Under the pieces are notes generated by a model. That model did no database searches. It worked only from the letters and a program-made list of their open reading frames with translations, and was not told the DNA's origin. A stretch of DNA of 64,000 bases from NCBI GenBank assembly GCA_041664585.1, contig JBAYKL010000002.1, positions 13,494 to 77,493 of the forward strand, in the 5' to 3' direction. How positions within the stretch are numbered: position 1 is the stretch's first letter; every line of letters begins with the position of its first letter. Made by a program: the position numbers and the translations under genes. This stretch comes from Minisyncoccota bacterium (lineage in GTDB: Bacteria; Patescibacteriota; Minisyncoccia; Phycocordibacterales; GWA1-40-21). This document shows positions 1 through 64,000 of this stretch, in pieces.

Positions 1-68
1 AATGCTTTCTCCTTCTTTTTTTAAGAGATGAATGTATATTTGTTTTTGCGTGCATTTATTTAGTGAGT

Positions 69-1346
69 CTACTTAGCCTTTATAAACTCCTTACCTCCCA
101 TATATTTTCTAAGAGCTTCAGGAACTTTCACAGAACCATCTGCCTGTTGATTGTTTTCAACTATTTGAATTAGAATTCTTGGAGTAGCTACTGCAGTATT
201 ATTTAATGAGTGAGCAAACTTAAGTTTACCGTCTTCATCTCTGTATCTTATATTTAATCTTCTACATTGAAAATCATGGAAATATGAACAAGAATGTGTT
301 TCGCCATATTTATTCTTTGAAGGCATCCATGTTTCGATATCATATTTCTTTACTTGCCCCATACCCAAATCTCCACCACAATTTACAACAACATGATATG
401 GCAAACCAAGTGTTTGCAAAAGATCTTCAGAGTTTGCAAGAAGCTCTTCGTGATTCTTTACGCTTTCTTCATGTGAAGCTTCACAAAGTATTACCTGTTC
501 AAATTTCATAAATTCATGAACTCTGTAAAGTCCTTTTGTATCTTTACTATAGTTCCCTGCCTCTCTTCTAAACGCAGGAGAAAAAGCTAAAACTTTTTTA
601 GGTAATTCTTTTTTATCTATTGTCTTATCTGCAAAATATCCCATAGTCGCAACTTCTGCAGTACCAGCGAGATAGTCGGCATCTTGTGTTTTATATAAAT
701 CATCTTCACCTTGTGGCAAGAATCCTGTGCCCATAAGAGCTTCTCTTCTTACGAGTGAAGGAACAAGCATCATAGAATATTCTGGATGTTTTGATCTAAA
801 CAAATCTACAGCAAGTTGCCATACGGCAAATTCAAGTTCAGCTCCTTCATTTTTCAAATAGTATCCTCTAAATCCTGCAACCTTCGCACCAGTTTCAAAA
901 TCAGCCAAATCCAATCTCTCCATAATCTCAATATGATCTTTTGGCACAAAATCAAATTTTGGAATTTCTCCCCAAACTTTTACTTCTTTATTATCAGCAT
1001 CGGTATCTCCTTCCGGAACAGAAATATCTGGAACGTTTGGAACAGAGAGCATAAGAGCTTGCCATTCTTTCATGACTTCTTTTAGTTTCTCTTCTTCTTT
1101 CTGCATTTCTTCTTTCAAAACTTTCATCTGAGAAAGAAGCTCAGCCTTTGCACCAGCATCTGTAAGTTGTGGTAATCTTTTTGAGACATCATTCTGTTCA
1201 GATCTCATTTTCTCTGTGGAAGCAAGAAGCTCTTTTCTTTTGTCGTCTGCTTTTATCAAAAGCTCAACGTCAAACTTAACGTGTTTCTTTCTTGATGCCT
1301 CTGCTATAAGGTCTTTATTCTCTCTGATGAATTTTATGTCTAACAT
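69..1346 (-). CDS. serS: seryl-tRNA synthetase
   Basis: 425 aa with N-terminal coiled coil and a class II aaRS core; conserved SerS motifs are visible in the translation. Confidence 0.9.
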   Translation of the reverse strand: MLDIKFIRENKDLIAEASRKKHVKFDVELLIKADDKRKELLASTEKMRSEQNDVSKRLPQLTDAGAKAELLSQMKVLKEEMQKEEEKLKEVMKEWQALMLSVPNVPDISVPEGDTDADNKEVKVWGEIPKFDFVPKDHIEIMERLDLADFETGAKVAGFRGYYLKNEGAELEFAVWQLAVDLFRSKHPEYSMMLVPSLVRREALMGTGFLPQGEDDLYKTQDADYLAGTAEVATMGYFADKTIDKKELPKKVLAFSPAFRREAGNYSKDTKGLYRVHEFMKFEQVILCEASHEESVKNHEELLANSEDLLQTLGLPYHVVVNCGGDLGMGQVKKYDIETWMPSKNKYGETHSCSYFHDFQCRRLNIRYRDEDGKLKFAHSLNNTAVATPRILIQIVENNQQADGSVKVPEALRKYMGGKEFIKAK

Positions 1347-1412
1347 GATTATTTTTTAATATTGATAAATACGAATAATTAACATATTTCGTATTTATTA
1401 TAGTATCAATAA

Positions 1413-2303
1413 ATGATAAAATCAGCAACGATGTTAAAAAACTTTGAAATGCAAATATTAAAGGGTGAAGAAATACCAGAAATGCTTCGGGAAATTTCTG
1501 ATCCACCACATCAAGTATATCTTCAGGGCAAATTACCAAACAAAGAAAGCAAATTGCTTTGTATTGTTGGCTCTCGTAAACATACTGAGTATGGAAAAGA
1601 AGTTTGCGAGAAATTAATAGCGGGACTCAAAGGATATAATATTACAATTGTATCTGGCCTTGCTCTTGGTATAGATGGTATTGCTCACAGAGCTGCTATA
1701 GAAGCTGGGCTCAAGACAATAGCTGTGCCTGGCTCTGGACTAGATGAATCTGTCCTATACCCAAGCTCTCATAAAGAATTAGCAAAAAAGATTTTAAAAA
1801 ATGGCGGAGCATTACTTTCAGAATTTGAACCAAAATTCAGAGCGACCGCGTATAGCTTCCCGCAGAGAAATAGAATTATGGCTGGACTCTCCCATGCAAC
1901 ACTTGTAATAGAAGCAGAAATAAAATCTGGAACACTAATAACTTCAAAATATGCAACTGAATACAATAGAGATGTGTTTACTGTTCCCGGCTCAATATTT
2001 TCCAAAAATTCTGATGGGCCAAATATGCTAATAAGGCTCGGTGCTACACCCATCCGCTCAAGTGAAGACATTCTTGAAGCCTTAGGATTTAAAATAGATG
2101 AAACTCCACAAAATCTAGAGCTCAAATATTCCAATTGTTCAGATGGAGAATTGCTTGTAATTAAAATCTTAAATGAACCCCTACCTAAAGACGAATTGAT
2201 TCGTGCGCTCAAAATGCCAATATCTCAAGTGAATACAATTATTTCAATAATGGAGATTAAAGGACTTATAGAGGAAAGTTTGGGGGAAATAAGATTGACT
2301 TAA
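1413..2303 (+). CDS. dprA: DNA processing protein DprA/Smf
   Basis: 296 aa; Rossmann-like core with GLALGIDGIAHRAAIEAG typical of DprA. Confidence 0.8.
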   Translation: MIKSATMLKNFEMQILKGEEIPEMLREISDPPHQVYLQGKLPNKESKLLCIVGSRKHTEYGKEVCEKLIAGLKGYNITIVSGLALGIDGIAHRAAIEAGLKTIAVPGSGLDESVLYPSSHKELAKKILKNGGALLSEFEPKFRATAYSFPQRNRIMAGLSHATLVIEAEIKSGTLITSKYATEYNRDVFTVPGSIFSKNSDGPNMLIRLGATPIRSSEDILEALGFKIDETPQNLELKYSNCSDGELLVIKILNEPLPKDELIRALKMPISQVNTIISIMEIKGLIEESLGEIRLT

Positions 2304-2329
2304 ATCTCAATTACTATAAAATTCTTTCG

Positions 2330-2669
2330 GGCAGGAAACATTTGGTTTGGTTTTGTTAGGATAGTTGGAGTAAAAGCGTCCTTACAGTTTCAAGTTCGTG
2401 GATTCCAAGGTTCTTTCTGATATGCGTAGAATAGGTGGTAGACAATGTTTTCTGATTCCGGTCAGAAAGATGTTAAGTCGAAAATTACTGAAAAAGGGTT
2501 ACGGCTGTAAGTCTCGATACTCTCCAGAGTCGAGAAAAGGAAGGTTCGTTTTAACCCGAATTAAGTAGCTACTGGTCTTAGGACTTCAGTAAGCGTGAAA
2601 TACCACTCATTATCAAATAAACTCAGGAATCAACCTGCTCAGGCTGACACAATCGTGTCAGCTTTTTTT
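2330..2669 (+). ncRNA. candidate structured ncRNA (identity unresolved) ending in an intrinsic terminator
   Basis: no ORF; GC higher than flanks; several complementary stems (ctttctga/tcagaaag, tctcga/tcgaga); ends with hairpin gctgacacaatcgtgtcagc plus T-run at 2643-2669. Confidence 0.3.
2643..2669 (+). terminator. rho-independent terminator
   Basis: perfect 8-bp stem gctgacac/gtgtcagc followed by TTTTTTT. Confidence 0.7.
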
Positions 2670-2715
2670 ATTTAAAATTTGCTAAAAACTGAAATATGGT
2701 ATATTAGTATCAAAT

Positions 2716-4875
2716 ATGAAGTTATTAATTGTAGAGTCTCCGTCCAAAGCGAAGACCATAGAAAAATATTTGGAAGGATCATACACAGTGCGTGCGAGCA
2801 TTGGGCATATTCGTGATTTACCAAAAAGCAATAAAAAGGCTATTGATATAGAAGGTGGCTTTATTCCCCATTATGAAATAAGCCCAGGAAAAGAAAAAGT
2901 TGTTGCTGAATTAAAATCTCTTTCAAACAAAGCAGAAGAAGTATTACTCGCAACTGACCCTGACCGAGAAGGAGAAGCTATTGCTTGGCACATCAAAGAA
3001 GCTATTGGTCTCAAAAATCCAAAGAGAGTTTGTTTCTATGAAATTACGAAAGATGCTATTAAAGAAGCAATTCAAAATCCTCGTGATATAGATGAGAACT
3101 TGAGAAAAGCTCAGGAAGCAAGAAGAGTACTAGATAGACTTGTAGGATATGATCTCTCTGGCCTTATTTGGAAAAAAGTAAGATACGGACTTTCTGCTGG
3201 ACGTGTACAATCCCCTGCTCTCAGAATTATAATGGAAAGGGAAAGAGAAATCCGTGCATTCAACCCTGAACAATTCTGGGTTATTGAAGCTGATACAGAA
3301 ACAAAAGAAAGAACAAAAATAACTTTTGGATGTGACAAAGAACCTAGAGATATAAAAGAAGTAGAAAAAATTCTTGATACTGCAAAGAAAGAACCTTGGT
3401 CTGTAAAAAGTGTTACAGAAACAGAAGCCAAGAGATCACCAAAAGCTCCATTTACAACTTCTACTCTTCAACAAACAGCAAGCACTCGCTTAGGATACGC
3501 TCCATCAAAAACAATGATGGTTGCTCAAAGATTATATGAAGCTGGTCTCATTACATACATGAGAACAGACAGCACCAACTTGAGCGTAACTGCACTTGAT
3601 CAAATTGGTAATTTGGTAAATAAAAAATATGGTGCTGACTATGCAAAAAGAAATGTATATGTAACAAAAAGCAAAAATGCTCAAGAAGCTCACGAAGCTA
3701 TTCGCCCTACAGATGTAAACAAAGAAATGGCTGGTGCAAATGATGAACAAGCACATCTATATCGTTTGATATGGCAAAGAACTGTTGCATCTCAAATGAC
3801 AGATGCAAAAATTCTCAGAACAAAAATCACTGCGATAGTAAATAACGAAATTCCAACTTTCTCTATAAACGGCTCAAGAATGCTTTTTGATGGTTGGCTC
3901 AAGGCTGATCCAGATGCTCGTGGTGAAGATGTTGAACTTCCAAAAGTAAAAGAAGGTGATGCTTTAAATCTACAAGACATCAGAAGCCAAGAGAAATTTA
4001 CAGAACCACCAGGAAGATATACTGAAGCTGGGCTTATAAAAGAACTTGAAAAAAGAGGTATTGGTAGACCTTCTACATATGCTTCTATTATGAAAACCAT
4101 AGAAACAAGAGGTTATGTTGAAAAACAAAACAAAACTCTCTTCCCTACTGACACAGGAGAAGTGGTCAGTGATTTCTTGGAAAATAATTTCGCAGAATAT
4201 ATAAGTGATACATTTACAGCTGACATGGAAGACAAGCTCGATGATATTTCAAATGGGAAAAGAGAATATGAAAAAACTTTGAAAGATTTCTATGGACCTT
4301 TTCTTAAAGATGTAAAAGCAAAAGACAAAATAGAAAAGATTACAAATCTTGGGGAAGCAGATCCAAAACATATTTGTCCAAAATGCGGCGGACCAATGGT
4401 TATAAAACTTTCTAAAACTGGTAAATTCCTAAGTTGTAAAAACTTCCCTGACTGTGTAGGTGCAAGAAAAATAACAGGAGAAGAGCTTGAGGGACCAAAA
4501 GAGACTGGGGAAATTTGTCCTGAATGTGGTGTGGGTAAGCTTGTAGAAAGAGATGGAAGATTTGGAAGATTCATCGCTTGTGCAAATTATCCAAAATGTA
4601 AATATATTAAAAAAGGAGAAGGAGCTCCACAAAATACAACCGGAGTAAAATGTCCTGTATGTAAAACTGGTGAAATGTCTGAACGTAGAGGAAGATTTGG
4701 AGTGTTCTACAGCTGTACCAACTATCCAAAATGTAAGAATGCAATAAAAGCAAAACCAACAGGTAACCTCTGTCCTACTTGTGGAGCCTTAATGATGGAA
4801 GGCACCAAAACTATCCCTGAAAGATGTTCTGATAAAACTTGTCCTAATCATAGACCAGATAAATTAAATAAATAA
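2716..4875 (+). CDS. topA: DNA topoisomerase I with C-terminal C4 zinc-ribbon repeats
   Basis: 719 aa; TOPRIM N-terminus and type IA core; four CxxC...CxxC zinc ribbons at the C-terminus. Confidence 0.9.
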   Translation: MKLLIVESPSKAKTIEKYLEGSYTVRASIGHIRDLPKSNKKAIDIEGGFIPHYEISPGKEKVVAELKSLSNKAEEVLLATDPDREGEAIAWHIKEAIGLKNPKRVCFYEITKDAIKEAIQNPRDIDENLRKAQEARRVLDRLVGYDLSGLIWKKVRYGLSAGRVQSPALRIIMEREREIRAFNPEQFWVIEADTETKERTKITFGCDKEPRDIKEVEKILDTAKKEPWSVKSVTETEAKRSPKAPFTTSTLQQTASTRLGYAPSKTMMVAQRLYEAGLITYMRTDSTNLSVTALDQIGNLVNKKYGADYAKRNVYVTKSKNAQEAHEAIRPTDVNKEMAGANDEQAHLYRLIWQRTVASQMTDAKILRTKITAIVNNEIPTFSINGSRMLFDGWLKADPDARGEDVELPKVKEGDALNLQDIRSQEKFTEPPGRYTEAGLIKELEKRGIGRPSTYASIMKTIETRGYVEKQNKTLFPTDTGEVVSDFLENNFAEYISDTFTADMEDKLDDISNGKREYEKTLKDFYGPFLKDVKAKDKIEKITNLGEADPKHICPKCGGPMVIKLSKTGKFLSCKNFPDCVGARKITGEELEGPKETGEICPECGVGKLVERDGRFGRFIACANYPKCKYIKKGEGAPQNTTGVKCPVCKTGEMSERRGRFGVFYSCTNYPKCKNAIKAKPTGNLCPTCGALMMEGTKTIPERCSDKTCPNHRPDKLNK

Positions 4876-4878
4876 TTT

Positions 4879-5409
4879 ATGTCAAACAAAACCTTCGTCG
4901 GTATTTTAATAATGACAAAAGTAAAACTTTCAAAAGATTCTCCAGAAGAATTAGTTGCTCTATTACAAAGAAGAGGAAAAATAAATGACGAGGGACCCGA
5001 GTATTTTAACTTACAATCATATTCAGGGCTCTGTGAAATAACTTCATACGGGAAAGCAGATCTAAATGAAGATTCAGAAGCCGCGCTAATGAGAGAAACA
5101 ACAGAAGAGCTTGGAGAAAAAGTATCTGAGATGATTTTACAATATGGAAAGAAACAATTGATTGATGAAGTAAATGAAAAAGGAGAAAGATATTACATCT
5201 TCACTTCCCTATTACCAAAAGAAGTTTTGAAAGAAATTCAATTAGATATTTCTACTGGTGGAATTGAAATTGTCAGAAAATCTGATTTAGAAAATATGGA
5301 AAGTCATTATTTTAGTAAAGAAAAAATTACGATTAAAGATCTAGACAATATTACTCTCTGGGAACTCCCAGTATCTGTTCTACAAAAAGCATTTGAAATA
5401 TTTTCATAA
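4879..5409 (+). CDS. hypothetical protein with a degenerate NUDIX-box-like segment
   Basis: GKADLNEDSEAALMRETTEELGE fits G-x5-E-x7-RE-xx-EE-xG loosely; start codon uncertain. Confidence 0.35.
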   Translation: MSNKTFVGILIMTKVKLSKDSPEELVALLQRRGKINDEGPEYFNLQSYSGLCEITSYGKADLNEDSEAALMRETTEELGEKVSEMILQYGKKQLIDEVNEKGERYYIFTSLLPKEVLKEIQLDISTGGIEIVRKSDLENMESHYFSKEKITIKDLDNITLWELPVSVLQKAFEIFS

Positions 5410-5428
5410 AGTGTATACTATTTAATAT

Positions 5429-6943
5429 ATGCCTTATGAAGATATAGTCTCATTCATGGATTCCCCTTCAAAAGAAGATATCGCGCTTGTAAAAAAGGCG
5501 TGTCTTTTTGCTGAAGAAGTACATAAAGATGTAAAAAGGAAGTCCGGAGAGCCTTATTTTAACCACGTATTTGAGACTGCTAAAACACTAGCTCAACTCA
5601 AAATGGGAGCGGTTACTATATCTGCTGGACTACTTCACGACTCTATAGAAGACGGTGTGGCTACAGAAGAATGCATAAGAAAAGAATTCGGCGAAGAAAT
5701 TCTTTTCTTAGTAAATGGAGTTACTAAACTTGGTAAAGTAAAATATCGTGGAGCGGAAAGGCATATCGAAAGTTTGAGAAAATTCATGGTGGCTATGGCA
5801 CAAGATATTCGTGTCCTTATTATTCGTCTTGCCGACAGACTACACAACATGAAGACTCTTCAATACGTTCGTCCAGACAAACAAAAAAGAATCGCTATGG
5901 AAACTCTTGAAATATATGCTCCACTTGCATACAGACTTTCTATAAGAAAACTCTCCCGTGAACTTGAAGACCTTTCATTCAAATATGTTGACCCAAAAGA
6001 ATATGAAGAAACAATTAAACTTTTAAAACAAAAAAAGGAAGAGACTCTTCCTAGACTAGAAAAGTTTATCAAATCTGTAAAAAAGGCCTTAGCAAAAGAG
6101 GGTCTTACAAATATAGCTACAGACTACAGACAAAAAGGCATATATAGTTTACATAAAAAATTAGATTCTAAAGATAACGACATAGAAAAAATATATGATA
6201 TCTTGGCTCTTAGAGTTATGGTAGATGACGTAGCAGAATGTTATAAAGTCCTTGGTATAATCCATGGTGAATGGAGACCCCTACCTGGAAGAATAAAAGA
6301 CTACATAGCCTTTCCTAAACCAAATGGATATAAAAGCCTTCATACAACAATATTCACTGGTGACGGCTCTATTGTAGAGGTCCAGATCAGGACAAAAGAG
6401 ATGCACTTAAGTGCTGAGTATGGTATCGCCTCTCACATTTCATATAAAGAAAATGGTAATAAAAATATAAAAGACAATTCTGATATAAATTGGTTCAGAC
6501 AATTCCTACCAAAAACTATTAACTTTGCAAAAGAAAACGTAAACAAAAAAGAAGTGCCACTTTGGATTAACGAAATTGTAGATTCACAAGAGAAAATAAA
6601 AACAGACAATGAAAAAGAAGGTTTTATGGACGACCTTAAATCTGATTTTTTCAATCAAAGAATTTTCATTTTCACACCAAAGGGAGAAGTTGTAGATTTA
6701 CCAGCTGGGTCTACAACCTTAGACTTCGCTTTCGCTATACACTCTGACATCGGAATACACACCAATAGCGCAAAAGTAAACGGAAAAATGTCCGCCCTTA
6801 AAACAGAACTCAAAAATGGTGACATTGTAGAAATAGTAACAAAAAAAGATAGCAAGCCCACATCAAAGTGGCTTGAGATGGTAAAGACAAACATGGCCAA
6901 GAGGCATATTAATAATTATTTGGATAAACAAAAGAAAAAATAA
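5429..6943 (+). CDS. rel: bifunctional (p)ppGpp synthetase/hydrolase, RelA/SpoT family
   Basis: HD domain (HDSIEDG), synthetase domain, and TGS domain at the C-terminus; 504 aa, no ACT domain. Confidence 0.85.
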   Translation: MPYEDIVSFMDSPSKEDIALVKKACLFAEEVHKDVKRKSGEPYFNHVFETAKTLAQLKMGAVTISAGLLHDSIEDGVATEECIRKEFGEEILFLVNGVTKLGKVKYRGAERHIESLRKFMVAMAQDIRVLIIRLADRLHNMKTLQYVRPDKQKRIAMETLEIYAPLAYRLSIRKLSRELEDLSFKYVDPKEYEETIKLLKQKKEETLPRLEKFIKSVKKALAKEGLTNIATDYRQKGIYSLHKKLDSKDNDIEKIYDILALRVMVDDVAECYKVLGIIHGEWRPLPGRIKDYIAFPKPNGYKSLHTTIFTGDGSIVEVQIRTKEMHLSAEYGIASHISYKENGNKNIKDNSDINWFRQFLPKTINFAKENVNKKEVPLWINEIVDSQEKIKTDNEKEGFMDDLKSDFFNQRIFIFTPKGEVVDLPAGSTTLDFAFAIHSDIGIHTNSAKVNGKMSALKTELKNGDIVEIVTKKDSKPTSKWLEMVKTNMAKRHINNYLDKQKKK

Positions 6944-6945
6944 AA

Positions 6946-6970
6946 AGTGCGTTTAGAAACGCACTTTTTA
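6946..6970. terminator. bidirectional intrinsic terminator between convergent rel and parB
   Basis: hairpin agtgcgtttagaaacgcact flanked by A-run and T-run. Confidence 0.6.
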
Positions 6971-6971
6971 T

Positions 6972-7958
6972 TTATAAACTAAAGTTTTTTACAGAATAAA
7001 GCTCTTCATTTTCTTCGTCAGCCTTTTTCTCTTCCTTACTTCTATCATCCAAAAGCTCGATAGGTTCTTCTGATTTTATTTCTCCGACTTCTGCAATATG
7101 TCTATTTAACATCTCATCTGCTTTCTTCTTTTTTTGTCCTTCCATTAAATCGAGTATCGTACGAAGATCATCATTTGAAAAGAAATCTATTGTAATCTTT
7201 CCACCATTTTGTCCTTTTTCAATATGTACTCTAGTACCAAGAGATTCTGTAAATTTTTCTTCCAGAGAAACTATTTCTGGATCAAAAACATTTTCTTTCT
7301 TTCTAGCTCTTTCTGTAGCGATCTTTCTAGCTACAAGCTCAGCATCACGAACAGTCATCTTCTTATATATGATCTCTTTAAACAAAACCTCTTGTTCGTC
7401 TGGTCTATCTACAAGCATAAGAAGAGGTCTAGTATGTCCCTCGCTTATCTTACCCTCTCTAAGGGCCATAAGTATGTGCTCAGGCAACAAAAGTATACGA
7501 AGACTGTTTGATACGTATTCCCTACTTTTACCCATTTTCTGGGCAATCTGAGTGTGTTTGAGGCCAAACTGGTCTGCAAGCTGTCTAAAAGCCACCGCAC
7601 GGTCTACGGCATTTAAATCCTCTCTTTGTAGGTTCTCAATGATAGCAAGCTCAAGCTTCATCAAATTACTTTCTTCATTTGAACGAATAACGACAGGTAC
7701 TTGAGATACGCCAGCAAGTTTAGATGCACGAAGTCTTCTTTCTCCTGAAATAAGTTCATATTCAACAACAATACCGTCATCTTTTACGATTTCATTTCTT
7801 GTAACTACAAGGGGTTGAAGTACACCGTACTGTTTTATAGATTCCCCAAGGTCTCTAAGTTTGCTTTCATCAAACTCTTTTCTTGGTTGATATGGATTTG
7901 GTTTTATCTTATCTACCTCTACCCAGAATATTGAATCGCTGAAAAATTGTGATGCCAT
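6972..7958 (-). CDS. parB: chromosome partitioning protein ParB/Spo0J
   Basis: ParB N-terminal domain with GERRLRA motif, HTH, and acidic C-terminus. Confidence 0.85.
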   Translation of the reverse strand: MASQFFSDSIFWVEVDKIKPNPYQPRKEFDESKLRDLGESIKQYGVLQPLVVTRNEIVKDDGIVVEYELISGERRLRASKLAGVSQVPVVIRSNEESNLMKLELAIIENLQREDLNAVDRAVAFRQLADQFGLKHTQIAQKMGKSREYVSNSLRILLLPEHILMALREGKISEGHTRPLLMLVDRPDEQEVLFKEIIYKKMTVRDAELVARKIATERARKKENVFDPEIVSLEEKFTESLGTRVHIEKGQNGGKITIDFFSNDDLRTILDLMEGQKKKKADEMLNRHIAEVGEIKSEEPIELLDDRSKEEKKADEENEELYSVKNFSL

Positions 7959-8056
7959 TTTGTTAATTAAATTAATTTCTTATTCAGTATTTTAACATGT
8001 AATCCAAACTAACAAAAATTGATTTTTGTTGACAAATTGTGTAGTATTTGACACAT

Positions 8057-8140
8057 GCCGGAGTGGCGGAATGGTAGACGCGCACGACTCAAAATCGTGT
8101 CTCGAAAGGGGTGAGGGTTCGAGTCCCTCCTCCGGCACCA
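8057..8140 (+). tRNA. tRNA-Leu (anticodon CAA)
   Basis: cloverleaf with long variable arm, anticodon loop ctCAAaa, T-loop GGTTCGAGTCC, encoded CCA. Confidence 0.85.
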
Positions 8141-8148
8141 AAATAAAA

Positions 8149-8180
8149 ACACGTAACCCTTTGGTTACGTGTTTCGTTTT
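8149..8180. terminator. intrinsic terminator (bidirectional)
   Basis: acacgtaacc/ggttacgtgt hairpin plus T-run; lies between tRNA-Leu and the stop of the convergent minus-strand gene. Confidence 0.6.
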
Positions 8181-8879
8181 TCACCCATGAATCAGGTCTG
8201 CCAATTCACGAACTTTTTGTGGAATAAGATATTCATGATTCCCAAGACTCGATATTCTTTCGCAGATACTTGAGGCAACCAAGAAGATATCCACGTACTC
8301 CAAGAAAGCCGAGACATTATTCGCATCCACTCCACTAGCCAAAGCCAGGGGGTTTTTGTCTCCGAGACATCGTTTAATTGAAATCAGCTTATCAATATCT
8401 GGTGCAGAACCTGTTTTGTTTCCACTTGTTGTTACAACGTCAACGATTTGAACAGCTGCACGACAAGCACTTTCCAGTGCATCACCATCGATGTGTGGAT
8501 TAATGTACTTAAACCCAACACCACCAAAAACTTTTACACTTGAGGGTACTAAAAGTTTTTGATCTGGCATGCCATCAATCCATAATCCATCTAATGCACT
8601 ACACTGGTCTGCCATTTCAACCAGCCTGTCCCATTTTTTTTCATTGGACAAATCGAGAAAGTTAATCCCGATCCAAAAAGTTGGGAAGTGCCTTCTTACA
8701 TGTTCATAGATTTCGTGTAAATCACAGAAATGCATTCCGTGACCGATGAGAAAAACACCGTCTGCGCCATTTTCTTTGGCGATTTCAGTATTTCTCAAAG
8801 CGTGGCCAATACCCTGTTGGGTATTCGGGTCAATACAATGGATAACTGGGAAAAACAATTCCTTTAAACGAGCTATCAT
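8181..8879 (-). CDS. TIM-barrel protein, PcrB/GGGP-synthase-like (alternatively BtpA-like)
   Basis: 232 aa; IHCIDPNT resembles the PcrB/GGGPS (F/K)LDPNK motif, GADGVFLIGHG resembles DAVIIGGS, HVRRHF is shared, glycine-rich phosphate-binding C-terminus; GC higher than neighbours. Confidence 0.4.
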   Translation of the reverse strand: MIARLKELFFPVIHCIDPNTQQGIGHALRNTEIAKENGADGVFLIGHGMHFCDLHEIYEHVRRHFPTFWIGINFLDLSNEKKWDRLVEMADQCSALDGLWIDGMPDQKLLVPSSVKVFGGVGFKYINPHIDGDALESACRAAVQIVDVVTTSGNKTGSAPDIDKLISIKRCLGDKNPLALASGVDANNVSAFLEYVDIFLVASSICERISSLGNHEYLIPQKVRELADLIHG

Positions 8880-8983
8880 AACAGATCTCCTTTCGAGGTT
8901 AATCTATACATAAATCTACATACAAAAAAATATAAGTCAACACTACCTTGTTATGACCCCACTTTTATGTAAATATAATCCTG

Positions 8984-9871
8984 ATGGAAATAATAAAACC
9001 CAAAATCATAGTAATCCTTGGCCCAACCTCATCAGGCAAAAGTGATGTAGCTGTTTCTATGGCTAAAAAATTCAATGGGGAAATAATAAGTGCAGATTCT
9101 AGACAGGTATACAAAGGGATGGATTTGGGTACGGGGAAAATAACAAAAAAAGAAATGCTTGGTATTCCACACTACTTACTTGATGTAGCAAACCCTAAAA
9201 CCATTTTTTCTGTGGAGAAATATAAGAAACTAGCAGAAAAGAAAATTGAAGAAATATTAAAGAAAAACAAAACACCAATAATATGTGGTGGCACTGGATT
9301 CTATATTGATAGTATAGTAAAAAATATCCTTCTACCTCAAGTTAAACCGAACAAAAAGCTAAGGAAAGAATTGGAAAATAAAACAACTGAGGAGCTTTAT
9401 AGAACCCTCCAAAAACTCTCCCCTTCTCGTGCTCAAAATATAGATTCAAAAAATAGAGTAAGACTAATCAGAGCAATAGAAATAGCCAAAGCTCTTGGTA
9501 AAGTACCAGAAGTAAAAGAGCTACCAAGTAAATATGAATTCATATTGATAGGTATTGATCTACCAGATGAAATACTTAAAGAAAGAATAAAAATAAGATT
9601 ACAAAAACGCCTTAAAGCTGGAATGCTCAAGGAGGTGCAGAAGCTAAAAAAAGATGGTGTATCTTGGAAGAGATTAGAATCCTTCGGCCTAGAGTACAGA
9701 AACTGTGCTTTGTTTCTACAAAATAAAATAAGCAAAGAACAAATGATTCAAAATATAGAAAAAGAAAGCTTCCAATATGTTAAAAGACAGAGAACGTGGT
9801 TTAGAAGAAACAAGAATATAAAGTGGTTTGGAAACAATAAAAGAGATATCTTAAACCATCTTCTGAAATAA
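8984..9871 (+). CDS. miaA: tRNA dimethylallyltransferase
   Basis: P-loop GPTSSGKS, then ADSRQVYKGMDLGTGK; 295 aa. Confidence 0.9.
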   Translation: MEIIKPKIIVILGPTSSGKSDVAVSMAKKFNGEIISADSRQVYKGMDLGTGKITKKEMLGIPHYLLDVANPKTIFSVEKYKKLAEKKIEEILKKNKTPIICGGTGFYIDSIVKNILLPQVKPNKKLRKELENKTTEELYRTLQKLSPSRAQNIDSKNRVRLIRAIEIAKALGKVPEVKELPSKYEFILIGIDLPDEILKERIKIRLQKRLKAGMLKEVQKLKKDGVSWKRLESFGLEYRNCALFLQNKISKEQMIQNIEKESFQYVKRQRTWFRRNKNIKWFGNNKRDILNHLLK

Positions 9872-9875
9872 TTTG

Positions 9876-9946
9876 CGGGCCCACGAGGATTCGAACCTCG
9901 GTCAATCGTTTTGGAGACGATTATTCTACCACTGAACTATAGGCCC
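9876..9946 (-). tRNA. tRNA-Trp (anticodon CCA)
   Basis: reverse complement folds as a cloverleaf; anticodon loop CTCCAAA; T-loop GGTTCGAATCC; no encoded CCA. Confidence 0.8.
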
Positions 9947-9980
9947 AACGAAACTAATATAGCATAAAAAAACCGAAAGA

Positions 9981-10003
9981 AAAACCGCCCAAAGGCGGTT
10001 TTT
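9981..10003 (-). terminator. intrinsic terminator downstream of rpmG
   Basis: aaaaccgccc aaa gggcggtttt hairpin with T-run on the minus strand. Confidence 0.65.
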
Positions 10004-10005
10004 AA

Positions 10006-10164
10006 TTATTTCTTGATTTCCTTGTGAGTAGTATTCTTTTTACACCACTTACAATATTTCTTGAGCTCAATTTTGCGCTCAACTTTCTTTTTGTTTTTTC
10101 TGCTCCAGTAATTGATTCTTTTACAATCCTTACAAGCAAGTTTTATTAATTGATCTTGTGACAT
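10006..10164 (-). CDS. rpmG: 50S ribosomal protein L33
   Basis: 52 aa MSQDQLIKLACKDCKRINYWSRKNKKKVERKIELKKYCKWCKKNTTHKEIKK matches zinc-ribbon L33 (CxxC...CxxC, KKYC); absent from the ORF track because of its size. Confidence 0.8.
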   Translation of the reverse strand: MSQDQLIKLACKDCKRINYWSRKNKKKVERKIELKKYCKWCKKNTTHKEIKK

Positions 10165-10233
10165 AATATTTAAATTAGTTGCTTATGAGTATAACTTAAA
10201 ACAGGCCTTTTTGCAAGAGAAAATGACCCGAAA

Positions 10234-11910
10234 CTACAATTCCCTTGTATCAGGTACAATTGGTCTAACCTTCCAGAACTTCTTGTGTAAAGTCTTAATA
10301 GTCTCTTCTAGCTCAACACTCTTCATACATTTCATAACGAGAATGAAAGTAACTATACCCAAAAGACCAGAACATAGACCCTGCATAAATATCCCCACTA
10401 ATGTATTTATATTAAACAAATCATCAAATATATTCAATCCTAAATAAGCAACAAATCCCATAATCACAGAAGCAGAGAACGTTTGAAAAAGTGTATTAAA
10501 TAGTGGAGTAGAAAAACCTTTAAAATCTTTTTCAAATAGGATCCACAAAATTATACAATTTAATATTTGAGCTAAAGAAAAACCTAAGGCAAGCATTAAA
10601 ACATCAGTACCAACCAAATCATCTACCCTAAATAGGTGTTCTATAAAATACCTGAAGACCAAGAACGAATTAAAAATCTTTACAAAAGCATATGAAAAAA
10701 TAATTGTGAGAACACCAGTACCAATACTTGTATATAATGACTTCTTAGTATTTCCAGTAGCATAAAATCCTCTAACAAAAAGCAAAACCAAAGACTGTGC
10801 GACAACAGAGATAGCAAATATAGCTAAAGCACCCGCAGTAAGTTTAGTATCAGACCAGCTGAAATTACCAGCACCATATATAGTCCTAACAACCTGTGCT
10901 CTTAAGACAATAAATAAAACAGAAACTGGAATTGACCAAAAGAGAATATGCCTTGCTCCAGTAATGATATGAGAAACAAATTCATCTCTATGACCATTTG
11001 TAAAAAGTCTAGATAAAGTTGGGAAAGCTGCGATAGAATAACTTACACCAATAATAGTTAGAGGAACAGATTGAAGGTTCAATGCAAAATTAAAAATTGA
11101 AATAGAACCTCCTTCCATAAAAGAAGCGATGCCCAAAAGAGCAATTATAGAGATTTGAGTCATACCTAATGTAACCGTTCTTGGTATTGAAATACCAATA
11201 ACGTTTTTAATGGATTTAAAATCTAGAATTGCAGGCCAAGGCTTAAATAAACCACTGGCAAAAACAAATGGCAATTGTATTGCTAAGTGCATAATCGCGC
11301 CAAACACGACACCCAAAGCGAGTCCATAAATACCCCATATAGGATATAAGAAAATAATGCCTAGAATAATACCCAAATTATAAAATAAAGGACTTAGAGC
11401 ATAAACTAAAAATCTTTTACCAACCTGTGTAAGACTCGCAAAAAAGTTAGACAGGCCCAACAATATCGGGGACAAAAGGAGAATCCTTGTAGTTAAAATA
11501 ATGCTAGGAAAGTTTTCTGCGGATAATCCTTTGAAAATAAGTGGTACAAGATATGGTATTAAAAAGAAAGCGATTACGCTTGTTGAAACAATTAAAATTG
11601 AAAAGAAATAAAAAATACTATTTATAAACTTCTTTCCTTCCTCAAAATTTTTGTCCAATCTCTCGGTAATAAAAGGGACAAGAACAGAAATAGAAACAAG
11701 AGAAGCGACTGTAGCAAAAATAAAATCAGGGATTCTAAAAGAAGAATAGTAAACATCCAAAATAGTACTCGCACCAAAGTGAGATGCGAACATCCTGTCC
11801 CTAGCAAGAGCCAGAAGCTGAGAAAGAAGAGCAAAAATTCCAAGTAAATATGCCGCTTCATGTAATCCAACAATCTCTTTATAAAAAATATTAAAAATCC
11901 TTTTAACCAT
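10234..11910 (-). CDS. murJ: lipid II flippase MurJ/MviN
   Basis: polytopic membrane protein (about 14 TM) with a MurJ-like N-terminus from MVKRIFNIF...; likely start is the internal Met at 11910 rather than 11991. Confidence 0.75.
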   Translation of the reverse strand: MVKRIFNIFYKEIVGLHEAAYLLGIFALLSQLLALARDRMFASHFGASTILDVYYSSFRIPDFIFATVASLVSISVLVPFITERLDKNFEEGKKFINSIFYFFSILIVSTSVIAFFLIPYLVPLIFKGLSAENFPSIILTTRILLLSPILLGLSNFFASLTQVGKRFLVYALSPLFYNLGIILGIIFLYPIWGIYGLALGVVFGAIMHLAIQLPFVFASGLFKPWPAILDFKSIKNVIGISIPRTVTLGMTQISIIALLGIASFMEGGSISIFNFALNLQSVPLTIIGVSYSIAAFPTLSRLFTNGHRDEFVSHIITGARHILFWSIPVSVLFIVLRAQVVRTIYGAGNFSWSDTKLTAGALAIFAISVVAQSLVLLFVRGFYATGNTKKSLYTSIGTGVLTIIFSYAFVKIFNSFLVFRYFIEHLFRVDDLVGTDVLMLALGFSLAQILNCIILWILFEKDFKGFSTPLFNTLFQTFSASVIMGFVAYLGLNIFDDLFNINTLVGIFMQGLCSGLLGIVTFILVMKCMKSVELEETIKTLHKKFWKVRPIVPDTREL

Positions 11911-11994
11911 CTTAGTGCGTATAGTATACAAGATAAACGACCAAAATAAAAATGGAAAAGGAAAAGCGTACCTTGCGGTACGCTTTTCCATAAA

Positions 11995-12300
11995 CCTTTA
12001 TATCTATAAGCCGAATTCTGTATTCACCGAAGTGAACGACAATCATCTATCTGGGCCAAATATTACTACTTGGCTCAAGCGGCGCTTCCGCATAAAGCGG
12101 ACACGGCCTTGCACAGAGGTAAGGATTTAGCATGTTGCACTTCTGTCTTTCAACAGACATATTCCCGAAGGAACCCTAGCTTTTCAGCATCAGCATCACT
12201 GTTCGCACCTCTAAGATCACTCTAGACGGGCGTTACCCGCTACCCTGCTCGTTTAAATAAATAAACGCTGTGTTCGGACTTTCCTCTAGTTATAAATAAC
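11995..12300. ncRNA. GC-rich non-coding block with stable hairpins (candidate structured RNA; strand and identity unresolved)
   Basis: no plausible ORF; GC clearly above flanks; hairpins ccgcataaagcgg, ttcacttcggtgaa (UUCG) and ccttcgggaa. Confidence 0.3.
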
Positions 12301-12367
12301 CAGCGATTGTCTAATATGAAGGCCAAATAAGCATACAATATGTTGGGTAAAAAAGCAAGTGATTGGC

Positions 12368-12400
12368 TTGACTTTTAGAGTAAAAGATGCTATCATTTTA
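12368..12400 (+). promoter_or_regulatory. sigma70-like promoter (TTGACT-17-TATCAT)
   Basis: cttgacttttagagtaaaagatgctatcat upstream of the 12490 CDS. Confidence 0.45.
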
Positions 12401-12489
12401 TACAGAACGTATTGTAAGAGGAGTAGCAATTCCGCTATCCCCCGTTGAAAATTTCAAGAAAAAACACCAAATGGTGAGAAGGAGTAAAT

Positions 12490-13593
12490 ATGTGGATATA
12501 CATCATCGTATCGTTAGTTTTAACCGGGATATTACTAGCCGGTTTACACTTCGCCATGATCAAGTTGGCTGGATTACTCGCGGTCAGAACAATCTTACTT
12601 GCGAGTCCAAAAATTGGTCGTGCTATGGCTAGAACCAGAAATGGAAAGATAACTGGCTATATAGCGAATATGGCTGGTTTGGGACACGATATCATTCCAG
12701 AAACAGGAGAACTATTCAAAAGCCAAAGTACAAATCATGGCTGGTTGTGGGATCACTACGGTGTATTGTGGATAGGTTTCGATAAAATCCACAAATACAA
12801 TATAACCGTTGTGAAAATAGATAAAGACGGCAACTACAAAAAAGAAACGGTGGTTGCCGAGTCTTTGTTTTTATCACAGTCTTGGCCGATGATAATAAGC
12901 GACGAACTAAAGACAAAAGAAGGTATCGAGCTAGTAGCGAAGGTTAACCTAAATCTCATACTAACCCATGCTGGATTAGGTATGGGACATCAACCCAACT
13001 GGTCTATAGTAATCGATATGGCTGTTATGGCAGCTGTTAGAGATTTCTGTGGATCACACAGTATTGATGAAGTTTTTAGTAGACCACACGAGGGCTCAAT
13101 TGCGGATCATACTAAATCGAAACTTATTGATCTGATACTGAGTCTGAATAATGGTACTGAGGGAAACCCTGGACTAAAAGACAAGATTGGAATGCAGATC
13201 GCTTCTTTTAACCTCATCTCAATTGACATTGTGGATGAGAAAGTAAAGGAACAGCTGCAAGCCAAATTCAATGCTGAGCAAGAAGGGAAAGCAAGAGTTA
13301 CTACAGCCGAAGCTGATGTTCAGGTGGCCGAAAAAGAATTGCTGGCTCGGACAAAACGTGCCGAAGCGCTTCTTGTCGAGAAACAAAAAGAAGCTGAGGG
13401 AGTCAAAGCAATCGGTGATGCCAAAAATGCCGTGCTCTTAAAACGAGTAGAAGCATTTGGAAATAAACCTGAGCTTCTGGCTGCCATAATGACCGCTGAA
13501 GGATACCAAGCTGGTACCTTGGTATTTGGGGATAAGGCAATGATCCTTGGAGAAAGAAAAAATGAAACTAGGCCAGTTGATAAAAAAGATTAA
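12490..13593 (+). CDS. SPFH/band-7 family membrane protein (prohibitin/flotillin-like)
   Basis: N-terminal TM helix, globular domain, then a long charged coiled coil (KFNAEQEGKARVTTAEADVQVAEKELLARTKRAEALLVEKQKEAEG); GC-elevated. Confidence 0.5.
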   Translation: MWIYIIVSLVLTGILLAGLHFAMIKLAGLLAVRTILLASPKIGRAMARTRNGKITGYIANMAGLGHDIIPETGELFKSQSTNHGWLWDHYGVLWIGFDKIHKYNITVVKIDKDGNYKKETVVAESLFLSQSWPMIISDELKTKEGIELVAKVNLNLILTHAGLGMGHQPNWSIVIDMAVMAAVRDFCGSHSIDEVFSRPHEGSIADHTKSKLIDLILSLNNGTEGNPGLKDKIGMQIASFNLISIDIVDEKVKEQLQAKFNAEQEGKARVTTAEADVQVAEKELLARTKRAEALLVEKQKEAEGVKAIGDAKNAVLLKRVEAFGNKPELLAAIMTAEGYQAGTLVFGDKAMILGERKNETRPVDKKD

Positions 13594-14128
13594 GATCAAA
13601 CCATACTGGATTGTCAGTATAGCAATCTCTGGTTTAATCGCCTGGGGTATTATATCCTCCGTACACAATCTTAATAGTTTTGTGAGGACTCACGAAAGTG
13701 GGGCCAAGCAAAATGTATCAAAGTGGATAAATGATATGGGTAAAAGCAAAGTTTTCAAATCAAAAAAGAAAACTGAAGTGGAAACCCCTAATGTCGTTGT
13801 CCCAGAAAAAGGTTGGGTATGGAAGTCGTTCGCTGATAACAAAGAACATTCATTCCGCGTCAAATTCATACAAAAGAACGACACAGTGATGGAAATGGCG
13901 CTTCTCGCCCCTTCTGGTTTAGAAATTGCCCGAGTTAAGGTAAGGCAACCAGGAGAGTTTGGCTGGAGTTGGTATGGAGAATGGATAAATCCACCCAACA
14001 ACAATTCCGGGCAAATCGTGCTCAAGGAATTGGAGGGAAGTAACGGACGCATATACATCGGCTACCAAAGCGATGGAAATCGTTCACGAAACTTCGTAGA
14101 AAAAACAATCATCGAGTTCGTTGAATAA
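13562..14128 (+). CDS. hypothetical membrane-anchored protein
   Basis: GGAG RBS 9 nt before the ATG at 13562; N-terminal TM; overlaps the upstream gene by 32 nt; GC-elevated. Confidence 0.5.
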   Translation: MKLGQLIKKIKIKPYWIVSIAISGLIAWGIISSVHNLNSFVRTHESGAKQNVSKWINDMGKSKVFKSKKKTEVETPNVVVPEKGWVWKSFADNKEHSFRVKFIQKNDTVMEMALLAPSGLEIARVKVRQPGEFGWSWYGEWINPPNNNSGQIVLKELEGSNGRIYIGYQSDGNRSRNFVEKTIIEFVE

Positions 14129-14138
14129 AAAGACGAAC

Positions 14139-14172
14139 CAACAGGGCTGTACAAATGTACTGCCCTGTTTTT
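14139..14172 (+). terminator. intrinsic terminator
   Basis: cagggctgtacaaatgtactgccctg plus T7. Confidence 0.65.
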
Positions 14173-14179
14173 TTATTCA

Positions 14180-14213
14180 AAAAAACCACCAATTAAATAA
14201 TTGGTGGTTTTTT
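14180..14213. terminator. intrinsic terminator (bidirectional; also serves the minus-strand pilin-like array)
   Basis: aaaaccaccaatt aaataattggtggtttttt. Confidence 0.6.
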
Positions 14214-14225
14214 CTTTTTAAAGAT

Positions 14226-14522
14226 TTAGATTGCTCCAATAGTTCTTAGAATCAAATTAATAATACCCTTAACAGATATCATTATAAATATACCGACAAC
14301 TCCCCACAACATACTTTTTTGACCGTCTAATCTTTTCTCTGGACTTTCTGCATTTTTTATAAAGACAAATACTCCGTAAATAAAATATGCAGTCGCTAAA
14401 GCAAAAAGTAAATATATTAATGGCGTAACTATTTGATCGTTTATATTACTAAGAAATTTATCAAAGGAAACCCCTTTACCACTTCCCTGTGCATAAACTT
14501 TTGGAAACAAAAAATCAATCAT
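14226..14522 (-). CDS. VirB2/TrbC-like pilin-like small membrane protein (paralog 1)
   Basis: 98 aa; TM1, short charged loop (KNAESPEKRLDGQK), TM2; shares the WG(I/V)VGIF(I/V)M(I/V)SV(W/K)G motif with its neighbours. Confidence 0.4.
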   Translation of the reverse strand: MIDFLFPKVYAQGSGKGVSFDKFLSNINDQIVTPLIYLLFALATAYFIYGVFVFIKNAESPEKRLDGQKSMLWGVVGIFIMISVKGIINLILRTIGAI

Positions 14523-14525
14523 AAA

Positions 14526-14876
14526 TTAAAATGGTGGCAATAGTTGATCAACACGGCCAGATTGAATTCCAGCAGTACCGAATGTACCTTGCAAGATATT
14601 TACAAGACCCCAGACAGATACCATAACGAATATACCTACGATACCCCAAATTATTTGAGTCTTAGCTTCCTTCTTTTTTTCTTCATCTCCAGCTACAGCA
14701 TAACGAAATACACCCCAGATAAAATACACAACCGCCAAAGATATAATAAAAGGTACCAATTTGTTTAATACAGCACTTGCCATAGCAAAAAGATCCCAAA
14801 TACTATTAACCTTTGCCTGTGCCATAGCCACAAAAGGCATAGCGAAAGTCGAAACCGCAATTAATAATTTCTTCAT
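14526..14876 (-). CDS. VirB2/TrbC-like pilin-like small secreted membrane protein (paralog 2)
   Basis: Sec signal peptide (AMAQA), TM1, loop AGDEEKKKEAK, TM2 IWGIVGIFVMVSVWGLVNIL. Confidence 0.4.
   Translation of the reverse strand: MKKLLIAVSTFAMPFVAMAQAKVNSIWDLFAMASAVLNKLVPFIISLAVVYFIWGVFRYAVAGDEEKKKEAKTQIIWGIVGIFVMVSVWGLVNILQGTFGTAGIQSGRVDQLLPPF
14596..14649. repeat. 54-nt segment identical to 15065-15118 (copy 1)
   Basis: atatttacaagaccccagacagataccataacgaatatacctacgataccccaa encodes IWGIVGIFVMVSVWGLVNIL in both paralogs. Confidence 0.9.
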
Positions 14877-14996
14877 AAATTATTTCTAAATAAAATTAAC
14901 TAATAATAAACTAACGACCCATTTAATTTAACACCCTATAATTATAAATCCTCACAAAGAATTAAGCAAACAGCTTATAAACACATATCCTTTAAT

Positions 14997-15473
14997 TTAA
15001 AGGTTCGGTATAACGTTGCTTATTTCTAATTGAGAATCATTTAAATTAAAGGTTCCCCTGAGAATATTTACAAGACCCCAGACAGATACCATAACGAATA
15101 TACCTACGATACCCCAAGTCATAAATTGTTTGCCGGCTTCCTTTTCTTTACCCTCTGAACGGATAAATTTAAATACACCCAAAAGGAACACTACTATCGC
15201 AGCAGAAACGATAAGAGCAATAATTGGTCTTAACATTCCACCAATTATCGTATTCATTATTAAATCAGAAAAAGTCTTTGGAGTTTTTGTAGCTCCACCA
15301 CCATTAACAGCATTGCTACCAGACACAACAGATCCCTGTGTAGGGTTAGCATAAAAAGGCGAATTGTTTTGGGCGTTCACGGACAAAAAAGCAAATGAGG
15401 AAACCAAGAGAAAAGCTAAACAGAAGATAAAAGATAGCCTTATAATTTTTTTATTTTTATTAAATATATTCAT
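14997..15473 (-). CDS. VirB2/TrbC-like pilin-like small secreted membrane protein (paralog 3)
   Basis: signal peptide, low-complexity linker, TM1, loop SEGKEKEAGK, TM2 identical to paralog 2 over 18 aa. Confidence 0.4.
   Translation of the reverse strand: MNIFNKNKKIIRLSFIFCLAFLLVSSFAFLSVNAQNNSPFYANPTQGSVVSGSNAVNGGGATKTPKTFSDLIMNTIIGGMLRPIIALIVSAAIVVFLLGVFKFIRSEGKEKEAGKQFMTWGIVGIFVMVSVWGLVNILRGTFNLNDSQLEISNVIPNL
15065..15118. repeat. 54-nt segment identical to 14596-14649 (copy 2)
   Basis: exact nucleotide identity to the first copy. Confidence 0.9.
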
Positions 15474-15477
15474 TTTT

Positions 15478-15882
15478 TTATTTTGTTAAGGCATCTATCG
15501 TACCAGTAATGATACTAGCGATAAGCTGCGCTCCTAGTAATAATATTATACCAATAATAGTATTTTTTAAAACAGTGTGAGCGGTGCTAATTTCTTTGCT
15601 ATTACCCCTAGCCTTAACATACAAAAATCCTGCATATATTAAAGCGAAAATGGCGAATACAGCACCTATTTTGGCAACAAAACTTAAGGCACTAGAAATA
15701 AAAGTTGGTATATCATTTACCCCGCCTAGAGGATTTTGGATTGTACTCCCAGAACCTCCGCTAGTAACTGGGGCAGTAACTTCCACTCCAGGAAGTCTAA
15801 TCCCCTGTGCAAAAGCATAAGAAGAAATACCGATGATCCCAATCGCAAATATTAGTACAAAAAGAAGTTTTCCTATTTTCAT
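15478..15882 (-). CDS. VirB2/TrbC-like pilin-like small secreted membrane protein (paralog 4)
   Basis: signal peptide (AFAQG), Gly/Ser-rich linker, TM1, loop KARGNSKEISTAHTVLKN, TM2. Confidence 0.35.
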   Translation of the reverse strand: MKIGKLLFVLIFAIGIIGISSYAFAQGIRLPGVEVTAPVTSGGSGSTIQNPLGGVNDIPTFISSALSFVAKIGAVFAIFALIYAGFLYVKARGNSKEISTAHTVLKNTIIGIILLLGAQLIASIITGTIDALTK

Positions 15883-15894
15883 TTTTTTAATAAA

Positions 15895-16308
15895 TTAACC
15901 TTTTAAAAATCTTAGTGCTTTGATACTAGGATCTACAAACCTATCTACTAAAGCATACACGACAAGCCATGCGGCCAACAACCAGAATAAACCCCACAAT
16001 GTTTTAGAAAACATTTTTTTTGCATCTTCTAACTTACTAGCATTACCAGGATTCATAAGTATTTGAGCACCGGCATATGCTAAAGTAAGTGCTCCAAGAG
16101 AGGCAGCAATCGCAACAAACCAATTGACTATACGATTGACTGTGCTGATAGCATCAGCAAAATCACAAGCGTCTGATCCTGTACCACACTGAATTATAGG
16201 CCAAAATTTACTTTCTGCGTGAGAAACACCAGGACATGATATAAAAGGTAGAACCAAAAAAGTTAAGAACAATAAAATTATAAATATTTTTTTGCTGTGA
16301 TTCTTCAT
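15895..16308 (-). CDS. VirB2/TrbC-like pilin-like small secreted membrane protein (paralog 5, Cys pair)
   Basis: signal peptide, CGTGSDAC motif, TM1, loop NPGNASKLEDAKK, TM2. Confidence 0.35.
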   Translation of the reverse strand: MKNHSKKIFIILLFLTFLVLPFISCPGVSHAESKFWPIIQCGTGSDACDFADAISTVNRIVNWFVAIAASLGALTLAYAGAQILMNPGNASKLEDAKKMFSKTLWGLFWLLAAWLVVYALVDRFVDPSIKALRFLKG

Positions 16309-16317
16309 ATAATTAAA

Positions 16318-17619
16318 TTATAACAAATTATTTAATTCCTCGCTTGCCTTTTGTACAGCACCCTCTAATCTTTCTCTGCCCGTTGTAATATTATCTATCA
16401 TATCCTGGAAGATAATATCTGTTTTGCTACTATTGGGATCTAACCAAGACCTAGAAATTAAAGCTGAGTTATAGAAGACTGATTTTGCAGAATCTGACAC
16501 ACCACGTGCAATCAAATCTCTTCTTGCTGGGGCAAAATTATTAAATCCCAAAAATACGGGAACTGTGTCAGCTCCTACAAGAGTAGAAATTGCATTAAAT
16601 GCAGGAACGATATTAGGTGAGCTCTTGAGTATTAAGAAACCGTATATATCACCGAATGTGATCTTGTTTTTAGAATCAAGTATTTGAGGAAGCATAGCAA
16701 CGTCGAAATTTAAATTAGGATTCTTCTCTTTTATATCAGAAATTTCTGACGCCTTTCCGAAGTAAACAGCCAAATCTCCACTCAAAAACATTTGTTTAGA
16801 AGAAGGTAGAGCGTTATTCCAAGAATAAACAGATTTCTTGGGATTTGAGTAGTCTGTATAAAATCTCAAAGCTGAGTAGGCCGGTATCTCTATACTTTTT
16901 GTATCTACCGAAGATCTACTATCTAAATAGCTCGAAACCTCTCCATTACTTCCAGTTGCTATAATTGGACTTCCAGCCTGCATTATTATAGAACTTATAA
17001 TAGCTTTGGCGTTATTTATATTTTTATATCCACCAAGAGATACTGCACTTTGAATTATATTCGCATTATTATCTACCTTAGACATCTTAGAAGCTAAATC
17101 TGGGAACTCTAACCACTTAGTAGGTGGAGAAGCAACTCCGACATCAGCAAACATATCTCTGTTCCAATACATCACTAACGGGTCTATAAAAAACGGTAAA
17201 CCAATAGCCCCATCCGCTGTCAAATATATCTCTGCCTCTTGAACAAAAGTATCTTTAAACAACCTCTCTGGTAAACTAGTAGCTGGTATAGGATAAACCT
17301 TATCACTATATCTCACTAGTAAATTTTGTGGTAATAAAACGATATCTGGGCCAATTCCACTTGCAATCGCTTCTACAAGTTCAGCGTCTATTGTTAAAAT
17401 ATTTTTTTGTACATATTTGATTTTTACGTCCTTACTCAAATCAATTCTCATCTTACTTAAAAAGTTTTCGAAACTAACAACATCGATTGTCCCCCATGCA
17501 GTTAAATTTACATTGGTATTAGTTGAATCCTTTGCTTTGTAAAGTGCAAAAGAAGCAATTCCTAATAATATAAAAAAGGCAAACACTGATATTAAAATTA
17601 CTTGAAAATTATTTTTCAT
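16318..17619 (-). CDS. membrane-anchored extracellular solute-binding-protein-like protein (SBP family 1)
   Basis: 433 aa; N-terminal TM anchor; periplasmic-binding-protein-like alpha/beta composition; tightly linked to the pilin-like array. Confidence 0.4.
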   Translation of the reverse strand: MKNNFQVILISVFAFFILLGIASFALYKAKDSTNTNVNLTAWGTIDVVSFENFLSKMRIDLSKDVKIKYVQKNILTIDAELVEAIASGIGPDIVLLPQNLLVRYSDKVYPIPATSLPERLFKDTFVQEAEIYLTADGAIGLPFFIDPLVMYWNRDMFADVGVASPPTKWLEFPDLASKMSKVDNNANIIQSAVSLGGYKNINNAKAIISSIIMQAGSPIIATGSNGEVSSYLDSRSSVDTKSIEIPAYSALRFYTDYSNPKKSVYSWNNALPSSKQMFLSGDLAVYFGKASEISDIKEKNPNLNFDVAMLPQILDSKNKITFGDIYGFLILKSSPNIVPAFNAISTLVGADTVPVFLGFNNFAPARRDLIARGVSDSAKSVFYNSALISRSWLDPNSSKTDIIFQDMIDNITTGRERLEGAVQKASEELNNLL

Positions 17620-17626
17620 ATATTTG

Positions 17627-18151
17627 TTATTTTCTAAAAATAAGTCCGTAGTGTTGTGCTCCAGCAGACATTTCCCTCTCTAAAGAAAAACCGTTTTTGA
17701 TAAACAACTCCTGAGCTTTTTCTTTTGGTAATACATCTTTTGCTTGTGGGCCCAAACCACCAAAAGAGCTAAGCCAATCTATTACAAGAACCCTTCCCCC
17801 CCTTTTTAAAACTCTTTTTATCTCCATAATTACATGCTCTTTATTCTCAAGTTGAAAAAGTATATTTGCTAAAATAACAGAATCAATTGAAGACTCTCTT
17901 AGTTTAGTCCCGCCAACATGTTCAAGATCAGCCCATATAATTTCGATATTAGACAGATGTCTGAATTGAGCCTCTCTCTTAATCTTCTCTAGAAGATCTT
18001 TTTGTATATCTAAAGAATAAACACGACCACCAGAACCAATAGCCTCTGCAGCAGCAAAAGAATAAAAACCAGAACCAGATCCAAAATCGGCAACATAACT
18101 TCCCTCTGCCAAACTAAATTGTTTTATATTTTTTTCTGGATCTGAAAACAT
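17627..18151 (-). CDS. class I SAM-dependent methyltransferase
   Basis: motif I DFGSGSGFY, then RVYSLD and LKRGGRVLVIDW. Confidence 0.7.
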   Translation of the reverse strand: MFSDPEKNIKQFSLAEGSYVADFGSGSGFYSFAAAEAIGSGGRVYSLDIQKDLLEKIKREAQFRHLSNIEIIWADLEHVGGTKLRESSIDSVILANILFQLENKEHVIMEIKRVLKRGGRVLVIDWLSSFGGLGPQAKDVLPKEKAQELFIKNGFSLEREMSAGAQHYGLIFRK

Positions 18152-18214
18152 AAGTTACGTTTATTATACTCTTATTATAAAATACAAGCTATAGATAACT
18201 GTGGAAAATCATAT

Positions 18215-20677
18215 CTATATACAAGTCACAGAAGCAATTGAATCCCCTTCTCTTAATTTCATAATTCTAACACCTTGAGTTTGTCTTCCTAGTACAGGCA
18301 CCTCTTTTATTTCAACCCTTATAACCTGACTCTTTTTTGATATTGTAGCTATTTCTTCTTCATTTTCTGTAACAACCATAGAAGAAATTATCTCTCCTGT
18401 CTTCGGTGTAACTTTCATTGTCTTAATACCAGAACCACCACGATTTTGAACTTTGTATTCTTTTAGAGATGTTTTTTTACCATAACCATTTGAGCTTACT
18501 ACCAAGAATTCTGGATTTGTCATTTCTTTTTTAATAATATCGGTACCGACAACGAAATCTGCTTTACCAAGTTTAACACCTCTTACTCCAGCTGCATTTC
18601 TACCCATCACACGTATATCCTTTCCTTTGAATCTTATAGACTGTCCCTTTGATGTCGCAATAATTACTTCATCTGAATCAGTAAGGAAAAGTGCAGACTT
18701 TAATTCATCTCCAGCATCAAGAGAAATGGCAATAAGACCATTTCTTCTTACGTCCTTAAAGCTTTCCGCATCTACTCTTTTTGCTGTTCCATTCTTTGTA
18801 ACTAGAATTAGTGAAAGTTTCGCACTTTTTATCTCCTTAGGCATCACAAGAACAGAAGTTACTTTTTCTTCATTTGATATAGCAAGATAGTTTACGATCG
18901 ATTTACCTTTTGTAGCTCTTTTACCCTCAGGTAATTCATACATTTTTATTTGATATGCCTTTCCCTTATCAGTAAAGAATAGGATATCATTATGTGTTGA
19001 AGCTGTAACAAAGTGAGTAATGAAATCCTCTTCTTTTGTATCAAGATCTACAACACCAACGCCACCTCTCTTTTGTTTTTTGTATTCGTCTGGATTTGTT
19101 CTTTTAACATATCCTCCTGAAGTAAGCACGAGCATACTCTCTTCGTCGGCAATCAAATCTTCCTCGGAAAGAGCCACTACACCACCTTTGATAACCTTTG
19201 TTCTTCTTTCATCTCCATACTTTTCTTTTATTTCAGCAAGTTCAGCTTTGATTATTTGAACGATTCTTTTTGGTTTAAACAAAATGTCTTTCAAATCCTC
19301 TATGAGAGCTTGAACGGCTTTTAATTCATCCTCTATCTTCTTTCTTTCTAGACCAGCAAGTTTCTGCAAGCGCATTTCAAGAATTGCATTCGCCTGTATT
19401 TCAGAAAACTTAAACACCTTCATAAGTTGTAGACGTGCATCATCTACATCTTTTGATTTCTTAATGAGTTTTATAATCTCGTCTATATGATCAAGTGCTT
19501 TTTTGAGACCAAGTAAAATATGTTCTCTAGCCTCTGCCTTTTTCAAATCATATTCTGTTCTTCTTTTTACAACAATTTTTCTATGAGAAATAAATTCATC
19601 TAAAAATGTTTTTAGAGAGAGAGTTTTTGGAACACCATCAACAAGAGCCACTAAGTTAAAGTGAAATTTTTCTTCAAGCTGAGTGTGTTTGTATAAATAA
19701 TTTAGTACACTTTGTGGTTGAGCACCATTCTTAAGATCTATTGCGATACGAATATCTTTTGTAGATTCATCTCTAAGACCTTTTATACCTTCCACCTTCT
19801 TTTCTCTTACTAATTCAGCAATTGCAATAATAAGTTCAGCTTTATTTACTCTATAAGGGATAGAGGTAACAATTATTTGGAATTGTCCTTTTTTGTCTTC
19901 CACTATCTCGGCATGACCACGAGTAACAACCCCCCCTCTACCAGTAGCATAGGCATGACTGATATCTGATTGATTAAAAATCATTCCACCAGTTGGGAAA
20001 TCTGGGCCTTTTATAAATTGTAATAAATCTTCTGTTGTTGCGTCTTCATTGTCTATTAGGTGTACGGTGGCGTCTACAACTTCATTTAAGTTATGTGGTG
20101 GAATATTTGTAGCCATACCAACAGCGATACCAAGTGTTCCATTTAAAAGAAGATTCGGTGCAGCAGCAGGAAGAACTGATGGTTCTTTCTTTGTGTTGTC
20201 ATAGTTTGGATGCCAATCAACGGTTTCTTTTTCAAGATCCTTGAGCATTTCTCCAGAAATCTTAGACATCTTTGCCTCTGTATACCTCATAGCAGCAGCT
20301 GAGTCTCCATCGATGTTTCCGAAGTTACCTTGTCCTATAATAAGAGGATATCTGAAAGAAAAATCCTGTGCCATCTTTACCATAGAGTCATAAACAGCAA
20401 CATCACCATGTGGGTGATAATTACCAAGCACTTCTCCCACAACTGCAGCAGATTTTCTTGTTTTTGCTCCGGAAGTGAGATTCATCTGGCCCATAGCGAA
20501 AAGAATTCTTCTGTGTACAGGCTTAAGACCATCTCGAATATCAGGGAGAGCACGCTGTGTAATAACAGACATGGCATAGTCCAAATATGACTCCTTCATT
20601 TCAGTTATGATATTTCTATCTGAAAGCAATCGATGTTCAGTATTTATTTCCTTTTTCTCTTCTTTTTCTTTCGCCAT
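18215..20677 (-). CDS. gyrA: DNA gyrase subunit A
   Basis: [25 protein letters not shown] with the active-site Tyr region; C-terminal beta-pinwheel repeats; 820 aa. Confidence 0.95.
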
Positions 20678-20700
20678 GGATTTTATTTGAATAAATTATT

Positions 20701-21348
20701 TTAAATATTTGCTGACAAAACAACAACCTCACCTTCCTTACCATCTAAATCTTTCTTCTTAATTGTAAGCTTGTCTATCGGTTTAACATTTTCTTCTCCA
20801 GCTTCTTTCAAATATTTCTTTAAAGCATCCTTATTACCAACATCACCGAAGTGCATTGGGATAATTATTTTAGGTTCTATTTCTACAGAAAGTTTTTCTG
20901 CTTTTACTGCATCAATTACTCCATCATCTCCAATCGGCAAAAAAAGTATATCTACATCTCCCAACGCTTCTTTTACCTCACTTGAAAGATTAATATCTGA
21001 AAGTGCACCGAGGAAACAAAGGTTCATGTTTTCAAGAGTTACAGAATAAATTGTATTTACTCTTTCTTTCCCCCCGTAATTAGACTTCGAACCGAAACCC
21101 TTTATAAAAATATCTTTTACCTCGTATTCTCCAGGGCCCGTTATAACAAAAGGCTCCTTCCCATTATAGGAAAGATTCTCAGATCCATTCATATCTGGGT
21201 TATTGATGCTTACCAAAGCAATATCTGCAAAAAAACGAGATGACTTAAATTTTGACTCTTTTGAAATCGGATTAAAAGCGAGGGTGGTATCGCCAAATTG
21301 AACCTTAAAAAATTCCACTCCTTGATAAGTGATGATCATATATGACAT
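20701..21348 (-). CDS. MBL-fold (UPF0173-like) protein lacking the HxHxDH metal motif
   Basis: N-terminal ITYQGVEFFKV and C-terminal IIIPMHFG resemble MBL-fold hydrolases, but the His motif is replaced by SINNPDMNGS. Confidence 0.45.
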   Translation of the reverse strand: MSYMIITYQGVEFFKVQFGDTTLAFNPISKESKFKSSRFFADIALVSINNPDMNGSENLSYNGKEPFVITGPGEYEVKDIFIKGFGSKSNYGGKERVNTIYSVTLENMNLCFLGALSDINLSSEVKEALGDVDILFLPIGDDGVIDAVKAEKLSVEIEPKIIIPMHFGDVGNKDALKKYLKEAGEENVKPIDKLTIKKKDLDGKEGEVVVLSANI

Positions 21349-21415
21349 ATTATATCATTTCTAAAGGCTTAAGCAACACAGAAAAAATGAGCTTATATTT
21401 TCCATCTGGATAAAT

Positions 21416-21985
21416 TTACATAACACAGCGAACAGATTGTGGGGACGTTTTATTAACAGTTAATATCTTATTAAGGGTGCGATTAAAAAAATAAGCAAAC
21501 ATTACGCCAAACTCATCACTAGTCCAATATCTAACATTCTGAAAAGTTGCCCCGGCCAAGAAAATTTCTTGTTTTGATGGTAATCTCCAGCCTTCACCCA
21601 ACCCATGACAATAAGCAACAGCAGAATCCCAGGTCATACTGCGATTAGGGTCCGGGGTTTGCCAATTTACCACCACGTATGAAGCACACGGTTCCACCGA
21701 ACACACAGTAATTGTATCAGTCAACAAAGGATAGTATGAGAGACTCGCAGATACTGAGCTTATAAAAGATTTGACTACCAAACTATTTATATTTACTGGA
21801 AATCCTCCTGTATCTGTAGCGTATAGCTGCAATGCACTTTTTACTTCATGTAAAGACACGTTAGCTGCTGCGGTCTTACTTCTCGCTCTAACACTACCAG
21901 CAGAAGAAAGCACAATAGATGACAAAAAAGAAATAATAGAAATAACAACCAGAAGCTCAATTAATGTAAAACCCTTTTTGTTCAT
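21416..21985 (-). CDS. type IV pilin-like protein with C-terminal DUF1566-like domain
   Basis: prepilin leader KKGFTLIELLVVISII; C-terminus WRLPSKQEI resembles DUF1566/Lcl-like. Confidence 0.65.
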   Translation of the reverse strand: MNKKGFTLIELLVVISIISFLSSIVLSSAGSVRARSKTAAANVSLHEVKSALQLYATDTGGFPVNINSLVVKSFISSVSASLSYYPLLTDTITVCSVEPCASYVVVNWQTPDPNRSMTWDSAVAYCHGLGEGWRLPSKQEIFLAGATFQNVRYWTSDEFGVMFAYFFNRTLNKILTVNKTSPQSVRCVM

Positions 21986-22056
21986 TAAATTAATTATACC
22001 AGATTTTTATAAGTAACAAAAAACCGAGCAATATTTTCATACCACTCGGTTTAAAT

Positions 22057-22458
22057 TCATTGTATTTCCTTATCTGGAAACCACTTTTTTGTTTTGGCAA
22101 CACGGTGGTTTCTGAGATCATCGAGAATCATCTCGATGAGACCCAAACTAATGTAAGTGGACTCATCTAACACTGGCTTCTCTATCAAACCCATTATGTG
22201 ATTAACAAAACCCTCACCAGAAGAGCTATGCTCCCCAAAATGATGAGCCGTCTCAAACAGCTCTCGAACACCTTCTAATACCTTCCTTTCATTTCTAAAT
22301 GGGAATTCAGAGGTGAACAATGTCCTGAGATTATCTTGTGAACCAGTGGTGATGACGAAGAAAAATCCGCCACTACCACCCTCTTGCCCAATAATAATCT
22401 CAAGATCAGCCTGATTCTTTAAAATTTCAAAAGCAGTAGACTTCTTCAACCCAAACAT
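22057..22458 (-). CDS. hypothetical protein
   Basis: 133-aa ORF with coding-like composition; no recognisable motif. Confidence 0.4.
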   Translation of the reverse strand: MFGLKKSTAFEILKNQADLEIIIGQEGGSGGFFFVITTGSQDNLRTLFTSEFPFRNERKVLEGVRELFETAHHFGEHSSSGEGFVNHIMGLIEKPVLDESTYISLGLIEMILDDLRNHRVAKTKKWFPDKEIQ

Positions 22459-22681
22459 ATTTGTAACCTTTCCAAATTTTAACCTATCCGCCTCATAGTA
22501 AATACCATTTAGTCATATTTGTCAATCCTTTACAACATCAAATATTCCTGTATTATTTCCCTATTAATAGCGGTTGCGCATTAAGATAATCTCGGTCATC
22601 AGAAAACACTAGATTTGGAAGATGAACGAACCTTATTGAGCAAAAACAAATGTGTCCGCCACAAGCGGATTTTTAATTATT

Positions 22682-23797
22682 ATGAAAGAAAAAAAAGTAA
22701 AAGTAGTTGATCCAGCAGTTGAAGAAGCTGCGAAGATTAAAGCAAATAGCGTGATGTCAAAGTTTTTCAATGACACCAAGAACCCTCCAGTAGACGGAGA
22801 AGTCGTTGAAGGAAAAGTTATTGGTATTGAAAAATCAAGAGTATATGTAGACTTACAACCATACGGAACAGGTCTTATATATGGTAAAGAATTCATCACA
22901 GCAAGAGACGTTATCAAGAAATTAAACATCGGAGACACTGTATCTGCAAAGGTTGTAGATGCAAATGGTAGAGATGGTTATATTGAAATTTCACTTAAGG
23001 AAGCTAGACAAGCCCTTATTTGGGATGAGGCTGAAAAAGCTATCAAAGACAAAACAATATTTGAAATCCTTGTAAAAGAAGCAAACAAAGGAGGTCTTAT
23101 GATGGAATGGCAAGGTATTGTTGGTTTCTTACCAGCATCTCAACTTAAAGCTGAACACTATCCAAAGATAGATGATGGAGATAAAGATAAGATTATAGAT
23201 GAATTGAAAAAACTCGTTGGTCAAAAGATTGCTGTTGCAATAATCACAGCTTCACCGAAAGAAGGTAAGCTAATATTCTCAGAAAAGAATATTGAAAAGA
23301 AAGAGAAGCAGAAAATGGCAAGCAAATACAATGTTGGTGATGTCCTAGATGGAGAAATCACTGGTACAGTAGACTTCGGAGTATTCGTAAAGCTTGAGGA
23401 CGGACTAGAAGGACTTGTACATATTTCAGAAATTGACTGGGCACTTGTAGAAGATCCAAAGACATTATTCAAATCTGGAGATAAACTTAAGGTAAAAGTA
23501 ATAGAAGTAAAAGACGGAAAAGTTTCACTTTCTATTAAAGCACTCAAAACAAATCCTTGGGTTGAAGCAGAAAAGAAATATAAGAAAGGTGACGAAGTAG
23601 AAGCTGTTGTTATCAAATTCAACAAATACGGCGCACTCGCAAGTATTGAAGAAGGAGTAGCAGGACTTGTACATATTTCAGACTTCGGTGGAGAAGCTAA
23701 AATGAAAGAGAAGATTAGCTTAGGTAAAAGCTATACTTTCAAAATAAATCTTTTTGAAGCTAAGAATCAAAAGATGGGATTGAGCTTTGTAAAATAA
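22682..23797 (+). CDS. rpsA: 30S ribosomal protein S1 (short, about 4 S1 domains)
   Basis: repeated S1 domains (GDVLDGEITGTVDFGVFVKLEDGLEGLVHISEI and others); start likely at MKEKK at 22682. Confidence 0.8.
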   Translation: MKEKKVKVVDPAVEEAAKIKANSVMSKFFNDTKNPPVDGEVVEGKVIGIEKSRVYVDLQPYGTGLIYGKEFITARDVIKKLNIGDTVSAKVVDANGRDGYIEISLKEARQALIWDEAEKAIKDKTIFEILVKEANKGGLMMEWQGIVGFLPASQLKAEHYPKIDDGDKDKIIDELKKLVGQKIAVAIITASPKEGKLIFSEKNIEKKEKQKMASKYNVGDVLDGEITGTVDFGVFVKLEDGLEGLVHISEIDWALVEDPKTLFKSGDKLKVKVIEVKDGKVSLSIKALKTNPWVEAEKKYKKGDEVEAVVIKFNKYGALASIEEGVAGLVHISDFGGEAKMKEKISLGKSYTFKINLFEAKNQKMGLSFVK

Positions 23798-23810
23798 AAT
23801 TACTAGCACA

Positions 23811-23848
23811 AAAAAACAGGTCTTGCAAAGCAAGACCTGTTTTTTTGT
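23811..23848. terminator. bidirectional intrinsic terminator
   Basis: aaaaaaacaggtcttgcaaagcaagacctgttttttt between convergent genes. Confidence 0.7.
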
Positions 23849-23856
23849 ATATTTAT

Positions 23857-24396
23857 TTATTTTTTAGCTGCTTTCTTTTTAGCAACAACGACTTTCGCCT
23901 TTGGCTTTTTATCTGCAACTTTTACCTCTGCTTTCTTTTCCTTAACTTCAACAGGTTTTGAAGCTGGTTTTGACATAAGTTCAATTGATTTTACCAAAGC
24001 ATCTAATTTCATGCTTATAGCTTCCAACTGTTTCTTTACGCCATCATCACTTCCTCTGTTTGCGCTAGGAGCGAAATCATTTCTCGCTGGTCTTCCAGCA
24101 TCGAAACTCTTTCTTGGGAATCTATCTCCTCCTCTGTCTCCAGATTCTTTCTTTCCTCCAAAGCATTCATTACAGTAAACTGGCTTTCCTTCTGTTGGAC
24201 GAAAAGGAACTTCGCAAGGTTTGTGACATTGGTCACAAGTAGCTTGGTGCATAGTGACAGGACCTCTGTCTCCACCAAAACCTCCTCTGCTACCTCCAAA
24301 GCTTGATCTGCCTCCATCTCTTCTTCCCCCTCCGAATCCACCTCTACTACCTCCACCAAAACGGCTTCCTCCTCCTTCTCTTCTAAATTCTCCCAT
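23857..24396 (-). CDS. RGG-rich / CxxC zinc-ribbon / lysine-rich-tail protein (putative nucleic-acid binding)
   Basis: N-terminal (G)nR(G)n repeats, CDQCHKPC...YCNEC zinc ribbon, C-terminal KKPKAKVVVAKKKAAKK tail. Confidence 0.5.
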   Translation of the reverse strand: MGEFRREGGGSRFGGGSRGGFGGGRRDGGRSSFGGSRGGFGGDRGPVTMHQATCDQCHKPCEVPFRPTEGKPVYCNECFGGKKESGDRGGDRFPRKSFDAGRPARNDFAPSANRGSDDGVKKQLEAISMKLDALVKSIELMSKPASKPVEVKEKKAEVKVADKKPKAKVVVAKKKAAKK

Positions 24397-24471
24397 ATAA
24401 ATATTTATATTAGTTAATTATGATAATACAAGATTATGCACTATTTTTGATAAAAAAGCAAGAGCCAGAAA

Positions 24472-25932
24472 CTATTTATCCAAATCTAGAATATGATCAA
24501 TGCGTATCTTACTCACAAAGTCAGGTACGTGGCTTACTACAATCATCGCTCCTTCATATTTGCTTAGGGCCTCGGCAATCACAGGAATGTGACGAAAATT
24601 AATATGATTTGTGGGCTCATCAAGAATAAGAAGACCTGGTTTTTGTAAAACAAGTCTAGCAAAAGCCACAAGACCTTTTTGTCCTTCAGACAAATCCCCT
24701 ATTTTATTACTCATTGATTCTGCTTTTATAAGAAAACCAGAAGCTACGCCCCTCACTGTTTCTTCAGGAATTTTTTCATCTACTTCAGAGAGAGACTTTA
24801 AAACAGTGTCCTCAAAATTAAGAGTAGAAAAATCTTGTCTATAATATCCAATTATTATTCCAGGGGCTATTTTTGTACCTTCTGCTTCGTTCTTTGCAAT
24901 CGATTCTAAAAGAGTACTCTTACCAATACCATTTGGACCAACAAGTAAAAGATGTTGATTCTTCTTCAACTTCATATTAGCCTTTCTTTGTACTGGCTTA
25001 TGATTTTTGAAAGTCTTAAAGGACGATATACTTACAATTTCTCCCAGAATATCTTTCTGCGCAGGAATTATAAAAGGTCTAATTGTTTTGTCCTCCTTTC
25101 TTGTATCTACAATATCATCTTCAAGCTCTTCTGCTTTTTCTCTCATTCTTTTTGCAACCATACGCATCTGTCCTCCTTTCATCGCAAAGAAGTTTGCTTT
25201 ATCTTTATTTTCTTGGATCTCTTTTGCAAGCTGAGCATTCTTTCTGTTTTCTTTTTCCTGACGGATAGTAATTTGTTCACGAACATCAAAATAGTTTCCT
25301 ACATACTGTTCAATCTTTCTTGTATAAACATCGAGATATAAGACCCCATCAGTAAAGCTATTCAAAAACTCTGCATCGTGAGAAATTACTATACATGTTT
25401 TTTTATATTCAATTAAAAACTTAGTTAGATGTTCTATCCCCGCCTTGTCCAAATTATTTGTCGGCTCATCGAGAAGAAGTAAATCTGGACTTTGTATAAG
25501 TGCTGAAGCTAAGAGAAGTCTTGCTTGCTGACCACCAGAAAAAGCTCTCATTTTTCTTTCATGTATTTTTTCATGACCTTTCAAATTTACCACCTCAAGT
25601 ATTTCATCTATTTTTACATCGATATCATATTTCTTTTCTTTGAAAGATTTCTGAAAGAATTCTCTTACGGTAAGATCAAGGTCGTCTCTGGGAATAACCT
25701 GACGAGAGATTGCAATAGAAACACCGTTTACTACATTGATATTGCCGTCTGTAGGCTCCAGAGCTCCTGTGACAAGCTTAAACAAGGTGCTTTTACCAGA
25801 ACCATTCTGTCCCATAATAGTAGTCTTCGTGCCACGACGAATAGAAAAATCCACCTCACTCAAGAGGGGTCTATTATCCGAGTACCCAAATGATACTTTT
25901 TCAAATCTAAGTATTGATTCGTCTTTTGCCAT
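24472..25932 (-). CDS. ABC-F family ATPase (tandem NBDs, no TMD)
   Basis: two Walker A sites (GQNGSGKST and GPNGIGKST), two LSGG-like signatures, and a charged inter-domain linker. Confidence 0.85.
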   Translation of the reverse strand: MAKDESILRFEKVSFGYSDNRPLLSEVDFSIRRGTKTTIMGQNGSGKSTLFKLVTGALEPTDGNINVVNGVSIAISRQVIPRDDLDLTVREFFQKSFKEKKYDIDVKIDEILEVVNLKGHEKIHERKMRAFSGGQQARLLLASALIQSPDLLLLDEPTNNLDKAGIEHLTKFLIEYKKTCIVISHDAEFLNSFTDGVLYLDVYTRKIEQYVGNYFDVREQITIRQEKENRKNAQLAKEIQENKDKANFFAMKGGQMRMVAKRMREKAEELEDDIVDTRKEDKTIRPFIIPAQKDILGEIVSISSFKTFKNHKPVQRKANMKLKKNQHLLLVGPNGIGKSTLLESIAKNEAEGTKIAPGIIIGYYRQDFSTLNFEDTVLKSLSEVDEKIPEETVRGVASGFLIKAESMSNKIGDLSEGQKGLVAFARLVLQKPGLLILDEPTNHINFRHIPVIAEALSKYEGAMIVVSHVPDFVSKIRIDHILDLDK

Positions 25933-25983
25933 TCACTAGAGGATACTTTATTTTTGATAAAATAGAAAGGGATATAATCAAAA

Positions 25984-26916
25984 CTAAATTCTCGATTCAA
26001 AGAACTCCTCTACCGCTTGAGAAGTAAAGAAAGCTGCTCTTTCTATAAAATTATTTCTTAATACTGGATTCTGCATAAAATCTTCGTATATATAAGCATA
26101 CTCAATAAGTACGCTCAAAGAATCTGATGTATTGTAACTACCTAAGGCTATAAGTTCTTGATCTTCAATAACCCCAGCGCTTTCCTCTTTCATTGTACTT
26201 ACCTTTTGCACCTTGGATATTTCATCCTTTAAGTCATTGGCCAAAATTTTACTTGATGTTGAATTAGAATATTGTTTTTCTGGTACATATATAGAAAAAC
26301 CTTCGTAATTTGGTTTACCTTTGTATTTTGGATTATCATTGAAATGCAAGTGTATTGCTATATCAATCTTGTTATCTGCACTCCACTTATTTATTCCGTA
26401 CAAAAATACTGCAGAATTCAAAGGAGCAGTAGAATGTCCCATCTTTGCATTTACTATATTAAACTTCCCACTATCGACGAGCTTAAACATCTCGTCTTTC
26501 ATACTTTTTACCCAAGACAAAATTCCATCTCTATTACTATTTACATATTTTTCTAAATCTGAATTCCAACCATTAAAATTCCTTGAGGTTATAATCTCAA
26601 ACTTTTTATTCTCCCCTAAAATACCCTTAATCTTTTCAGATATTAATAGATTCAAGTCTCTTTCTTTCAACATCCCGTATTCTGAACCTCCAAAATTTGG
26701 TTCATGACCGGGCACTAACAATATCTTTATCTTTTTATGATCTTCATTACTTTTATATTTCTCAACCAAATCTTTTACGCTAATACCCATAGAAAAAAAG
26801 GCCGCCGCTTGGTTTTTTATTTTCCATAAATATGGAGTTATAGAATTTCTTGTGCTATAGAAAAATACAACACAAAGAAGAACAACTAACCCAGAAATTA
26901 AAATCTTTTTCATCAT
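25984..26916 (-). CDS. N-acetylmuramoyl-L-alanine amidase (Amidase_3)
   Basis: N-terminal TM/signal; HEPNFGG and IDIAIHLHFND resemble the Amidase_3 zinc site. Confidence 0.6.
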   Translation of the reverse strand: MMKKILISGLVVLLCVVFFYSTRNSITPYLWKIKNQAAAFFSMGISVKDLVEKYKSNEDHKKIKILLVPGHEPNFGGSEYGMLKERDLNLLISEKIKGILGENKKFEIITSRNFNGWNSDLEKYVNSNRDGILSWVKSMKDEMFKLVDSGKFNIVNAKMGHSTAPLNSAVFLYGINKWSADNKIDIAIHLHFNDNPKYKGKPNYEGFSIYVPEKQYSNSTSSKILANDLKDEISKVQKVSTMKEESAGVIEDQELIALGSYNTSDSLSVLIEYAYIYEDFMQNPVLRNNFIERAAFFTSQAVEEFFESRI

Positions 26917-27314
26917 TAATTATTTATTAATACTAAAACATACTTCATAAAAATCAAAATCCCCACGACAACAGCAACGATAGCTGAAAGTAATACGGCA
27001 CCAGCAGCAACGTCTTTTGTATCTCTAGCATAAGGATGATATTCAGGAGAAGTAAGGTCAATATCTATTTCAATGGCTGTATTAAAGGCTTCGGACACAA
27101 AAACAAAACCACTTACTAATATAAGTATCGCCCATTCAATATTTGTAATATTGAAATAAAAACCTAAAAAGATGACTGCAATAAATAAAACAATATGAAT
27201 CCAAGCATTGTGGGTTGTTTTTATAAAGATCTTTAATCCTCTACCAGCATGAGCAAAACTTTCTTTTCTTTTAATGATTGAGAATCTTTTATTTTCATCT
27301 GACTCGTCTTTCAT
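26916..27314 (-). CDS. dgkA: diacylglycerol/undecaprenol kinase
   Basis: SFAHAGRGL, EAFNTAIEIDIDL and KDVAAGAVL motifs with 3 TM helices; ATGA start/stop overlap with the downstream gene. Confidence 0.8.
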   Translation of the reverse strand: MKDESDENKRFSIIKRKESFAHAGRGLKIFIKTTHNAWIHIVLFIAVIFLGFYFNITNIEWAILILVSGFVFVSEAFNTAIEIDIDLTSPEYHPYARDTKDVAAGAVLLSAIVAVVVGILIFMKYVLVLINN

Positions 27315-27429
27315 AATTTAATTATAACATAGACACTCAGTCTCTTGGAAATTTAATGGGGTTTAATAATGCAAATTAAACTTGAAATTATTCAATAATT
27401 AAGATATTCTATCAAAACAAGCCAAACAT

Positions 27430-27503
27430 TGGGGGATCGTCTAATGGTAGGACGCTCGCCTTTGGCGCGAAGAATCGGGGTTCGAGTCCCTGTCCCCCAG
27501 CCA
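27430..27503 (+). tRNA. tRNA-Gln (anticodon TTG)
   Basis: U1-A72 acceptor (TGGGGGA/TCCCCCA), anticodon loop CTTTGGC, T-loop GGTTCGAGTCC, encoded CCA. Confidence 0.8.
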
Positions 27504-27562
27504 ACTCATGCGTAGCTCGAGACGCATTTGAGCTTTAAAAGCTAATTTTAGAAAACATAAAT

Positions 27563-28183
27563 ATGGCATCAAATAATGTTCCCTATATGTCAGCTCCAGG
27601 TTCTATAGTTAAAATTTTAGAAAAAATAAAAGAAGCTGGAACTCCTGAAAACTTTAACGCTGATTTTTTATCAACCAAACTTGGGTTTAAGGGAGGTAAT
27701 TACAGAACCTTCATTTCGTGGGCTAAAAAAGCTGCACTATTAAATAGTGATGGAACACCTACCCAACTTTATAAAAAATTTAGAAACCCCACAACTTCAA
27801 AAAGTAGTTTTGCTCAAGCTATTAGAAATGCATACCCAGAACTTTATTCAAGAAATGAATACTGTCATGACCTCGACAAAAAAGGTTTTAAAGGATTAGT
27901 TATGGAGGCAACGGGTGAAGCACATGATTCTAAAATAGTTGATAATATAGTATCAACTTTCTTCAACGCAAAATCCCTAGCTGATTTTGATAGTAAAATC
28001 GATGCACCATTGGAAGAACCAATTTTGGAGGGAAAAAAAGAAGTTAATGAAACTAATACATCAAATAAAAAAATAAATTTAGGATTAAATTACACTATTA
28101 ATTTAGTTCTCCCTAAAACTGATGACCCTTCGGTTTATAATGCAATATTTAAATCACTTCGAGATAATCTTCTAAAAGATTAA
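27563..28183 (+). CDS. hypothetical protein (island gene A)
   Basis: 206 aa; immediately downstream of tRNA-Gln; 3-nt gap to gene B. Confidence 0.5.
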   Translation: MASNNVPYMSAPGSIVKILEKIKEAGTPENFNADFLSTKLGFKGGNYRTFISWAKKAALLNSDGTPTQLYKKFRNPTTSKSSFAQAIRNAYPELYSRNEYCHDLDKKGFKGLVMEATGEAHDSKIVDNIVSTFFNAKSLADFDSKIDAPLEEPILEGKKEVNETNTSNKKINLGLNYTINLVLPKTDDPSVYNAIFKSLRDNLLKD

Positions 28184-28186
28184 TTT

Positions 28187-28765
28187 ATGAACGATGAGTC
28201 AAATATAAAATTATTTGTTTTAGCTAATTCTTTAACTGAGAATAATTTAGATATGGTTGAACATAACCATAATATAGATTTGGGAAGAAAAGAACAAGCA
28301 CCTACTAAAGAGCAAGATTACTATGCTCAATTTGATTCTGTATTCAGGAAAGAAGCAAGAGAAATGTCGAAACACTATGAAGTTTTTTACTGTCTTGAAA
28401 AGTCAATTAGAAATCTTGTTGTGCAATTAATGTTTGAAAAGTATGGTGAAAATTGGTGGGAAGATAAAGTAAAAGAAGATATAAAGAATAATGTTAAAGA
28501 TAATATTCAAAAAGAAATCGAATCTGGTTTTACAGAAAGATCTCAATCTAATATTGACTATACAACTTTTGGGGAATTAACCGAAATTGTAAAAAATAAC
28601 TGGGAAGCATTCTCTGGATTATTTAGGGACGTTAAAGCTTTTTCAAAAATCATGAGTAGTTTAAATCAGTTGCGTGGACCTATTGCACATTGTTGCCCAT
28701 TAGCAGAAGATGAGGCTGTGCGTCTTAATTTGGTAGTAAAGGATTGGTTTAGATTAATGGAATAG
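28187..28765 (+). CDS. HEPN-like protein with Rx4H motif (island gene B; putative RNase/abortive-infection-type)
   Basis: C-terminal LNQLRGPIAHCCP fits the HEPN Rx4-6H signature in a predicted helical domain (Swt1/Abi-like pattern). Confidence 0.4.
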   Translation: MNDESNIKLFVLANSLTENNLDMVEHNHNIDLGRKEQAPTKEQDYYAQFDSVFRKEAREMSKHYEVFYCLEKSIRNLVVQLMFEKYGENWWEDKVKEDIKNNVKDNIQKEIESGFTERSQSNIDYTTFGELTEIVKNNWEAFSGLFRDVKAFSKIMSSLNQLRGPIAHCCPLAEDEAVRLNLVVKDWFRLME

Positions 28766-28815
28766 GTTTAGATTTTATCTAGTAAAAAAACGTGCATTAC
28801 TAGTATAATAAAATT

Positions 28816-29280
28816 ATGGAAATTATAAACTTTATCGCAAATAACGCCATGACATTTTTAACTGCAATAACAGTATTTATCCTTTTCTATTATACTAGAG
28901 AAACATATTTATTAAGAAAAGAGTCTCAAAAACAGACTCAGATACAATTTACCCCATATCTTTCTTTAAGAAATTTAGATAGCGGTGCAACCTTATCGAA
29001 TCTTGGAAAAGGGATTGCATTACATATTCAAGTTGATCCATCTATCCAAATTGAATCCCAATTGATTCTATTAATTCCTTCAATAGGAGCGGGGGAAGAT
29101 AGAATTTTATATTCTATGTCGAAGAACGGGGATGGTGCCTGGGGTTTAATAACAAGGCAGCTTCCTGATGAAGTAGGTATTACATACTCAGATATTCTAG
29201 GTAACAATTATAAAGCCTCATTCTCAAGAGAATATAAAGGTATGGGTGTTTTCAAAGAGGTAAAACAGAATAAATTATAG
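28816..29280 (+). CDS. hypothetical membrane-anchored protein (island gene C)
   Basis: N-terminal TM; a TATAAT sits 6 nt upstream of the ATG (leaderless-type start). Confidence 0.45.
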   Translation: MEIINFIANNAMTFLTAITVFILFYYTRETYLLRKESQKQTQIQFTPYLSLRNLDSGATLSNLGKGIALHIQVDPSIQIESQLILLIPSIGAGEDRILYSMSKNGDGAWGLITRQLPDEVGITYSDILGNNYKASFSREYKGMGVFKEVKQNKL

Positions 29281-29359
29281 CTTTTTTAGTGCGCTCAAGT
29301 TGCGTCGTTTTAATATACTAAGATTAGCTTAAACTGCCTTACAGGGCTTAGCCGACAAC

Positions 29360-29381
29360 GGTTCCGACACGAGTCCCCCAG
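29360..29381 (+). repeat. degenerate copy of the tRNA-Gln 3' end (possible att remnant)
   Basis: ggttccgacacgagtcccccag matches the tRNA-Gln 3' end ggttcgagtccctgtcccccag at 16 of 22 positions, with both ends matching. Confidence 0.3.
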
Positions 29382-29422
29382 CAAAGAAAATTTTAGGAGG
29401 AATTTAAAATAAAAAGATAATA

Positions 29423-29448
29423 AAAAAGGCACACAAATTTGTGTGCCG
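29423..29448 (-). terminator. intrinsic terminator for the minus-strand gene ending at 29449
   Basis: ggcacacaaatttgtgtgcc hairpin with a T-run on the minus strand. Confidence 0.6.
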
Positions 29449-29925
29449 TCATGTGCTTAGGTTTCGAAGAAGGGCCCTCATACGCCTTCCTTCTTCTATC
29501 TTGAATGATAAATCATTGCCCGATAAGCCCATTTTAAGTCCCCACAGTTGATCCCAAGCAACAGACTCTTCTTCAGATCCAGACGGTGCATCCTTATATG
29601 CTTCCTCAGCATCTTCTAGAATTTCTCTTCTAGTTTTTGATCTGCCAAGAAAATTTAGTTCAACACCAAGATTTTGTATTTCTTTTGGTTTAGATTTCTC
29701 ATCTTGTTGTTTAAGACTCTCAATCAAACGATGTCCGCGAAGGACACTGTTACAGAGTTCGTTATTACTTTCACGAACTATATCATCCAAACTACGAGTT
29801 GGACCAATTGGCCAAATATGTCCACATGGTGCTCCACTCATGGCAACCTCCCTTTTAAAATTGTTTAAAGAACCCCTACTTATATTTAATGCTACAACAA
29901 AAAATACACTAGTCAAATCATCCAC
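29449..29925 (-). CDS. hypothetical protein (GC-elevated)
   Basis: 158-aa ORF; real start may be the internal MSGAPCGH. Confidence 0.4.
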   Translation of the reverse strand: MDDLTSVFFVVALNISRGSLNNFKREVAMSGAPCGHIWPIGPTRSLDDIVRESNNELCNSVLRGHRLIESLKQQDEKSKPKEIQNLGVELNFLGRSKTRREILEDAEEAYKDAPSGSEEESVAWDQLWGLKMGLSGNDLSFKIEEGRRMRALLRNLST

Positions 29926-30014
29926 AAACTTTTGCTATAAGAAAAGGCTCGACCAGATAAATCTGGAAGAGCCTTGTTTTTGCAAAGTGGACAATATTTA
30001 TTCATTAGTGAAGG

Positions 30015-30215
30015 TTACTTGCGGGTATCGAAGCCTGTCTCACCAAGATTACCTTCCCTGTCCACATCTTGGAAAATCTTTATAGACCTGCCTCCTTCGT
30101 GTACTTTTTGCACCAAAGGATGATCATACTTTCCATCCTTAAAGTGCCCAGAAACGTGCATCCGATCTATTATAGGTGTACTCATGACGCCCTCCTTTTT
30201 AGGGTTGCTTCCCAA
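30015..30215 (-). CDS. small hypothetical protein (GC-elevated)
   Basis: 56-66 aa; lies between an NTase-domain gene and the downstream gene. Confidence 0.3.
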   Translation of the reverse strand: MGSNPKKEGVMSTPIIDRMHVSGHFKDGKYDHPLVQKVHEGGRSIKIFQDVDREGNLGETGFDTRK

Positions 30216-30239
30216 ACGATTTGGAAAGAACTTGTTCAG

Positions 30240-30872
30240 TTATAATCCTACAATAAGTCTTAGATCCGTCAACATTTTCCTTGTGTCAGTAAATGCTTTC
30301 AGAACTTCAGACTCGTGAATATGCTTGCTGTTCTTGTATTTATATCGAAATTCCCTTATCCACAGACCGTCTTTACTAGACAATATGTCCTTGAATAAGA
30401 CAACATCGTTCCCACCCCAATACCTAAATGCATATAGAGAGTAGGAATAAACAAAGTTTAGAATATTCAGCGCGTTAGGAAACCTCCCATCATAGGCAGC
30501 ACTAGTTGCCCACTCATAAAAAGTTTCAGCACGCTTTAAAAGATACATTGGTACTTTATTGTGTACCCTTGTAGCAAGTAAACTTTCTCTGTCTTGATCT
30601 ATAGATCCAAAAATTCCTTCACCAGTTAATAACGGTTCAGTAATAAGTGGATCTAAGTTTTCAATCAAAGGAGATACTAATGACCGACTCAAGAAAGCAA
30701 TATCTAATTGTTCATAAAAAAACCCGCCATACTTATCATCGTTGTCTTTCAGGACAACAAACAGATCGGTATCTTTTCCTTTTCTGTTTCCATACCAGGT
30801 TACAGATTCTATCTGCTCCATAGGTATTACCGAAAACAAAACAGGAAGTATCTTATCATTTTTCATAACCAA
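30240..30872 (-). CDS. nucleotidyltransferase-domain protein (Pol-beta superfamily) with helical C-terminal domain
   Basis: WYGNRKGKDTDLFVVL fits the minimal NTase hG[GS]...DxD motif; 210 aa. Confidence 0.45.
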   Translation of the reverse strand: MVMKNDKILPVLFSVIPMEQIESVTWYGNRKGKDTDLFVVLKDNDDKYGGFFYEQLDIAFLSRSLVSPLIENLDPLITEPLLTGEGIFGSIDQDRESLLATRVHNKVPMYLLKRAETFYEWATSAAYDGRFPNALNILNFVYSYSLYAFRYWGGNDVVLFKDILSSKDGLWIREFRYKYKNSKHIHESEVLKAFTDTRKMLTDLRLIVGL

Positions 30873-30952
30873 CTCCTTTCAAAGTTCAAATTCTTTTATA
30901 ACCCTACAATATAGATCTGGAAATAGCAACGACTTCTATACTAACCAATAAA

Positions 30953-31393
30953 TCACTTCCCCATCACAAAATCAAAAATAGCTTTTGCATTTTTACCCAT
31001 AACTGGCAACCTATCTAACTCATACCAATTTGCTTCAGCGATTTCTTTCCCATCAATATGTATTTCTGAATTATCTATATCTTCTTTAAATATAGATAAC
31101 GTATCTTTTTTATATTCATGTTCGAAATGAAGATCTCCAACATATTCTGGTTTCTGTAATTGAATACCAACTTCTTCTTTGCACTCACGAATTATTGCAT
31201 CATTAATATTTTCATTTTCATGAACTCCGCCGCCAGGAAATGTCCAGGTATTTGGATAGTAAGTTAAACGTACCATAAGAATCCTATTTTGATTAAACAG
31301 AATTACTTTTACACCCTTTGTTTTAGGACGAATAAAAAACCAATACGCTCTGTGAAGTTTATTTATAAATACCGCCAAAGTAATATTTCTCAT
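30953..31393 (-). CDS. NUDIX hydrolase
   Basis: canonical Nudix box GGGVHENENINDAIIRECKEEVGI; start may be upstream, at 31474. Confidence 0.75.
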   Translation of the reverse strand: MRNITLAVFINKLHRAYWFFIRPKTKGVKVILFNQNRILMVRLTYYPNTWTFPGGGVHENENINDAIIRECKEEVGIQLQKPEYVGDLHFEHEYKKDTLSIFKEDIDNSEIHIDGKEIAEANWYELDRLPVMGKNAKAIFDFVMGK

Positions 31394-31499
31394 ACTGGGA
31401 TTATAACATTGTTTTAAAACCACGCATTTGACAAGCGTGACTTTATATATTAATATAGTAAGTAGGGACAACAAACAAGAACCTTGAAAGGAATTTCTG

Positions 31500-32081
31500 A
31501 TGTCGACAAAAATTATACATATCAGTGATGAATTCAGAGAAAATCTGGAATTGCCAGTGGATGGTCCATGCTATGAGCTAGCGATAGCTCTGCATCGTGG
31601 ACTAGGCTGGCCGCTTGTTGGTTTACTTGATAAATCATCGGTAAATCAAAAATGGCGGCACGCAGCAGTCAAAACCCCAGAAAGTGGCCTTTGGGATGCC
31701 AGAGGGTTGATTACTGAAAAAGAATTCGGGAAACCATTTCCAGAAATCGACTCGCCGTATGTAATCATGGATATCAGCGAAGATGATCTTCGTTCGATAA
31801 GGCCAGTTCGTGAAATTGCCATAGAAATAATCGCCAAAATAGCTGAGGCGCTATGGCCTGAGTTGCCATGGATAAATGGACAACAAAAGCGTTACAAGGA
31901 GTTTGCTGACGCATTAGAGGCTTTGTCCAGGAAATACGACTTATGGATCGGTGGTCCGGTACCAGGTTGTCCCCCAGCATTATTTGATGGTCGTGGTGAT
32001 AACCTGGAAAAAGGATATGCACTGGAACAAACCGCGGACGGACTAGGCTTCAGAATAGACCGCTACTTTGACAACATGTAG
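31500..32081 (+). CDS. hypothetical protein (GC-elevated)
   Basis: TTGACA-17-TAATAT promoter and AAAGGA RBS; 193 aa. Confidence 0.45.
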   Translation: MSTKIIHISDEFRENLELPVDGPCYELAIALHRGLGWPLVGLLDKSSVNQKWRHAAVKTPESGLWDARGLITEKEFGKPFPEIDSPYVIMDISEDDLRSIRPVREIAIEIIAKIAEALWPELPWINGQQKRYKEFADALEALSRKYDLWIGGPVPGCPPALFDGRGDNLEKGYALEQTADGLGFRIDRYFDNM

Positions 32082-32088
32082 CAAACAA

Positions 32089-32127
32089 CCGCTTGATAGT
32101 CATCTGACTTATCAAGCGGTTTTTTTA
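32089..32127 (+). terminator. intrinsic terminator
   Basis: aaccgcttgataagtcagatgactatcaagcggtt hairpin plus T-run. Confidence 0.65.
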
Positions 32128-32246
32128 TGTTCCACCTTCCAAAAACTTAATTTAGCGATATAATTAAGAAACTAACTAATTACACCAATGAGAATACAAA
32201 GATAAGACCACCTTTATAATTTTAACCGATCCGCATTGCGGAATCT

Positions 32247-33680
32247 TTGTATATGCATAACAAAAATCAACAATCTGTAATATTCTCTTGTAGCCACATC
32301 TCAAAGAAATTTGAGTTAATAGAAGTCTTAAAAGACATATCATTTACCATCTCCAAAAATGAAAAAGTCGGGTTAGTCGGTTCTAATGGTTCTGGTAAGA
32401 GTACCCTACTTAAAATAATAGCCAATCTTTTAGAAAAAGATTCTGGTACCATCTCCTATTCTAAAAAAATAAAAATTAAATATTTACCACAAATTCATAC
32501 GGAAGAAGAAAAATTGAGTGGTGGAGAAATTGCAAAAAAAATCCTATTGCCAATAATCTCATCTGACGCAGATTTATTCATTTTAGATGAACCAACGAAC
32601 AACTTAGATATAGATGGTCTAAATATGATTGAGAACTTTATTACAAAAAGCAATAAAGCTTTTTTGATAGTCTCTCACGACAGGATGTTCTTGGATAAAA
32701 TAGTAACTAAAATTATTGAAATTGATCTTAAAACAAAATCATCCTCTATATATGACGGAAACTATTCTGACTACATAAAACAAAGAGAGGAAAAAATCCT
32801 TTTGCAGTGGAAAGAGTATAAAGAAAAAATTGAAAAAACAGATAAAATAAACGGTAATATAGAATTGAAATCTGATTGGCTTAAAAATATAGAATCGAAG
32901 AAAAAAGGTAAGAAAGCAAAAGATGATGATTCTATAAATGTACACTGGAAAGGAGCTGATGGAAAAGCAGCAAGACGTCTCAAAGTAATGAAAAATAAAC
33001 TGGAAAGATTTGAGAAAGATGCAGAAGATATCAAAAAACCAATGCAGGGATTGCCACTTAAAGTGTCTTTTGATAATGAACATGGAAGTATAAAAGTGTT
33101 TGATCTTAAAGATATAGAAAAGAAGATTGGCAAACGAAAAATCGGCCCCATAAACTTACGTATACAATATGGAGACAAAATCCATATCATCGGCAAAAAT
33201 GGAACTGGAAAAACAACTCTACTAAAAATACTCGTTGGGGAATTACAGACTGATTCTGGAATCATTGAAAAAGGAGAAAATATAAAAGTCGGATATATCT
33301 CACAAGAAAGATGGCTAACTAGACCAAACAAAACAGTAATAGAGGAATTTTTAGAAACAACAAAAATATCAGAGACCGAAGCAAGAAAAATACTTCATAG
33401 ATTTAGAATTACCACAGAGGATGTAAATAAACATCTTTCATTAATAAGTCCTGGGGAATATTCTCGTCTTATAATCGCCGAACTATTAGCCACGAAACCA
33501 AACTGTATAATATTAGACGAACCAACAAACCATCTCGATTTGGAAGTAACCGAAGAACTAGAGAATGGACTAAAAGACTACAAAGGAACTCTCATAATAG
33601 TAAGCCATGATAGATACTTTCTAGAAAAACAAAAGATCAATAGAGTTTTTGATCTAAATATTAATTCAATTAGATTATAA
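32247..33680 (+). CDS. ABC-F family ATPase (second copy)
   Basis: Walker A sites GSNGSGKST and GKNGTGKTT; signatures LSGGE and LSPGE; two NBDs separated by a charged linker. Confidence 0.8.
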   Translation: MYMHNKNQQSVIFSCSHISKKFELIEVLKDISFTISKNEKVGLVGSNGSGKSTLLKIIANLLEKDSGTISYSKKIKIKYLPQIHTEEEKLSGGEIAKKILLPIISSDADLFILDEPTNNLDIDGLNMIENFITKSNKAFLIVSHDRMFLDKIVTKIIEIDLKTKSSSIYDGNYSDYIKQREEKILLQWKEYKEKIEKTDKINGNIELKSDWLKNIESKKKGKKAKDDDSINVHWKGADGKAARRLKVMKNKLERFEKDAEDIKKPMQGLPLKVSFDNEHGSIKVFDLKDIEKKIGKRKIGPINLRIQYGDKIHIIGKNGTGKTTLLKILVGELQTDSGIIEKGENIKVGYISQERWLTRPNKTVIEEFLETTKISETEARKILHRFRITTEDVNKHLSLISPGEYSRLIIAELLATKPNCIILDEPTNHLDLEVTEELENGLKDYKGTLIIVSHDRYFLEKQKINRVFDLNINSIRL

Positions 33681-33683
33681 AAT

Positions 33684-34778
33684 ATGCCCATACAAATAAG
33701 TAATTCGATTCAATCTACGTATATATTTATATCAATACTTATTATTGGAATAATATTAACCTTCCGAAAAAAGACCACGAAAGGACTCTCTGTAAATCTA
33801 ACCCAGGAACTAAAAGGTTTTGCTATTCTTACAATTGTCTTCGCACACATCGGTTACTATTTAGTAAGCGACAATCAATTTCTATTCCCTCTCACTATAG
33901 CTGCCGGTGTAGGAGTTAATCTATTTTTATTTCTTTCTGGTTACGGGCTAGCGGTAAGTGCCATGTCAAAAGAAACATCGATACCACAGTTCTACTTGCG
34001 CAGATTGCCTAAACTATATATACCAATGTGGTGTACGGTTTTTTTCTTCTTAATATTAGATTTCTTTCTCTTAGACAGAATTTACAGTCTCAGTTATATT
34101 GGTCAAACTCTTTTAGGTTTTTTCCCTCGTGCCGATCTTTTTCTGGATATCAATTCACCCCTTTGGTATTTCACCCTTATTATCTTCTACTACTTACTAT
34201 TCCCCATCACTTTTTATCGTAAGAAACCTTGGCTATCGGGAATCTTTTTGCTTACTATGAGCTACCTGGTGGTACTTTGGAACCCAGCTTTTCTTAATCA
34301 GGTCACGCATTTGTATAAATTACATGTCATAGCCTTCCCGCTTGGAGTTTTTATTGCCAGCCTAGTTTTTAAATACAAAGACAGGTTAAAAGAAATTTTA
34401 CAAAAAACCGAATATCTAAAACTTTTTAAGAAAATAATATACTGGTGTTTCGTTGGATTATTAATCTGGATAATCTCTTATACAGCATATCATTCAAATG
34501 TAGGAAATAATTATTGGCTAGAACAAGCGACTAGTATACTAACATGTGGAGCAATTATAATCTTATTCTTAATTTCAAAACTAGAAAACCGTTTACTTTA
34601 TTTATTTGGTGTATATTCCTATGAAATATATCTGATACATTGGCCTCTCATGTCTCGTTTTGATATTTTTTACCAGTTCCTACCATCTTGGCTTGCGACT
34701 TTAGCATATCTCGGAATATTTGTTGCGATTAGTTGGTTTATAAAAAAATGCAGGACAATCTCTACAAAGAAAGTCTGA
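33684..34778 (+). CDS. acyltransferase family 3 membrane protein
   Basis: about 10 TM; LKGFAILTIVFAHIGYY is typical of the Acyl_transf_3 family. Confidence 0.65.
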   Translation: MPIQISNSIQSTYIFISILIIGIILTFRKKTTKGLSVNLTQELKGFAILTIVFAHIGYYLVSDNQFLFPLTIAAGVGVNLFLFLSGYGLAVSAMSKETSIPQFYLRRLPKLYIPMWCTVFFFLILDFFLLDRIYSLSYIGQTLLGFFPRADLFLDINSPLWYFTLIIFYYLLFPITFYRKKPWLSGIFLLTMSYLVVLWNPAFLNQVTHLYKLHVIAFPLGVFIASLVFKYKDRLKEILQKTEYLKLFKKIIYWCFVGLLIWIISYTAYHSNVGNNYWLEQATSILTCGAIIILFLISKLENRLLYLFGVYSYEIYLIHWPLMSRFDIFYQFLPSWLATLAYLGIFVAISWFIKKCRTISTKKV

Positions 34779-34883
34779 GAGGAATAACACCCTTACAAAG
34801 TTTTGTATTTTATTGTATAATTATAGGCAGTAACCGCCCTAGTCAGACCCTTACTATATTTATAAATTAACTACTTAATAATT

Positions 34884-35525
34884 ATGAAAATAAAATTAAT
34901 TATTTTATCACTCTCTTTGATACTCAGTGGCACAATAATATCAAAAGCTCTCGCTGGTCAAAATGGTGGGGATGATAATAGAAATACATCAACTTCATGG
35001 ACAAATGATGATGATAGAGATGGAGACAGAAACTCAACTTCATCCAGAGAAGAAGATGATGATAGATTTTCGACATCAACAGCTACTTCTACTAGAGAAG
35101 ATAATAAAATTGGAGAAGAACACAGAAGCGAAATTGCAAATTTTATTAAATCTCTTTTAAAAGTAGCCGACAGGAATGAAGGCATCGGTGAAAAAGTAAG
35201 AGTTATGGCGAGAGAACAAGCCAGCTCTAGTGATAAGGTGGCAGAGGCAATAAATACAATAGAAAAACGCAGCAACCTCAAGACGTTTTTAATTGGAACC
35301 GATTATAAAAATATAGGTAAAATCAGAAGCGAAATAGCACAAACAAGAAATAAAATTGATGAGTTAAATAAAGATTTAGCTAAATTATCTACATCAACAG
35401 ATAAAACCACTATAGAAAATGAAATGAAATCTCTAGAAACTTCACAGGAAAAAATAGAAGATTTTATGAAAAAGAACGAAAGCAGATTTAGTCTATTCGG
35501 TTGGTTTGTAAAACTATTTCAGTAG
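34884..35525 (+). CDS. secreted hypothetical protein with acidic low-complexity N-terminus
   Basis: signal peptide, D/N/S/T-rich stretch, then a helical C-terminal domain. Confidence 0.45.
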   Translation: MKIKLIILSLSLILSGTIISKALAGQNGGDDNRNTSTSWTNDDDRDGDRNSTSSREEDDDRFSTSTATSTREDNKIGEEHRSEIANFIKSLLKVADRNEGIGEKVRVMAREQASSSDKVAEAINTIEKRSNLKTFLIGTDYKNIGKIRSEIAQTRNKIDELNKDLAKLSTSTDKTTIENEMKSLETSQEKIEDFMKKNESRFSLFGWFVKLFQ

Positions 35526-35582
35526 AAATTAAAAGTCTTCATGCTATAATACTTTTATTATTAGAAGGATAATCAAATAAAA

Positions 35583-35645
35583 ATGGCAAAAGGAAACAAC
35601 TCAAGAAAGAAGGAAACAAAGAAACCGAAGAAAGCTAAGAAATAA
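35583..35645 (+). CDS. possible 20-aa lysine-rich micro-ORF
   Basis: MAKGNNSRKKETKKPKKAKK followed directly by a strong terminator; weak RBS. Confidence 0.15.
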   Translation: MAKGNNSRKKETKKPKKAKK

Positions 35646-35652
35646 TAAAATA

Positions 35653-35682
35653 AAAAACACCCGCTGACCGGGTGTTTTTTTA
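35653..35682. terminator. bidirectional intrinsic terminator
   Basis: aaaaaacacccgctgaccgggtgttttttt. Confidence 0.7.
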
Positions 35683-36714
35683 TTCTGCTTTTATAAGTTT
35701 TGACAAAACCAATTCCAATGGAAGTTCAGGAATATAGGCCTTCGCCACCATATCGTAATAAGACAAAAGAATAAGTAATGTTTCCGAATTAATCTTTGAT
35801 GGTTTTTTTTCAGCTAATTCTTTCAAGAACTTGAAATCTGTATCCGTCATTTCTTCTTGTAACTTCCCTTCTGAACTCTTAAGATTCCTTAAAAGCAGAA
35901 CCCATCTCATTTTATGAAGCACAAGTTTAAAATACAAAAGCATATCGATATTAGAATCAGAAGCTTTTGTGACCGCATTCATTCCTAGTTCTAAGTTATT
36001 TTCATCTATTGCTCTCAGAAAATCATTTACCAACTCACCCTTAGGTGCGCCTGTCACAATTTCAACTTCTTCTACAGAAATCTTTTTATCTTTTGATGAT
36101 CCAATTATTTTTTGTAGGATACTTTGCGCATCTCTAAAAGATCCGTCCCCAAGAAGTGCGACTAAATCCGCAGAGGCTGGTTCAAGAATAAAACCTTCTT
36201 TCTTTGCTATATTTATAGCAACATCTCTAAGTACTTTATGTGTAGGTTTTTTGAATAGAAAGCACTGACATCTAGAAACAATGGTCTCAGGTATTTTGTT
36301 TACTTCTGTTGTAGCAAGTATAAAAACGACGTGTTTAGGTGGTTCTTCAAGGGTTTTTAAAAGTGCATTCCAAGCAGACTTAGAAAGCATATGGGCCTCG
36401 TCTAATATATAAACTTTGTATTCTGATTCAAAAGGAAGGGTGCTTATAGATTCATTAAGTGCTCTAATATCATCTACACCAGTATTTGAAGCGGCATCTA
36501 TTTCAGTAATATCATTTGCACTTGTACCAATTTCTTTTGCAAAAATTCTAGCGATACTCGTCTTACCAGTACCACGAGAACCAGAAAAGATATATGCATG
36601 AAAAACGTTTCCGAGATCAATAGAAGATTCCAAAACCTTTACGATATGATCTTGACCAAGGACTTCCTTAAAAGCCTGGGGACGATATTTACGATAGTAT
36701 GCTGTTTCTTGCAT
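35680..36714 (-). CDS. dnaX: DNA polymerase III subunit gamma/tau (short form)
   Basis: AAA+ clamp-loader motifs LGQDHIVKVL and FSGSRGTGKTS; 344 aa. Confidence 0.85.
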   Translation of the reverse strand: MQETAYYRKYRPQAFKEVLGQDHIVKVLESSIDLGNVFHAYIFSGSRGTGKTSIARIFAKEIGTSANDITEIDAASNTGVDDIRALNESISTLPFESEYKVYILDEAHMLSKSAWNALLKTLEEPPKHVVFILATTEVNKIPETIVSRCQCFLFKKPTHKVLRDVAINIAKKEGFILEPASADLVALLGDGSFRDAQSILQKIIGSSKDKKISVEEVEIVTGAPKGELVNDFLRAIDENNLELGMNAVTKASDSNIDMLLYFKLVLHKMRWVLLLRNLKSSEGKLQEEMTDTDFKFLKELAEKKPSKINSETLLILLSYYDMVAKAYIPELPLELVLSKLIKAE

Positions 36715-36729
36715 AAAGAGATTATAGCA

Positions 36730-37440
36730 TCAGATATAAAAATGGGAAATAAAAAAAGGCCATTATGCCACGAGCGAACTCGGGGCATAATAGCCAATGA
36801 ACTTAAAACTTTTTTTATTAAGTTAGCTTAAGCAGAAGTCTAGCCCCAACGTTTCCTGAGATTACTCTCAAGCTCTAATTAGGGTGCAAGGCTTATACCT
36901 CCTTTCATGATACCGGAATTTCTTGGCCGTCACGGTCGTAGTTACCTTGTCGGGATTTTTGGACCGTAAAGCGCAGGCCGGCAGCCGAGTTAGGCGCCGA
37001 TGCAGGCAGTTTTTGCTTTAGTTACTACAGATTTACGGCGAATCGTCGGGGGACCAGTTTTCATGCGAAGGTTCTCCTTCTTGTTTAACTTACTTATTAT
37101 ATTTAGCAGAAGAGTACCTCTCCTCTGCTTTGCAGGTGATGTCGGCGCAATATCTTTCGCGCGCCAATAACCACCAAAATTCAAAGAACAAAAAAGTGAG
37201 ATGGTTACCAGTGATTCCTTACTTATTTTTTCCCTTAACGGCGCCAAAAACATCGGGGCGCGACAGCCAGAAACATGTCTCCCAACGAAATCTCGCTCAT
37301 CGCGGATTGTTTCGTCATAGACAAGACCCAAACTGTAACGGGATACGGGAACCTACTGGTAACCAACTCTGCATAGAAAGTTATCACACTATTACTAGTT
37401 TGTCAACTGTTTTTCGATTTTCTTTTTTATATTCCTAAAA
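36730..37440. ncRNA. GC-rich non-coding block upstream of dnaX (candidate structured RNA or RNAs; identity unresolved)
   Basis: about 700 nt, with local GC near 55-60 percent by eye; only non-protein-like ORFs; many stable stems; in a position where ffs/SRP RNA often precedes dnaX. Confidence 0.35.
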
Positions 37441-37458
37441 TAGCTATATTTATAGCCG

Positions 37459-38454
37459 TTATTTTGTAGCATCTAAATAACTTTTAATTATTTTTTCTAC
37501 TTCCTTTTCTGTATTACATTGCATAAGTTCATTTCTCAATTCTTTTGCTCCATCAAATCCATTCACATACGCTTTAAAATGCTTTTTCATTACAGCAAAA
37601 TTCTTTTGATTCTTTAATAGTTTATTAAAAAGCTTGGTGTGTTCTACGAGTACTTTTAGTTTTTCTTTTATAGAAACTTCTTTTGTTCTCTTAGAATCAA
37701 AGAGCCAAGGATTTCCAAAAATCCCCCTCCCTATCATCACTCCTTCAAATACAGTATCTTTTATTTTCTCTTTACCATCTTTTGGAGATTTAATATCACC
37801 GTTTGCAATGAGGACAACTTCTTTATCTATACCTCTAACAAATTCAGAAATCTCTTTTGCAAGTTCCCAGTGTGCATCAACCTTGGACATCTCTTTTCTA
37901 GTACGTAAGTGTACCGTAAGAGCAACCGGCTTTTCTGCCAAAACTTCTGTGAGCCAATTTTGATAATCTATTTTGTTATATCCAATTCTTGTTTTCACAG
38001 ATATTGGAAGATTCGGCGCACCTCTTTTTGCGGCTTTTATGACTTCTCTGGCAATTTTAGGGTTCTTCATCATTGCAGACCCTGCTCCCTGTTTCTCTAC
38101 CTTTCTATCAGGACAACCCATATTGAGATCAATACCATCAAAACCAAGCTCCGAGATTATTTTACAAGTAGTTTCAATGTTTTCTGGTTTGGAACCAAAT
38201 ATCTGAGCAATTACTGGTTTCTCTTTTTTAGAAAACTCTAAATCTTGAAGAAGCGGCTTTCTGCCTTTTAGAGATGCAATTCCATCTGCAGCAACAAATT
38301 CAGTCCAAAATACATCTGGCCCACCACCTGTTTCCCCATGTCTACTATATTTAGCGATTATTTGTCTAAAGGCAATATCAGTAACATCTGCCATAGGTGC
38401 AAGACAAGTAAAGCCTTTATTTTTTCTTATTTTCTCCCAAAAATTCTTTTTCAC
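37459..38454 (-). CDS. dus: tRNA-dihydrouridine synthase
   Basis: LAPMADVTD, GFDGIDLNMGCP and catalytic Cys in a TIM barrel; C-terminal helical domain. Confidence 0.8.
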   Translation of the reverse strand: MKKNFWEKIRKNKGFTCLAPMADVTDIAFRQIIAKYSRHGETGGGPDVFWTEFVAADGIASLKGRKPLLQDLEFSKKEKPVIAQIFGSKPENIETTCKIISELGFDGIDLNMGCPDRKVEKQGAGSAMMKNPKIAREVIKAAKRGAPNLPISVKTRIGYNKIDYQNWLTEVLAEKPVALTVHLRTRKEMSKVDAHWELAKEISEFVRGIDKEVVLIANGDIKSPKDGKEKIKDTVFEGVMIGRGIFGNPWLFDSKRTKEVSIKEKLKVLVEHTKLFNKLLKNQKNFAVMKKHFKAYVNGFDGAKELRNELMQCNTEKEVEKIIKSYLDATK

Positions 38455-38516
38455 AAGGTGATTCTAGCATTTATTTTATCTTTGACCAAGATACAAAAAA
38501 ATGTTATTTTATAAAC

Positions 38517-39044
38517 ATGGCAACAAAAATATTACAGAAAGATAATCCGATACTTAGACAAATCTCTAAGTCTATTTTGGAAAAAGAAATAAAAAGCCCT
38601 AAGATCAAAAAGATTATCTTAGATATGAAAAAAGCTCTAAATTCCCAAGAAGATGGAATCGCTATTTCTGCTATTCAGATAGCCGAACCAGTAAGAATCT
38701 TTTTGATCTCAAAAAAGATATTTGAAATACTTGGAGAAAACAAGGATGAAATAAGAGAGAAAGTCAAAGATCTAATCTTTATAAATCCTAAGATTAAAAA
38801 GTTTTCAAAAGAAAAACAGCTCCTTGAAGAAGGATGTCTCTCTGTAAGATATTTATATGGAAAAGTTTCAAGATGTAAAAAAGTTCAAGTAGAAGCTACT
38901 GATGAAAATGGAAATAAATTTTCTAGAGGATTTTCTGGTCTTTTGGCTCAGATAATTCAACATGAAAATGATCACTTGGATGGCATTCTTTTTATTGACA
39001 AAGCTATAGATATAGAGGAAATTAAACCAGAAAATATTAAATAA
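38517..39044 (+). CDS. def: peptide deformylase
   Basis: GIAISAIQ, EGCLS and QHENDHLDG motifs. Confidence 0.85.
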   Translation: MATKILQKDNPILRQISKSILEKEIKSPKIKKIILDMKKALNSQEDGIAISAIQIAEPVRIFLISKKIFEILGENKDEIREKVKDLIFINPKIKKFSKEKQLLEEGCLSVRYLYGKVSRCKKVQVEATDENGNKFSRGFSGLLAQIIQHENDHLDGILFIDKAIDIEEIKPENIK

Positions 39045-39908
39045 ATGTTTAATCAAAAAATTAAAATAGCGTTTTGGGGAAGTTCTGATTTTTCTGTTAT
39101 CGCAGTAGAAGAATTAAAAAAACTTGGTATTATACCTGAGCTTATTGTTACAACTCCGGACAAACCACAAGGTAGGAAAATGGTACTCACACCAACTCCT
39201 GTAAAAGCTTGGGCCGTAGAAAACAGTATAGAATGTGTCACTCCATCAAAACTAAAGGACCCAGAATTTTTAAAAAAGATAAAAGAATACAATCTTATGA
39301 TCGTAGCTTCGTATGGAAAGATAATTCCACAGGAGGTTATAAATATCCCTGAATATAAAATATTAAACATCCATCCGTCTCTATTACCAAAATACAGAGG
39401 TTCTTCCCCACTTCAATCTCAAATATTAAACGATGAATTTGAAGTCGGAGTATCAATAATGCAAGTGGATATTGAAATGGACCATGGTCCCATAATTACT
39501 CAAAGAAAATTTGTGATAAACAACTGGCCTATTGGCTTTACTGAATTACAAGATATTTTAGCAAAAGAGGGTGCAAAAATTATCTCTGAAATATTGCCTG
39601 ATTGGGTAAAAGGAAATATAGAAACGAAGGAACAAAAACATTCTGAGGCAACTTTCACAAAAAAAGTAGAAAAAAAAGATGGATTTATTGATATAATAAA
39701 CGGAGACCAATTTAAAAACTACCTAAAAATTCTTGCCTATGAAGAATGGCCTAGGGCATATTTCCAAATAGAAAAGAAAGGAATAAAAACCAGAATTATA
39801 ATTAAAAGCGCCACCTGGGAAGATGGGGCTCTTAAAATACTTCGGGTTATACCAGAGGGTAAAAAGGAAATGGATTATAAATCTTTTCTTTTGGGATTAC
39901 AAAATTAA
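39045..39908 (+). CDS. fmt: methionyl-tRNA formyltransferase
   Basis: formyltransferase N-terminal domain (NIHPSLLPKYRGSSP) plus C-terminal domain; start abuts the def stop. Confidence 0.85.
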   Translation: MFNQKIKIAFWGSSDFSVIAVEELKKLGIIPELIVTTPDKPQGRKMVLTPTPVKAWAVENSIECVTPSKLKDPEFLKKIKEYNLMIVASYGKIIPQEVINIPEYKILNIHPSLLPKYRGSSPLQSQILNDEFEVGVSIMQVDIEMDHGPIITQRKFVINNWPIGFTELQDILAKEGAKIISEILPDWVKGNIETKEQKHSEATFTKKVEKKDGFIDIINGDQFKNYLKILAYEEWPRAYFQIEKKGIKTRIIIKSATWEDGALKILRVIPEGKKEMDYKSFLLGLQN

Positions 39909-39935
39909 TTGTAAAAAGAACTGGGCGTTGTTGAG

Positions 39936-39961
39936 CGATAATAATTTATCGCTTTTTGCAT
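39936..39961 (+). terminator. intrinsic terminator after fmt
   Basis: agcgataataatttatcgct plus T-run. Confidence 0.5.
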
Positions 39962-40043
39962 TCCATATGCTACATGACAGACGTATAAAACAAAAATCAT
40001 TATGAGAGTAAAGGAAATCGCCACGGTCTTTTTGCTTAATTTC

Positions 40044-40418
40044 CTATTTAGGATCATATATACCTTTCAATAGATCTTTGATTTTTGCTCCACCCTTTCT
40101 AAAAAAACTGTTTTTCTTTTCTTTATAAGATTTCAAGGCTTTTGCCATTTCATCATTTACAGAATCTATAGCCGAATATAAGTCTTCTTTCTCTGATACC
40201 GCTCTGAGAGTCTTCCCTCCAAGATGTAAATTAAATTCCGCTTTAAAGATATCCCCAGTCTTATGATGATTACTAGTCTTACCAATATCTACATAACACA
40301 TTACTACCTCCATTTCTTCGGGGTTTATAAATTTATCCAAGTGAGAAAGTCTTTTTTCCACATACTCAGTAATAGCAGGAGTTAGAAAAGTATTTGTCAT
40401 TTTAATATTGTGCTTCAT
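40044..40418 (-). CDS. hpf: ribosome hibernation promoting factor (HPF/RaiA family)
   Basis: 124 aa; sigma-54-modulation/YfiA fold pattern (TPAITEYVEKRLSHLDKF...). Confidence 0.75.
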   Translation of the reverse strand: MKHNIKMTNTFLTPAITEYVEKRLSHLDKFINPEEMEVVMCYVDIGKTSNHHKTGDIFKAEFNLHLGGKTLRAVSEKEDLYSAIDSVNDEMAKALKSYKEKKNSFFRKGGAKIKDLLKGIYDPK

Positions 40419-40422
40419 AATT

Positions 40423-40644
40423 TTATTTATCTAAACTTATAATCTTGCCCGGAGAGTGATGACCGCTCACTATCCTTACATCACCATTATACACCTTAAA
40501 ATATTCACGGACCAGTTCAATTACTCTTTTGTTTGCTAATCCTCTTTCTGCTGGTTCTTTCACAGTTATATCAAAATGATCCTCGGATTTTTTGACGAAC
40601 TTCTCTGTTTTTGCACCTGCTTTTACTTTTACCTTTATATACAT
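40423..40644 (-). CDS. DUF167/YggU family protein
   Basis: 73 aa; IKVKVKAGAK...VRIVSGHHSPGK pattern. Confidence 0.6.
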   Translation of the reverse strand: MYIKVKVKAGAKTEKFVKKSEDHFDITVKEPAERGLANKRVIELVREYFKVYNGDVRIVSGHHSPGKIISLDK

Positions 40645-40675
40645 ATATAAAGGTATATATTAACCCCTAAATTAT

Positions 40676-40720
40676 AAAAAACAAAATCCCCAGGACTTAG
40701 TCCTGGGGATTTTGTTTTAC
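40676..40720. terminator. bidirectional intrinsic terminator
   Basis: aaaatccccaggacttagtcctggggatttt. Confidence 0.7.
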
Positions 40721-40731
40721 CAAGTGAGATA

Positions 40732-41007
40732 TTATCTCATAGGTCTGAAAGGTCTCTTTTCAAGTGGTTTTGCTTCGTTGACGGTAAGCTTTCTACCATC
40801 CATTTCAACACCGTTGAATGATTCAATAGCTTTATCAGCTTCATCATCATTAACCATGCTTACGAAACCAAATCCTCTTGATCTGCCAGTCATTTTGTCT
40901 ATCATAACGATAGCTGACTCAACAGCGCCGGCCTTTGCGAAGAAATCTGCTAACGCAGCATCATTTGCTGAGTAAGGAAGATTTCCTACATATAATTTCT
41001 TTGCCAT
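40732..41007 (-). CDS. RRM-type RNA-binding protein
   Basis: RNP2 LYVGNL and RNP1 RGFGFVSM. Confidence 0.85.
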   Translation of the reverse strand: MAKKLYVGNLPYSANDAALADFFAKAGAVESAIVMIDKMTGRSRGFGFVSMVNDDEADKAIESFNGVEMDGRKLTVNEAKPLEKRPFRPMR

Positions 41008-41289
41008 TTGTTTTCAATTTTCTACTAAAGTCGCAGAAACGACCTAAAATCTCAAACGGCTAAGAAAAACTTAAACCTACGAGAATTGTTACTGCTTTGC
41101 TAGTATAGCACAAATAAAACAATAAATCAACCTTACCCAATACTTTAATTATTTCGTCAATATATACTTAATAGTTTTAACTATAGTATCCCTATAAAGC
41201 CACTGGATAAATCAAAGAAGTACATCAATCATCTAATATCTACAAAAACAGTGTACAAATAAGCATTTTTCTGTTAGAATACTCCGACA

Positions 41290-43296
41290 ATGAACAAACA
41301 GAAAGAATACAAGAAATTTGCTGGTAAAGATAAAAGAAACAAAACTCCTTTTAAAAATCAACAAAAGAAGCAAGGCAAGACAATACTAGGAACCATTAAA
41401 TCAGTCAGAGGGAATGTCGCCTACTTCATATCTGATTTAGATTCATCTATGGTTGAAATATCTACTAGAGATCTAAACACTGCGATGGCTCAAGACAAAG
41501 TAGAAGTTTCAGTTTTTGGTAAAACAAAATCTGGAGAACCTATGGGTAAAGTAGTATCTGTAATAACAAGAAACAAAAAAGTGTTTGTTGGTACAATTCA
41601 GATATATAAAAATGAATTTTTTGCTGTACCAGATGATAGAAAAATAAAACTTACAATAAAAATCTCAAAAGAGAAATTAAAAGAAGCAAAAGAAGGAGAC
41701 AAGGTACAAGCAAGAATAACTAAATGGGAAATCCTACCAAAATATTCTGAAGGTGAAGTCCTAGAAATAATCGGTAAGAAAGGTGAAAACAATACCGAGA
41801 TGTCTTCTATTGTTTTAGACAGAGGTTTTGAAGTAACTTTCCCAGATAAAGTAGAAGCAGAAGCTACTAAAATTGCCGCAGCAAACAAAACTGTACCAAA
41901 AGAAGAATTCGCAAAAAGAAAAGATTTAAGAAATACTCTTACTTTCACTATTGACCCGAAAACAGCAAAAGATTTTGATGATGCTATATCATTCAAAACC
42001 CTTGATAATGGTAATTATGAAATCGGTGTCCACATCGCTGATGTATCTCACTATGTCACAGAGAGAAGCGAACTAGACAAAGAAGCTTACAAAAGAAGCT
42101 GCTCTGTATATCTTCCAGACAGAACAATCCCTATGCTCCCCTTTGAGCTTTCAGACAATCTTTGTAGCTTAAATGAGAATGAGGAGAAACTCGCTTTTTC
42201 TGCTATTTTTGAAATGGATAAAAATACGCATATCAAATCAAAATGGTTTGGTAAGTCTGTTATTAAATCCGCAAAAAGATTTACATACGAAAGCGCACAA
42301 GATTCAATAAACGACAAGACGGCTCAGTATCACAAAGAGCTAGCCGAGCTCAATCGTCTTGCAAAAATAATGCGTAAAGTAAAGACAGAAAAAGGTGCAA
42401 TAGATTTTGAACAAGATGAAATCGCTTTTGAGCTAGATGAGAAAGGCGTTCCAATAAAAATATATAAAAAAGCAAGATTAGACACGCACAAGCTTGTCGA
42501 AGAATATATGCTTCTTGCAAACAGAGAGGTCGCAGAGTTTGTATACAAATTCGAAAAGAAAAGTGGAAAGGTTATTCCCCTTCCATACAGAATTCACGAT
42601 CTCCCAGACAAAGAAAGAATTGGTGAACTTGCTATCTTCGTAAAAGCTCTTGGACATCAATTATTCATAAACAAAACAGGTTCTGTTACTGGTAAAGATA
42701 TGCAAGCTCTTTTTGCTCAGGTAGAAGGAAAAGCTGAAGAAGGTTTGATAAAGACAGCAGCAATACGCTCAATGTCAAAAGCTATTTACTCTGTAAAAAA
42801 TATTGGACACTTCGGTCTAGCTTTTGAATATTATACTCACTTCACTTCCCCTATCAGAAGATATCCTGACTTACTCGTACACAGAATGGTACAAAAAATC
42901 CTTACAGGAGAAAAAATAGATGAAAGAAATTATGCTTTCTATGAAAATGCTGCAAGACACAGCACTGACCAAGAAATAAAATCTGCAGAAGCAGAAAGAG
43001 AAGGAAGAAAGTACAAGCAGATTGAATTTATGCAAAATAAAGTCGGACAAGTTTTTGAAGGTTCAATCACTGGTGTTACTGAATGGGGTATTTATGCAGA
43101 AGACACAGAAACAAAAGCTGAAGGTATGATAAAACTTTCTTCACTTGGTGATGACTTCTACGTACTCGATGCAAAAAATTATAAAATAGTTGGAGAGAAA
43201 ACAAAAAATACTTACACTCTCGGACAAAAAGTTAAGATAAAATTGGTTAGTGCTGACTTAGACAGAAAGACGATGGATTATGAGATAGTGAAATAA
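41290..43296 (+). CDS. rnr: ribonuclease R (RNB family)
   Basis: cold-shock/OB N-terminus, RNB catalytic domain (TIDPKTAKDFDDAISF) and C-terminal S1 domain. Confidence 0.85.
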   Translation: MNKQKEYKKFAGKDKRNKTPFKNQQKKQGKTILGTIKSVRGNVAYFISDLDSSMVEISTRDLNTAMAQDKVEVSVFGKTKSGEPMGKVVSVITRNKKVFVGTIQIYKNEFFAVPDDRKIKLTIKISKEKLKEAKEGDKVQARITKWEILPKYSEGEVLEIIGKKGENNTEMSSIVLDRGFEVTFPDKVEAEATKIAAANKTVPKEEFAKRKDLRNTLTFTIDPKTAKDFDDAISFKTLDNGNYEIGVHIADVSHYVTERSELDKEAYKRSCSVYLPDRTIPMLPFELSDNLCSLNENEEKLAFSAIFEMDKNTHIKSKWFGKSVIKSAKRFTYESAQDSINDKTAQYHKELAELNRLAKIMRKVKTEKGAIDFEQDEIAFELDEKGVPIKIYKKARLDTHKLVEEYMLLANREVAEFVYKFEKKSGKVIPLPYRIHDLPDKERIGELAIFVKALGHQLFINKTGSVTGKDMQALFAQVEGKAEEGLIKTAAIRSMSKAIYSVKNIGHFGLAFEYYTHFTSPIRRYPDLLVHRMVQKILTGEKIDERNYAFYENAARHSTDQEIKSAEAEREGRKYKQIEFMQNKVGQVFEGSITGVTEWGIYAEDTETKAEGMIKLSSLGDDFYVLDAKNYKIVGEKTKNTYTLGQKVKIKLVSADLDRKTMDYEIVK

Positions 43297-43299
43297 AAA

Positions 43300-43332
43300 A
43301 AGCGGTTCCCAAAAAGGAACCGCTTTTGAACA
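43300..43332. terminator. bidirectional intrinsic terminator
   Basis: aaaaaagcggttcccaaaaaggaaccgcttttg. Confidence 0.7.
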
Positions 43333-43344
43333 ACCCTTTTTTCA

Positions 43345-44733
43345 TTAGATTGTTCTGACCGGAAAAGGTTCAGTGCCAAGATTAGCAAGATTTCTCCCGC
43401 AATACCTCGCACCTTCACCACATTTACCAGTCTGCATGCATGGAGGCTCAAAGAAAGATAAGACCTCCTCATTACCTGCAAGATGCTTTCTGGCACCACA
43501 GCTCAATTGATATATTTCTTCTTGAGCGCAGAGACAGAGACGTTTTGCCTGTTCGTGTGCAATGGCATTAATCGTCCCTGACTTTTCGTATGTCACCATC
43601 GCACCATAAGGAGCCAGAACTGCAGCCAGAGTCTTTGGTAGCTCTTTAGACAACTTTAGCCAAGCTACCATCAAAACCTCAAGCTCCACGTCAGCCCCCA
43701 GTTGTTTTAATAACGGCGGCGAATATACAAAACCGTTGAATGAAGGCTCTGTTCTTCTGACTGTTCTGTGCCGCTGATCCTGCCCCATAGTGGCACAAGA
43801 GATAGATATCTCCATGCTGATATTTGATGCATTGTTGTCCATCAAACACGGCAGGAAATGTAACCTATCAACCGGATGCATATCATCTTTCCCCGGTTTT
43901 TTAATCCTGGGTACGTACAGGTTTTTCAGTCCACAGGATGGATGATATTCCGTTCCTGCGTAGAAACCTGGAATAAACGGCACCCAATCCTGTTTTTTCC
44001 TTCTCTCCTCTACAAAGGCAAAGGATATTTCCGGAAATTTCTCCAGGACTAAGTCCCGCATCATATCAGTCACGTTCCTCAACACCGGACTCCACGAGCA
44101 CTCCCACATAGTAACAAGAGTGATCAAATCAATCGTGTAGTCCAACCCGGTCGGCATTATTATTGGAATAAACATCCGCATTTGCTCTTGAGCAATCTTG
44201 GGGAAGTTATTTTTAAAAGAATCTGGTGCATTCGGTCTTTCCTTTTGAGAAACCTTCGCAACCAAATCTGTAGCCGAATCAATATAGTAACGGTAGCGAG
44301 CAATCGCCTTGTCGATGTAATACCCGATTTTATTCATCTGAGAACGGCTAAGCCCCGGCCAGTGAGCATTAATATATTCCATCAGACGTTTTTTGTCTGG
44401 ATTGGAATACATCGCTGCGCAAAAACGACCACTTCGTTGATCCGTATTATAGAACGGATGTGTTAGGTGCAGACCAAATGTCACATCACCCACAGAGACC
44501 CCCTCGATGCCAAAAGTAAAACTGGAGTGTTCCATGGTTGTGTGATGTCCAACTTTGAATAATCTTTCCTTAATATCGATCATGTCACCTAGCATAGGCG
44601 TTTCAGCACCATAGCAATATTTCGCAGCGTGTGAAGCCAAAATTTCTGGCGACACACTAGGCAAACAAACCAAACCGACCTCAATTGTTCCAGAGGTTTT
44701 TGATGGGATTACATTACCATTCTTGTCTTTCAT
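43345..44733 (-). CDS. thyX: tandem-duplicated ThyX-like flavin-dependent thymidylate synthase with Cys-rich C-terminus (GC-elevated)
   Basis: first half has a ThyX-like HHTTMEHSSFTFGIEGVS region with a degenerate RHR; second half has the canonical RHRTVRRTEPS (RHR-x7-S); C-terminus carries CxC...C...C; 462 aa. Confidence 0.55.
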   Translation of the reverse strand: MKDKNGNVIPSKTSGTIEVGLVCLPSVSPEILASHAAKYCYGAETPMLGDMIDIKERLFKVGHHTTMEHSSFTFGIEGVSVGDVTFGLHLTHPFYNTDQRSGRFCAAMYSNPDKKRLMEYINAHWPGLSRSQMNKIGYYIDKAIARYRYYIDSATDLVAKVSQKERPNAPDSFKNNFPKIAQEQMRMFIPIIMPTGLDYTIDLITLVTMWECSWSPVLRNVTDMMRDLVLEKFPEISFAFVEERRKKQDWVPFIPGFYAGTEYHPSCGLKNLYVPRIKKPGKDDMHPVDRLHFLPCLMDNNASNISMEISISCATMGQDQRHRTVRRTEPSFNGFVYSPPLLKQLGADVELEVLMVAWLKLSKELPKTLAAVLAPYGAMVTYEKSGTINAIAHEQAKRLCLCAQEEIYQLSCGARKHLAGNEEVLSFFEPPCMQTGKCGEGARYCGRNLANLGTEPFPVRTI

Positions 44734-44822
44734 TTTCCTGTCCTTTCAGTTTATGTTAAACAACCAAATCTAAATAAACCTTACATAATAAAAATAGTAA
44801 AGTCAAACAACAAAAGATTGCG

Positions 44823-47114
44823 TTATTTCGCAACCTGCACTGCTTCCTCAAATTGTATTGATAGAAGCCTTGAGATACCATCTGAGCCCATTGTGACTCC
44901 ATATATGACCCCTGCGCGAGACATTGTTTCTCTATTGTGGGTTATAAGAATAAGCTGAGAATATTTAGAAAGGTTGGCTATCATATCTCCATATTTTCTA
45001 GAATTTGCTTCGTCGAGTGCTGCGTCTGTTTCATCCAAGATGATAAATGGTGGTGGATTAACCTGAGAGATCGCAAAAAGAAGTGCAATAGAAGTAAGAG
45101 CTCTTTCTCCACCTGAGAGCATCATCAAACCTTTTATTTTCTTCTTCGGTAAATTTACTTCTATATCAAGACCCTCTTCTTGTTCTTCCTCTTCTTCGGT
45201 AAGATCACCAACTTCCCCTTCACCAGGGACAGTCAAATCTGTATCAGATCTTTTTCTCTTCTTTTCTTTTACCAAAGAAAGTTTAGCAGAACCTCCACCG
45301 AACATTGCAGTAAAGAATTCTTGAAATTGAATATTTATTTTTGTAACACCAAGCCTAAATTCATTTGTAAGTTTTTCATCAAGTTCTTTTATAAGAATTT
45401 TTAGAGATTCGGAAGACTTAAACAAATCTTCAAGCTCTTTTGCTAAGAAAACATCTCTTTCAGAAGTTTCTTTAAACTCTTTCATTATTTCATCGCCACC
45501 AGCGACACCAGCATCTTCCAAGCGAATTTTTATCTTCTCAAGTGCTCTGCGTCTATCTTCCTGAACTTGTCTTGGTTCACTTATAATTTCTTCTAAGGAA
45601 ATAGCCACACCACCTTCATTTACTGGCCAAAAATCTTTATATCTCAAAGCCTGAATGCCCACAAGGATTCCACCTTCTTGTAATTCCCTCTTTAAATCTT
45701 CTTCATTTTTTCTTAAGATACTTTCTCTGCCTTCAAGATTGCTTAAGTGCCCACGAATATCATTCTGCTCTGCAACGATTCTAAACAATGCTTTTTCTGC
45801 GTCTCTATTTGAATCTCTTTCTTTTTCTATTTCGCTCTTCAAAAATACATATTGCTCTTCAAGCTCTGTTTCTAGCTTTTCTGCATCTTTTATTTTCAAT
45901 TCATATCCACCTTTTTCAGATTCTAATCCCTTAATATCACTTTCAATTTCTTGCTCGGCTTGTTTATTTTCACTTTCTTTGTTTCTTTCTATAAAATCCT
46001 TAAGGAGTTTCTTGATGTTTCTAAAAATCTCTTTAACCTTTGATATATCAGAAGTTTCAAAAGCTCCATCGATTTCTAAATCTATTTCTTTTGTGACATT
46101 TTCTACCTGAGAAAGTAAAACCGTCTTGTTCGTCATCGCACTATTTGCATCTTTCTGTTTTTTGAGAAGACGAATAAGAGAGGAGATTTCTCCCTCTATT
46201 CTACCAACATTTCTCATGAGAGAGTCCTTCAAAATACGAGTTTCTTTGAGCTTCCCTTCAACTTCCATAACCTTCTCGCTTTTATGATCTCTAGTATTTG
46301 ATTTGGCTAAAGTTTCTTTAGCTTCAGCCAGCTCCTTTTCTAATTCTTCTTTCTTTTTTAAAAGAGGTTCTTTTTCTGACAAAACACTTTTTCTTTCATT
46401 ATTTAAATATGATTCCTCACGGCAAAAGTACTCATGATACATCTTAGTGAGATCAGTTTTCATTTCTACTGCCTTTTCTATTTTTTCTACTTGTTTCTTA
46501 AGGAAACGAATATGCGGAGCAATCTCTCTTCTTAAAGATTCAACTTGTTTAATATTTTCTTCTGTCTTATCAAGCTTTCTTATACTCTCTTCTTTTTTGT
46601 ATTGATATATTTTTAATCCAAGAGCATCCTCTATCATTTCCCTTCTCTCTCTAGTATTTGCATTAAGTACCTTATCAGCCTCACCTTGAGAAATAATATG
46701 GTGTCCAGAAGCACCAATATGCGCACCCGCAAGAAGTTCTATAATATCTTTTAATCTTACAAGACTTCCATTTATAAAATACTCACTGGAAGAATCTCTG
46801 TGTACTACACGCTCCAAAGCAACTTCATCAAAATCAAGATTGAGTACTCTTTGTACGTTGTTGAAAATAAGTTTTACAGAAGCTCTATTTGCACGAGGTG
46901 CATCTTTACCTCCATTGAAAATTAAATCCTCAGCTCTTTTACCACGAAGAGATTTTATAGATTGTTCACCAAGCACAAAACGAAATGCTTCTGCGGCATT
47001 TGATTTACCAGAACCGTTTGGACCAACAACAGCAGAAATAGGTGTATTGAAATCTAATACACTTTTTTTAGCAAACGATTTAAAACCAGCAATTTCAATA
47101 CTTTTTAAATACAT
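44823..47114 (-). CDS. smc: SMC-family chromosome segregation ATPase (short, 763 aa)
   Basis: N-terminal Walker A FKSFAKKSVLDF...GPNGSGKSN; long coiled coils; C-terminal LSGGERALTSIALLFAI...ILDETDAALD. Confidence 0.8.
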   Translation of the reverse strand: MYLKSIEIAGFKSFAKKSVLDFNTPISAVVGPNGSGKSNAAEAFRFVLGEQSIKSLRGKRAEDLIFNGGKDAPRANRASVKLIFNNVQRVLNLDFDEVALERVVHRDSSSEYFINGSLVRLKDIIELLAGAHIGASGHHIISQGEADKVLNANTRERREMIEDALGLKIYQYKKEESIRKLDKTEENIKQVESLRREIAPHIRFLKKQVEKIEKAVEMKTDLTKMYHEYFCREESYLNNERKSVLSEKEPLLKKKEELEKELAEAKETLAKSNTRDHKSEKVMEVEGKLKETRILKDSLMRNVGRIEGEISSLIRLLKKQKDANSAMTNKTVLLSQVENVTKEIDLEIDGAFETSDISKVKEIFRNIKKLLKDFIERNKESENKQAEQEIESDIKGLESEKGGYELKIKDAEKLETELEEQYVFLKSEIEKERDSNRDAEKALFRIVAEQNDIRGHLSNLEGRESILRKNEEDLKRELQEGGILVGIQALRYKDFWPVNEGGVAISLEEIISEPRQVQEDRRRALEKIKIRLEDAGVAGGDEIMKEFKETSERDVFLAKELEDLFKSSESLKILIKELDEKLTNEFRLGVTKINIQFQEFFTAMFGGGSAKLSLVKEKKRKRSDTDLTVPGEGEVGDLTEEEEEQEEGLDIEVNLPKKKIKGLMMLSGGERALTSIALLFAISQVNPPPFIILDETDAALDEANSRKYGDMIANLSKYSQLILITHNRETMSRAGVIYGVTMGSDGISRLLSIQFEEAVQVAK

Positions 47115-47121
47115 ACGGAAA

Positions 47122-47466
47122 TTATTCTATTTTATATAAATCTTTTATAAACTTCTCAATCTTTTTATCTGGGGTATCAAAAAGCATTTCTTCATCTTGA
47201 AATCCGCTACCTATAAGTCTATGCCAAAGAATATATTCTTTGGGCTTTAAATCTGCACTTTCAAGCTCATGCTCAAAAGTGGCTATTTTCTTTCTGTCTT
47301 CAGCAAACTCTTCTTTAGCAATTAAGTCCTGACTAAGCTTTAAATAATAAGCTTCTATTTCTTTAGTTATATCGTCCCAAACAACTTGCTGTTCTTCAGG
47401 CAAATCAAAATTACCCTCTTCATCTACAATTATTCTCTTGGGTTGTTCCGGTATTTTCTCTGTCAT
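47122..47466 (-). CDS. acidic hypothetical protein
   Basis: 114-aa ORF between rnc and smc. Confidence 0.4.
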   Translation of the reverse strand: MTEKIPEQPKRIIVDEEGNFDLPEEQQVVWDDITKEIEAYYLKLSQDLIAKEEFAEDRKKIATFEHELESADLKPKEYILWHRLIGSGFQDEEMLFDTPDKKIEKFIKDLYKIE

Positions 47467-47481
47467 GTAAATATTATACCA

Positions 47482-55925: not shown

Positions 55926-57743
55926 TCACGCCATGATTACCTGGTTGTGAACCAAGCGCTGATAGTACTCATTCGTCTGCAAAAGGCTCTCGTGAGAACC
56001 CTCGCCTACGATCTTTCCTTCGTCAAACACGAATATCTTATCCGCATCACGAACCGTTGCCAATCTGTGAGCAATAATAATCGTCGTCTTCCCGACAGAC
56101 GCTTCTCGGATACTTTCTCGAATCTGTGCCTCATTCTCCGTATCGAGACTTGATGTCGCCTCGTCGAATATGAGAATATGCGGATTCTTAATAAGTGCCC
56201 GAGCGATACCTACTCTTTGACGTTGACCGCCAGAAAGTTTAATACCGCGCTCACCGATAATCGTATCCCAACCCTTTTCAAGTTTGCCAAAAAATTCAGA
56301 CACACGAGAAAGTTTTGCAACACGATTCAGTTCTTCTTCTGTGACTTTTTCAGCAAGACCATTCATACCGAACGTCACATTGTAACGCATTGTGCCATCA
56401 AACATCGACACTTCTTGCGGAACAAGACCTACATTTCTACGGAGCTCCCTATAATCGAGCATGCGGAGATCAACACCGTCCACAAGTATCTGACCTTCTT
56501 GAGGGTCAAACGCTCGCAGAATAAGTCCAACCAATGTCGACTTCCCCGCACCAGATTTACCAACAAATGCATAACGTTTTCCTCCATCTAGTACAAAGGA
56601 TACGTCTTTAAGTGCCGGTATTTCTGGCGATGCTTCTTTACCATCATGTCCTTCGTCTGCATCGTCATTCAGAGTGCTTCCTTTTGTTCTTGGACTGTAC
56701 GTGAAGCTAACTCCCATAAACTCAATTCTTCCTTTTAGATAGCTAATTGAGATGGGTTTTTTCGGCATCACGATGTCTGGCTCATAATCCAAAAACTCGA
56801 AATATTTATTGAGCGGCGCCAAACTTTTTGCCAAATTTCTCTGAATACGCCCAATGTTTGAGAGTGTACCCAAGGAAGAACTGACCCACATGTAGGCAGT
56901 AACAAACATCCCCGACGCGATCTTGCCCTTGTAAGCCAAGTATCCACAGAGAAGAACAGCTACTGTTTGCGAAAGCCATATCAATAACAGTCCGCTATGA
57001 ATCCAGCCAATGTAAGACAACCATACCGGCTTGCCTTTAAACGCCTGCGATGCATTTTCTTCGTCGCACTCTTCCCTAACCCTTTCTTCTTGAGCGTTAA
57101 CGTACACGACGTCGGCGTTCTCGATGAATTCACCCTGCTTCTTTGATACTACGTTCGACGCAGTATCTAGTTCACGTAATTTCGGAACGAATTTTGTATT
57201 GTATTTGATGGTGTATATACTGAATAGCACCACTGTAACCAAAACACAAATTCCGACAAGTGGAACCTTCACCATTAGAAAACCCAATGGCATGAGTATC
57301 ATGAGAATAGTTGGAATGAAATCATAAACTGCCATGCTCACGATTCCATGTACCGAAGATTCCCCTTTGCTCATTACACTCCTCTTAATGATAGAGTGCC
57401 CGACATGATGCTGGCCCATGGAAATACTAAAAAACTTTTCCATGGATATTTTCGACAAGAACCGAGTCAAATCATAGTCCAGGTTTTTAATCTCAATGCG
57501 ATCACGGAGATAAAAAGTCCCCCCGCGTAAACACATGAGAAATGCCCAGATAGATATTGCCACGATAAATGACTTCACGTCACTTTTCGTAACCGCTGTC
57601 ACCATTGATCCAAAGATTATTGGAAACACGGTGTTAAACAACTGCTGAACAAGCAGGAATCCAAGTATACCCACAAAATATTTATGATAAGGGGCACACA
57701 GAATCCATGCTCTCTTGAGAGTCTGTATCTTTTTCATTGTCAA
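55926..57743 (-). CDS. ABC transporter, fused permease/ATPase (type I exporter)
   Basis: 6 TM N-terminal domain; Walker A GKSGAGKST, signature LSGGQRQR, Walker B ILIFDEATSSLD; GC-elevated. Confidence 0.85.
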   Translation of the reverse strand: MTMKKIQTLKRAWILCAPYHKYFVGILGFLLVQQLFNTVFPIIFGSMVTAVTKSDVKSFIVAISIWAFLMCLRGGTFYLRDRIEIKNLDYDLTRFLSKISMEKFFSISMGQHHVGHSIIKRSVMSKGESSVHGIVSMAVYDFIPTILMILMPLGFLMVKVPLVGICVLVTVVLFSIYTIKYNTKFVPKLRELDTASNVVSKKQGEFIENADVVYVNAQEERVREECDEENASQAFKGKPVWLSYIGWIHSGLLLIWLSQTVAVLLCGYLAYKGKIASGMFVTAYMWVSSSLGTLSNIGRIQRNLAKSLAPLNKYFEFLDYEPDIVMPKKPISISYLKGRIEFMGVSFTYSPRTKGSTLNDDADEGHDGKEASPEIPALKDVSFVLDGGKRYAFVGKSGAGKSTLVGLILRAFDPQEGQILVDGVDLRMLDYRELRRNVGLVPQEVSMFDGTMRYNVTFGMNGLAEKVTEEELNRVAKLSRVSEFFGKLEKGWDTIIGERGIKLSGGQRQRVGIARALIKNPHILIFDEATSSLDTENEAQIRESIREASVGKTTIIIAHRLATVRDADKIFVFDEGKIVGEGSHESLLQTNEYYQRLVHNQVIMA

Positions 57744-58029
57744 CGACCTTTCTTTTAAAGAAATTTACACGCAAACACACTAACCTAAATCTGTTATAAT
57801 TGTATCATATTATAGTAGATTTGTAAAGGGTATTTTATACAGATTATTAGCCATAAAACAACATTTTGTTTTTGTTGACTTGTGGATTTCATGGCTCTTT
57901 TGGCAAACGGCTTATTTTATCACCCAATGCAGGTGAAGCAATTTGACAAATCTAATTGTAAATGCTATACTAGTAGTAGTTACAGTCCTTTCAAAATCTA
58001 GTAAATCATTTTAAAAAGAGGAGGTTAGT

Positions 58030-58947
58030 ATGGGAGAAGACAGATTTAAGCAATCGAAGATTTTCAGATGGGTATTACTACTCATCAAATCAGCCAAATT
58101 GGTTAAGTTACTAAAGTTCGTCAAGTTGCTGAAATTTAGCAAGCTGATGCTAACTTTTGGAACAATGGCCGTTTCTGCTTTCGTTTATTCATTTTTGGCT
58201 GGTCCATGGTTTGCAATCGGTTTCGTTCTCTTGCTTTTTGTTCATGAGATGGGCCATGTAATTGCCATGAGGATAAAAGGACTGCCAACAAAAGCGCCGG
58301 TATTTATTCCTATGTTGGGAGCGGTAATTTTTGCCCCACCCTTCAATGGAAGAGAAACTGAAGCGTTCGTAGGTTTTGGAGGTCCCCTAGCTGGAACCCT
58401 AGGATCTGTTGCGGTCTTTGCGCTTTGGTTAATTTTACCAGAGCACCCACAAGTATTGTTGGCGATTAGTTTTGTTTCTTTATACTTGAATATATTTAAC
58501 CTCATCCCCATTCGTCCATTGGATGGAGGTAGAGTAACTCAGGCCGTCGGGGTCTGGCTCAAGTATTTGGGGGCAGGAATACTCATCATCATACCAATAG
58601 TCAGCAAAGACGCTGGCATGCTGTTGTTGTGGATATTGATCCTCGGAGAAATTAGGATGACCTGCAAAAGTAGGGTCCGGCTTGGCATAACCTGTGAACT
58701 TATAATGATCACCCTAATCGTATTAGGTTGTGGTGAACCTCACAAGCTGTCAAATATAATCGACATCACTGTGGCAAGCATGATAAATTTTAACTACGTC
58801 GTTGCAGAGGATGGAGATGAACCAAAAAATAACTTGCCGCAACTGAGCAAACTGGCACGTCTAAAATGGTTATCGTTGTATCTTGGGTTAGGGATATTCA
58901 TTTTATGTATGATGGCCATTGAATCACCGTTCATGATTACTAAATAA
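58030..58947 (+). CDS. site-2 protease family (M50) zinc metalloprotease
   Basis: HEMGH in a TM helix plus the NLIPIRPLDGG motif; TTGACA-17-TATACT promoter and strong GGAGG RBS. Confidence 0.75.
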   Translation: MGEDRFKQSKIFRWVLLLIKSAKLVKLLKFVKLLKFSKLMLTFGTMAVSAFVYSFLAGPWFAIGFVLLLFVHEMGHVIAMRIKGLPTKAPVFIPMLGAVIFAPPFNGRETEAFVGFGGPLAGTLGSVAVFALWLILPEHPQVLLAISFVSLYLNIFNLIPIRPLDGGRVTQAVGVWLKYLGAGILIIIPIVSKDAGMLLLWILILGEIRMTCKSRVRLGITCELIMITLIVLGCGEPHKLSNIIDITVASMINFNYVVAEDGDEPKNNLPQLSKLARLKWLSLYLGLGIFILCMMAIESPFMITK

Positions 58948-58955
58948 ACGAAACA

Positions 58956-58997
58956 ATGTCACCCAAAAGTCACTCGAGCTTTCGGGTGACTTTTTTA
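58956..58997 (+). terminator. intrinsic terminator
   Basis: gtcaccc...gggtgac plus T6. Confidence 0.6.
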
Positions 58998-59034
58998 TAA
59001 TCATCTCACGTAAATTATCTCGAATTCGGAGTCG

Positions 59035-59070
59035 TATATACTTTCTATATATCTTTGATATAATTTTTGT
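59035..59070 (+). promoter_or_regulatory. conserved extended -10 promoter module with palindrome (copy 3)
   Basis: tatatactttctatatatctttgaTATAATttttgt; ATG 7 nt downstream. Confidence 0.55.
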
Positions 59071-59235
59071 ATGAATAGAAAGAAGATAATATATTCTATT
59101 ATTGAAATATTGTTGGGAGCAGCTATGTTTGTATACGGTGCGATTGATGATAGTCCAGGAGGGCAACTACTTGGACTCGTGGCAGTAATTATTGGTATTT
59201 TTAATATCATAAAAAATAGAACAAAGATTTATTAA
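59071..59235 (+). CDS. leaderless 54-aa membrane peptide
   Basis: MNRKKIIYSIIEILLGAAMFVYG...; 2 TM; not in the ORF track. Confidence 0.4.
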   Translation: MNRKKIIYSIIEILLGAAMFVYGAIDDSPGGQLLGLVAVIIGIFNIIKNRTKIY

Positions 59236-59255
59236 TATAGTAATATAATAAGTAC

Positions 59256-59465
59256 ATGCAAAAAGTAGCCACACAAATTTTTATATACGCATCTATCGCC
59301 TTTGGGATTATTGGTATCTGTGTTGTCCTAACCTCTTCAGGACCAGATAAAAAAGATTCACCTATAAGTGAAATATTTATTAAACTTTTATTCACAACAG
59401 TATTTATTATACTACCCTCTTTTGCATTAAGTGTTGCTGGTAAATATTTAAATCCCAAATCTTAA
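59256..59465 (+). CDS. small 2-TM membrane protein (leaderless-type start)
   Basis: TATAAT 6 nt upstream of the ATG; 69 aa, hydrophobic. Confidence 0.4.
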   Translation: MQKVATQIFIYASIAFGIIGICVVLTSSGPDKKDSPISEIFIKLLFTTVFIILPSFALSVAGKYLNPKS

Positions 59466-59467
59466 GC

Positions 59468-60727
59468 TTAGTATCTGCTATTCGGACAACCACCACAAGA
59501 AGAAGCTGGTTTTATAATATAAATCTCATCATTAGTCCTTACATTAGTTTTTACACCTATAGCTATTTTTTCTCCCCTTTCCGCCTCTACTATTGTTTTA
59601 TGATCTTTCTCCATAGAAGTGATCTTTTCTTCTACACTTCCAGTGGTTGGGCCTTGAAAAATAACTGAATCCCCTATTTTCAATTTTGTATTTCCTTGAA
59701 GCAATACTTCTGCTACACCAATCTTTTTATAGTATTTAACAACCTTACCAATATACTCTTTCTTTTGTGTAGCTTGACTACCACCACATCCAGACCATTC
59801 GTTTATGGGTTTACCCAAAAAGAATCCGCTACTTTCACCACGATGATATACGGTGTCTAACTTTTCAGACAAAACAGATTTCAATGTTTCAAACTCTTCT
59901 TTGAATTTTTTATCATGCTTTTTGTGATCAAAATAGAAGTCGATTGCTGTTCTATATGCTTTTGTAACAGTCGCTACATATTCTGGGCTTCTATTTCTTC
60001 CTTCAATCTTGAAACACTCCACTCCAAGATCTAATATCTTTTCTAAGAAATCCATAGTGCATAAATCTTTTGGACTTAATACGTAGTCTTCACCAAGCTC
60101 AAGCTCTTGTCCACCGTCTATTTGTTTAATCAAATACTTTCTTCTGCATGGTTGTAGACATTCACCACGATTTGCTGATTTACCATATAAAAATTGAGAC
60201 ATAAAACATCTGCCGGAAACGGACACACACATAGCACCATGTATAAAAATCTCTATTTCAGCTCTTGTTTGTTTTTTAATCTTTTTGATTTGTTCAAGTG
60301 AACATTCACGAGCTAGTACCACTCTTGTAGCACCAAGCTTCCTGTAAAATTCTGCTGTCTCAGAATTTGAAATACTTGCTTGTGTGCTTATGTGTACTTC
60401 AATCCCCAATTTTTTTGCAATTTGTATAATCGCAAAATCCCAACAAATAATTGCATCTACTTTTGCTGCTTTTACCTTCTTCAAAACCTGTTCTACTTTT
60501 TTTATTTCTTCTTCATAAATAATGATGTTTATAGCAAGATATGTTTTTACATTATTTTTATGTGCGATCTTTGTGATCTTTGGTAGATCTTTTATAGTAA
60601 AATTCTTGGCACCAGCGCGCATATTAAAGCCCTTAATACCAAAAAACACCGCATCAGCACCATTTTTAATGGCTGCTGTTAATGATGTATAGTCTTGTAT
60701 TGGGGAAAGTAATTCTGGTTTCTTCAT
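59468..60727 (-). CDS. peptidase U32 family protein
   Basis: U32 core (GADAVFFG...EIFIHGAMCVSVSGRCFMS...GECLQPCRR) and C-terminal beta domain; start likely at the internal MKKPELL. Confidence 0.75.
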   Translation of the reverse strand: MKKPELLSPIQDYTSLTAAIKNGADAVFFGIKGFNMRAGAKNFTIKDLPKITKIAHKNNVKTYLAINIIIYEEEIKKVEQVLKKVKAAKVDAIICWDFAIIQIAKKLGIEVHISTQASISNSETAEFYRKLGATRVVLARECSLEQIKKIKKQTRAEIEIFIHGAMCVSVSGRCFMSQFLYGKSANRGECLQPCRRKYLIKQIDGGQELELGEDYVLSPKDLCTMDFLEKILDLGVECFKIEGRNRSPEYVATVTKAYRTAIDFYFDHKKHDKKFKEEFETLKSVLSEKLDTVYHRGESSGFFLGKPINEWSGCGGSQATQKKEYIGKVVKYYKKIGVAEVLLQGNTKLKIGDSVIFQGPTTGSVEEKITSMEKDHKTIVEAERGEKIAIGVKTNVRTNDEIYIIKPASSCGGCPNSRY

Positions 60728-60808
60728 ATGTACATTTTTACCATTATTTTGATATAAATAAAAGACCAGCATATCTATTTATAAAAATATGATAAAATAC
60801 TAAAATAT

Positions 60809-62416
60809 ATGTTTAAAAAAATTGTCCAAAGTATTGAAGGTCAAAATATTTCCATAGGTCAGTGGCTAATTGCTTTTGCAGGAATTGTTTTTATCCGTTT
60901 TATATTAGAAGTCATTTCAAGTCCTACGCAGTCAGGAATCATACCAGTAGATGCTCCAACGCTCATACAATATGGATTATCCTTTATAGCAATCACCCTC
61001 GGATTAGTTTGCATAGTGTGGTGTTTTACAAAAGGATCAACAAATCTCCTAAAATTAATATTATTCTGTTTGCCTGTTATATGGATAGGACCAATTTTAG
61101 ATATTATATTCAGTGCTGGTATAGGTCACACAATAACGTATATCTTTCATGGACCTAAATTACTACCCGTTGATTTTCTAACGTTTTTTGGACCACAAGT
61201 AACAATAGGACTTAGACTGGAACTTTTTATTATCTTACTTTCAGTCGGTTTATATGTTTGGAAGGTAAAAAAGAGTATTACAAAAACAACTCTATCTGTT
61301 TTGTTTTCTTATATATTTTTATTCTCCATCTTCGCTCTACCTTCAATAATTTATTTACTAGGCAACATTTCCGATATTGGTAATCAAGCTAGTACTTATA
61401 ATGTTTTACATTTTTTGATAAAAAATATATCTGAATCAAATATCTCTCATAATACTATAGACGCAACACTAACCTATTCTTCAAATAATAGAGCCTTCGA
61501 ACTTGGATTTGATAAGCTGCTTTCCCAAATATCTTTTCTTTTGTCTTTTGTATTCATGTTGTTTATTTTCTACAAAACACAAAAAGAAAAGTTTATAACG
61601 ATAATAAAAAATTCAAGACCAGAAAGAGTGCTTTTTTATACAACATTACTAGGATTGGGTTCTGTATACGCCGTTAAATTAAATCTAGGCCAAACAAACA
61701 ATTGGATTGATTTAATGAGTATAATTACTTTAATTATATCTTGGTATGGAGCGTGGATGTTTGCCGTACACATAAACGATATCGCGGATGAACAAATTGA
61801 CCTTGTTTCTAACCCAAATCGCCCAATCACGAATAACAAAGTTTCTGTTACAGAAATGAGAGAGACCGGTTACATCTGGTTACTCCTATCACTTCTTGGT
61901 GCATTTTCGGTAGGTTATTATCCATTCTTTATGATTTTAACCTTTACGGCCGCCTACTATATATACTCTTATCCCCCACTACGCCTAAAAAGAATACCCT
62001 TACTATCATCTTTTTTAATTAGCATCGCCTGCCTCTCTACTATAATGGCTGGTTTTTATTTCGTATCCGCAACAAAAACCCTCAGTAGTTTCCCGGGGTT
62101 TTTAGCCATAGGGATTATAGTAATATTTACTTTAGCAACAAACATCCGCGATATTAAAGATATCGAGGGAGACAAAAAAGACGGAATCTTAACTATACCA
62201 GTGATATTTAATAATAAAGGAAAAAAAATAGTTGCCTTAATGTTTTCTACTAGCTTTATTTTGGTACCAATTTTTTTTTCTTCATATTTATTATATATAT
62301 CCGCAATACCTGCAAGCATAATTGGCTACAAAATAGTTACAAGGAAGGTTTATAAAGAAAACTTGGTCTTTTGTCTTTATTTTGTCTTTTTCCTTTCTTT
62401 ATTAGTCTTAATCTAA
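60809..62416 (+). CDS. UbiA-family prenyltransferase with extra N-terminal membrane domain
   Basis: C-terminal half carries NDIADEQID and DIKDIEGD Asp-rich motifs of UbiA enzymes; the N-terminal 260 aa form an extra polytopic region. Confidence 0.55.
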   Translation: MFKKIVQSIEGQNISIGQWLIAFAGIVFIRFILEVISSPTQSGIIPVDAPTLIQYGLSFIAITLGLVCIVWCFTKGSTNLLKLILFCLPVIWIGPILDIIFSAGIGHTITYIFHGPKLLPVDFLTFFGPQVTIGLRLELFIILLSVGLYVWKVKKSITKTTLSVLFSYIFLFSIFALPSIIYLLGNISDIGNQASTYNVLHFLIKNISESNISHNTIDATLTYSSNNRAFELGFDKLLSQISFLLSFVFMLFIFYKTQKEKFITIIKNSRPERVLFYTTLLGLGSVYAVKLNLGQTNNWIDLMSIITLIISWYGAWMFAVHINDIADEQIDLVSNPNRPITNNKVSVTEMRETGYIWLLLSLLGAFSVGYYPFFMILTFTAAYYIYSYPPLRLKRIPLLSSFLISIACLSTIMAGFYFVSATKTLSSFPGFLAIGIIVIFTLATNIRDIKDIEGDKKDGILTIPVIFNNKGKKIVALMFSTSFILVPIFFSSYLLYISAIPASIIGYKIVTRKVYKENLVFCLYFVFFLSLLVLI

Positions 62417-62529
62417 ATGAGAGCATCTGCTATGGTTATATTATTAAACTATGCTATACTACTGTGCAGTGTTAAGACACAGGAACAAAGTCGAAGTTTC
62501 AAGCAAAATAATTTAAAAATCTCAATATC

Positions 62530-62727
62530 ATGACAGGAACAATAAAAACTCTTACAGAAAAAGGATTTGGATTCATCTCTCGCGAAGGCGAAGCGAAGGA
62601 TCTCTTCTTCCATTCTTCAGAGTTAGTTGGCGTTGCTTACAATGAACTTAGAGTTGGTGACACAGTCACTTTCGAAGTTACAGAAAGCGAAAAGGGTCCA
62701 GCTGCTACACAAGTAGCAAGAGCATAG
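62530..62727 (+). CDS. cspA: cold-shock protein
   Basis: GTIKTLTEKGFGFI and DLFFHSS motifs. Confidence 0.9.
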   Translation: MTGTIKTLTEKGFGFISREGEAKDLFFHSSELVGVAYNELRVGDTVTFEVTESEKGPAATQVARA

Positions 62728-62736
62728 TCTCTTAAA

Positions 62737-62780
62737 AAATACCTCTGATTGTCAATTCGACAATCAGAGGTATTTTTATT
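62737..62780 (+). terminator. intrinsic terminator
   Basis: aaaaaatacctctgattgtc...gacaatcagaggtattttt. Confidence 0.7.
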
Positions 62781-62903
62781 TCCAAAATTTAAGTAACGTT
62801 ATTGACAAAACTACAAAAAATGTTTACTCTATTTAAGAATAGATCTTTAGCCATTTTCTGAAATACATGGGGTATTAAGATAAAATGGTTAGGAAAGGAA
62901 AAA

Positions 62904-63161
62904 GTGAGTATTAGTAAAGACGAAGTCATTCTCAAAGGTAAAGAAATCCTCGAGGGAGTCAAAAGGCTGGCAAAAGAAGGAAATCTACGAAAAATCGTCG
63001 TCAAAGACAAAAACGGCAAGGTCGTAGCAACATTCCCTCTTTATGCCGGCGCTGCTGGAGCTATCTTTGCTCCCGCATTGGCAGCCATTGGCGCCTTAAT
63101 CGCAATCACCAATGATTGCACGGTCTCCGTCATCAAAAAAAGGGGTCAAGGGCGTCAATAA
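62904..63161 (+). CDS. small hypothetical protein with Ala/Gly-rich hydrophobic segment
   Basis: 85 aa; YAGAAGAIFAPALAAIGALIAI. Confidence 0.4.
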   Translation: MSISKDEVILKGKEILEGVKRLAKEGNLRKIVVKDKNGKVVATFPLYAGAAGAIFAPALAAIGALIAITNDCTVSVIKKRGQGRQ

Positions 63162-63400
63162 ACGTTCCCAAACTTCACAAAGTGCCTGATGCTTTCTCAA
63201 AGCCATCAGGCATTTTTTATATCTAGCCCCTTATTGACAAATTTTAATATTTATGTATTATCTATTCTGGTGCTCTTTGAAAATATCACGTTAATTTTAG
63301 AAAATTTAGAAAAGGAGGTGTGCTTTTTAGTACATTGGAATCGGGTGGTGGTTAGGGTTAAGGATTGAACAAACAAAAACAAACTGCAAAAGGAGCAGGA

Positions 63401-64000
63401 ATGAAGAATACAAAAGTTATATGTTTAATTACGTTGGCTAGCCTTTTGGCTCTGCCAATCATGGCCATACAGTACGTTTCATCATCGCCTCTTATCGAGG
63501 TGGTAAAGACCCAGGTGGGTCCAGTCCAAGAAGGTGGAGTTCAGGAACTTCCGATTATTACGTGGGGTGGCGATATCGCTACAATCTACGCAAACGGTAA
63601 TGCCTTGAATACTGCCGCCGGGAGCATCTTTGCTCAGGAAGGGTTGAACTTTAAACTCATCCGCCAGGATACGTTTACGACTCAGCTTGACCATTATCTA
63701 TCCGGCAAAACACCATATCTCCGTGGCACATTGGGTATGATCAACATGGCATCCGAGCTTCTCTCACGAGACCCCCGGACGAAACCTGTTGTGGTATACC
63801 AGATGACATGGAGTGCTGGTGGTGACTGTCTCGTTGTAAAAGACGGCATTACTTCAGTAAAGGACCTTAAGGGTAAGACGATCGTTTTGCAGGCTTACGG
63901 CCCGCACGTTGAACTCTTAGCTACGGTCTTAAAAAGTGCTGACCTAACATTCAATGATGTCATAATCCGCTGGGTAAAAGACCTGACTGGTACGGCGGAA
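63401..64000 (+). CDS. ABC-type substrate-binding protein, NMT1/SsuA/TauA-like (5' partial, runs off the window; GC-elevated)
   Basis: TTGACA-16-TATTAT promoter and AGGAG RBS; signal peptide then ITWGGDIATIYANGNA; GC about 50 percent by eye; no stop within the window. Confidence 0.5.
   Translation, partial: MKNTKVICLITLASLLALPIMAIQYVSSSPLIEVVKTQVGPVQEGGVQELPIITWGGDIATIYANGNALNTAAGSIFAQEGLNFKLIRQDTFTTQLDHYLSGKTPYLRGTLGMINMASELLSRDPRTKPVVVYQMTWSAGGDCLVVKDGITSVKDLKGKTIVLQAYGPHVELLATVLKSADLTFNDVIIRWVKDLTGTAE

Follow-up and report, generated by a model that had tools for sequence, protein, structure and literature searches.

Background

Tandem arrays of VirB2-like pilin genes have already been published in Patescibacteria, and the array analysed here is of this known kind. 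Those described in “Candidatus Southlakia epibionticum” ML1 (SEML1_0006-0019; Wang 2023, PMC10633639) and by Quiñonero-Coronel 2025 (PMC12102498) are composed of 2-11 divergent paralogs with a mean identity of 25% (maximum 54%), lie in T4SS clusters at no more than 20 CDS from virB4, and are essential in S. epibionticum (PMC10633639, PMC12102498, PMC12857230). VirB4 was retrieved in 2,417 of 3,035 Patescibacteria assemblies and nests in the MPF-FATA clade, the type to which the conjugation systems of the NCBIfam family NF045849, found in monoderm bacteria, also belong. To our knowledge, no pilus has been seen for the essential VirB2-like arrays of Patescibacteria, and the T4SS concerned is devoid of relaxase.

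The present array is located in a window of 64 kb (the whole stretch of DNA that was analysed, 64,000 nucleotides) on a 169-kb contig. The source MAG belongs to Candidatus Paceibacterota (NCBI naming) and its relatives are Paceibacteria lineages, bearing out, with a CPR host, the episymbiotic lifestyle supposed in an earlier note on this DNA. As in the published arrays, its five genes (referred to as p1 to p5) share PF18895 and encode divergent paralogs, 22-57% identical to each other, and both kinds of array are chromosomal, carried by monoderm CPR bacteria and without relaxase context. Conversely, no T4SS gene lies closer than 24-56 kb to the array analysed here, and it is only here that the pilin genes are tied to a methyltransferase and a MalE-like solute-binding protein (SBP), keep a fixed order and show SBP::pilin fusions. 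The term “solute-binding” occurs 0 times in the published array paper (Wang 2023/Quiñonero-Coronel 2025). These operon and fusion features are absent from it as well as from the literature searched, in which there was no report of a conserved methyltransferase-SBP-pilin operon, of SBP::pilin fusions or of gene conversion among p2/p3-type copies.

Results and discussion

Organization of the locus

The methyltransferase, SBP, p5, p4, p3, p2 and p1 genes form, in this 5' to 3' order, a co-directional block on the minus strand (Table 1), and the neighbours of this module in the window are housekeeping genes (GyrA, MurJ, ParB, TopA). The five consecutive small minus-strand genes claimed in the earlier note were all confirmed as ORFs, of 98-158 aa. 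The SBP-like gene, which was said there to end the array, is instead the 5' first gene of the SBP-pilin block, and the end is at the hairpin listed in Table 1, predicted to be a bidirectional, intrinsic-terminator-like end of the operon. A true type IV pilin is encoded at 21416-21985, separately from the five-gene array.

The gap before p2 contains a promoter-like arrangement of TTGCTT (14969-14964) and TATAAT (14946-14941) spaced by 17 nt, and a leader motif, GGTCG (14919-14915), 43 nt ahead of the p2 ATG. Nearly all the related loci display a gap of about 80-140 nt with TATAAT-like hexamers before the last p2-type gene, and 24 of the 59 gaps contain GGTCG, which lies in most cases 32-50 nt before the ATG (mode about 43), for a background of 0.056 per 100 nt. 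We infer that p2 and p1 may be transcribed from an internal promoter.

Table 1. Coordinates of the genes and sequence features of the module in the window
Feature	Position	Strand	Remarks
p1	14226-14522	-	98 aa; leaderless type; last in array, single copy
p2	14526-14876	-	116 aa; best-conserved of the five
p3	14997-15473	-	158 aa; member of the expandable p2/p3 subfamily
p4	15478-15882	-	134 aa; second in array, single copy
p5	15895-16308	-	137 aa; first in array, single copy
MalE-like (CUT1-type) oligosaccharide-binding protein, SBP	16318-17619	-	433 aa
Class I SAM-dependent methyltransferase	17627-18151	-	174 aa; first gene of the module
Gene-conversion tract in p2, helix 2, WGIVGIFVMVSVWGLVNI	14596-14649	-	exact match to the p3 tract
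Gene-conversion tract in p3, helix 2	15064-15117	-	exact 54-nt match to the p2 tract
Intergenic gap p3/p2, promoter-like	14877-14996	-	sequence read and comparison with related loci
Terminator-like hairpin	14180-14213	.	perfect 15-bp stem, A and T runs on the flanks

Membership of the pilin family and topology

All five proteins exceed the whole-protein gathering score of the Pfam family PF18895 (“T4SS_pilin”, 26.6 bits), with 34.4 bits for p1, 47.7 for p2, 29.3 for p3 and 30.8 for both p4 and p5, and precomputed PF18895 matches are present on every close homolog. PF04956 (TrbC, gathering score 27.9 bits) matched p1 only, in a weak collinear hit of 18.3 bits (E = 0.0027), below its gathering score, while precomputed TrbC matches exist on one ortholog in the related locus L085 and on one in L002. 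The assignment to VirB2/TrbC pilins made in the earlier note is thus upheld through PF18895, passed by five out of five, but not through PF04956, which is not reached. The best NCBIfam match of p1-p4 (E = 1e-9 to 1e-4) is NF045849, the pilin-like conjugal transfer protein family of Mbov_0395/ICE_MMCAP2_0565 from Mollicutes ICEs; its cut-off of 40 bits is missed by p2 (37.8), p1 (31.1), p4 (29.0) and p3 (22.1), p5 having no match, and the context here is not that of an ICE. As judged from these profile scores, the five small proteins are VirB2/TrbC-like pilin-family members.

A hydropathy scan revealed two hydrophobic helices with a short charged loop between them in each small protein, and a signal-peptide-like N-terminal segment in p2-p5. 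The topology proposed earlier as common to the array therefore stands for the two TM helices and the loop; it does not extend to a signal peptide in p1, which has no N-terminal hydrophobic leader and whose orthologs are everywhere 79-105 aa long. The AF2 model of p2 consists of a leader helix and a two-helix hairpin (helices 2-22, 26-61 and 65-98), for which a fold search returned no significant structural match, and the profile A3 showed weak collinear similarity (E = 0.07) with the VirB2-type pilin TraM of pKM101 (8cw4). The signal peptide, the A-x-A-type site, the two hydrophobic helices and the short charged loop are also found in the VirB2/TrbC/TraA conjugative pilins to which TraM belongs. 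The proteins of the array differ from these in missing the gathering score of PF04956, in not being encoded together with virB3-virB11, and in occurring as five types instead of one, with one leaderless and one tolerating large N-terminal domains.

Pilin types, their conservation and gene conversion

Particular motifs distinguish the members of the array. p5 displays two conserved Cys ahead of helix 1 and a conserved C-x6-C-x-F motif, p4 a conserved FAQ cleavage-like site and an NPL motif, and p3 a long Gly/Ser/Asn-rich stretch after the signal peptide, together with 57% identity to p2 across the two-helix core. Among the five types, the p2 orthologs of related loci obtain the highest scores, and p2 is named “MAG: pilin” at NCBI; it is a candidate for the major subunit.

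In 71 of 72 informative related species-level loci, 3-7 pilin ORFs come immediately after the SBP, always with p5 first and p4 second, then p3/p2-type copies in varying number, and p2 and the leaderless p1 at the end; the SBP family was found in at least 581 species-level genomes. The methyltransferase-SBP-pilin set is a widely conserved envelope operon of Paceibacteria. The p5, p4 and p1 orthogroups, each single-copy, fixed in position and with motifs of its own, are ancient and conserved down to about 42% SBP identity. Copy number, which the earlier note proposed to compare across strains, was compared across related species-level loci: variation is confined to the p2/p3 subfamily, with 1-5 copies, p5, p4 and p1 being invariant. 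In the window as well as in the related loci L001 and L002, p2 and p3 fall into two distinct orthogroups, so that their duplication is old. On gene order and orthology, the members of the array are ordered and non-redundant, and are not freely diversifying recent duplicates.

The identical segment of 54 nt noticed earlier in p2 and p3 is real, but its second interval had been given as 15065-15118, off by one (correct, 15064-15117). It is far beyond chance, because the longest exact match between paralogs has a median of 14 nt in over 70 related arrays; several genomes carry conversion tracts, which measure 41-108 nt. Identical residues are written with the same codon at 14 of 15 positions inside the tract, versus 10 of 19 outside, and the synonymous states are common to the paralogs within one genome and different between genomes. 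Of the two origins envisaged in the earlier note, recent duplication or gene conversion, these genome-specific synonymous states favour the second, whereas the separate p2 and p3 orthogroups speak against the first. The tract results from recurrent gene conversion among p2/p3-type copies, the helix 2 of which is under concerted evolution.

The solute-binding protein, the methyltransferase and natural fusions

The SBP matches PF01547 and PF13416 above cut-off (56.2 and 50.7 bits), has one N-terminal TM segment (residues 7-25) and is modelled by AF2 (pLDDT 90) with a MalE-like two-lobe fold, whose best Foldseek matches are oligosaccharide SBPs (E ~1e-21). It shares these Pfam families and this fold with CUT1-family SBPs (MalE, Atu4361, CpMnBP1, AbnE), at 15-19% identity, but differs from them in its TM anchor, in its predicted co-transcription with pilin-like genes and in being fused, in some loci, to a pilin-like protein. 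It also differs by the lack of a MalF/G-type permease or ATPase gene in the module: no such partner was found among the recurrent neighbour families in 82 loci, and the ABC content of the window is limited to ABC-F proteins and one exporter-type ABC protein. The methyltransferase, with Pfam matches to Methyltransf_31/11/25 and no specific NCBIfam assignment, is immediately upstream of the SBP in 79 of the 82 loci, often with an overlap of 4 nt between its stop and the SBP start, and in L085 it is still with the SBP and pilins despite the loss of GyrA synteny. It may have a role in the module.

In-frame SBP::p5-type fusions are present in L042, L069, P0242, P0311 and P0315. They constitute two divergent lineages (46% identical) with unrelated linkers, four pilins following the fusion in each, and they keep the N-terminal anchor of the SBP, giving a three-TM membrane protein. 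Elsewhere the p5-type module is joined to a Peptidase_S8 (subtilase) or an Ig-like domain, and 14 of the top 150 cluster representatives are at least 200 aa long with the module at the C-terminus. We know of no precedent in solved conjugative pili for a large N-terminal cargo on a VirB2-type pilin. Because it precedes the array in all but one of the informative loci and is fused to p5-type proteins in two lineages, the SBP must be regarded as a conserved partner at the head of the array and not as an incidental neighbour. The natural fusions suggest that SBP and pilin are direct physical partners at the outer side of the membrane.

T4SS genes and possible mode of assembly

The earlier statement that no VirB4, VirD4 or VirB6 gene is nearby holds for the window and 10 kb past each edge, where Pfam detected none of these, nor VirB3, in about 84 kb of the contig. 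Likewise, no T4SS gene was found within 10 kb of the module in the 82 related loci, among the recurrent families and the large ORFs tested. Among the VirB4-positive genomes of Table S1 in PMC12102498 is one that carries the module (L076).

The reading that we favour, with a probability of about 0.55, is that the pilin-like proteins form a heteromeric, VirB2-like assembly in the envelope which displays an oligosaccharide-binding protein, and which is presumably put together by a T4SS whose genes lie elsewhere. After Sec export, p2-p5 would lose their leaders to signal peptidase I, cleaving behind A-x-A-like sites (AMA/Q, VNA/Q, AFA/Q and SHA/E) and leaving two-helix membrane hairpins of about 80-100 aa similar to VirB2-type T4SS pilins, and p1 would be inserted in the membrane without a leader. 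The five non-redundant types would then enter a single heteromeric VirB2-like structure, most probably a channel or a short filament at the surface, with the p2-type as major subunit and the p5-type as a specialised one, and its builder would be the MPF-FATA-derived T4SS of Patescibacteria (VirB4/TrsD/VirB3/VirB6). The extracytoplasmic N-terminus of the p5-type subunit could bind the MalE-like SBP, or be covalently fused to it as in some lineages, so as to display a glycan-binding head for host-cell contact or scavenging. By keeping helix 2 of the p2/p3-type copies identical, gene conversion would allow extra copies to fit the same packing interface. An analogy, and no more, can be drawn with the minor and major pilin operons of type IV pili and type II secretion, which also combine ordered, non-redundant small subunits with an abundant one, and in both cases a specialised subunit may carry an adhesive domain. 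There is no homology with type IV pilins, the array proteins being without prepilin-peptidase motif and forming a two-helix hairpin instead of an N-terminal helix with a globular head.

Possible, though clearly less probable, would be a T4SS-independent membrane complex, in which the five two-helix proteins would constitute a fixed-stoichiometry hetero-oligomer of about 10 helices anchoring the SBP, with no pilus, and acting either as an unconventional uptake channel replacing the CUT1 permease or as a glycan sensor or anchor. A defined stoichiometry of this kind is suggested by the constant gene order and the lack of redundancy among the types, and the leaderless p1, the three-TM fusions that retain the SBP anchor, the SBP without permease or ATPase partner at every locus examined and the module never located beside T4SS genes in 82 loci are all in line with it. 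Moreover, since the opening rows of the published Table S3 include two Paceibacteria genomes with a single PF18895 gene of their own beside virB4, the SBP-linked set is, as far as these rows go, not obviously the pilin of the T4SS. However, the array shares its Pfam family with those of Saccharimonadia and Microgenomatia, which are T4SS-linked and essential, no transporter built of VirB2-like hairpins is known, the module has no energising component (ATPase or ion-coupled domain), and the variation in p2/p3 copy number is easier to reconcile with a major subunit that polymerises than with a fixed channel.

An extension of the earlier note's suggestion of diversifying surface or pilus subunits, in which these would be interchangeable, arise by recent duplication and serve antigenic or host-range variation, appears unlikely. 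Host-range versatility has been invoked in the published interpretation of Patescibacteria arrays, and the interspecies differences in p2/p3-type gene number and the conversion tracts of several genomes could be seen in this light, but conversion makes the copies more alike and not more diverse, the p2/p3 duplication is old, and p5, p4 and p1 are single-copy, fixed in position and marked by their own conserved motifs. The holin-like or bacteriocin-like role also envisaged there would suit small proteins with two TM helices, and is nevertheless highly improbable for a block set among housekeeping genes and conserved across hundreds of species, with predicted cleavable signal peptides and no lysin, immunity gene or phage context; none of the five proteins has a holin or bacteriocin match in Pfam or NCBIfam, whereas all pass PF18895.

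Conclusions

In the largest CPR class, the pilin array forms an ordered, non-redundant set that is firmly linked, at the level of the genes, with a methyltransferase and a sugar-binding protein, and it represents a large pilin gene set apparently outside the reach of a virB4-centred survey. Beside the T4SS-built assembly favoured above, it opens hypotheses on the glycan ligand of the SBP, the p5-SBP contact, p2 as major subunit and the dependence or independence of the module on VirB4. A bolder view, speculative and rather doubtful at present, is that the module could be a distinct envelope machine of the whole Paceibacteria and not a spare part of the T4SS, that is, a heteromeric hairpin filament or conduit, maybe VirB4-independent, whose p5 would carry the SBP head, replaced by a protease or an Ig-like domain in some lineages. 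If true, this would be a new way for permease-poor episymbionts to grip or harvest the glycans of the host surface.

Composition of the array and its protein family

The window, a run of housekeeping genes on the 169-kb JGI contig Ga0376277_0000682, comes from a Candidatus Paceibacterota MAG. Six of its ORFs, all on the minus strand and in the same direction, occupy 14226-17619. Five encode small pilin-like proteins, from p5 at the 5' end to p1 at the 3' end, and the sixth, ahead of p5, a MalE-like solute-binding protein (SBP). ORF calls and hydropathy bear out the five-gene array and the two-helix topology described from the sequence alone: a short charged loop joins two hydrophobic helices in each pilin-like protein, and a signal-peptide-like N-terminal segment with an A-x-A-type end site is found in p2-p5 and is absent from p1. 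In the AF2 model of p2 (built from 56 aligned sequences, pLDDT 78), the leader forms one helix and a two-helix hairpin comes after it. The possibility that p5 is a lipoprotein was rejected since its "FISC" Cys25 varies among orthologs.

The assignment to VirB2/TrbC pilins proposed in the earlier note holds for the Pfam family PF18895 "T4SS_pilin", passed by all five proteins above the gathering score (29-48 bits vs 26.6), but not for PF04956 (TrbC), matched by p1 alone and below the cut-off (18 bits). The top NCBIfam match of p1-p4, significant and below cut-off, is the "Mbov_0395 pilin-like conjugal transfer protein" of a Mollicutes ICE. A profile of p2 homologs aligns weakly (E = 0.07) with TraM, the VirB2-type pilin of pKM101, collinearly across the leader end and helix 1; Foldseek was uninformative on this small two-helix hairpin. 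A holin- or bacteriocin-like role gained no support. In the NCBI annotation p2 is already called "pilin", and the SBP appears as "extracellular solute-binding protein".

The SBP passes PF01547 and PF13416 and displays a single N-terminal TM helix. Modelled with confidence (pLDDT 90), it finds its closest structural matches in oligosaccharide-binding SBPs (E ~1e-21, 15-19% identity) whose ligands are sucrose, maltotriose, mannotriose and arabino-oligosaccharides. A class I SAM methyltransferase (MTase, 174 aa) is encoded 7 nt upstream of the SBP, with GyrA next beyond. Tight coupling with the SBP points to the MTase being part of the same module, referred to below as the MTase-SBP-pilin module. 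A specific identity for the MTase was discarded, NCBIfam giving generic ArsM/UbiE-core similarity only, far below the cut-offs.

Coordinates of the module, its sequence elements and other features in the window and in related loci (L006, L037, L062, L080)
Feature	Locus	Position	Strand	Size
p1	window	14226-14522	-	98 aa
p2	window	14526-14876	-	116 aa
p3	window	14997-15473	-	158 aa
p4	window	15478-15882	-	134 aa
p5	window	15895-16308	-	137 aa
SBP	window	16318-17619	-	433 aa
Identical segment in p2	window	14596-14649		54 nt
Identical segment in p3	window	15064-15117		54 nt
p3-p2 gap	window	14877-14996	-	
Promoter-like TTGCTT-17 nt-TATAAT	window	14969-14941	-	
GGTCG	window	14919-14915		
Perfect hairpin terminator	window	14180-14213		
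RNase P RNA, bacterial class A	window	11991-12322	-	
SPFH/Band-7 (flotillin-like) protein	window	12490-13593	+	
Type IV pilin gene	window	21416-21985	-	
ORF adjoining type IV pilin gene	window	22057-22458	-	133 aa
DUF5343 and Swt1-like HEPN	window	27563-28765	+	206 and 192 aa
ThyX-domain protein	window	43345-44733	-	462 aa
NusB-NUDIX fusion protein	window	48187-49083	-	298 aa
Large ORF	window	49613-51025	+	470 aa
Large ORF	window	52811-54190	-	459 aa
Subtilase-PF18895 protein at p5 position	L037	4722-6347		
Ig-like-PF18895 protein at p5 position	L006	9462-10394		
Insertion within pilin array	L062	12750-13856	-	
Insertion within pilin array	L080	13023-14081	-	
Insertion within pilin array	L080	12199-12975	+	

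Conservation and gene order in related genomes

Two related loci, with p2 78% (L001) and 56% (L002) identical to that of the window, share its order of GyrA, MTase, SBP, five pilins and, further on, MurJ. A broader scan, in which an SBP alignment was searched against one genome per species, recovered the SBP family in at least 581 species-level genomes, and the best 80 loci were retained (42-59% identity). The downstream count was limited to the 72 loci in which 2.5 kb or more follow the SBP; 71 of these have at least three pilin-HMM ORFs immediately after it: five in 29 loci, six in 20, seven in 12, four in 7 and three in 3, the gap between SBP and first pilin being mostly 0-20 nt. In 79 of 82 loci the gene immediately ahead of the SBP encodes the MTase, frequently with a 4-nt overlap between its stop and the SBP start.

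When every ORF was assigned to the best-matching window paralog, the order across loci followed the pattern 5-4-(3/2)n-2-1, with the exact "54321" found in 20 loci; what varies among the remaining common patterns is only how many p3/p2-type copies they hold. The p5, p4 and p1 genes form single-copy orthogroups with fixed positions and their own motifs (C-x6-C-x-F in p5, FAQ and NPL in p4), the p1 orthologs being leaderless proteins of 79-105 aa. The view of a diversifying array is thus tenable for the p2/p3 subfamily at most. Variable housekeeping genes follow the module. The commonest downstream neighbour (25/82 loci) is a ~388-aa family related to the SPFH/Band-7 membrane protein encoded just past the array in the window. 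Lineage-specific insertions occur within the pilin array of L062 and L080. They encode, on the opposite strand, a protein of 350-370 aa in which a TM segment at the N-terminus is followed by a coiled-coil-like middle rich in Ala, Lys and Glu and by a conserved domain at the C-terminus; the L080 insertion also holds a 258-aa ORF.

Gene conversion between p2 and p3

The p2 and p3 genes are identical over 54 nt in their helix-2 stretch, an exact match as previously described except that the second interval had been placed one base off. For paralogs of over 70 related arrays, the median length of the longest exact match is 14 nt. Nucleotide identity between p2 and p3 reaches 96.5% in the helix-2 tract vs 47.4% in the rest of the genes, and the corresponding values are 93% vs 44.6% in L001 and 84% vs 45.8% in L002. 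Synonymous states in the tract are common to both paralogs of a genome and different between genomes (e.g. GTA/GTT/GTC and AAT/AAC), and identical residues share the same codon in 14/15 cases inside the tract vs 10/19 outside. Among the p2/p3-type copies of other genomes, tracts measure 55-108 nt and occupy different positions. Recent duplication and gene conversion had both been proposed; the former is rejected because p2 and p3 belong to separate old orthogroups and are only ~47% identical elsewhere, while the shared synonymous states argue for the latter. Judged from these sequence patterns, the identical tract is a product of recurrent gene conversion among old paralogs.

A promoter-like gap inside the array

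In nearly all loci, 80-140 nt separate the last p2-type gene from the gene ahead of it. In the window this gap contains a promoter-like element and a GGTCG located 21 nt past the TATAAT and 43 nt ahead of the p2 ATG. The leader motif across loci consists of TATAAT, ~20 nt, then GGTCG(Y) and a TTTATTAG-like stretch. GGTCG occurs in 24/59 gaps, mostly 32-50 nt ahead of the ATG (mode ~43), its background frequency being 0.056 per 100 nt. The promoter and terminator scan yielded overall no excess over the shuffled expectation, so that the internal promoter call is based on the conservation seen between loci. This conserved motif could be a regulatory 5' leader; Rfam detected no known RNA family in the p3-p2 gap. 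A perfect hairpin terminator follows p1. At gathering scores, Rfam retrieved only RNase P RNA and four tRNAs from the whole window, the former (125 bits) immediately upstream of the MurJ start; ORFs mechanically called across it are spurious.

Natural fusions to the p5 module

In two loci (L042 and L069), the SBP ORF reads straight through into the p5 module with no intervening stop; the leader of p5 is gone, and a ~40-aa linker connects the two parts. Database searching uncovered more SBP::p5 proteins, including a second lineage (P0311 and P0315) only 46% identical to the first and carrying an unrelated Pro/Ala-rich linker. In both lineages the operon reads MTase-[SBP::p5]-four pilins; one lineage has no GyrA within 6 kb upstream and GroES/GroEL there instead. 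The fusions are topologically consistent, the SBP and the mature N-terminus of a VirB2-type hairpin both lying outside the cytoplasm. At the p5 position, two further loci encode a leader/signal peptide and the PF18895 module together with a Peptidase_S8 (subtilase) domain (L037) or a Kre9/KNH Ig-like domain (L006), on which grounds the pilin-like hairpin acts as a C-terminal carrier for differing extracytoplasmic domains. Among the top 150 of 2,588 p5-matching 50%-identity cluster representatives, 14 are at least 200 aa long with the module C-terminal.

T4SS genes and other features of the window

Pfam searches of ~60 window ORFs, together with the genes called 10 kb past both edges, revealed no VirB4, VirD4, VirB6 or VirB3, in agreement with the earlier note for the three of these that it named. 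No T4SS-like family recurs in the recurrent-family census of 82 loci, completed by Pfam on large or recurrent unknowns, and the pilin HMM found no genes beyond p1-p5 over ~84 kb. At least one module-bearing genome (L076, GCA_001821295.1) is listed as VirB4-positive. The window also contains a true type IV pilin gene, so T4P-type pilins are encoded near the module as well; its product has a prepilin N-terminal methylation motif and a weak Lcl_C-like C-terminal domain, and the adjoining ORF has no family match.

Elsewhere in the window, adjoining DUF5343 and Swt1-like HEPN genes could form a toxin or defence-type module. Two large ORFs have no Pfam family, the 470-aa one showing a weak CAP12/Pycsar-type TIR match below cut-off (E = 0.002). 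A NusB-NUDIX fusion and an unusually long ThyX-domain protein were also recorded.

Interpretation and relation to published arrays

VirB2-like arrays of Patescibacteria are a known kind of feature. In Southlakia epibionticum, epibiotic growth requires a series of predicted pilins encoded within the T4SS cluster (Wang et al. 2023, PMC10633639), and a survey that applied PF18895 and PF04956 to 3,035 genomes of Patescibacteria (Quiñonero-Coronel et al. 2025, PMC12102498) reported VirB4 in 2,417 assemblies, VirB2-like genes in 1,948 and 441 arrays of 2-11 genes (mean identity 25%, maximum 54%); a 2025 review considers such arrays unique among monoderm T4SSs. The survey makes no mention of solute-binding proteins, and no link between Paceibacteria pilins and SBPs was found in the literature searched. 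The present operon, coupled to SBP and MTase, fixed in order, detached from virB4 and subject to natural SBP::pilin fusions, is a variant for which we found no description.

The earlier interpretation is partly supported. The best-supported reading is that the module encodes a heteromeric VirB2-like envelope assembly of five non-redundant subunits. The p2-type protein would be its major subunit, since it has a promoter-like gap of its own, is conserved best, expands in copy number and shows a homogenised helix 2, and p5 would bind or carry the oligosaccharide-binding protein. Assembly of this structure by a T4SS encoded elsewhere is suggested by homology with the essential, T4SS-linked arrays found in sister classes. 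A serious rival is a membrane complex that needs no T4SS and works with the orphan SBP, as the module never stands beside T4SS genes in the loci examined and Paceibacteria T4SS loci, in the part of Table S3 of PMC12102498 consulted, appear to carry a single pilin gene of their own: one stands beside VirB4, TrsD and VirB3 in each of the first two Paceibacteria genomes there, with VirB6 also shown in one of the two genomes.

The survey was virB4-centred, its arrays being those "near virB4", and PF18895 rows in the same part of Table S3 all bear "VirB4 proximity = Yes". Published counts of VirB2-like genes and arrays may therefore leave out the SBP-linked arrays found here in most Paceibacteria.

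Follow-up and report, generated by a model that had tools for sequence, protein, structure and literature searches.

The tRNA-Gln gene of the 64,000-nucleotide stretch of DNA analysed here (the window) is directly followed by a short group of genes. This raises the question of what these genes encode and of how they came to lie behind the tRNA. An earlier note on this DNA proposed a tRNA-targeted insertion carrying an RNase of the HEPN type. The reading favoured here, to which we give a probability of about 0.6, is that positions 27504-29385 are an acquired, integrase-less cassette at tRNA-Gln(UUG), which carries the candidate defence system PDC-M34 (genes A and B) together with a third gene, C, and in which A and B would form a module resembling a toxin-antitoxin (TA) or abortive-infection system.

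Organisation of the tRNA-Gln locus

The features of the locus are the following.

27430-27503, + strand: tRNA-Gln, anticodon UUG (ARAGORN; Rfam tRNA, 55.5 bits)
27504-27562, + strand: cassette leader between the tRNA and gene A, holding an inverted repeat
27563-28183, + strand: gene A, 206 aa, DUF5343 protein (PDC-M34A), predicted regulator or neutraliser of B
28187-28765, + strand: gene B, 192 aa, Swt1-family HEPN protein (PDC-M34B), predicted RNase effector
28816-29280, + strand: gene C, 154 aa, single-pass membrane protein, last gene of the cassette
29286-29385, + strand: conserved non-coding cassette-end element of about 100 nt (profile search and alignments)
29383-29447, no strand assigned: presumed original flank of the tRNA, with a terminator hairpin (29428-29447)

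The three co-directional genes of the earlier note were recovered as described, all on the + strand, and the 3-nt gap reported between A and B was measured as such (TTT). With the tRNA ending at 27503 and the leader beginning at 27504, the cassette abuts the tRNA 3' end, as is also the case in three other loci (L051, L054 and L062). The GC content of the cassette (0.319) differs little from that of the window (0.355). The statement that no integrase is left at tRNA-Gln holds for the nine flanking ORFs scanned (24.5-32.1 kb), among which no restriction or modification gene was detected either, and no recombinase domain was found in the ten ORFs around the other three tRNAs of the window, tRNA-Asn included. 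Homology to the L054, L049 and L139 cassettes was not detected past 29385, and the segment 29383-29447 may be the original trailer of the tRNA. According to a terminator scan, the hairpin at 29428-29447 also serves a convergent gene (29449-29925).

Genes A and B form a catalogued candidate defence system

Gene A had been left as unknown. The DUF search that the earlier note proposed places it in DUF5343 (Pfam PF17278, 1.4e-47), and it matches the PADLOC model PDC-M34A (PDLC04589) at 5.2e-47, with residues 5-203 aligned to positions 4-207 of the 208 of the profile. It has 805 homologues. The succession of secondary structures is H-H-H-b-b at residues 12-66, followed by a helical middle part, a disordered segment (147-171) and a conserved C-terminal tail (174-203). 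In the AlphaFold model (pLDDT 79.3) the N-terminus looks winged-helix-like; a Foldseek search with this model gave no significant match.

Gene B matches the PADLOC model PDC-M34B (PDLC04592) at 2e-41 (residues 1-189 against positions 1-188 of 192) and, in the profile search that the earlier note had suggested, Pfam PF18731 (HEPN_Swt1) at 1.5e-14, with 54.7 bits for a cut-off of 27.5 and 2-113 of the 115 profile positions covered. A weak match to a Csx1/Csm6 HEPN model (1.7e-4) was also returned by PADLOC. The Rx4-6H motif that had been noticed in the C-terminal part of the protein (...LNQLRGPIAHCCPLAEDE...) is R163-GPIA-H168, that is, R163-x4-H168, encoded at 28673-28690. Both R163 and H168 are invariant in an alignment of 57 homologues, as are N160, E71, S73 and R75. 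By homology, gene B is thus assigned to the Swt1 family of HEPN proteins. Its predicted model is all-alpha (pLDDT 84.8).

In a 2013 survey, bacterial HEPN proteins of the Swt1/Abi2 type were described as catalytically active and often tied to restriction-modification loci, whereas the HEPN domain of eukaryotic Swt1 was inferred to be inactive (Anantharaman et al. 2013, PMC3710099). Gene B could accordingly be imagined as an inactive or purely RNA-binding protein, like its eukaryotic counterparts, and the Foldseek comparison of its model with solved structures gave no significant match, HEPN folds included. The invariance of the six residues named above and the activity attributed to the bacterial versions in the same survey make this very improbable.

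Judged by these profile matches, A and B together are PDC-M34, a candidate system already catalogued in PADLOC. Systems of the PDC series are candidates predicted by 'guilt by embedding'; the copies on which PDC-M34 was defined lie within BREX, DISARM or type I restriction loci (Payne et al., bioRxiv 10.1101/2024.01.29.577857). The system appears in the supplement of that preprint, where 97 occurrences are listed (bioRxiv 10.1101/2024.01.29.577857); in the main text of the literature, no mention of DUF5343, PDC-M34 or 'Swt1-like HEPN' was found.

Gene A lies directly upstream of gene B in 77 of 80 metagenome loci, the remaining three being cut by contig ends, and no third gene is conserved with the pair across the loci compared. 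The dN/dS values are 0.04-0.05 for A and 0.02-0.05 for B. The overall range of 0.02-0.05 covers these two genes; gene C was left out because an indel makes the ungapped estimate unreliable. The pair therefore behaves, as far as its sequences tell, as a fixed two-gene operon under strong purifying selection. Gene B has 2979 homologues, 69-78% identical across phyla, with representatives at this level in Bacteroidota, Deltaproteobacteria, Dechloromonas and Pontibacter, and the pair has spread horizontally across phyla. Outside low-GC CPR-like loci, most members of the A-B family lack a nearby tRNA, so linkage to tRNAs is a property of one sub-lineage and not of PDC-M34 as a whole. Likewise, no operator common to the whole family was found upstream of A, the leader being limited to the sub-lineage of the window, L049 and L054.

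Proposed function of the A-B pair

The working model rated most likely is that of a TA-like or abortive-infection-like module. Gene B would be a metal-independent RNase using R163 and H168. The winged-helix-like N-terminal domain of A and its conserved C-terminal tail would serve to keep B inactive or to control the operon. On infection, or when A is lost, B would be set free to cut RNA, and growth would stop. The RNase activity of B, its neutralisation by A and the role in defence are all predictions.

It may be asked whether such a pair serves defence at all, or whether it is a plain addiction module that ensures its own maintenance and has no effect on phages. Elsewhere, A-B occurs as a self-contained two-gene insert scattered among housekeeping genes, TA genes (PemK, HigB, Gp49/HTH) are found among the neighbours of its copies, and A is laid out like an antitoxin, with a disordered linker between a DNA-binding-like N-terminus and a conserved tail. 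On the other hand, the family was recognised, with its 97 listed occurrences, through its embedding in type I restriction, BREX or DISARM loci, and some copies stand beside HsdR, AbiGi or RloB/AAA_21. Pure addiction is on balance a minority reading, to which we would give rather low odds, and the two roles are not mutually exclusive.

Gene C is a separate membrane protein

Gene C had been described as membrane-anchored with a leaderless-type start. It does contain one hydrophobic segment, N-terminal, at residues 6-24 (mean Kyte-Doolittle value 1.83), and its ATG is preceded, at a distance of 6 nt, by a TATAAT box (28804-28809), which makes a leaderless start plausible. No family was found for it in Pfam, PADLOC, NCBIfam or PHROGs. 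Only 24 homologues were collected, so far all from Patescibacteria-type (CPR) loci.

Gene C stands behind A-B in the window and in L054, and is absent from L049, L051 and more than 75 other loci. In L139 it follows an A-like protein and a protein with a restriction-endonuclease fold (DpnII/MboI fold); in L142 it follows proteins of 91 and 274 aa, the latter carrying RNESVH; in L141 it lies behind a divergently transcribed methyltransferase. Because it follows different nuclease modules elsewhere, gene C does not belong to the conserved A-B pair. The 274-aa protein of L142 was considered as a relative of B and set aside, as hhalign was negative and the RNESVH motif was seen by eye only.

These same observations can be turned into a proposal that the working unit in CPR comprises three genes, C being a sensor, an anchor or a second effector for interchangeable nuclease modules. 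In the window, L054, L139 and L142, C is always on the same strand as the preceding genes, with gaps of 10-60 nt, and the A-like protein of L139 shares the C-terminal tail of gene A (hhalign E 5e-5; PADLOC 8e-6). Such a unit is nevertheless unlikely: A-B occurs without C in nearly all lineages, C has another kind of neighbour in L141 and seems to own a TATAAT box, and the end element described below also stands behind unrelated genes, hence C may be mere common cargo at the cassette end. Any role for C within the A-B cassette is a matter of conjecture.

The two ends of the cassette

The leader contains an inverted repeat, ATGCGT (27508-27513) and ACGCAT (27522-27527) around AGCTCGAG, extended by CTC/GAG so that it spans 27505-27532. 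It is a candidate for a recombination core, an operator or a processing hairpin. The folding energy of the leader (-10.9 kcal/mol, z -1.1) is unexceptional, and the motif occurs once in the window. The leader is about 88% identical to that of L054 and about 86% identical to that of L049, for loci whose A and B genes differ at 31-49% of synonymous sites. In L054 it is copied as the right-hand direct repeat. Within the 59 nt from the tRNA to the ATG, no sigma-70-like promoter able to drive gene A was found, the one match (27549-27577) overlapping the ATG.

At the other end, the earlier note had described a degenerate copy of the tRNA 3' end, matching at 16 of 22 positions, as an attR-like scar. 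The repeat, ggttccgacacgagtcccccag, is indeed present at 29360-29381, with 15 ungapped matches over 22 positions, not 16, and what was taken for a scar turns out to be the last quarter of a conserved cassette-end element of about 100 nt. An exact 10-mer, GTCCCCCAGC (29373-29382), is common to the tRNA 3' end and the repeat. When the 5 kb downstream were shuffled, 1.7% of the shuffles reached at least 15 of 22 matches (p about 0.02), so that taken alone the repeat is moderately unusual. The 10-mer has three copies in the window for 0.03 expected. The third copy, at 31969, was discarded as a second scar: it encodes G-C-P-P-A, a conserved motif of an intact family of about 190 aa with 233 representatives. 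At 31968, an 11-mer match of equal quality is likewise coincidental. With the repeat of the window itself being weak, its significance rests on the comparative data and not on the window alone.

The end element has a GC content of 0.47, and its last part (29360-29382) is the degenerate tRNA-Gln 3' repeat. Searches with nhmmer gave E-values of 6e-22 and 6e-21. Eleven copies were found in seven loci, each right after the last gene of a cassette, and in the 10 copies with a clear upstream stop codon the element begins at most about 16 nt from it. A profile built on six copies retrieved independent ones outside its training set, in L051 (4738-4833, 3e-12) and in L044 (3e-11). The window holds a single significant copy. 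The element forms tandem arrays in L142 and L054. It also stands behind unrelated genes, and terminator-like hairpins often follow it. RNAalifold on the 11 copies found no conserved pairs, and Rfam recognised only the tRNA in this region, the end element corresponding to no known RNA there. In L054, the junction between cassettes reads element end, CCAGCCA, then hairpin leader, which would be the sequence expected for the attachment site of a circular form.

Related cassettes in other loci

The most informative relative is L054, where A-B-C DNA 85.6% identical to that of the window follows tRNA-Gln(CUG) and has another upstream flank. Homology to the leader of the window begins there right after the CCA end, and a direct repeat flanks A-B-C on both sides, with 27 of 28 positions matching (E 6e-10) and a possible extension to 39 nt. 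In L049, a 96%-identical copy of gene B lies beside DUF4357 and HsdR (type I restriction). DNA homology with this locus covers 27481-28764, starting in the T-arm of the tRNA and ending at the stop codon of B, and no tRNA is found at that place, only a fossil fragment of a tRNA 3' end. L051 shows tRNA-Gln(CUG), A, B, then the end element. The order in L139 is fossil tRNA end, hairpin, A-like protein, restriction-endonuclease-fold protein and gene C, with an exact direct repeat of 24 nt (E 3e-9) on either side of the whole. Altogether, the cassette stands behind two tRNA-Gln isoacceptors and a tRNA-Glu, with unrelated upstream flanks. The repeated core varies from locus to locus, and the adjoining arms are conserved.

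An empty site was looked for in 41 related CPR loci found via the flanking amidase-like gene. None keeps the DAGK-tRNA-Gln synteny, which is why neither an empty site nor an excised form was seen. The five near-identical contigs obtained by exact-protein look-ups of DAGK and B all carry the cassette or are broken at its edge. The break in the Logan assembly of SRR18595301 falls exactly at 27503; this assembly fork, the only sign of an empty site, is a hint. As for a vehicle, a phage or plasmid was considered and rejected (no phage match, one distant plasmid match, 0 to 2 distant viral contigs), and a DNA pattern made from the end element matched viral contigs at chance sites only.

How the cassette may have reached the tRNA

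Taken with these relatives, the tRNA-targeted insertion put forward in the earlier note is supported, because L054 carries the same A-B-C behind another tRNA-Gln isoacceptor, bracketed by a direct repeat, and L049 retains a fossil tRNA end; the window alone would not have sufficed. It can be proposed that, in the reduced genome of an uncultivated Candidatus Paceibacterota (Patescibacteria/CPR) bacterium, the cassette has as its left end the conserved hairpin leader abutting the CCA end of the tRNA, and as its right end the conserved element of about 100 nt finishing in a copy of the last bases of the tRNA. Insertion would have occurred by site-specific recombination, with a recombinase acting in trans. 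No recombinase gene was found near the cassette or linked to the end element.

The same arrangement might have arisen with no attachment site at all, if A-B(-C) were kept behind tRNAs for read-through from their strong promoters. The element and the hairpins would then be ordinary intergenic repeats (terminator, processing or REP-like repeats), and the resemblance to the 3' end of the tRNA a by-product. The lack of a suitably placed sigma-70-like promoter for gene A, the frequent terminator-like hairpins behind the element, the absence of an integrase, the weakness of the window's repeat next to a coincidental 11-mer and the barely deviant composition of the cassette would all fit. Read-through does not account so easily for one cassette recurring behind two tRNA-Gln isoacceptors and a tRNA-Glu with unrelated upstream flanks, nor for the fossil tRNA 3' ends of L049 and L139, where no functioning tRNA is present at the spot. 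Long direct repeats bracket the cassettes exactly, and a core that varies by locus between conserved arms is a signature of site-specific recombination. A terminator or a structured RNA is, moreover, made less likely by the lack of a conserved fold in the element. We regard read-through as an unlikely origin and retain the insertion of a cassette.

A broader proposal, which is tentative and falls somewhat short of even odds, is that CPR bacteria carry an undescribed family of integrase-less cassettes, defined by a palindromic leader and an end element of about 100 nt tipped by a copy of the tRNA 3' end. The family would be integron-like, anchored at tRNAs and served by a recombinase in trans, and would have a second, more diverged representative in the tRNA-Asn region of the window (49547-52236). 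Such cassettes may accrete head to tail behind tRNAs and shuffle nuclease-based conflict genes. Their cargo would include the DUF5343-HEPN pair, the A-like protein with its restriction-endonuclease-fold partner, single HEPN-like genes, nucleotidyltransferases and small membrane proteins. In the literature, no description of such cassettes in Patescibacteria was found.

Comparison with known systems

With respect to PDC-M34, both proteins match their models nearly end to end, and the genes are adjacent, on one strand, A then B. The catalogue copies sit in loci of the BREX, DISARM or type I restriction kind, whereas no restriction or modification gene is among the nine ORFs scanned at 24.5-32.1 kb; here a tRNA precedes the pair, a membrane-protein gene is added to it, and the cassette has conserved ends. 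L049, with its DUF4357 and HsdR neighbours, shows the embedding of the catalogue copies, and detection by PADLOC does not need it.

The HEPN-MNT systems of type II/VII TA (Shewanella SO_3166/SO_3165) also comprise two genes, a small Rx4-6H HEPN toxin and an upstream neutralising partner, the latter role being predicted in the present case. However, the partner here is a DUF5343 protein and not a minimal nucleotidyltransferase, so that neutralisation by AMPylation is not expected, and gene B belongs to the Swt1/Abi2 branch, and solved HEPN toxins gave no significant match to it in sequence or fold. The likeness to type II TA systems in general lies in the small co-inherited two-gene operon, with toxin and partner roles that are predicted here. 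Abi2, AbiD and AbiF belong to the same HEPN branch as gene B (Anantharaman et al. 2013, PMC3710099), but AbiD and AbiF are single larger proteins, whereas gene B is a stand-alone protein of 192 aa with an obligate DUF5343 partner.

Islands that target tRNAs, whether they encode a tyrosine integrase or are cis-mobilisable and integrase-less, share with the cassette the position at a tRNA 3' end, a repetition of the tRNA end at the far boundary (weak in the window and clear in L054 and L139), a patchy distribution and tandem accretion in relatives. The cassette differs from them in measuring only 1.9 kb, in having no integrase and in having conserved ends (hairpin leader, element of about 100 nt) common to cassettes with unrelated cargo. 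Integron cassettes and attC arrays are likewise short, recombinase-less units with a non-coding end site of about 100 nt, stacked head to tail as in L142 and L054. In contrast with them, the element has no conserved hairpin, neither attI nor an integron integrase is present, and anchoring is at a tRNA 3' end. An identification of the element with attC was rejected, RNAalifold giving no pairs and the alignment, read by eye, no consistent RYYYAAC/GTTRRRY core sites.

Significance

The A-B pair itself is not new, being a further member of a catalogued candidate system, and the HEPN assignment alone is ordinary. Few small modules of its type are, all the same, as tightly conserved and as widely transferred as the DUF5343-HEPN pair (about 70% identity across phyla, dN/dS <0.06), which lends itself well to simple assays of toxicity and of phage protection. 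Known defence systems are usually said to be scarce in CPR bacteria. At this locus, a candidate defence system arrives in CPR on a defined 1.9-kb cassette, and the conservation of the cassette ends across unrelated cargo and CPR lineages, together with the locus-specific direct repeats, points to a recombination system that no local gene explains. If confirmed, such cassettes would offer a direct handle on the exchange of conflict genes among reduced-genome symbionts, and the 100-nt element would provide a sequence tag for finding more cargo of this kind.

Identity of the Genes Behind tRNA-Gln

The cassette (27504-29385) carries three co-directional genes, A, B and C, which follow tRNA-Gln on the + strand. 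This arrangement and the 3-nt gap between A and B, both described in the earlier note, are borne out. The locus is composed as follows.

Features of the tRNA-Gln cassette locus
27430-27503, + strand, tRNA-Gln (anticodon ttg; Rfam, 55.5 bits)
27504-27562, + strand, cassette leader, with a 6-8-6 inverted repeat
27563-28183, + strand, gene A, 206 aa (ORF)
28187-28765, + strand, gene B, 192 aa (ORF), including LNQLRGPIAHCCP
28816-29280, + strand, gene C, 154 aa (ORF)
29286-29385, + strand, cassette-end element, about 100 nt, non-coding, GC 0.47
29360-29381, + strand, tRNA-3'-like repeat ggttccgacacgagtcccccag, containing the exact 10-mer GTCCCCCAGC

A profile search, the check that the earlier note had proposed for gene A, returns Pfam DUF5343 (1.4e-47). 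Gene B, read in that note as a HEPN protein, indeed matches Pfam HEPN_Swt1 (1.5e-14; 54.7 bits for a cut-off of 27.5; 113 of 115 profile positions). In PADLOC, A corresponds to PDC-M34A (5e-47) and B to PDC-M34B (2e-41), with an additional weak match of B to Csx1/Csm6 HEPN. With both models matched, the A-B pair is a new member of the known candidate system PDC-M34, of which gene C is not part. The PDC systems are 145 "phage defence candidates," predicted from genes that sit inside BREX, DISARM or type I restriction loci, and PDC-M34 is given in the supplement as a two-family cassette (bioRxiv 10.1101/2024.01.29.577857). Bacterial Swt1/Abi2-type HEPN domains have been classed among the catalytically active versions, often tied to restriction-modification systems (2013 HEPN survey, PMC3710099). 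The literature searched does not name DUF5343, PDC-M34 or "Swt1-like HEPN" in any main text.

Spread, Conservation and Proposed Role of A and B

The window comes from a metagenome-assembled genome of Candidatus Paceibacterota (CPR). Homologues number 2979 for B and 805 for A, the best being 69-78% identical and belonging to Bacteroidota, Deltaproteobacteria, Dechloromonas, Pontibacter, Pedobacter and others; such identity in other phyla indicates that the A-B module moves between phyla. The operon is fixed: an A homologue lies directly upstream of B in 77 of the 80 metagenome loci recovered using B as query, the remaining three being cut by contig ends. Beyond the pair, the neighbouring genes are unrelated from locus to locus; most are housekeeping genes, and conflict or mobile genes appear sporadically (IS110, RloB/AAA_21, ResIII, HigB, PIN, PemK, AbiGi). 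Both genes are under purifying selection (dN/dS 0.02-0.05 for each, window against its two closest relatives).

The AlphaFold model of B is all-alpha (pLDDT 84.8), with the Rx4H motif terminating helix 149-167. The model of A (pLDDT 79.3) has four parts: residues 12-66 in the H-H-H-b-b order of winged helix-turn-helix domains, a helical region (68-137), a disordered linker (147-171) and a highly conserved C-terminal tail (174-203).

It can be proposed that B is an RNase acting through R163 and H168. A catalytically inactive B is unlikely, as R163 and H168 are invariant in 57 sequences, likewise E71, S73, R75 and N160. A would neutralise or regulate B via its winged-helix-like domain and tail, and infection or loss of A would free B and lead to growth arrest. 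The pair could instead be a pure addiction module, an addiction role being compatible with a defence role and not exclusive of it. As to expression, a promoter scan of the 59 nt before the ATG of A found no promoter-like site placed to drive this gene, the sole hit overlapping the ATG. Transcripts started at the tRNA promoter may therefore run on into A-B.

Evidence for a Probable Insertion at the tRNA 3' End

No empty site was found among 41 related CPR loci reached via the flanking amidase-like gene, none of which keeps the neighbourhood of tRNA-Gln and its flanking DAGK gene; moreover, every contig with identical proteins has the cassette. The only hint of one comes from the Logan assembly of SRR18595301, which breaks exactly at 27503, where tRNA-Gln ends, contigs L004 and L007 overlapping by 30 nt (27474-27503). 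Here the assembly graph forks at the cassette's left junction, and that sample may hold a variant with other DNA behind the tRNA.

In two related loci (L049/L050), B is 96% identical and is followed by DUF4357 and HsdR. Their DNA is 88.7% identical to the window over 27481-28764, from the interior of the tRNA T-arm to the stop codon of B, and there is no tRNA at that spot, just the fossil ATTCGAGTCATAGTAGCCTATCCA. In L054/L144, the same leader and A-B-C (85.6% DNA identity) stand behind a different isoacceptor, tRNA-Gln(CUG), the upstream flank also differing from that of the window. There, a direct repeat made of CAGCCA and the hairpin leader flanks A-B-C on both sides (27 of 28 positions, E 6e-10, extendable to 39 nt). 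Other orders are tRNA-Gln(CUG)-A-B in L051, tRNA-Gln(CUG), 2.5 kb of other cargo, then A-B in L052, and tRNA-Glu-A-B in L062. The tRNA linkage was not seen outside these low-GC loci, a T-loop-like motif being found upstream of A in 7 of 62 loci only.

The indirect evidence for insertion from these DNA comparisons is strong. The observation of the earlier note is confirmed, and its interpretation as a tRNA-targeted insertion is supported in substance by the relatives' fossil tRNA ends, direct repeats and changed flanks. The insertion would have been made by a recombinase encoded elsewhere. The locus would then be a tiny tRNA-anchored cassette without integrase, whose conserved ends are common to other CPR cargo; no description of such packaging was found in the literature.

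The Cassette-End Element and the Leader

The repeat that the earlier note took for a scar is present at 29360-29381, with a match to the tRNA end of 15 of 22 positions, not 16. When the 5 kb downstream are shuffled, this score or better is reached by just 1.7% of shuffles, which is suggestive, not decisive. A further copy of the 10-mer (the third, at 31969) was considered as a second scar and rejected: it falls within a G-C-P-P-A motif conserved in the coding sequence of a ~190-aa family, whose member here is intact, and is thus a coincidence, so that chance matches of this kind can occur in this window.

Alignment of the DNA 3' of cassette-terminal genes shows that the repeat is the tip of a conserved element of about 100 nt, with the boxes GCTCGAGACnCGTCG ... 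ACTAAAAT ... AAATAACCTT ... GGGCTTG ... GGTTCTAACnCGAG ... CAGCnA. When six copies were made into a profile, it recovered others outside this training set: one directly after the stop codon of B in L051 (3e-12), one after a nucleotidyltransferase-like gene in L044 (3e-11), one in L054 (its second) and two additional ones in L142. In L142 and L054, genes and elements form head-to-tail arrays. In all 10 copies with a clear upstream stop codon, no more than about 16 nt separate that stop from the element; the window has one significant copy only. RNAalifold predicts no conserved pairing, hence the conservation is at the sequence level, as would be expected of protein-binding DNA and not of a structured RNA or of the integron attC site, which forms a hairpin.

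The final bases of the element differ per locus and match that locus's own left junction. The stretch in common is GTCCCCCAGC in the window, an exact 24-mer (E 3e-9) in L139, a Candidatus Nomurabacteria locus, and 28-39 nt in L054. Such a variable core beside conserved arms is a signature of site-specific recombination. The junction between cassettes in L054 runs element end, CCAGCCA, hairpin leader, as the attachment site of a putative circular cassette would. The leader is about 86-88% identical between window and relatives, against 51-69% at synonymous sites of A and B. A rival reading takes the element and the position next to a tRNA for regulatory or terminator features and not for attachment sites. 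It is made less likely by the fossil tRNA ends, by direct repeats particular to each locus and by the element having no conserved fold.

Gene C

Gene C encodes a protein with a single hydrophobic N-terminal segment (residues 6-24) and matched no family in Pfam, PADLOC, NCBIfam or PHROGs. A leaderless start is plausible, because a TATAAT box ends 6 nt upstream of its ATG. Among 24 homologues, the two with an organism name are from CPR bacteria (Candidatus Paceibacterota and Candidatus Nomurabacteria). C stands behind A-B in both the window and L054 and is absent from L049, L051 and the other A-B loci. In L139, two genes precede it, one for a DpnII/MboI-fold nuclease and one for a 237-aa protein that matches A in its C-terminal tail (PADLOC 8e-6; hhalign E 5e-5). 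In L142, it is preceded by a 91-aa protein and a 274-aa protein bearing RNESVH, a motif read by eye; hhalign of the latter against B was negative. In L141, its surroundings are rich in methyltransferase genes, and a large serine recombinase is encoded nearby. C is therefore common cargo, or a partner, closing different nuclease cassettes. For CPR bacteria, it could be that C acts as a third functional component.

Other Cassette-Like Loci

In the window, tRNA-Asn(gtt) (49474-49546; region 49474-52236) is followed, as is tRNA-Gln, by a hairpin, GCGACCT...AGGTCGC, then by two ORFs (470 and 313 aa) matching no Pfam family. After the 313-aa ORF, a weak end-element match (52170-52208; nhmmer E 2.4) ends in CGGGGAGCA, similar to the tRNA-Asn 3' end CACGGAGCA. 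This region may be a second, more diverged cassette, the match not being significant alone. Right of the tRNA-Gln cassette, an orphan-gene block (29449-32081) contains genes of 158 aa (-), 66 aa (-), 210 aa (-), NUDIX (-) and 193 aa (+). The last (GC 0.454; window 0.355) belongs to a ~190-aa family of 233 representatives matching no Pfam, NCBIfam or PHROG model. Three NUDIX-domain genes lie in the 64 kb (30953-31474, 48187-49083, 54417-54887), one fused to NusB.

Among the relatives, L139:4375-6590 starts with tRNA-Ser(gga), the fossil 3' end of another tRNA and a perfect hairpin, followed by the 237-aa protein (DUF5343 C-terminal tail only), the nuclease (PADLOC Aga_Helical-REase, 8e-17) and the C homologue; an exact 24-nt direct repeat brackets the whole unit. 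L054:2033-2686 (also L144) is a second cassette behind tRNA-Gln(CUG). The protein it encodes (217 aa; zinc-ribbon-like N-terminus; RNDESH motif, of the Rx4H type) matches PHROG 1305 (2.6e-36; annotated "DNA binding protein") and no Pfam family, and its gene may be another HEPN-like one. L142:6001-9420 is a tandem array of the C homologue, then 368-, 223- and 135-aa genes, each trailed by an element copy; copies 1 and 2 are near-identical across about 55 nt. At L052:4840-8579, more mobile-looking cargo is stacked behind a tRNA of this kind, in the order tRNA-Gln(CUG), a UDG-family gene, a Gp49/HTH (HigB/HigA-like) pair, a 154-aa protein (weak DUF6941 match, unrelated to gene C) and DUF5343-HEPN.

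An octamer, C(T/A)CGAGAC, similar to the tRNA T-loop sequence TTCGAGTC, is found on the cassette strand at cassette junctions in the window (27516-27523), L054, L139 and L142. L144 has 4 occurrences within 3.9 kb, and L139 and L142 have 5 apiece, where about 3 per 64 kb per strand would be predicted from composition.

The HEPN assignment of gene B is by itself ordinary; the interest of this locus would rise if the cassette system is confirmed.

Follow-up and report, generated by a model that had tools for sequence, protein, structure and literature searches.

The dus-dnaX spacer of a Paceibacterota sub-clade appears to hold a new, modular RNA/sORF gene

What occupies the 744 nt (36715-37458) between dnaX (35680-36714, minus strand) and dus (37459-38454, minus strand) in a Minisyncoccota genome? 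Patescibacteria (CPR) genomes are small and tightly packed, and to our knowledge almost nothing is known of their regulatory RNAs. Within the window, which is the whole stretch of 64,000 nt analyzed here, the gap is the longest stretch with no ORF of 80 aa or more. The initial annotation took it for a GC-rich non-coding block and a likely structured RNA locus. The non-coding block is real, but this description overstates it. A GC content of 55-60% had been given, whereas we measured 42.9% over 36730-37440 and 45.3% over the core, with 35.5% for the window; 36730-37440 ranked 88th among 1266 windows (711-nt windows, sd 3.8%). GC of ~55% is confined to ~150 nt, and values of 55-56% occur solely in 36900-37000. 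The two overlapping ORFs mentioned for the block are present (113 aa at 36990-37331, minus strand; 102 aa at 37130-37438, plus strand) and are, as had been judged, not protein-like: the block holds no protein gene, and these long ORFs have no Pfam match. When 5.8 billion proteins were searched with the 113-aa ORF, only its own JGI gene call was returned, and no homologue.

In many bacteria, including Firmicutes and others, the SRP RNA gene ffs lies upstream of dnaX, and several housekeeping or large ncRNAs had been proposed for the block. Rfam assigned no family to the gap at the gathering threshold, and none to 36600-37560 at E<=10 with lax filters. Neither SRP RNA model (RF00169, RF01854) matched in the window, the gap or 33 related loci, where searches at the gathering threshold yielded tRNAs and, elsewhere, RNase P RNA. 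The latter had been regarded as unaccounted for in the window; RNaseP_bact_a lies at 11991-12322 (minus strand, 125 bits), and RNaseP_bact_a/b detected nothing in the gap. No tmRNA was found in the window (four tRNAs by ARAGORN; none by Rfam), and 6S, OLE, GOLLD, ROOL, HEARO and raiA gave no match at E<=10. At the same cutoff, the hits in the gap and nine related loci to JA04, OrzO-P, bCoV-5UTR, L20_leader and PyrR were at chance level and were discarded, and no riboswitch family matched. The gap seems to be occupied by an RNA gene of its own that evolves fast and is none of SRP RNA, RNase P RNA and tmRNA.

The boundaries of this gene and the start of dnaX are marked by the following elements, of which the spacer-RNA promoter was read from the sequence.

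37378-37430, minus strand: predicted promoter of the spacer RNA
37430-37407, minus strand: A-rich UP-like tract of this promoter
37406-37401, minus strand: -35 element TTGACA, separated by a 17-nt spacer from the -10 element
37386-37378, minus strand: extended -10 element TGaTAACTT, with a predicted start near 37370
36751-36795, minus strand: intrinsic terminator with a 16-bp interrupted stem, a UUCG loop and a U7 tail
36712-36729, minus strand: dnaX start, with an extended -10 element TGcTATAAT (36729-36721) 6 nt 5' of the ATG (36714-36712)

The spacer-RNA promoter was missed by a simple consensus scan because its -10 hexamer matches at 3/6 positions. The promoter block (AAAAAAGAAAAT..AGTTGACA) is kept in the related loci L004, L171, L006 and L012. 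The terminator has a folding energy of -26 kcal/mol (z -7.3), and a hairpin followed by a T-run is present at the equivalent position in every related locus. Because promoter block and terminator are conserved while the interior has diverged, the boundaries support a unit. The minus-strand gap reads as one probable transcription unit of ~620 nt, from ~37370 to 36751, in which, as in an independent RNA gene, the conserved promoter and terminator flank covariation-supported structure.

Since dnaX lacks an SD and its -10 box lies 6 nt from the ATG, its mRNA is predicted to be leaderless. TATAAT/TATACT-N6-ATG is kept in ~25 Paceibacterota loci, including loci whose box is located within the terminal part of dus, and dnaX would be leaderless throughout the class as far as these loci represent it. 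Since a dedicated leaderless promoter serves dnaX in every relative, the spacer unit is no dnaX leader.

In distant Paceibacterota, dus abuts dnaX and the spacer is missing. In the clade of the window, the spacer is 260-3000 nt long and mosaic, and most of its sequence is replaced within this narrow clade. The number of units in a spacer varies between 0 and at least 4: L010 and L092 contain arrays of co-oriented units, and L175 carries a tandem duplication of the complete promoter-RNA-terminator unit. Every unit has the orientation of dnaX, and the terminator always lies 25-70 nt 5' of the dnaX -10 box. The L177 spacer has acquired protein genes. The literature on ncRNAs or leaderless genes of CPR/Patescibacteria yielded no description of the dus-dnaX locus.

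Inside the unit, the following elements were recognized from 5' to 3'.

37203-37364, minus strand: domain B, the 5' domain of 162 nt, with a closing terminal helix of 10 bp (GGUUACCAGU...ACUGGUAACC)
37106-37165, minus strand: hairpins S1 (37165-37144) and S2 (37128-37106)
37079-37074, minus strand: SD AAGGAG preceding the sORF
37064-36990, minus strand: predicted 24-codon sORF encoding MKTGPPTIRRKSVVTKAKTACIGA (MKTGPPT...)
36915-36985, minus strand: region E, a GC-rich linker with a local hairpin, the sole sub-block at ~55% GC
36838-36906, minus strand: motif F, a conserved 69-nt element consisting of GAAAGGAGG, a linker ending in CCUUGCA, P1, P2 and then CUAGAC
36884-36879 with 36849-36844, minus strand: P1 of motif F, followed by the internal loops UUAGAG and AAACG
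36872-36866 with 36861-36855, minus strand: P2 hairpin of motif F, the nested helix

The gap folded better than its shuffles on both strands (minus, -224.7 kcal/mol, z -7.0; plus, -200.8 kcal/mol, z -5.5). Long-range pairs were unstable: 26 of the 95 predicted pairs were broken between relatives with 95% DnaX identity. Only local hairpins hold across close relatives, indicating a modular RNA made up of successive local hairpin domains. The idea of a divergent or novel large ncRNA stands in part: there is conserved, covarying RNA structure, for which a comparative analysis had been proposed as a check, but one large global fold across the relatives was not found. Compensatory changes were observed in motif F, domain B and S2. 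Domain B (MFE -56.7 kcal/mol, z -3.1) is 53% identical to positions 2298-2483 of L006, and the two share 35 pairs, with 6 compensatory and 7 one-sided changes and none broken. Its covariance model detected it in the window and L006 only, and a 6S-like identity was rejected because of this presence in just two lineages. S1 and S2 are the two stems cited in the initial annotation, and both exist; the pairing of S2 (-14.5 kcal/mol) is kept in L004/L171 through 1 compensatory and 3 one-sided changes. Region E, which is conserved in L004 and L171 only, folded no better than shuffles (z -0.6).

Covariance models (R1, R2) detected motif F 13 times, spread over 11 lineages; every copy lies within the dus-dnaX spacer and shares the strand of dnaX. 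In their alignment, 92% of cells are paired, 6 of the 13 pairs change on both sides and both helices covary. The covariation score was reached by 0 of 500 shuffles and the signal vanished when partners were slid by 1-3 columns, with the reservation that the alignment was fitted to the model and that the comparison spans only ~12 lineages. No copy was detected in L008, L092, L016, L015, L093, L094, L095 and L021. Taken with the replacement of most of the RNA, domain B and the sORF included, this implies that the constraint is weak or that the function is diversifying. The P2 apical loops (GUAA, AUAA, AUAAC, GACAU, ACAU or a 30-nt insert) show no conserved GNRA such as that of SRP helix 8; P2 is the sole conserved hairpin. 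Several known motifs were considered and dropped. The internal loops of motif F did not fit a k-turn or loop E by eye, GGA motifs were not above composition expectation in a hand estimate, which disfavors a CsrA sponge, and a preQ1-I-like reading of GGAGGGUUCUAUAGCC...CACCC in L011 was abandoned because PreQ1 did not match at E<=10.

The 5' part of motif F, GAAAGGAGG, can pair with the anti-SD over 9-10 nt; in L011 the match extends to 14 nt. This sequence is not special in itself, since similar long SDs precede ordinary genes of the window. This SD-like sequence lies 84 nt downstream of the sORF, and nothing but a non-conserved mini-ORF and the terminator comes after it. The mini-ORF (MHPN*, MKP*) was rejected as a conserved feature: its frame varies, it spans anything from 2 to 51 codons, and in L180 and L177 no start codon follows. 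Pairing that might couple the elements was also sought. No consistent pairing between the sORF and the motif-F SD was found. A helix P0 (AAGG/CCUU) that would sequester the SD forms in the window with only 3-4 bp and is inconsistent across copies. Pairing of the CCCCC run of the sORF with P1' (GGGG) occurs in the MFE structure of the window and is absent in L004, L171 and L006.

A conserved coding frame, which had been named as evidence against a structured RNA, does exist in miniature, as the 24-codon SD-led sORF. SD, ATG and open frame are kept in L004/L171 (MIGPPMIH...), L006 (MKKVGIGPPMA...) and L010 (MHTTSPPRL...), so that four diverged lineages retain the sORF, with indels in frame. The orthologues have in common an N-proximal (T/I/S)-G/S-P-P motif, whose G-P-P codons vary synonymously (GGT/GGA/GGG, CCC/CCG). 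The window peptide is basic and hydrophilic, and a hydrophobic signal segment was found in none of the spacer peptides inspected. Across 18 spacers, we counted 51 SD-led sORFs on the dnaX strand and 21 on the opposite one; shuffles gave 18 +/- 4.7. Those with [AGS]PP or [AD]GP numbered 10 versus 2, with 0.14 in shuffles; this statistic was defined after the pattern had been seen, and the four GPP/SPP sORFs are orthologues and not independent cases. With a list of RAPP-like tetrapeptides taken from the literature (RAPP, RGPP, RAGP, RAPG, HAPP, QAPP, TGPP, RDGP and others; PMC10987492), the counts were 7 on the dnaX strand, 1 on the opposite strand and 0.83 +/- 0.82 in shuffles. The spacer sORFs thus carry such tetrapeptides at the sequence level: TGPP in the window, RAGP in L010 and L092, RAPP-stop in L093 and RDGP-stop in L014.

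Taken together, the locus appears to be a new, clade-restricted, modular RNA/sORF gene with a previously undescribed folded element, and not one large globular ncRNA. Our working model, to which we assign a probability of about 0.5, is a translated, ribosome-engaging, dual-function sORF regulatory RNA in an independent minus-strand unit. The unit would have been inserted between dus and the leaderless dnaX in one Paceibacterota sub-clade. Once transcribed, it would load ribosomes on the sORF, with a predicted pause at the RAPP-like G-P-P. The 3' motif F, with its perfect RBS-like GAAAGGAGG and two nested helices, may alternately hide and show the SD-like sequence. The -10 hexamer is weak, the turnover is fast and no regulated downstream gene is evident, all of which weigh against the model.

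A more far-reaching version is speculative and, in our estimate, unlikely. It regards the spacer as a hypervariable cassette locus of self-promoted and self-terminated mini-genes, with ultra-short RAPP-like arrest peptides and often with motif F, that would sense translation or sequester ribosomes and have no downstream protein gene.

We consider it possible, at rather low odds, that the RNA is purely non-coding and acts in trans as a small or medium RNA with motif F as its core, for instance by sequestering, as a sponge or decoy, the 16S 3' tail or an RNA-binding protein that recognizes GGA or SD-like sequences, the sORF being incidental. No interior element other than motif F is conserved across 11 lineages. 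The motif is found without a PP-type sORF in L011, unit 2 of L175, L180 and L177, and its anti-SD complementarity as well as the unit's own promoter and terminator would suit such a role. The conservation of SD, ATG and frame in diverged lineages together with the synonymous changes of G-P-P argues against an incidental sORF, the long SDs of ordinary genes make the complementarity less telling, and no partner protein or target is evident.

The co-orientation of the units with dnaX and the closeness of their terminators to its -10 box raise the question of whether translation or pausing on the sORF or motif F sets terminator read-through across the dnaX promoter, by attenuation or transcriptional interference in cis. 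The order of sORF, structured region, SD and terminator does resemble that of leader-peptide attenuators. We regard this as quite doubtful, given that dnaX keeps TGnTATAAT-N6-ATG even where the spacer is absent, lacks the SD that translation of a read-through RNA would need, and is preceded by a variable number of units in which no conserved antiterminator pairing was found.

It is improbable that the spacer is decaying inserted DNA, such as a mobile-element remnant or pseudogene in an insertion hotspot, that has no current function and whose structure reflects higher GC. Its absence from distant relatives, its hypervariable mosaic nature, the uptake of protein genes in L177 and the folding of both strands better than shuffles would all be compatible with decay. 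Against decay, pairing in P1/P2 and in the helix of domain B has been preserved through compensatory changes, the unit keeps its promoter and terminator, whole units are duplicated, and the SD-sORF enrichment is strand-specific. Neither blastn against phages and plasmids nor a motif-F pattern scan of viral contigs revealed any similarity, and no protein remnant was seen.

A type I toxin-antitoxin-like locus, i.e. an mRNA for a small toxic peptide, with structured UTRs and under antisense RNA control, is very unlikely. Such a locus would share the small SD-led sORF, the long structured 5' UTR, the own promoter and terminator, the intergenic location and the tandem, variable copy number, but the basic, hydrophilic peptide has no membrane helix, no promoter-like site was found on the plus strand within the unit, and the OrzO-P match is weak (E 3.2). 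Finally, a highly divergent housekeeping RNA (SRP/ffs, tmRNA, 6S or RNase P), for which the single-copy, syntenic locus with its own promoter and terminator and the ffs-dnaX synteny speak, is already close to refuted by the Rfam and ARAGORN results, the RNase P RNA found elsewhere in the window, the variable P2 loop and the lack of the element in related Paceibacterota with abutting dus and dnaX.

The locus lies beside an essential replication gene and turns over within a narrow clade, yet it keeps a covarying motif and proline mini-ORFs. If the sORFs stall ribosomes, arrest peptides would extend to signal-less peptides of 6-30 residues without a downstream gene. The cassette reading, if true, would amount to a hitherto undescribed way of using arrest peptides, in bacteria whose ribosomes are reduced. 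If the sORFs do not stall ribosomes, motif F nonetheless stands as a new candidate family of structured RNA suited to Rfam-style curation. The locus provides a concrete, testable entry point into the regulatory RNA of Patescibacteria.

Among known systems, small RNAs that also bear an sORF include SgrS-SgrT, RNAIII-hld and SR1-SR1P. The spacer RNA resembles them in having its own promoter and intrinsic terminator, a structured RNA of a few hundred nt and a very short SD-led ORF. It has no sequence or structure relationship to them, turns over much faster and forms tandem arrays in some relatives, and its conserved 3' motif is SD-like whereas theirs is a C/U-rich seed. Leader-peptide transcription attenuators are known from trp, his and pyr types. 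They show the same order of SD, short ORF, hairpins, intrinsic terminator and same-strand downstream gene, but dnaX has its own leaderless promoter, a conserved antiterminator/terminator pairing was not found and the peptide lacks a regulatory codon run. With ffs, the spacer RNA has in common that it is an RNA gene directly upstream of dnaX and co-oriented with it; it differs in matching neither bacterial SRP model, in lacking conserved GNRA/domain IV loops and in being absent from sister lineages.

The RAPP-like arrest peptides comprise SecM (RAGP), ApdA/ApdP (RAPP), ApcA (RAPG) and the RQH family (PMC10987492, PMC10951233, PMC12992588). Known members are ~100 aa or longer, with N-terminal localization signals and the motif near the C-terminus (PMC12992588), and control sec, yidC or another gene located downstream (PMC10987492, PMC10951233, PMC12992588). 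The spacer peptides are far shorter, at 6-33 aa, and signal-less. In the window, TGPP is at residues 3-6 of 24, so that the sORF lacks the C-terminal motif and the localization signal; the motif is C-terminal in L093 and L014 only. No regulated gene follows the spacer sORF because the terminator and the leaderless dnaX come next. What connects the two groups is the tetrapeptides of the spacer sORFs, all of which are on the published list; in addition, structured RNA lies downstream of each spacer sORF, with a strong SD as well in the case of the window.

The 744-nt gap between dus, a Dus-family tRNA-dihydrouridine synthase gene (Pfam Dus, E 7e-62), and dnaX is the longest ORF-poor stretch in the window. 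With both genes on the minus strand, the gap follows dus and precedes dnaX. Its sequence occurs once in the 64 kb, and nothing similar was found among phage, plasmid, or viral-contig sequences. The GC content, given as 55–60% in the initial annotation, was 42.9% for 36730-37440 and 45.3% for the core, which is ~2 sd above the window mean (35.5%), and 55–56% was reached only at 36900-37000. The two overlapping ORFs described there are present (113 aa on the minus strand and 102 aa on the plus strand), and the cited stems were found at 37106-37128 and 37144-37165. Neither ORF matched Pfam, and a search of 5.8 billion proteins with the 113-aa ORF detected no homologue beyond its own 87-aa JGI gene call. 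The gap folded better than shuffled sequences on both strands, and more so on the minus strand (-224.7 kcal/mol, z -7.0) than on the plus strand (-200.8 kcal/mol, z -5.5). The elements read from the sequence, starting at the dus stop codon, are as follows.

Features of the dus–dnaX region in minus-strand order
37459-38454, minus: dus
37461-37459, minus: dus stop codon
36715-37458: dus–dnaX gap, 744 nt
37406-37401, minus: perfect -35 TTGACA, preceded by an A-rich tract
37386-37378, minus: extended -10 TGaTAACTT, after a 17-nt spacer
37364-37203, minus: domain B, a 162-nt 5' domain with a 10-bp closing helix
3' of domain B, minus: local hairpins S1 and S2
37079-37074, minus: Shine–Dalgarno (SD) sequence AAGGAG
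37064-36990, minus: 24-codon sORF, MKTGPPTIRRKSVVTKAKTACIGA
between the sORF and motif F, minus: GC-rich linker (region E)
36906-36838, minus: motif F, a conserved 69-nt RNA element
36795-36751, minus: intrinsic terminator (-26 kcal/mol, z -7.3)
36729-36721, minus: dnaX extended -10 TGcTATAAT, directly after the terminator and 6 nt before the ATG, with no SD
35680-36714, minus: dnaX

The -10 hexamer of the spacer RNA matches the consensus at only three of six positions, retaining T-12, A-11, and T-7, and this promoter was not called by a simple consensus scan. TATAAT or TATACT followed by N6-ATG precedes dnaX in ~25 Paceibacterota loci (e.g. L105, L109, L111, and L117; L-numbers denote related loci fetched for comparison), in some of which the -10 box is inside the 3' end of dus. 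The -10 box only 6 nt from the ATG and the lack of an SD indicate that the predicted dnaX mRNA is leaderless and has its own promoter, an arrangement conserved across Paceibacterota, and that the upstream unit would thus not be a dnaX 5' UTR. On the other side of dnaX and convergent with it is a 213-aa ORF without a recorded Pfam family (34884-35525, plus strand). Its N-terminus is signal-like, it contains a low-complexity segment rich in D/N/R/S/T, and its tail is probably a coiled coil. The location of this ORF beside dnaX is conserved in the closest relatives alone (L001-L003, L171-L174).

Known RNA families did not account for the gap. At the gathering threshold, Rfam detected only four tRNAs and RNaseP_bact_a, the bacterial RNase P RNA class A (11991-12322, minus strand; 125 bits, full length), in the whole window. 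RNase P RNA, which the initial annotation had not yet located in the window, is thus accounted for outside the gap. A permissive scan (E<=10) of 36600-37560 gave three chance-level matches and no SRP, tmRNA, 6S, OLE, GOLLD, ROOL, HEARO, raiA, or riboswitch; none of the identities put forward for the locus (SRP, RNase P, tmRNA, 6S, OLE, GOLLD, ROOL) therefore matched in the gap. ARAGORN found no tmRNA, and searches of the related loci for known families were likewise negative.

Related loci were obtained through DnaX by 11 exact look-ups of homologues, one metagenome scan, and one genome scan. Covariance models built from six (R1) and twelve (R2) copies detected 13 copies of motif F in 11 lineages: the window, L004, L171, L006, L175 (two), L012, L010, L011, L014, L180, and L177 (two). 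All were within the dus–dnaX spacer on the dnaX strand, and no copy was found elsewhere in ~0.5 Mb searched. The consensus starts with GAAAGGAG(G) and 8-14 nt ending in A-C-Y-Y-R-N-N-A, followed by helix P1 (CCCNNN), a purine-rich loop (..AGAG/..AGAU), a variable P2 hairpin with an apex of 3-30 nt, the loop A-A/C-A-C-N, the 3' strand of P1 (P1', NNNGGG), and CUAG(A/U)C. In the 12-sequence alignment, which was fitted to the model, 92% of cells were paired and 6 of 13 pairs were changed on both sides (22 cells); A-U, U-A, G-C, and U-G were all seen at P1 position 4. The covariation score was reached by none of 500 shuffles, and the signal was lost when partners were slid by 1-3 columns. Since the short ORF after the SD-like sequence is not conserved in frame or length among copies, and some copies even lack a start codon, motif F is read as an RNA structure rather than a gene. 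In the window, a weak helix can form between the SD-like sequence and a CCUU located 8 nt downstream, but it is inconsistently conserved across copies. Separately, the spacer RNAs of L011 (1630-1645) and L180 (~2560-2580) contain a 12-14 nt perfect complement to the 16S rRNA 3' tail (AGAAAGGAGGTGATC), far exceeding ordinary SD length, and no start codon lies at a plausible spacing from it.

Domain B was present only in the window and L006, the two being 53% identical with 35 common pairs, among which six were compensatory (two in the terminal helix), seven had one-sided changes, and none was broken. Between the window and L004/L171, the local hairpins S1, S2, that of region E, and motif F were kept, S2 with one compensatory and three one-sided changes, whereas 26 of 95 predicted pairs, mainly long-range ones, were broken. 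The proposal of a structured RNA locus thus holds in that the local structure covaries, but the RNA is a chain of local modules instead of one large ncRNA.

The SD, ATG, and open frame of the sORF were kept in L004/L171 (MIGPPMIHCKYSLRNTKTE(A/T)AALGA), L006 (MKKVGIGPPMASRKKEIRKTKMLQISNPAAASC), and unit 1 of L010 (MHTTSPPRLASRHSQKLSKIAIGASSML), with in-frame indels of 3 and 6 nt. Variation in the Gly-Pro-Pro codons is synonymous (GGT/GGA/GGG, CCC/CCG, CCG/CCC). Since the peptide changes freely elsewhere, the N-proximal x-G/S-P-P looks like the only constraint at the amino-acid level, and AUCGGCGCC, which is conserved close to the stop codon, may reflect a constraint on the RNA. Similar motifs occur in other SD-led spacer peptides of L010 (MKTHMAPRAGPVSG... 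and MKIHYSPIAGPFEY...), L092 (MKKTNHGTARAGPIWGY...), L093 (MRKTRPSRKARAPP-stop), and L014 (M(HM)ARDGP-stop). The arrest cores are RAGP in SecM and RAPP in ApdA/ApdP (PMC10987492, PMC10951233, PMC12992588), Fujiwara et al. 2024 included TGPP and RDGP among their RAPP-like query motifs (PMC10987492), and proteomes strongly avoid RAPP/RGPP (PMC12992588). In 19 spacers, the published motif set occurred seven times in the three dnaX-strand frames and once on the other strand, compared with 0.83 +/- 0.82 (maximum 3) in 300 shuffles; five of the seven were in SD-led sORFs and two in terminator G/C runs. L171 nearly duplicates L004 and was left out of the count of SD-led sORFs (5-60 codons), in which the other 18 spacers gave 51 for the dnaX strand and 21 for the opposite strand; shuffles, which keep mononucleotide composition only, gave 18 +/- 4.7. 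Those with [AGS]PP or [AD]GP, a regular expression picked after the pattern was seen, numbered 10 (four of them orthologues), 2, and 0.14, respectively.

In distant Paceibacterota (DnaX ~50% identical), the end of the Dus gene and the start of dnaX are 0-30 nt apart; in the clade of the window (DnaX 59-98% identical), the spacer is from 260 to at least 3000 nt. These spacers are mosaic: relatives can be aligned in the promoter block and in the block of terminator and dnaX promoter, while the interior is only partly alignable at 95% DnaX identity and largely replaced at 82-87%. In L175 (1-690), the complete unit of promoter, RNA, and terminator is present twice in tandem; its motif-F copies (93-160 and 454-522) are each followed by their own terminator, and the second promoter is TTGATA...TAGTAT. 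Arrays of co-oriented promoter/terminator units were found in L010 (2 kb) and L092 (3 kb). The L010 spacer (1003-3000) contains four co-oriented promoter-like sites, several terminators, one motif-F unit, and two paralogous sORFs, MKIHYSPIAGPFEY... and MKTHMAPRAGPVSG..., which have H-x3-4-(I/R)AGP in common with MKKTNHGTARAGPIWGY of L092.

Several other features were observed in these loci. Upstream of dnaX, L092 (1-3000) has no ORF of at least 100 aa; about five copies of a ~45-nt hairpin repeat, GTCGCGYAGTGTCCATTGAARCGCGAC-ATAAACTAATAGACAA (near 654, 854, 1314, 2085, and 2560), and a 50-nt relative, ACGTCACCC...GGGGGACGCAAACTAATAGACAACTTCC, present in two exact copies (730 and 2479), are interspersed with small promoter–sORF–terminator units and were found only at this locus. 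In L177/L178 (1580-2367; L177 DnaX 85% identical), the same spacer also holds two genes, one ArsR/HTH_5-like (88 aa) and one unannotated (115-122 aa) on the opposite strand, which suggests that the dus–dnaX junction is a general insertion hotspot. L091 (JAQTSO010000150.1), a 2.9-kb contig with DnaX 82% identical to that of the window, was deposited in an 'Endomicrobiaceae' MAG but probably comes from a Paceibacterota genome, as a contaminant introduced by binning.

Judged from these comparisons, the gap appears to hold a genuine modular RNA/sORF gene that is restricted to one clade and was not described before. The comparative support is solid for motif F as a new motif and for the locus as an unusual, hypervariable one, and literature searches returned no description of the dus–dnaX spacer locus or motif F; its function we can only infer. 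The bounded, co-oriented unit, which duplicates as a whole, combines covarying local structure with a persisting sORF, lies among spacers enriched in proline-motif sORFs, and is followed by an independently promoted, leaderless dnaX. It would be transcribed as a ~620-nt RNA, on which ribosomes would translate the sORF and pause at G-P-P, and the 3' motif F may present or hide the SD-like sequence. No conserved pairing of the sORF with motif F or the terminator and no downstream protein gene within the unit were found. Candidate outputs are RNA stability, titration of ribosomes or a binding protein, and read-through or occlusion of the adjacent dnaX promoter.

The likeness to the ffs–dnaX arrangement is positional only, and OLE, GOLLD, and ROOL are single large folds, unlike this chain of local modules. 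The spacer sORFs resemble miniature RAPP-type arrest peptides, although they are not members of the SecM, ApdA, ApdP, or RQH families as defined, because they have no localisation signal and no regulated downstream gene, and the motif in the window is not C-terminal. In its likely working, the spacer unit is closest to dual-function sRNAs or sORF-bearing RNAs.
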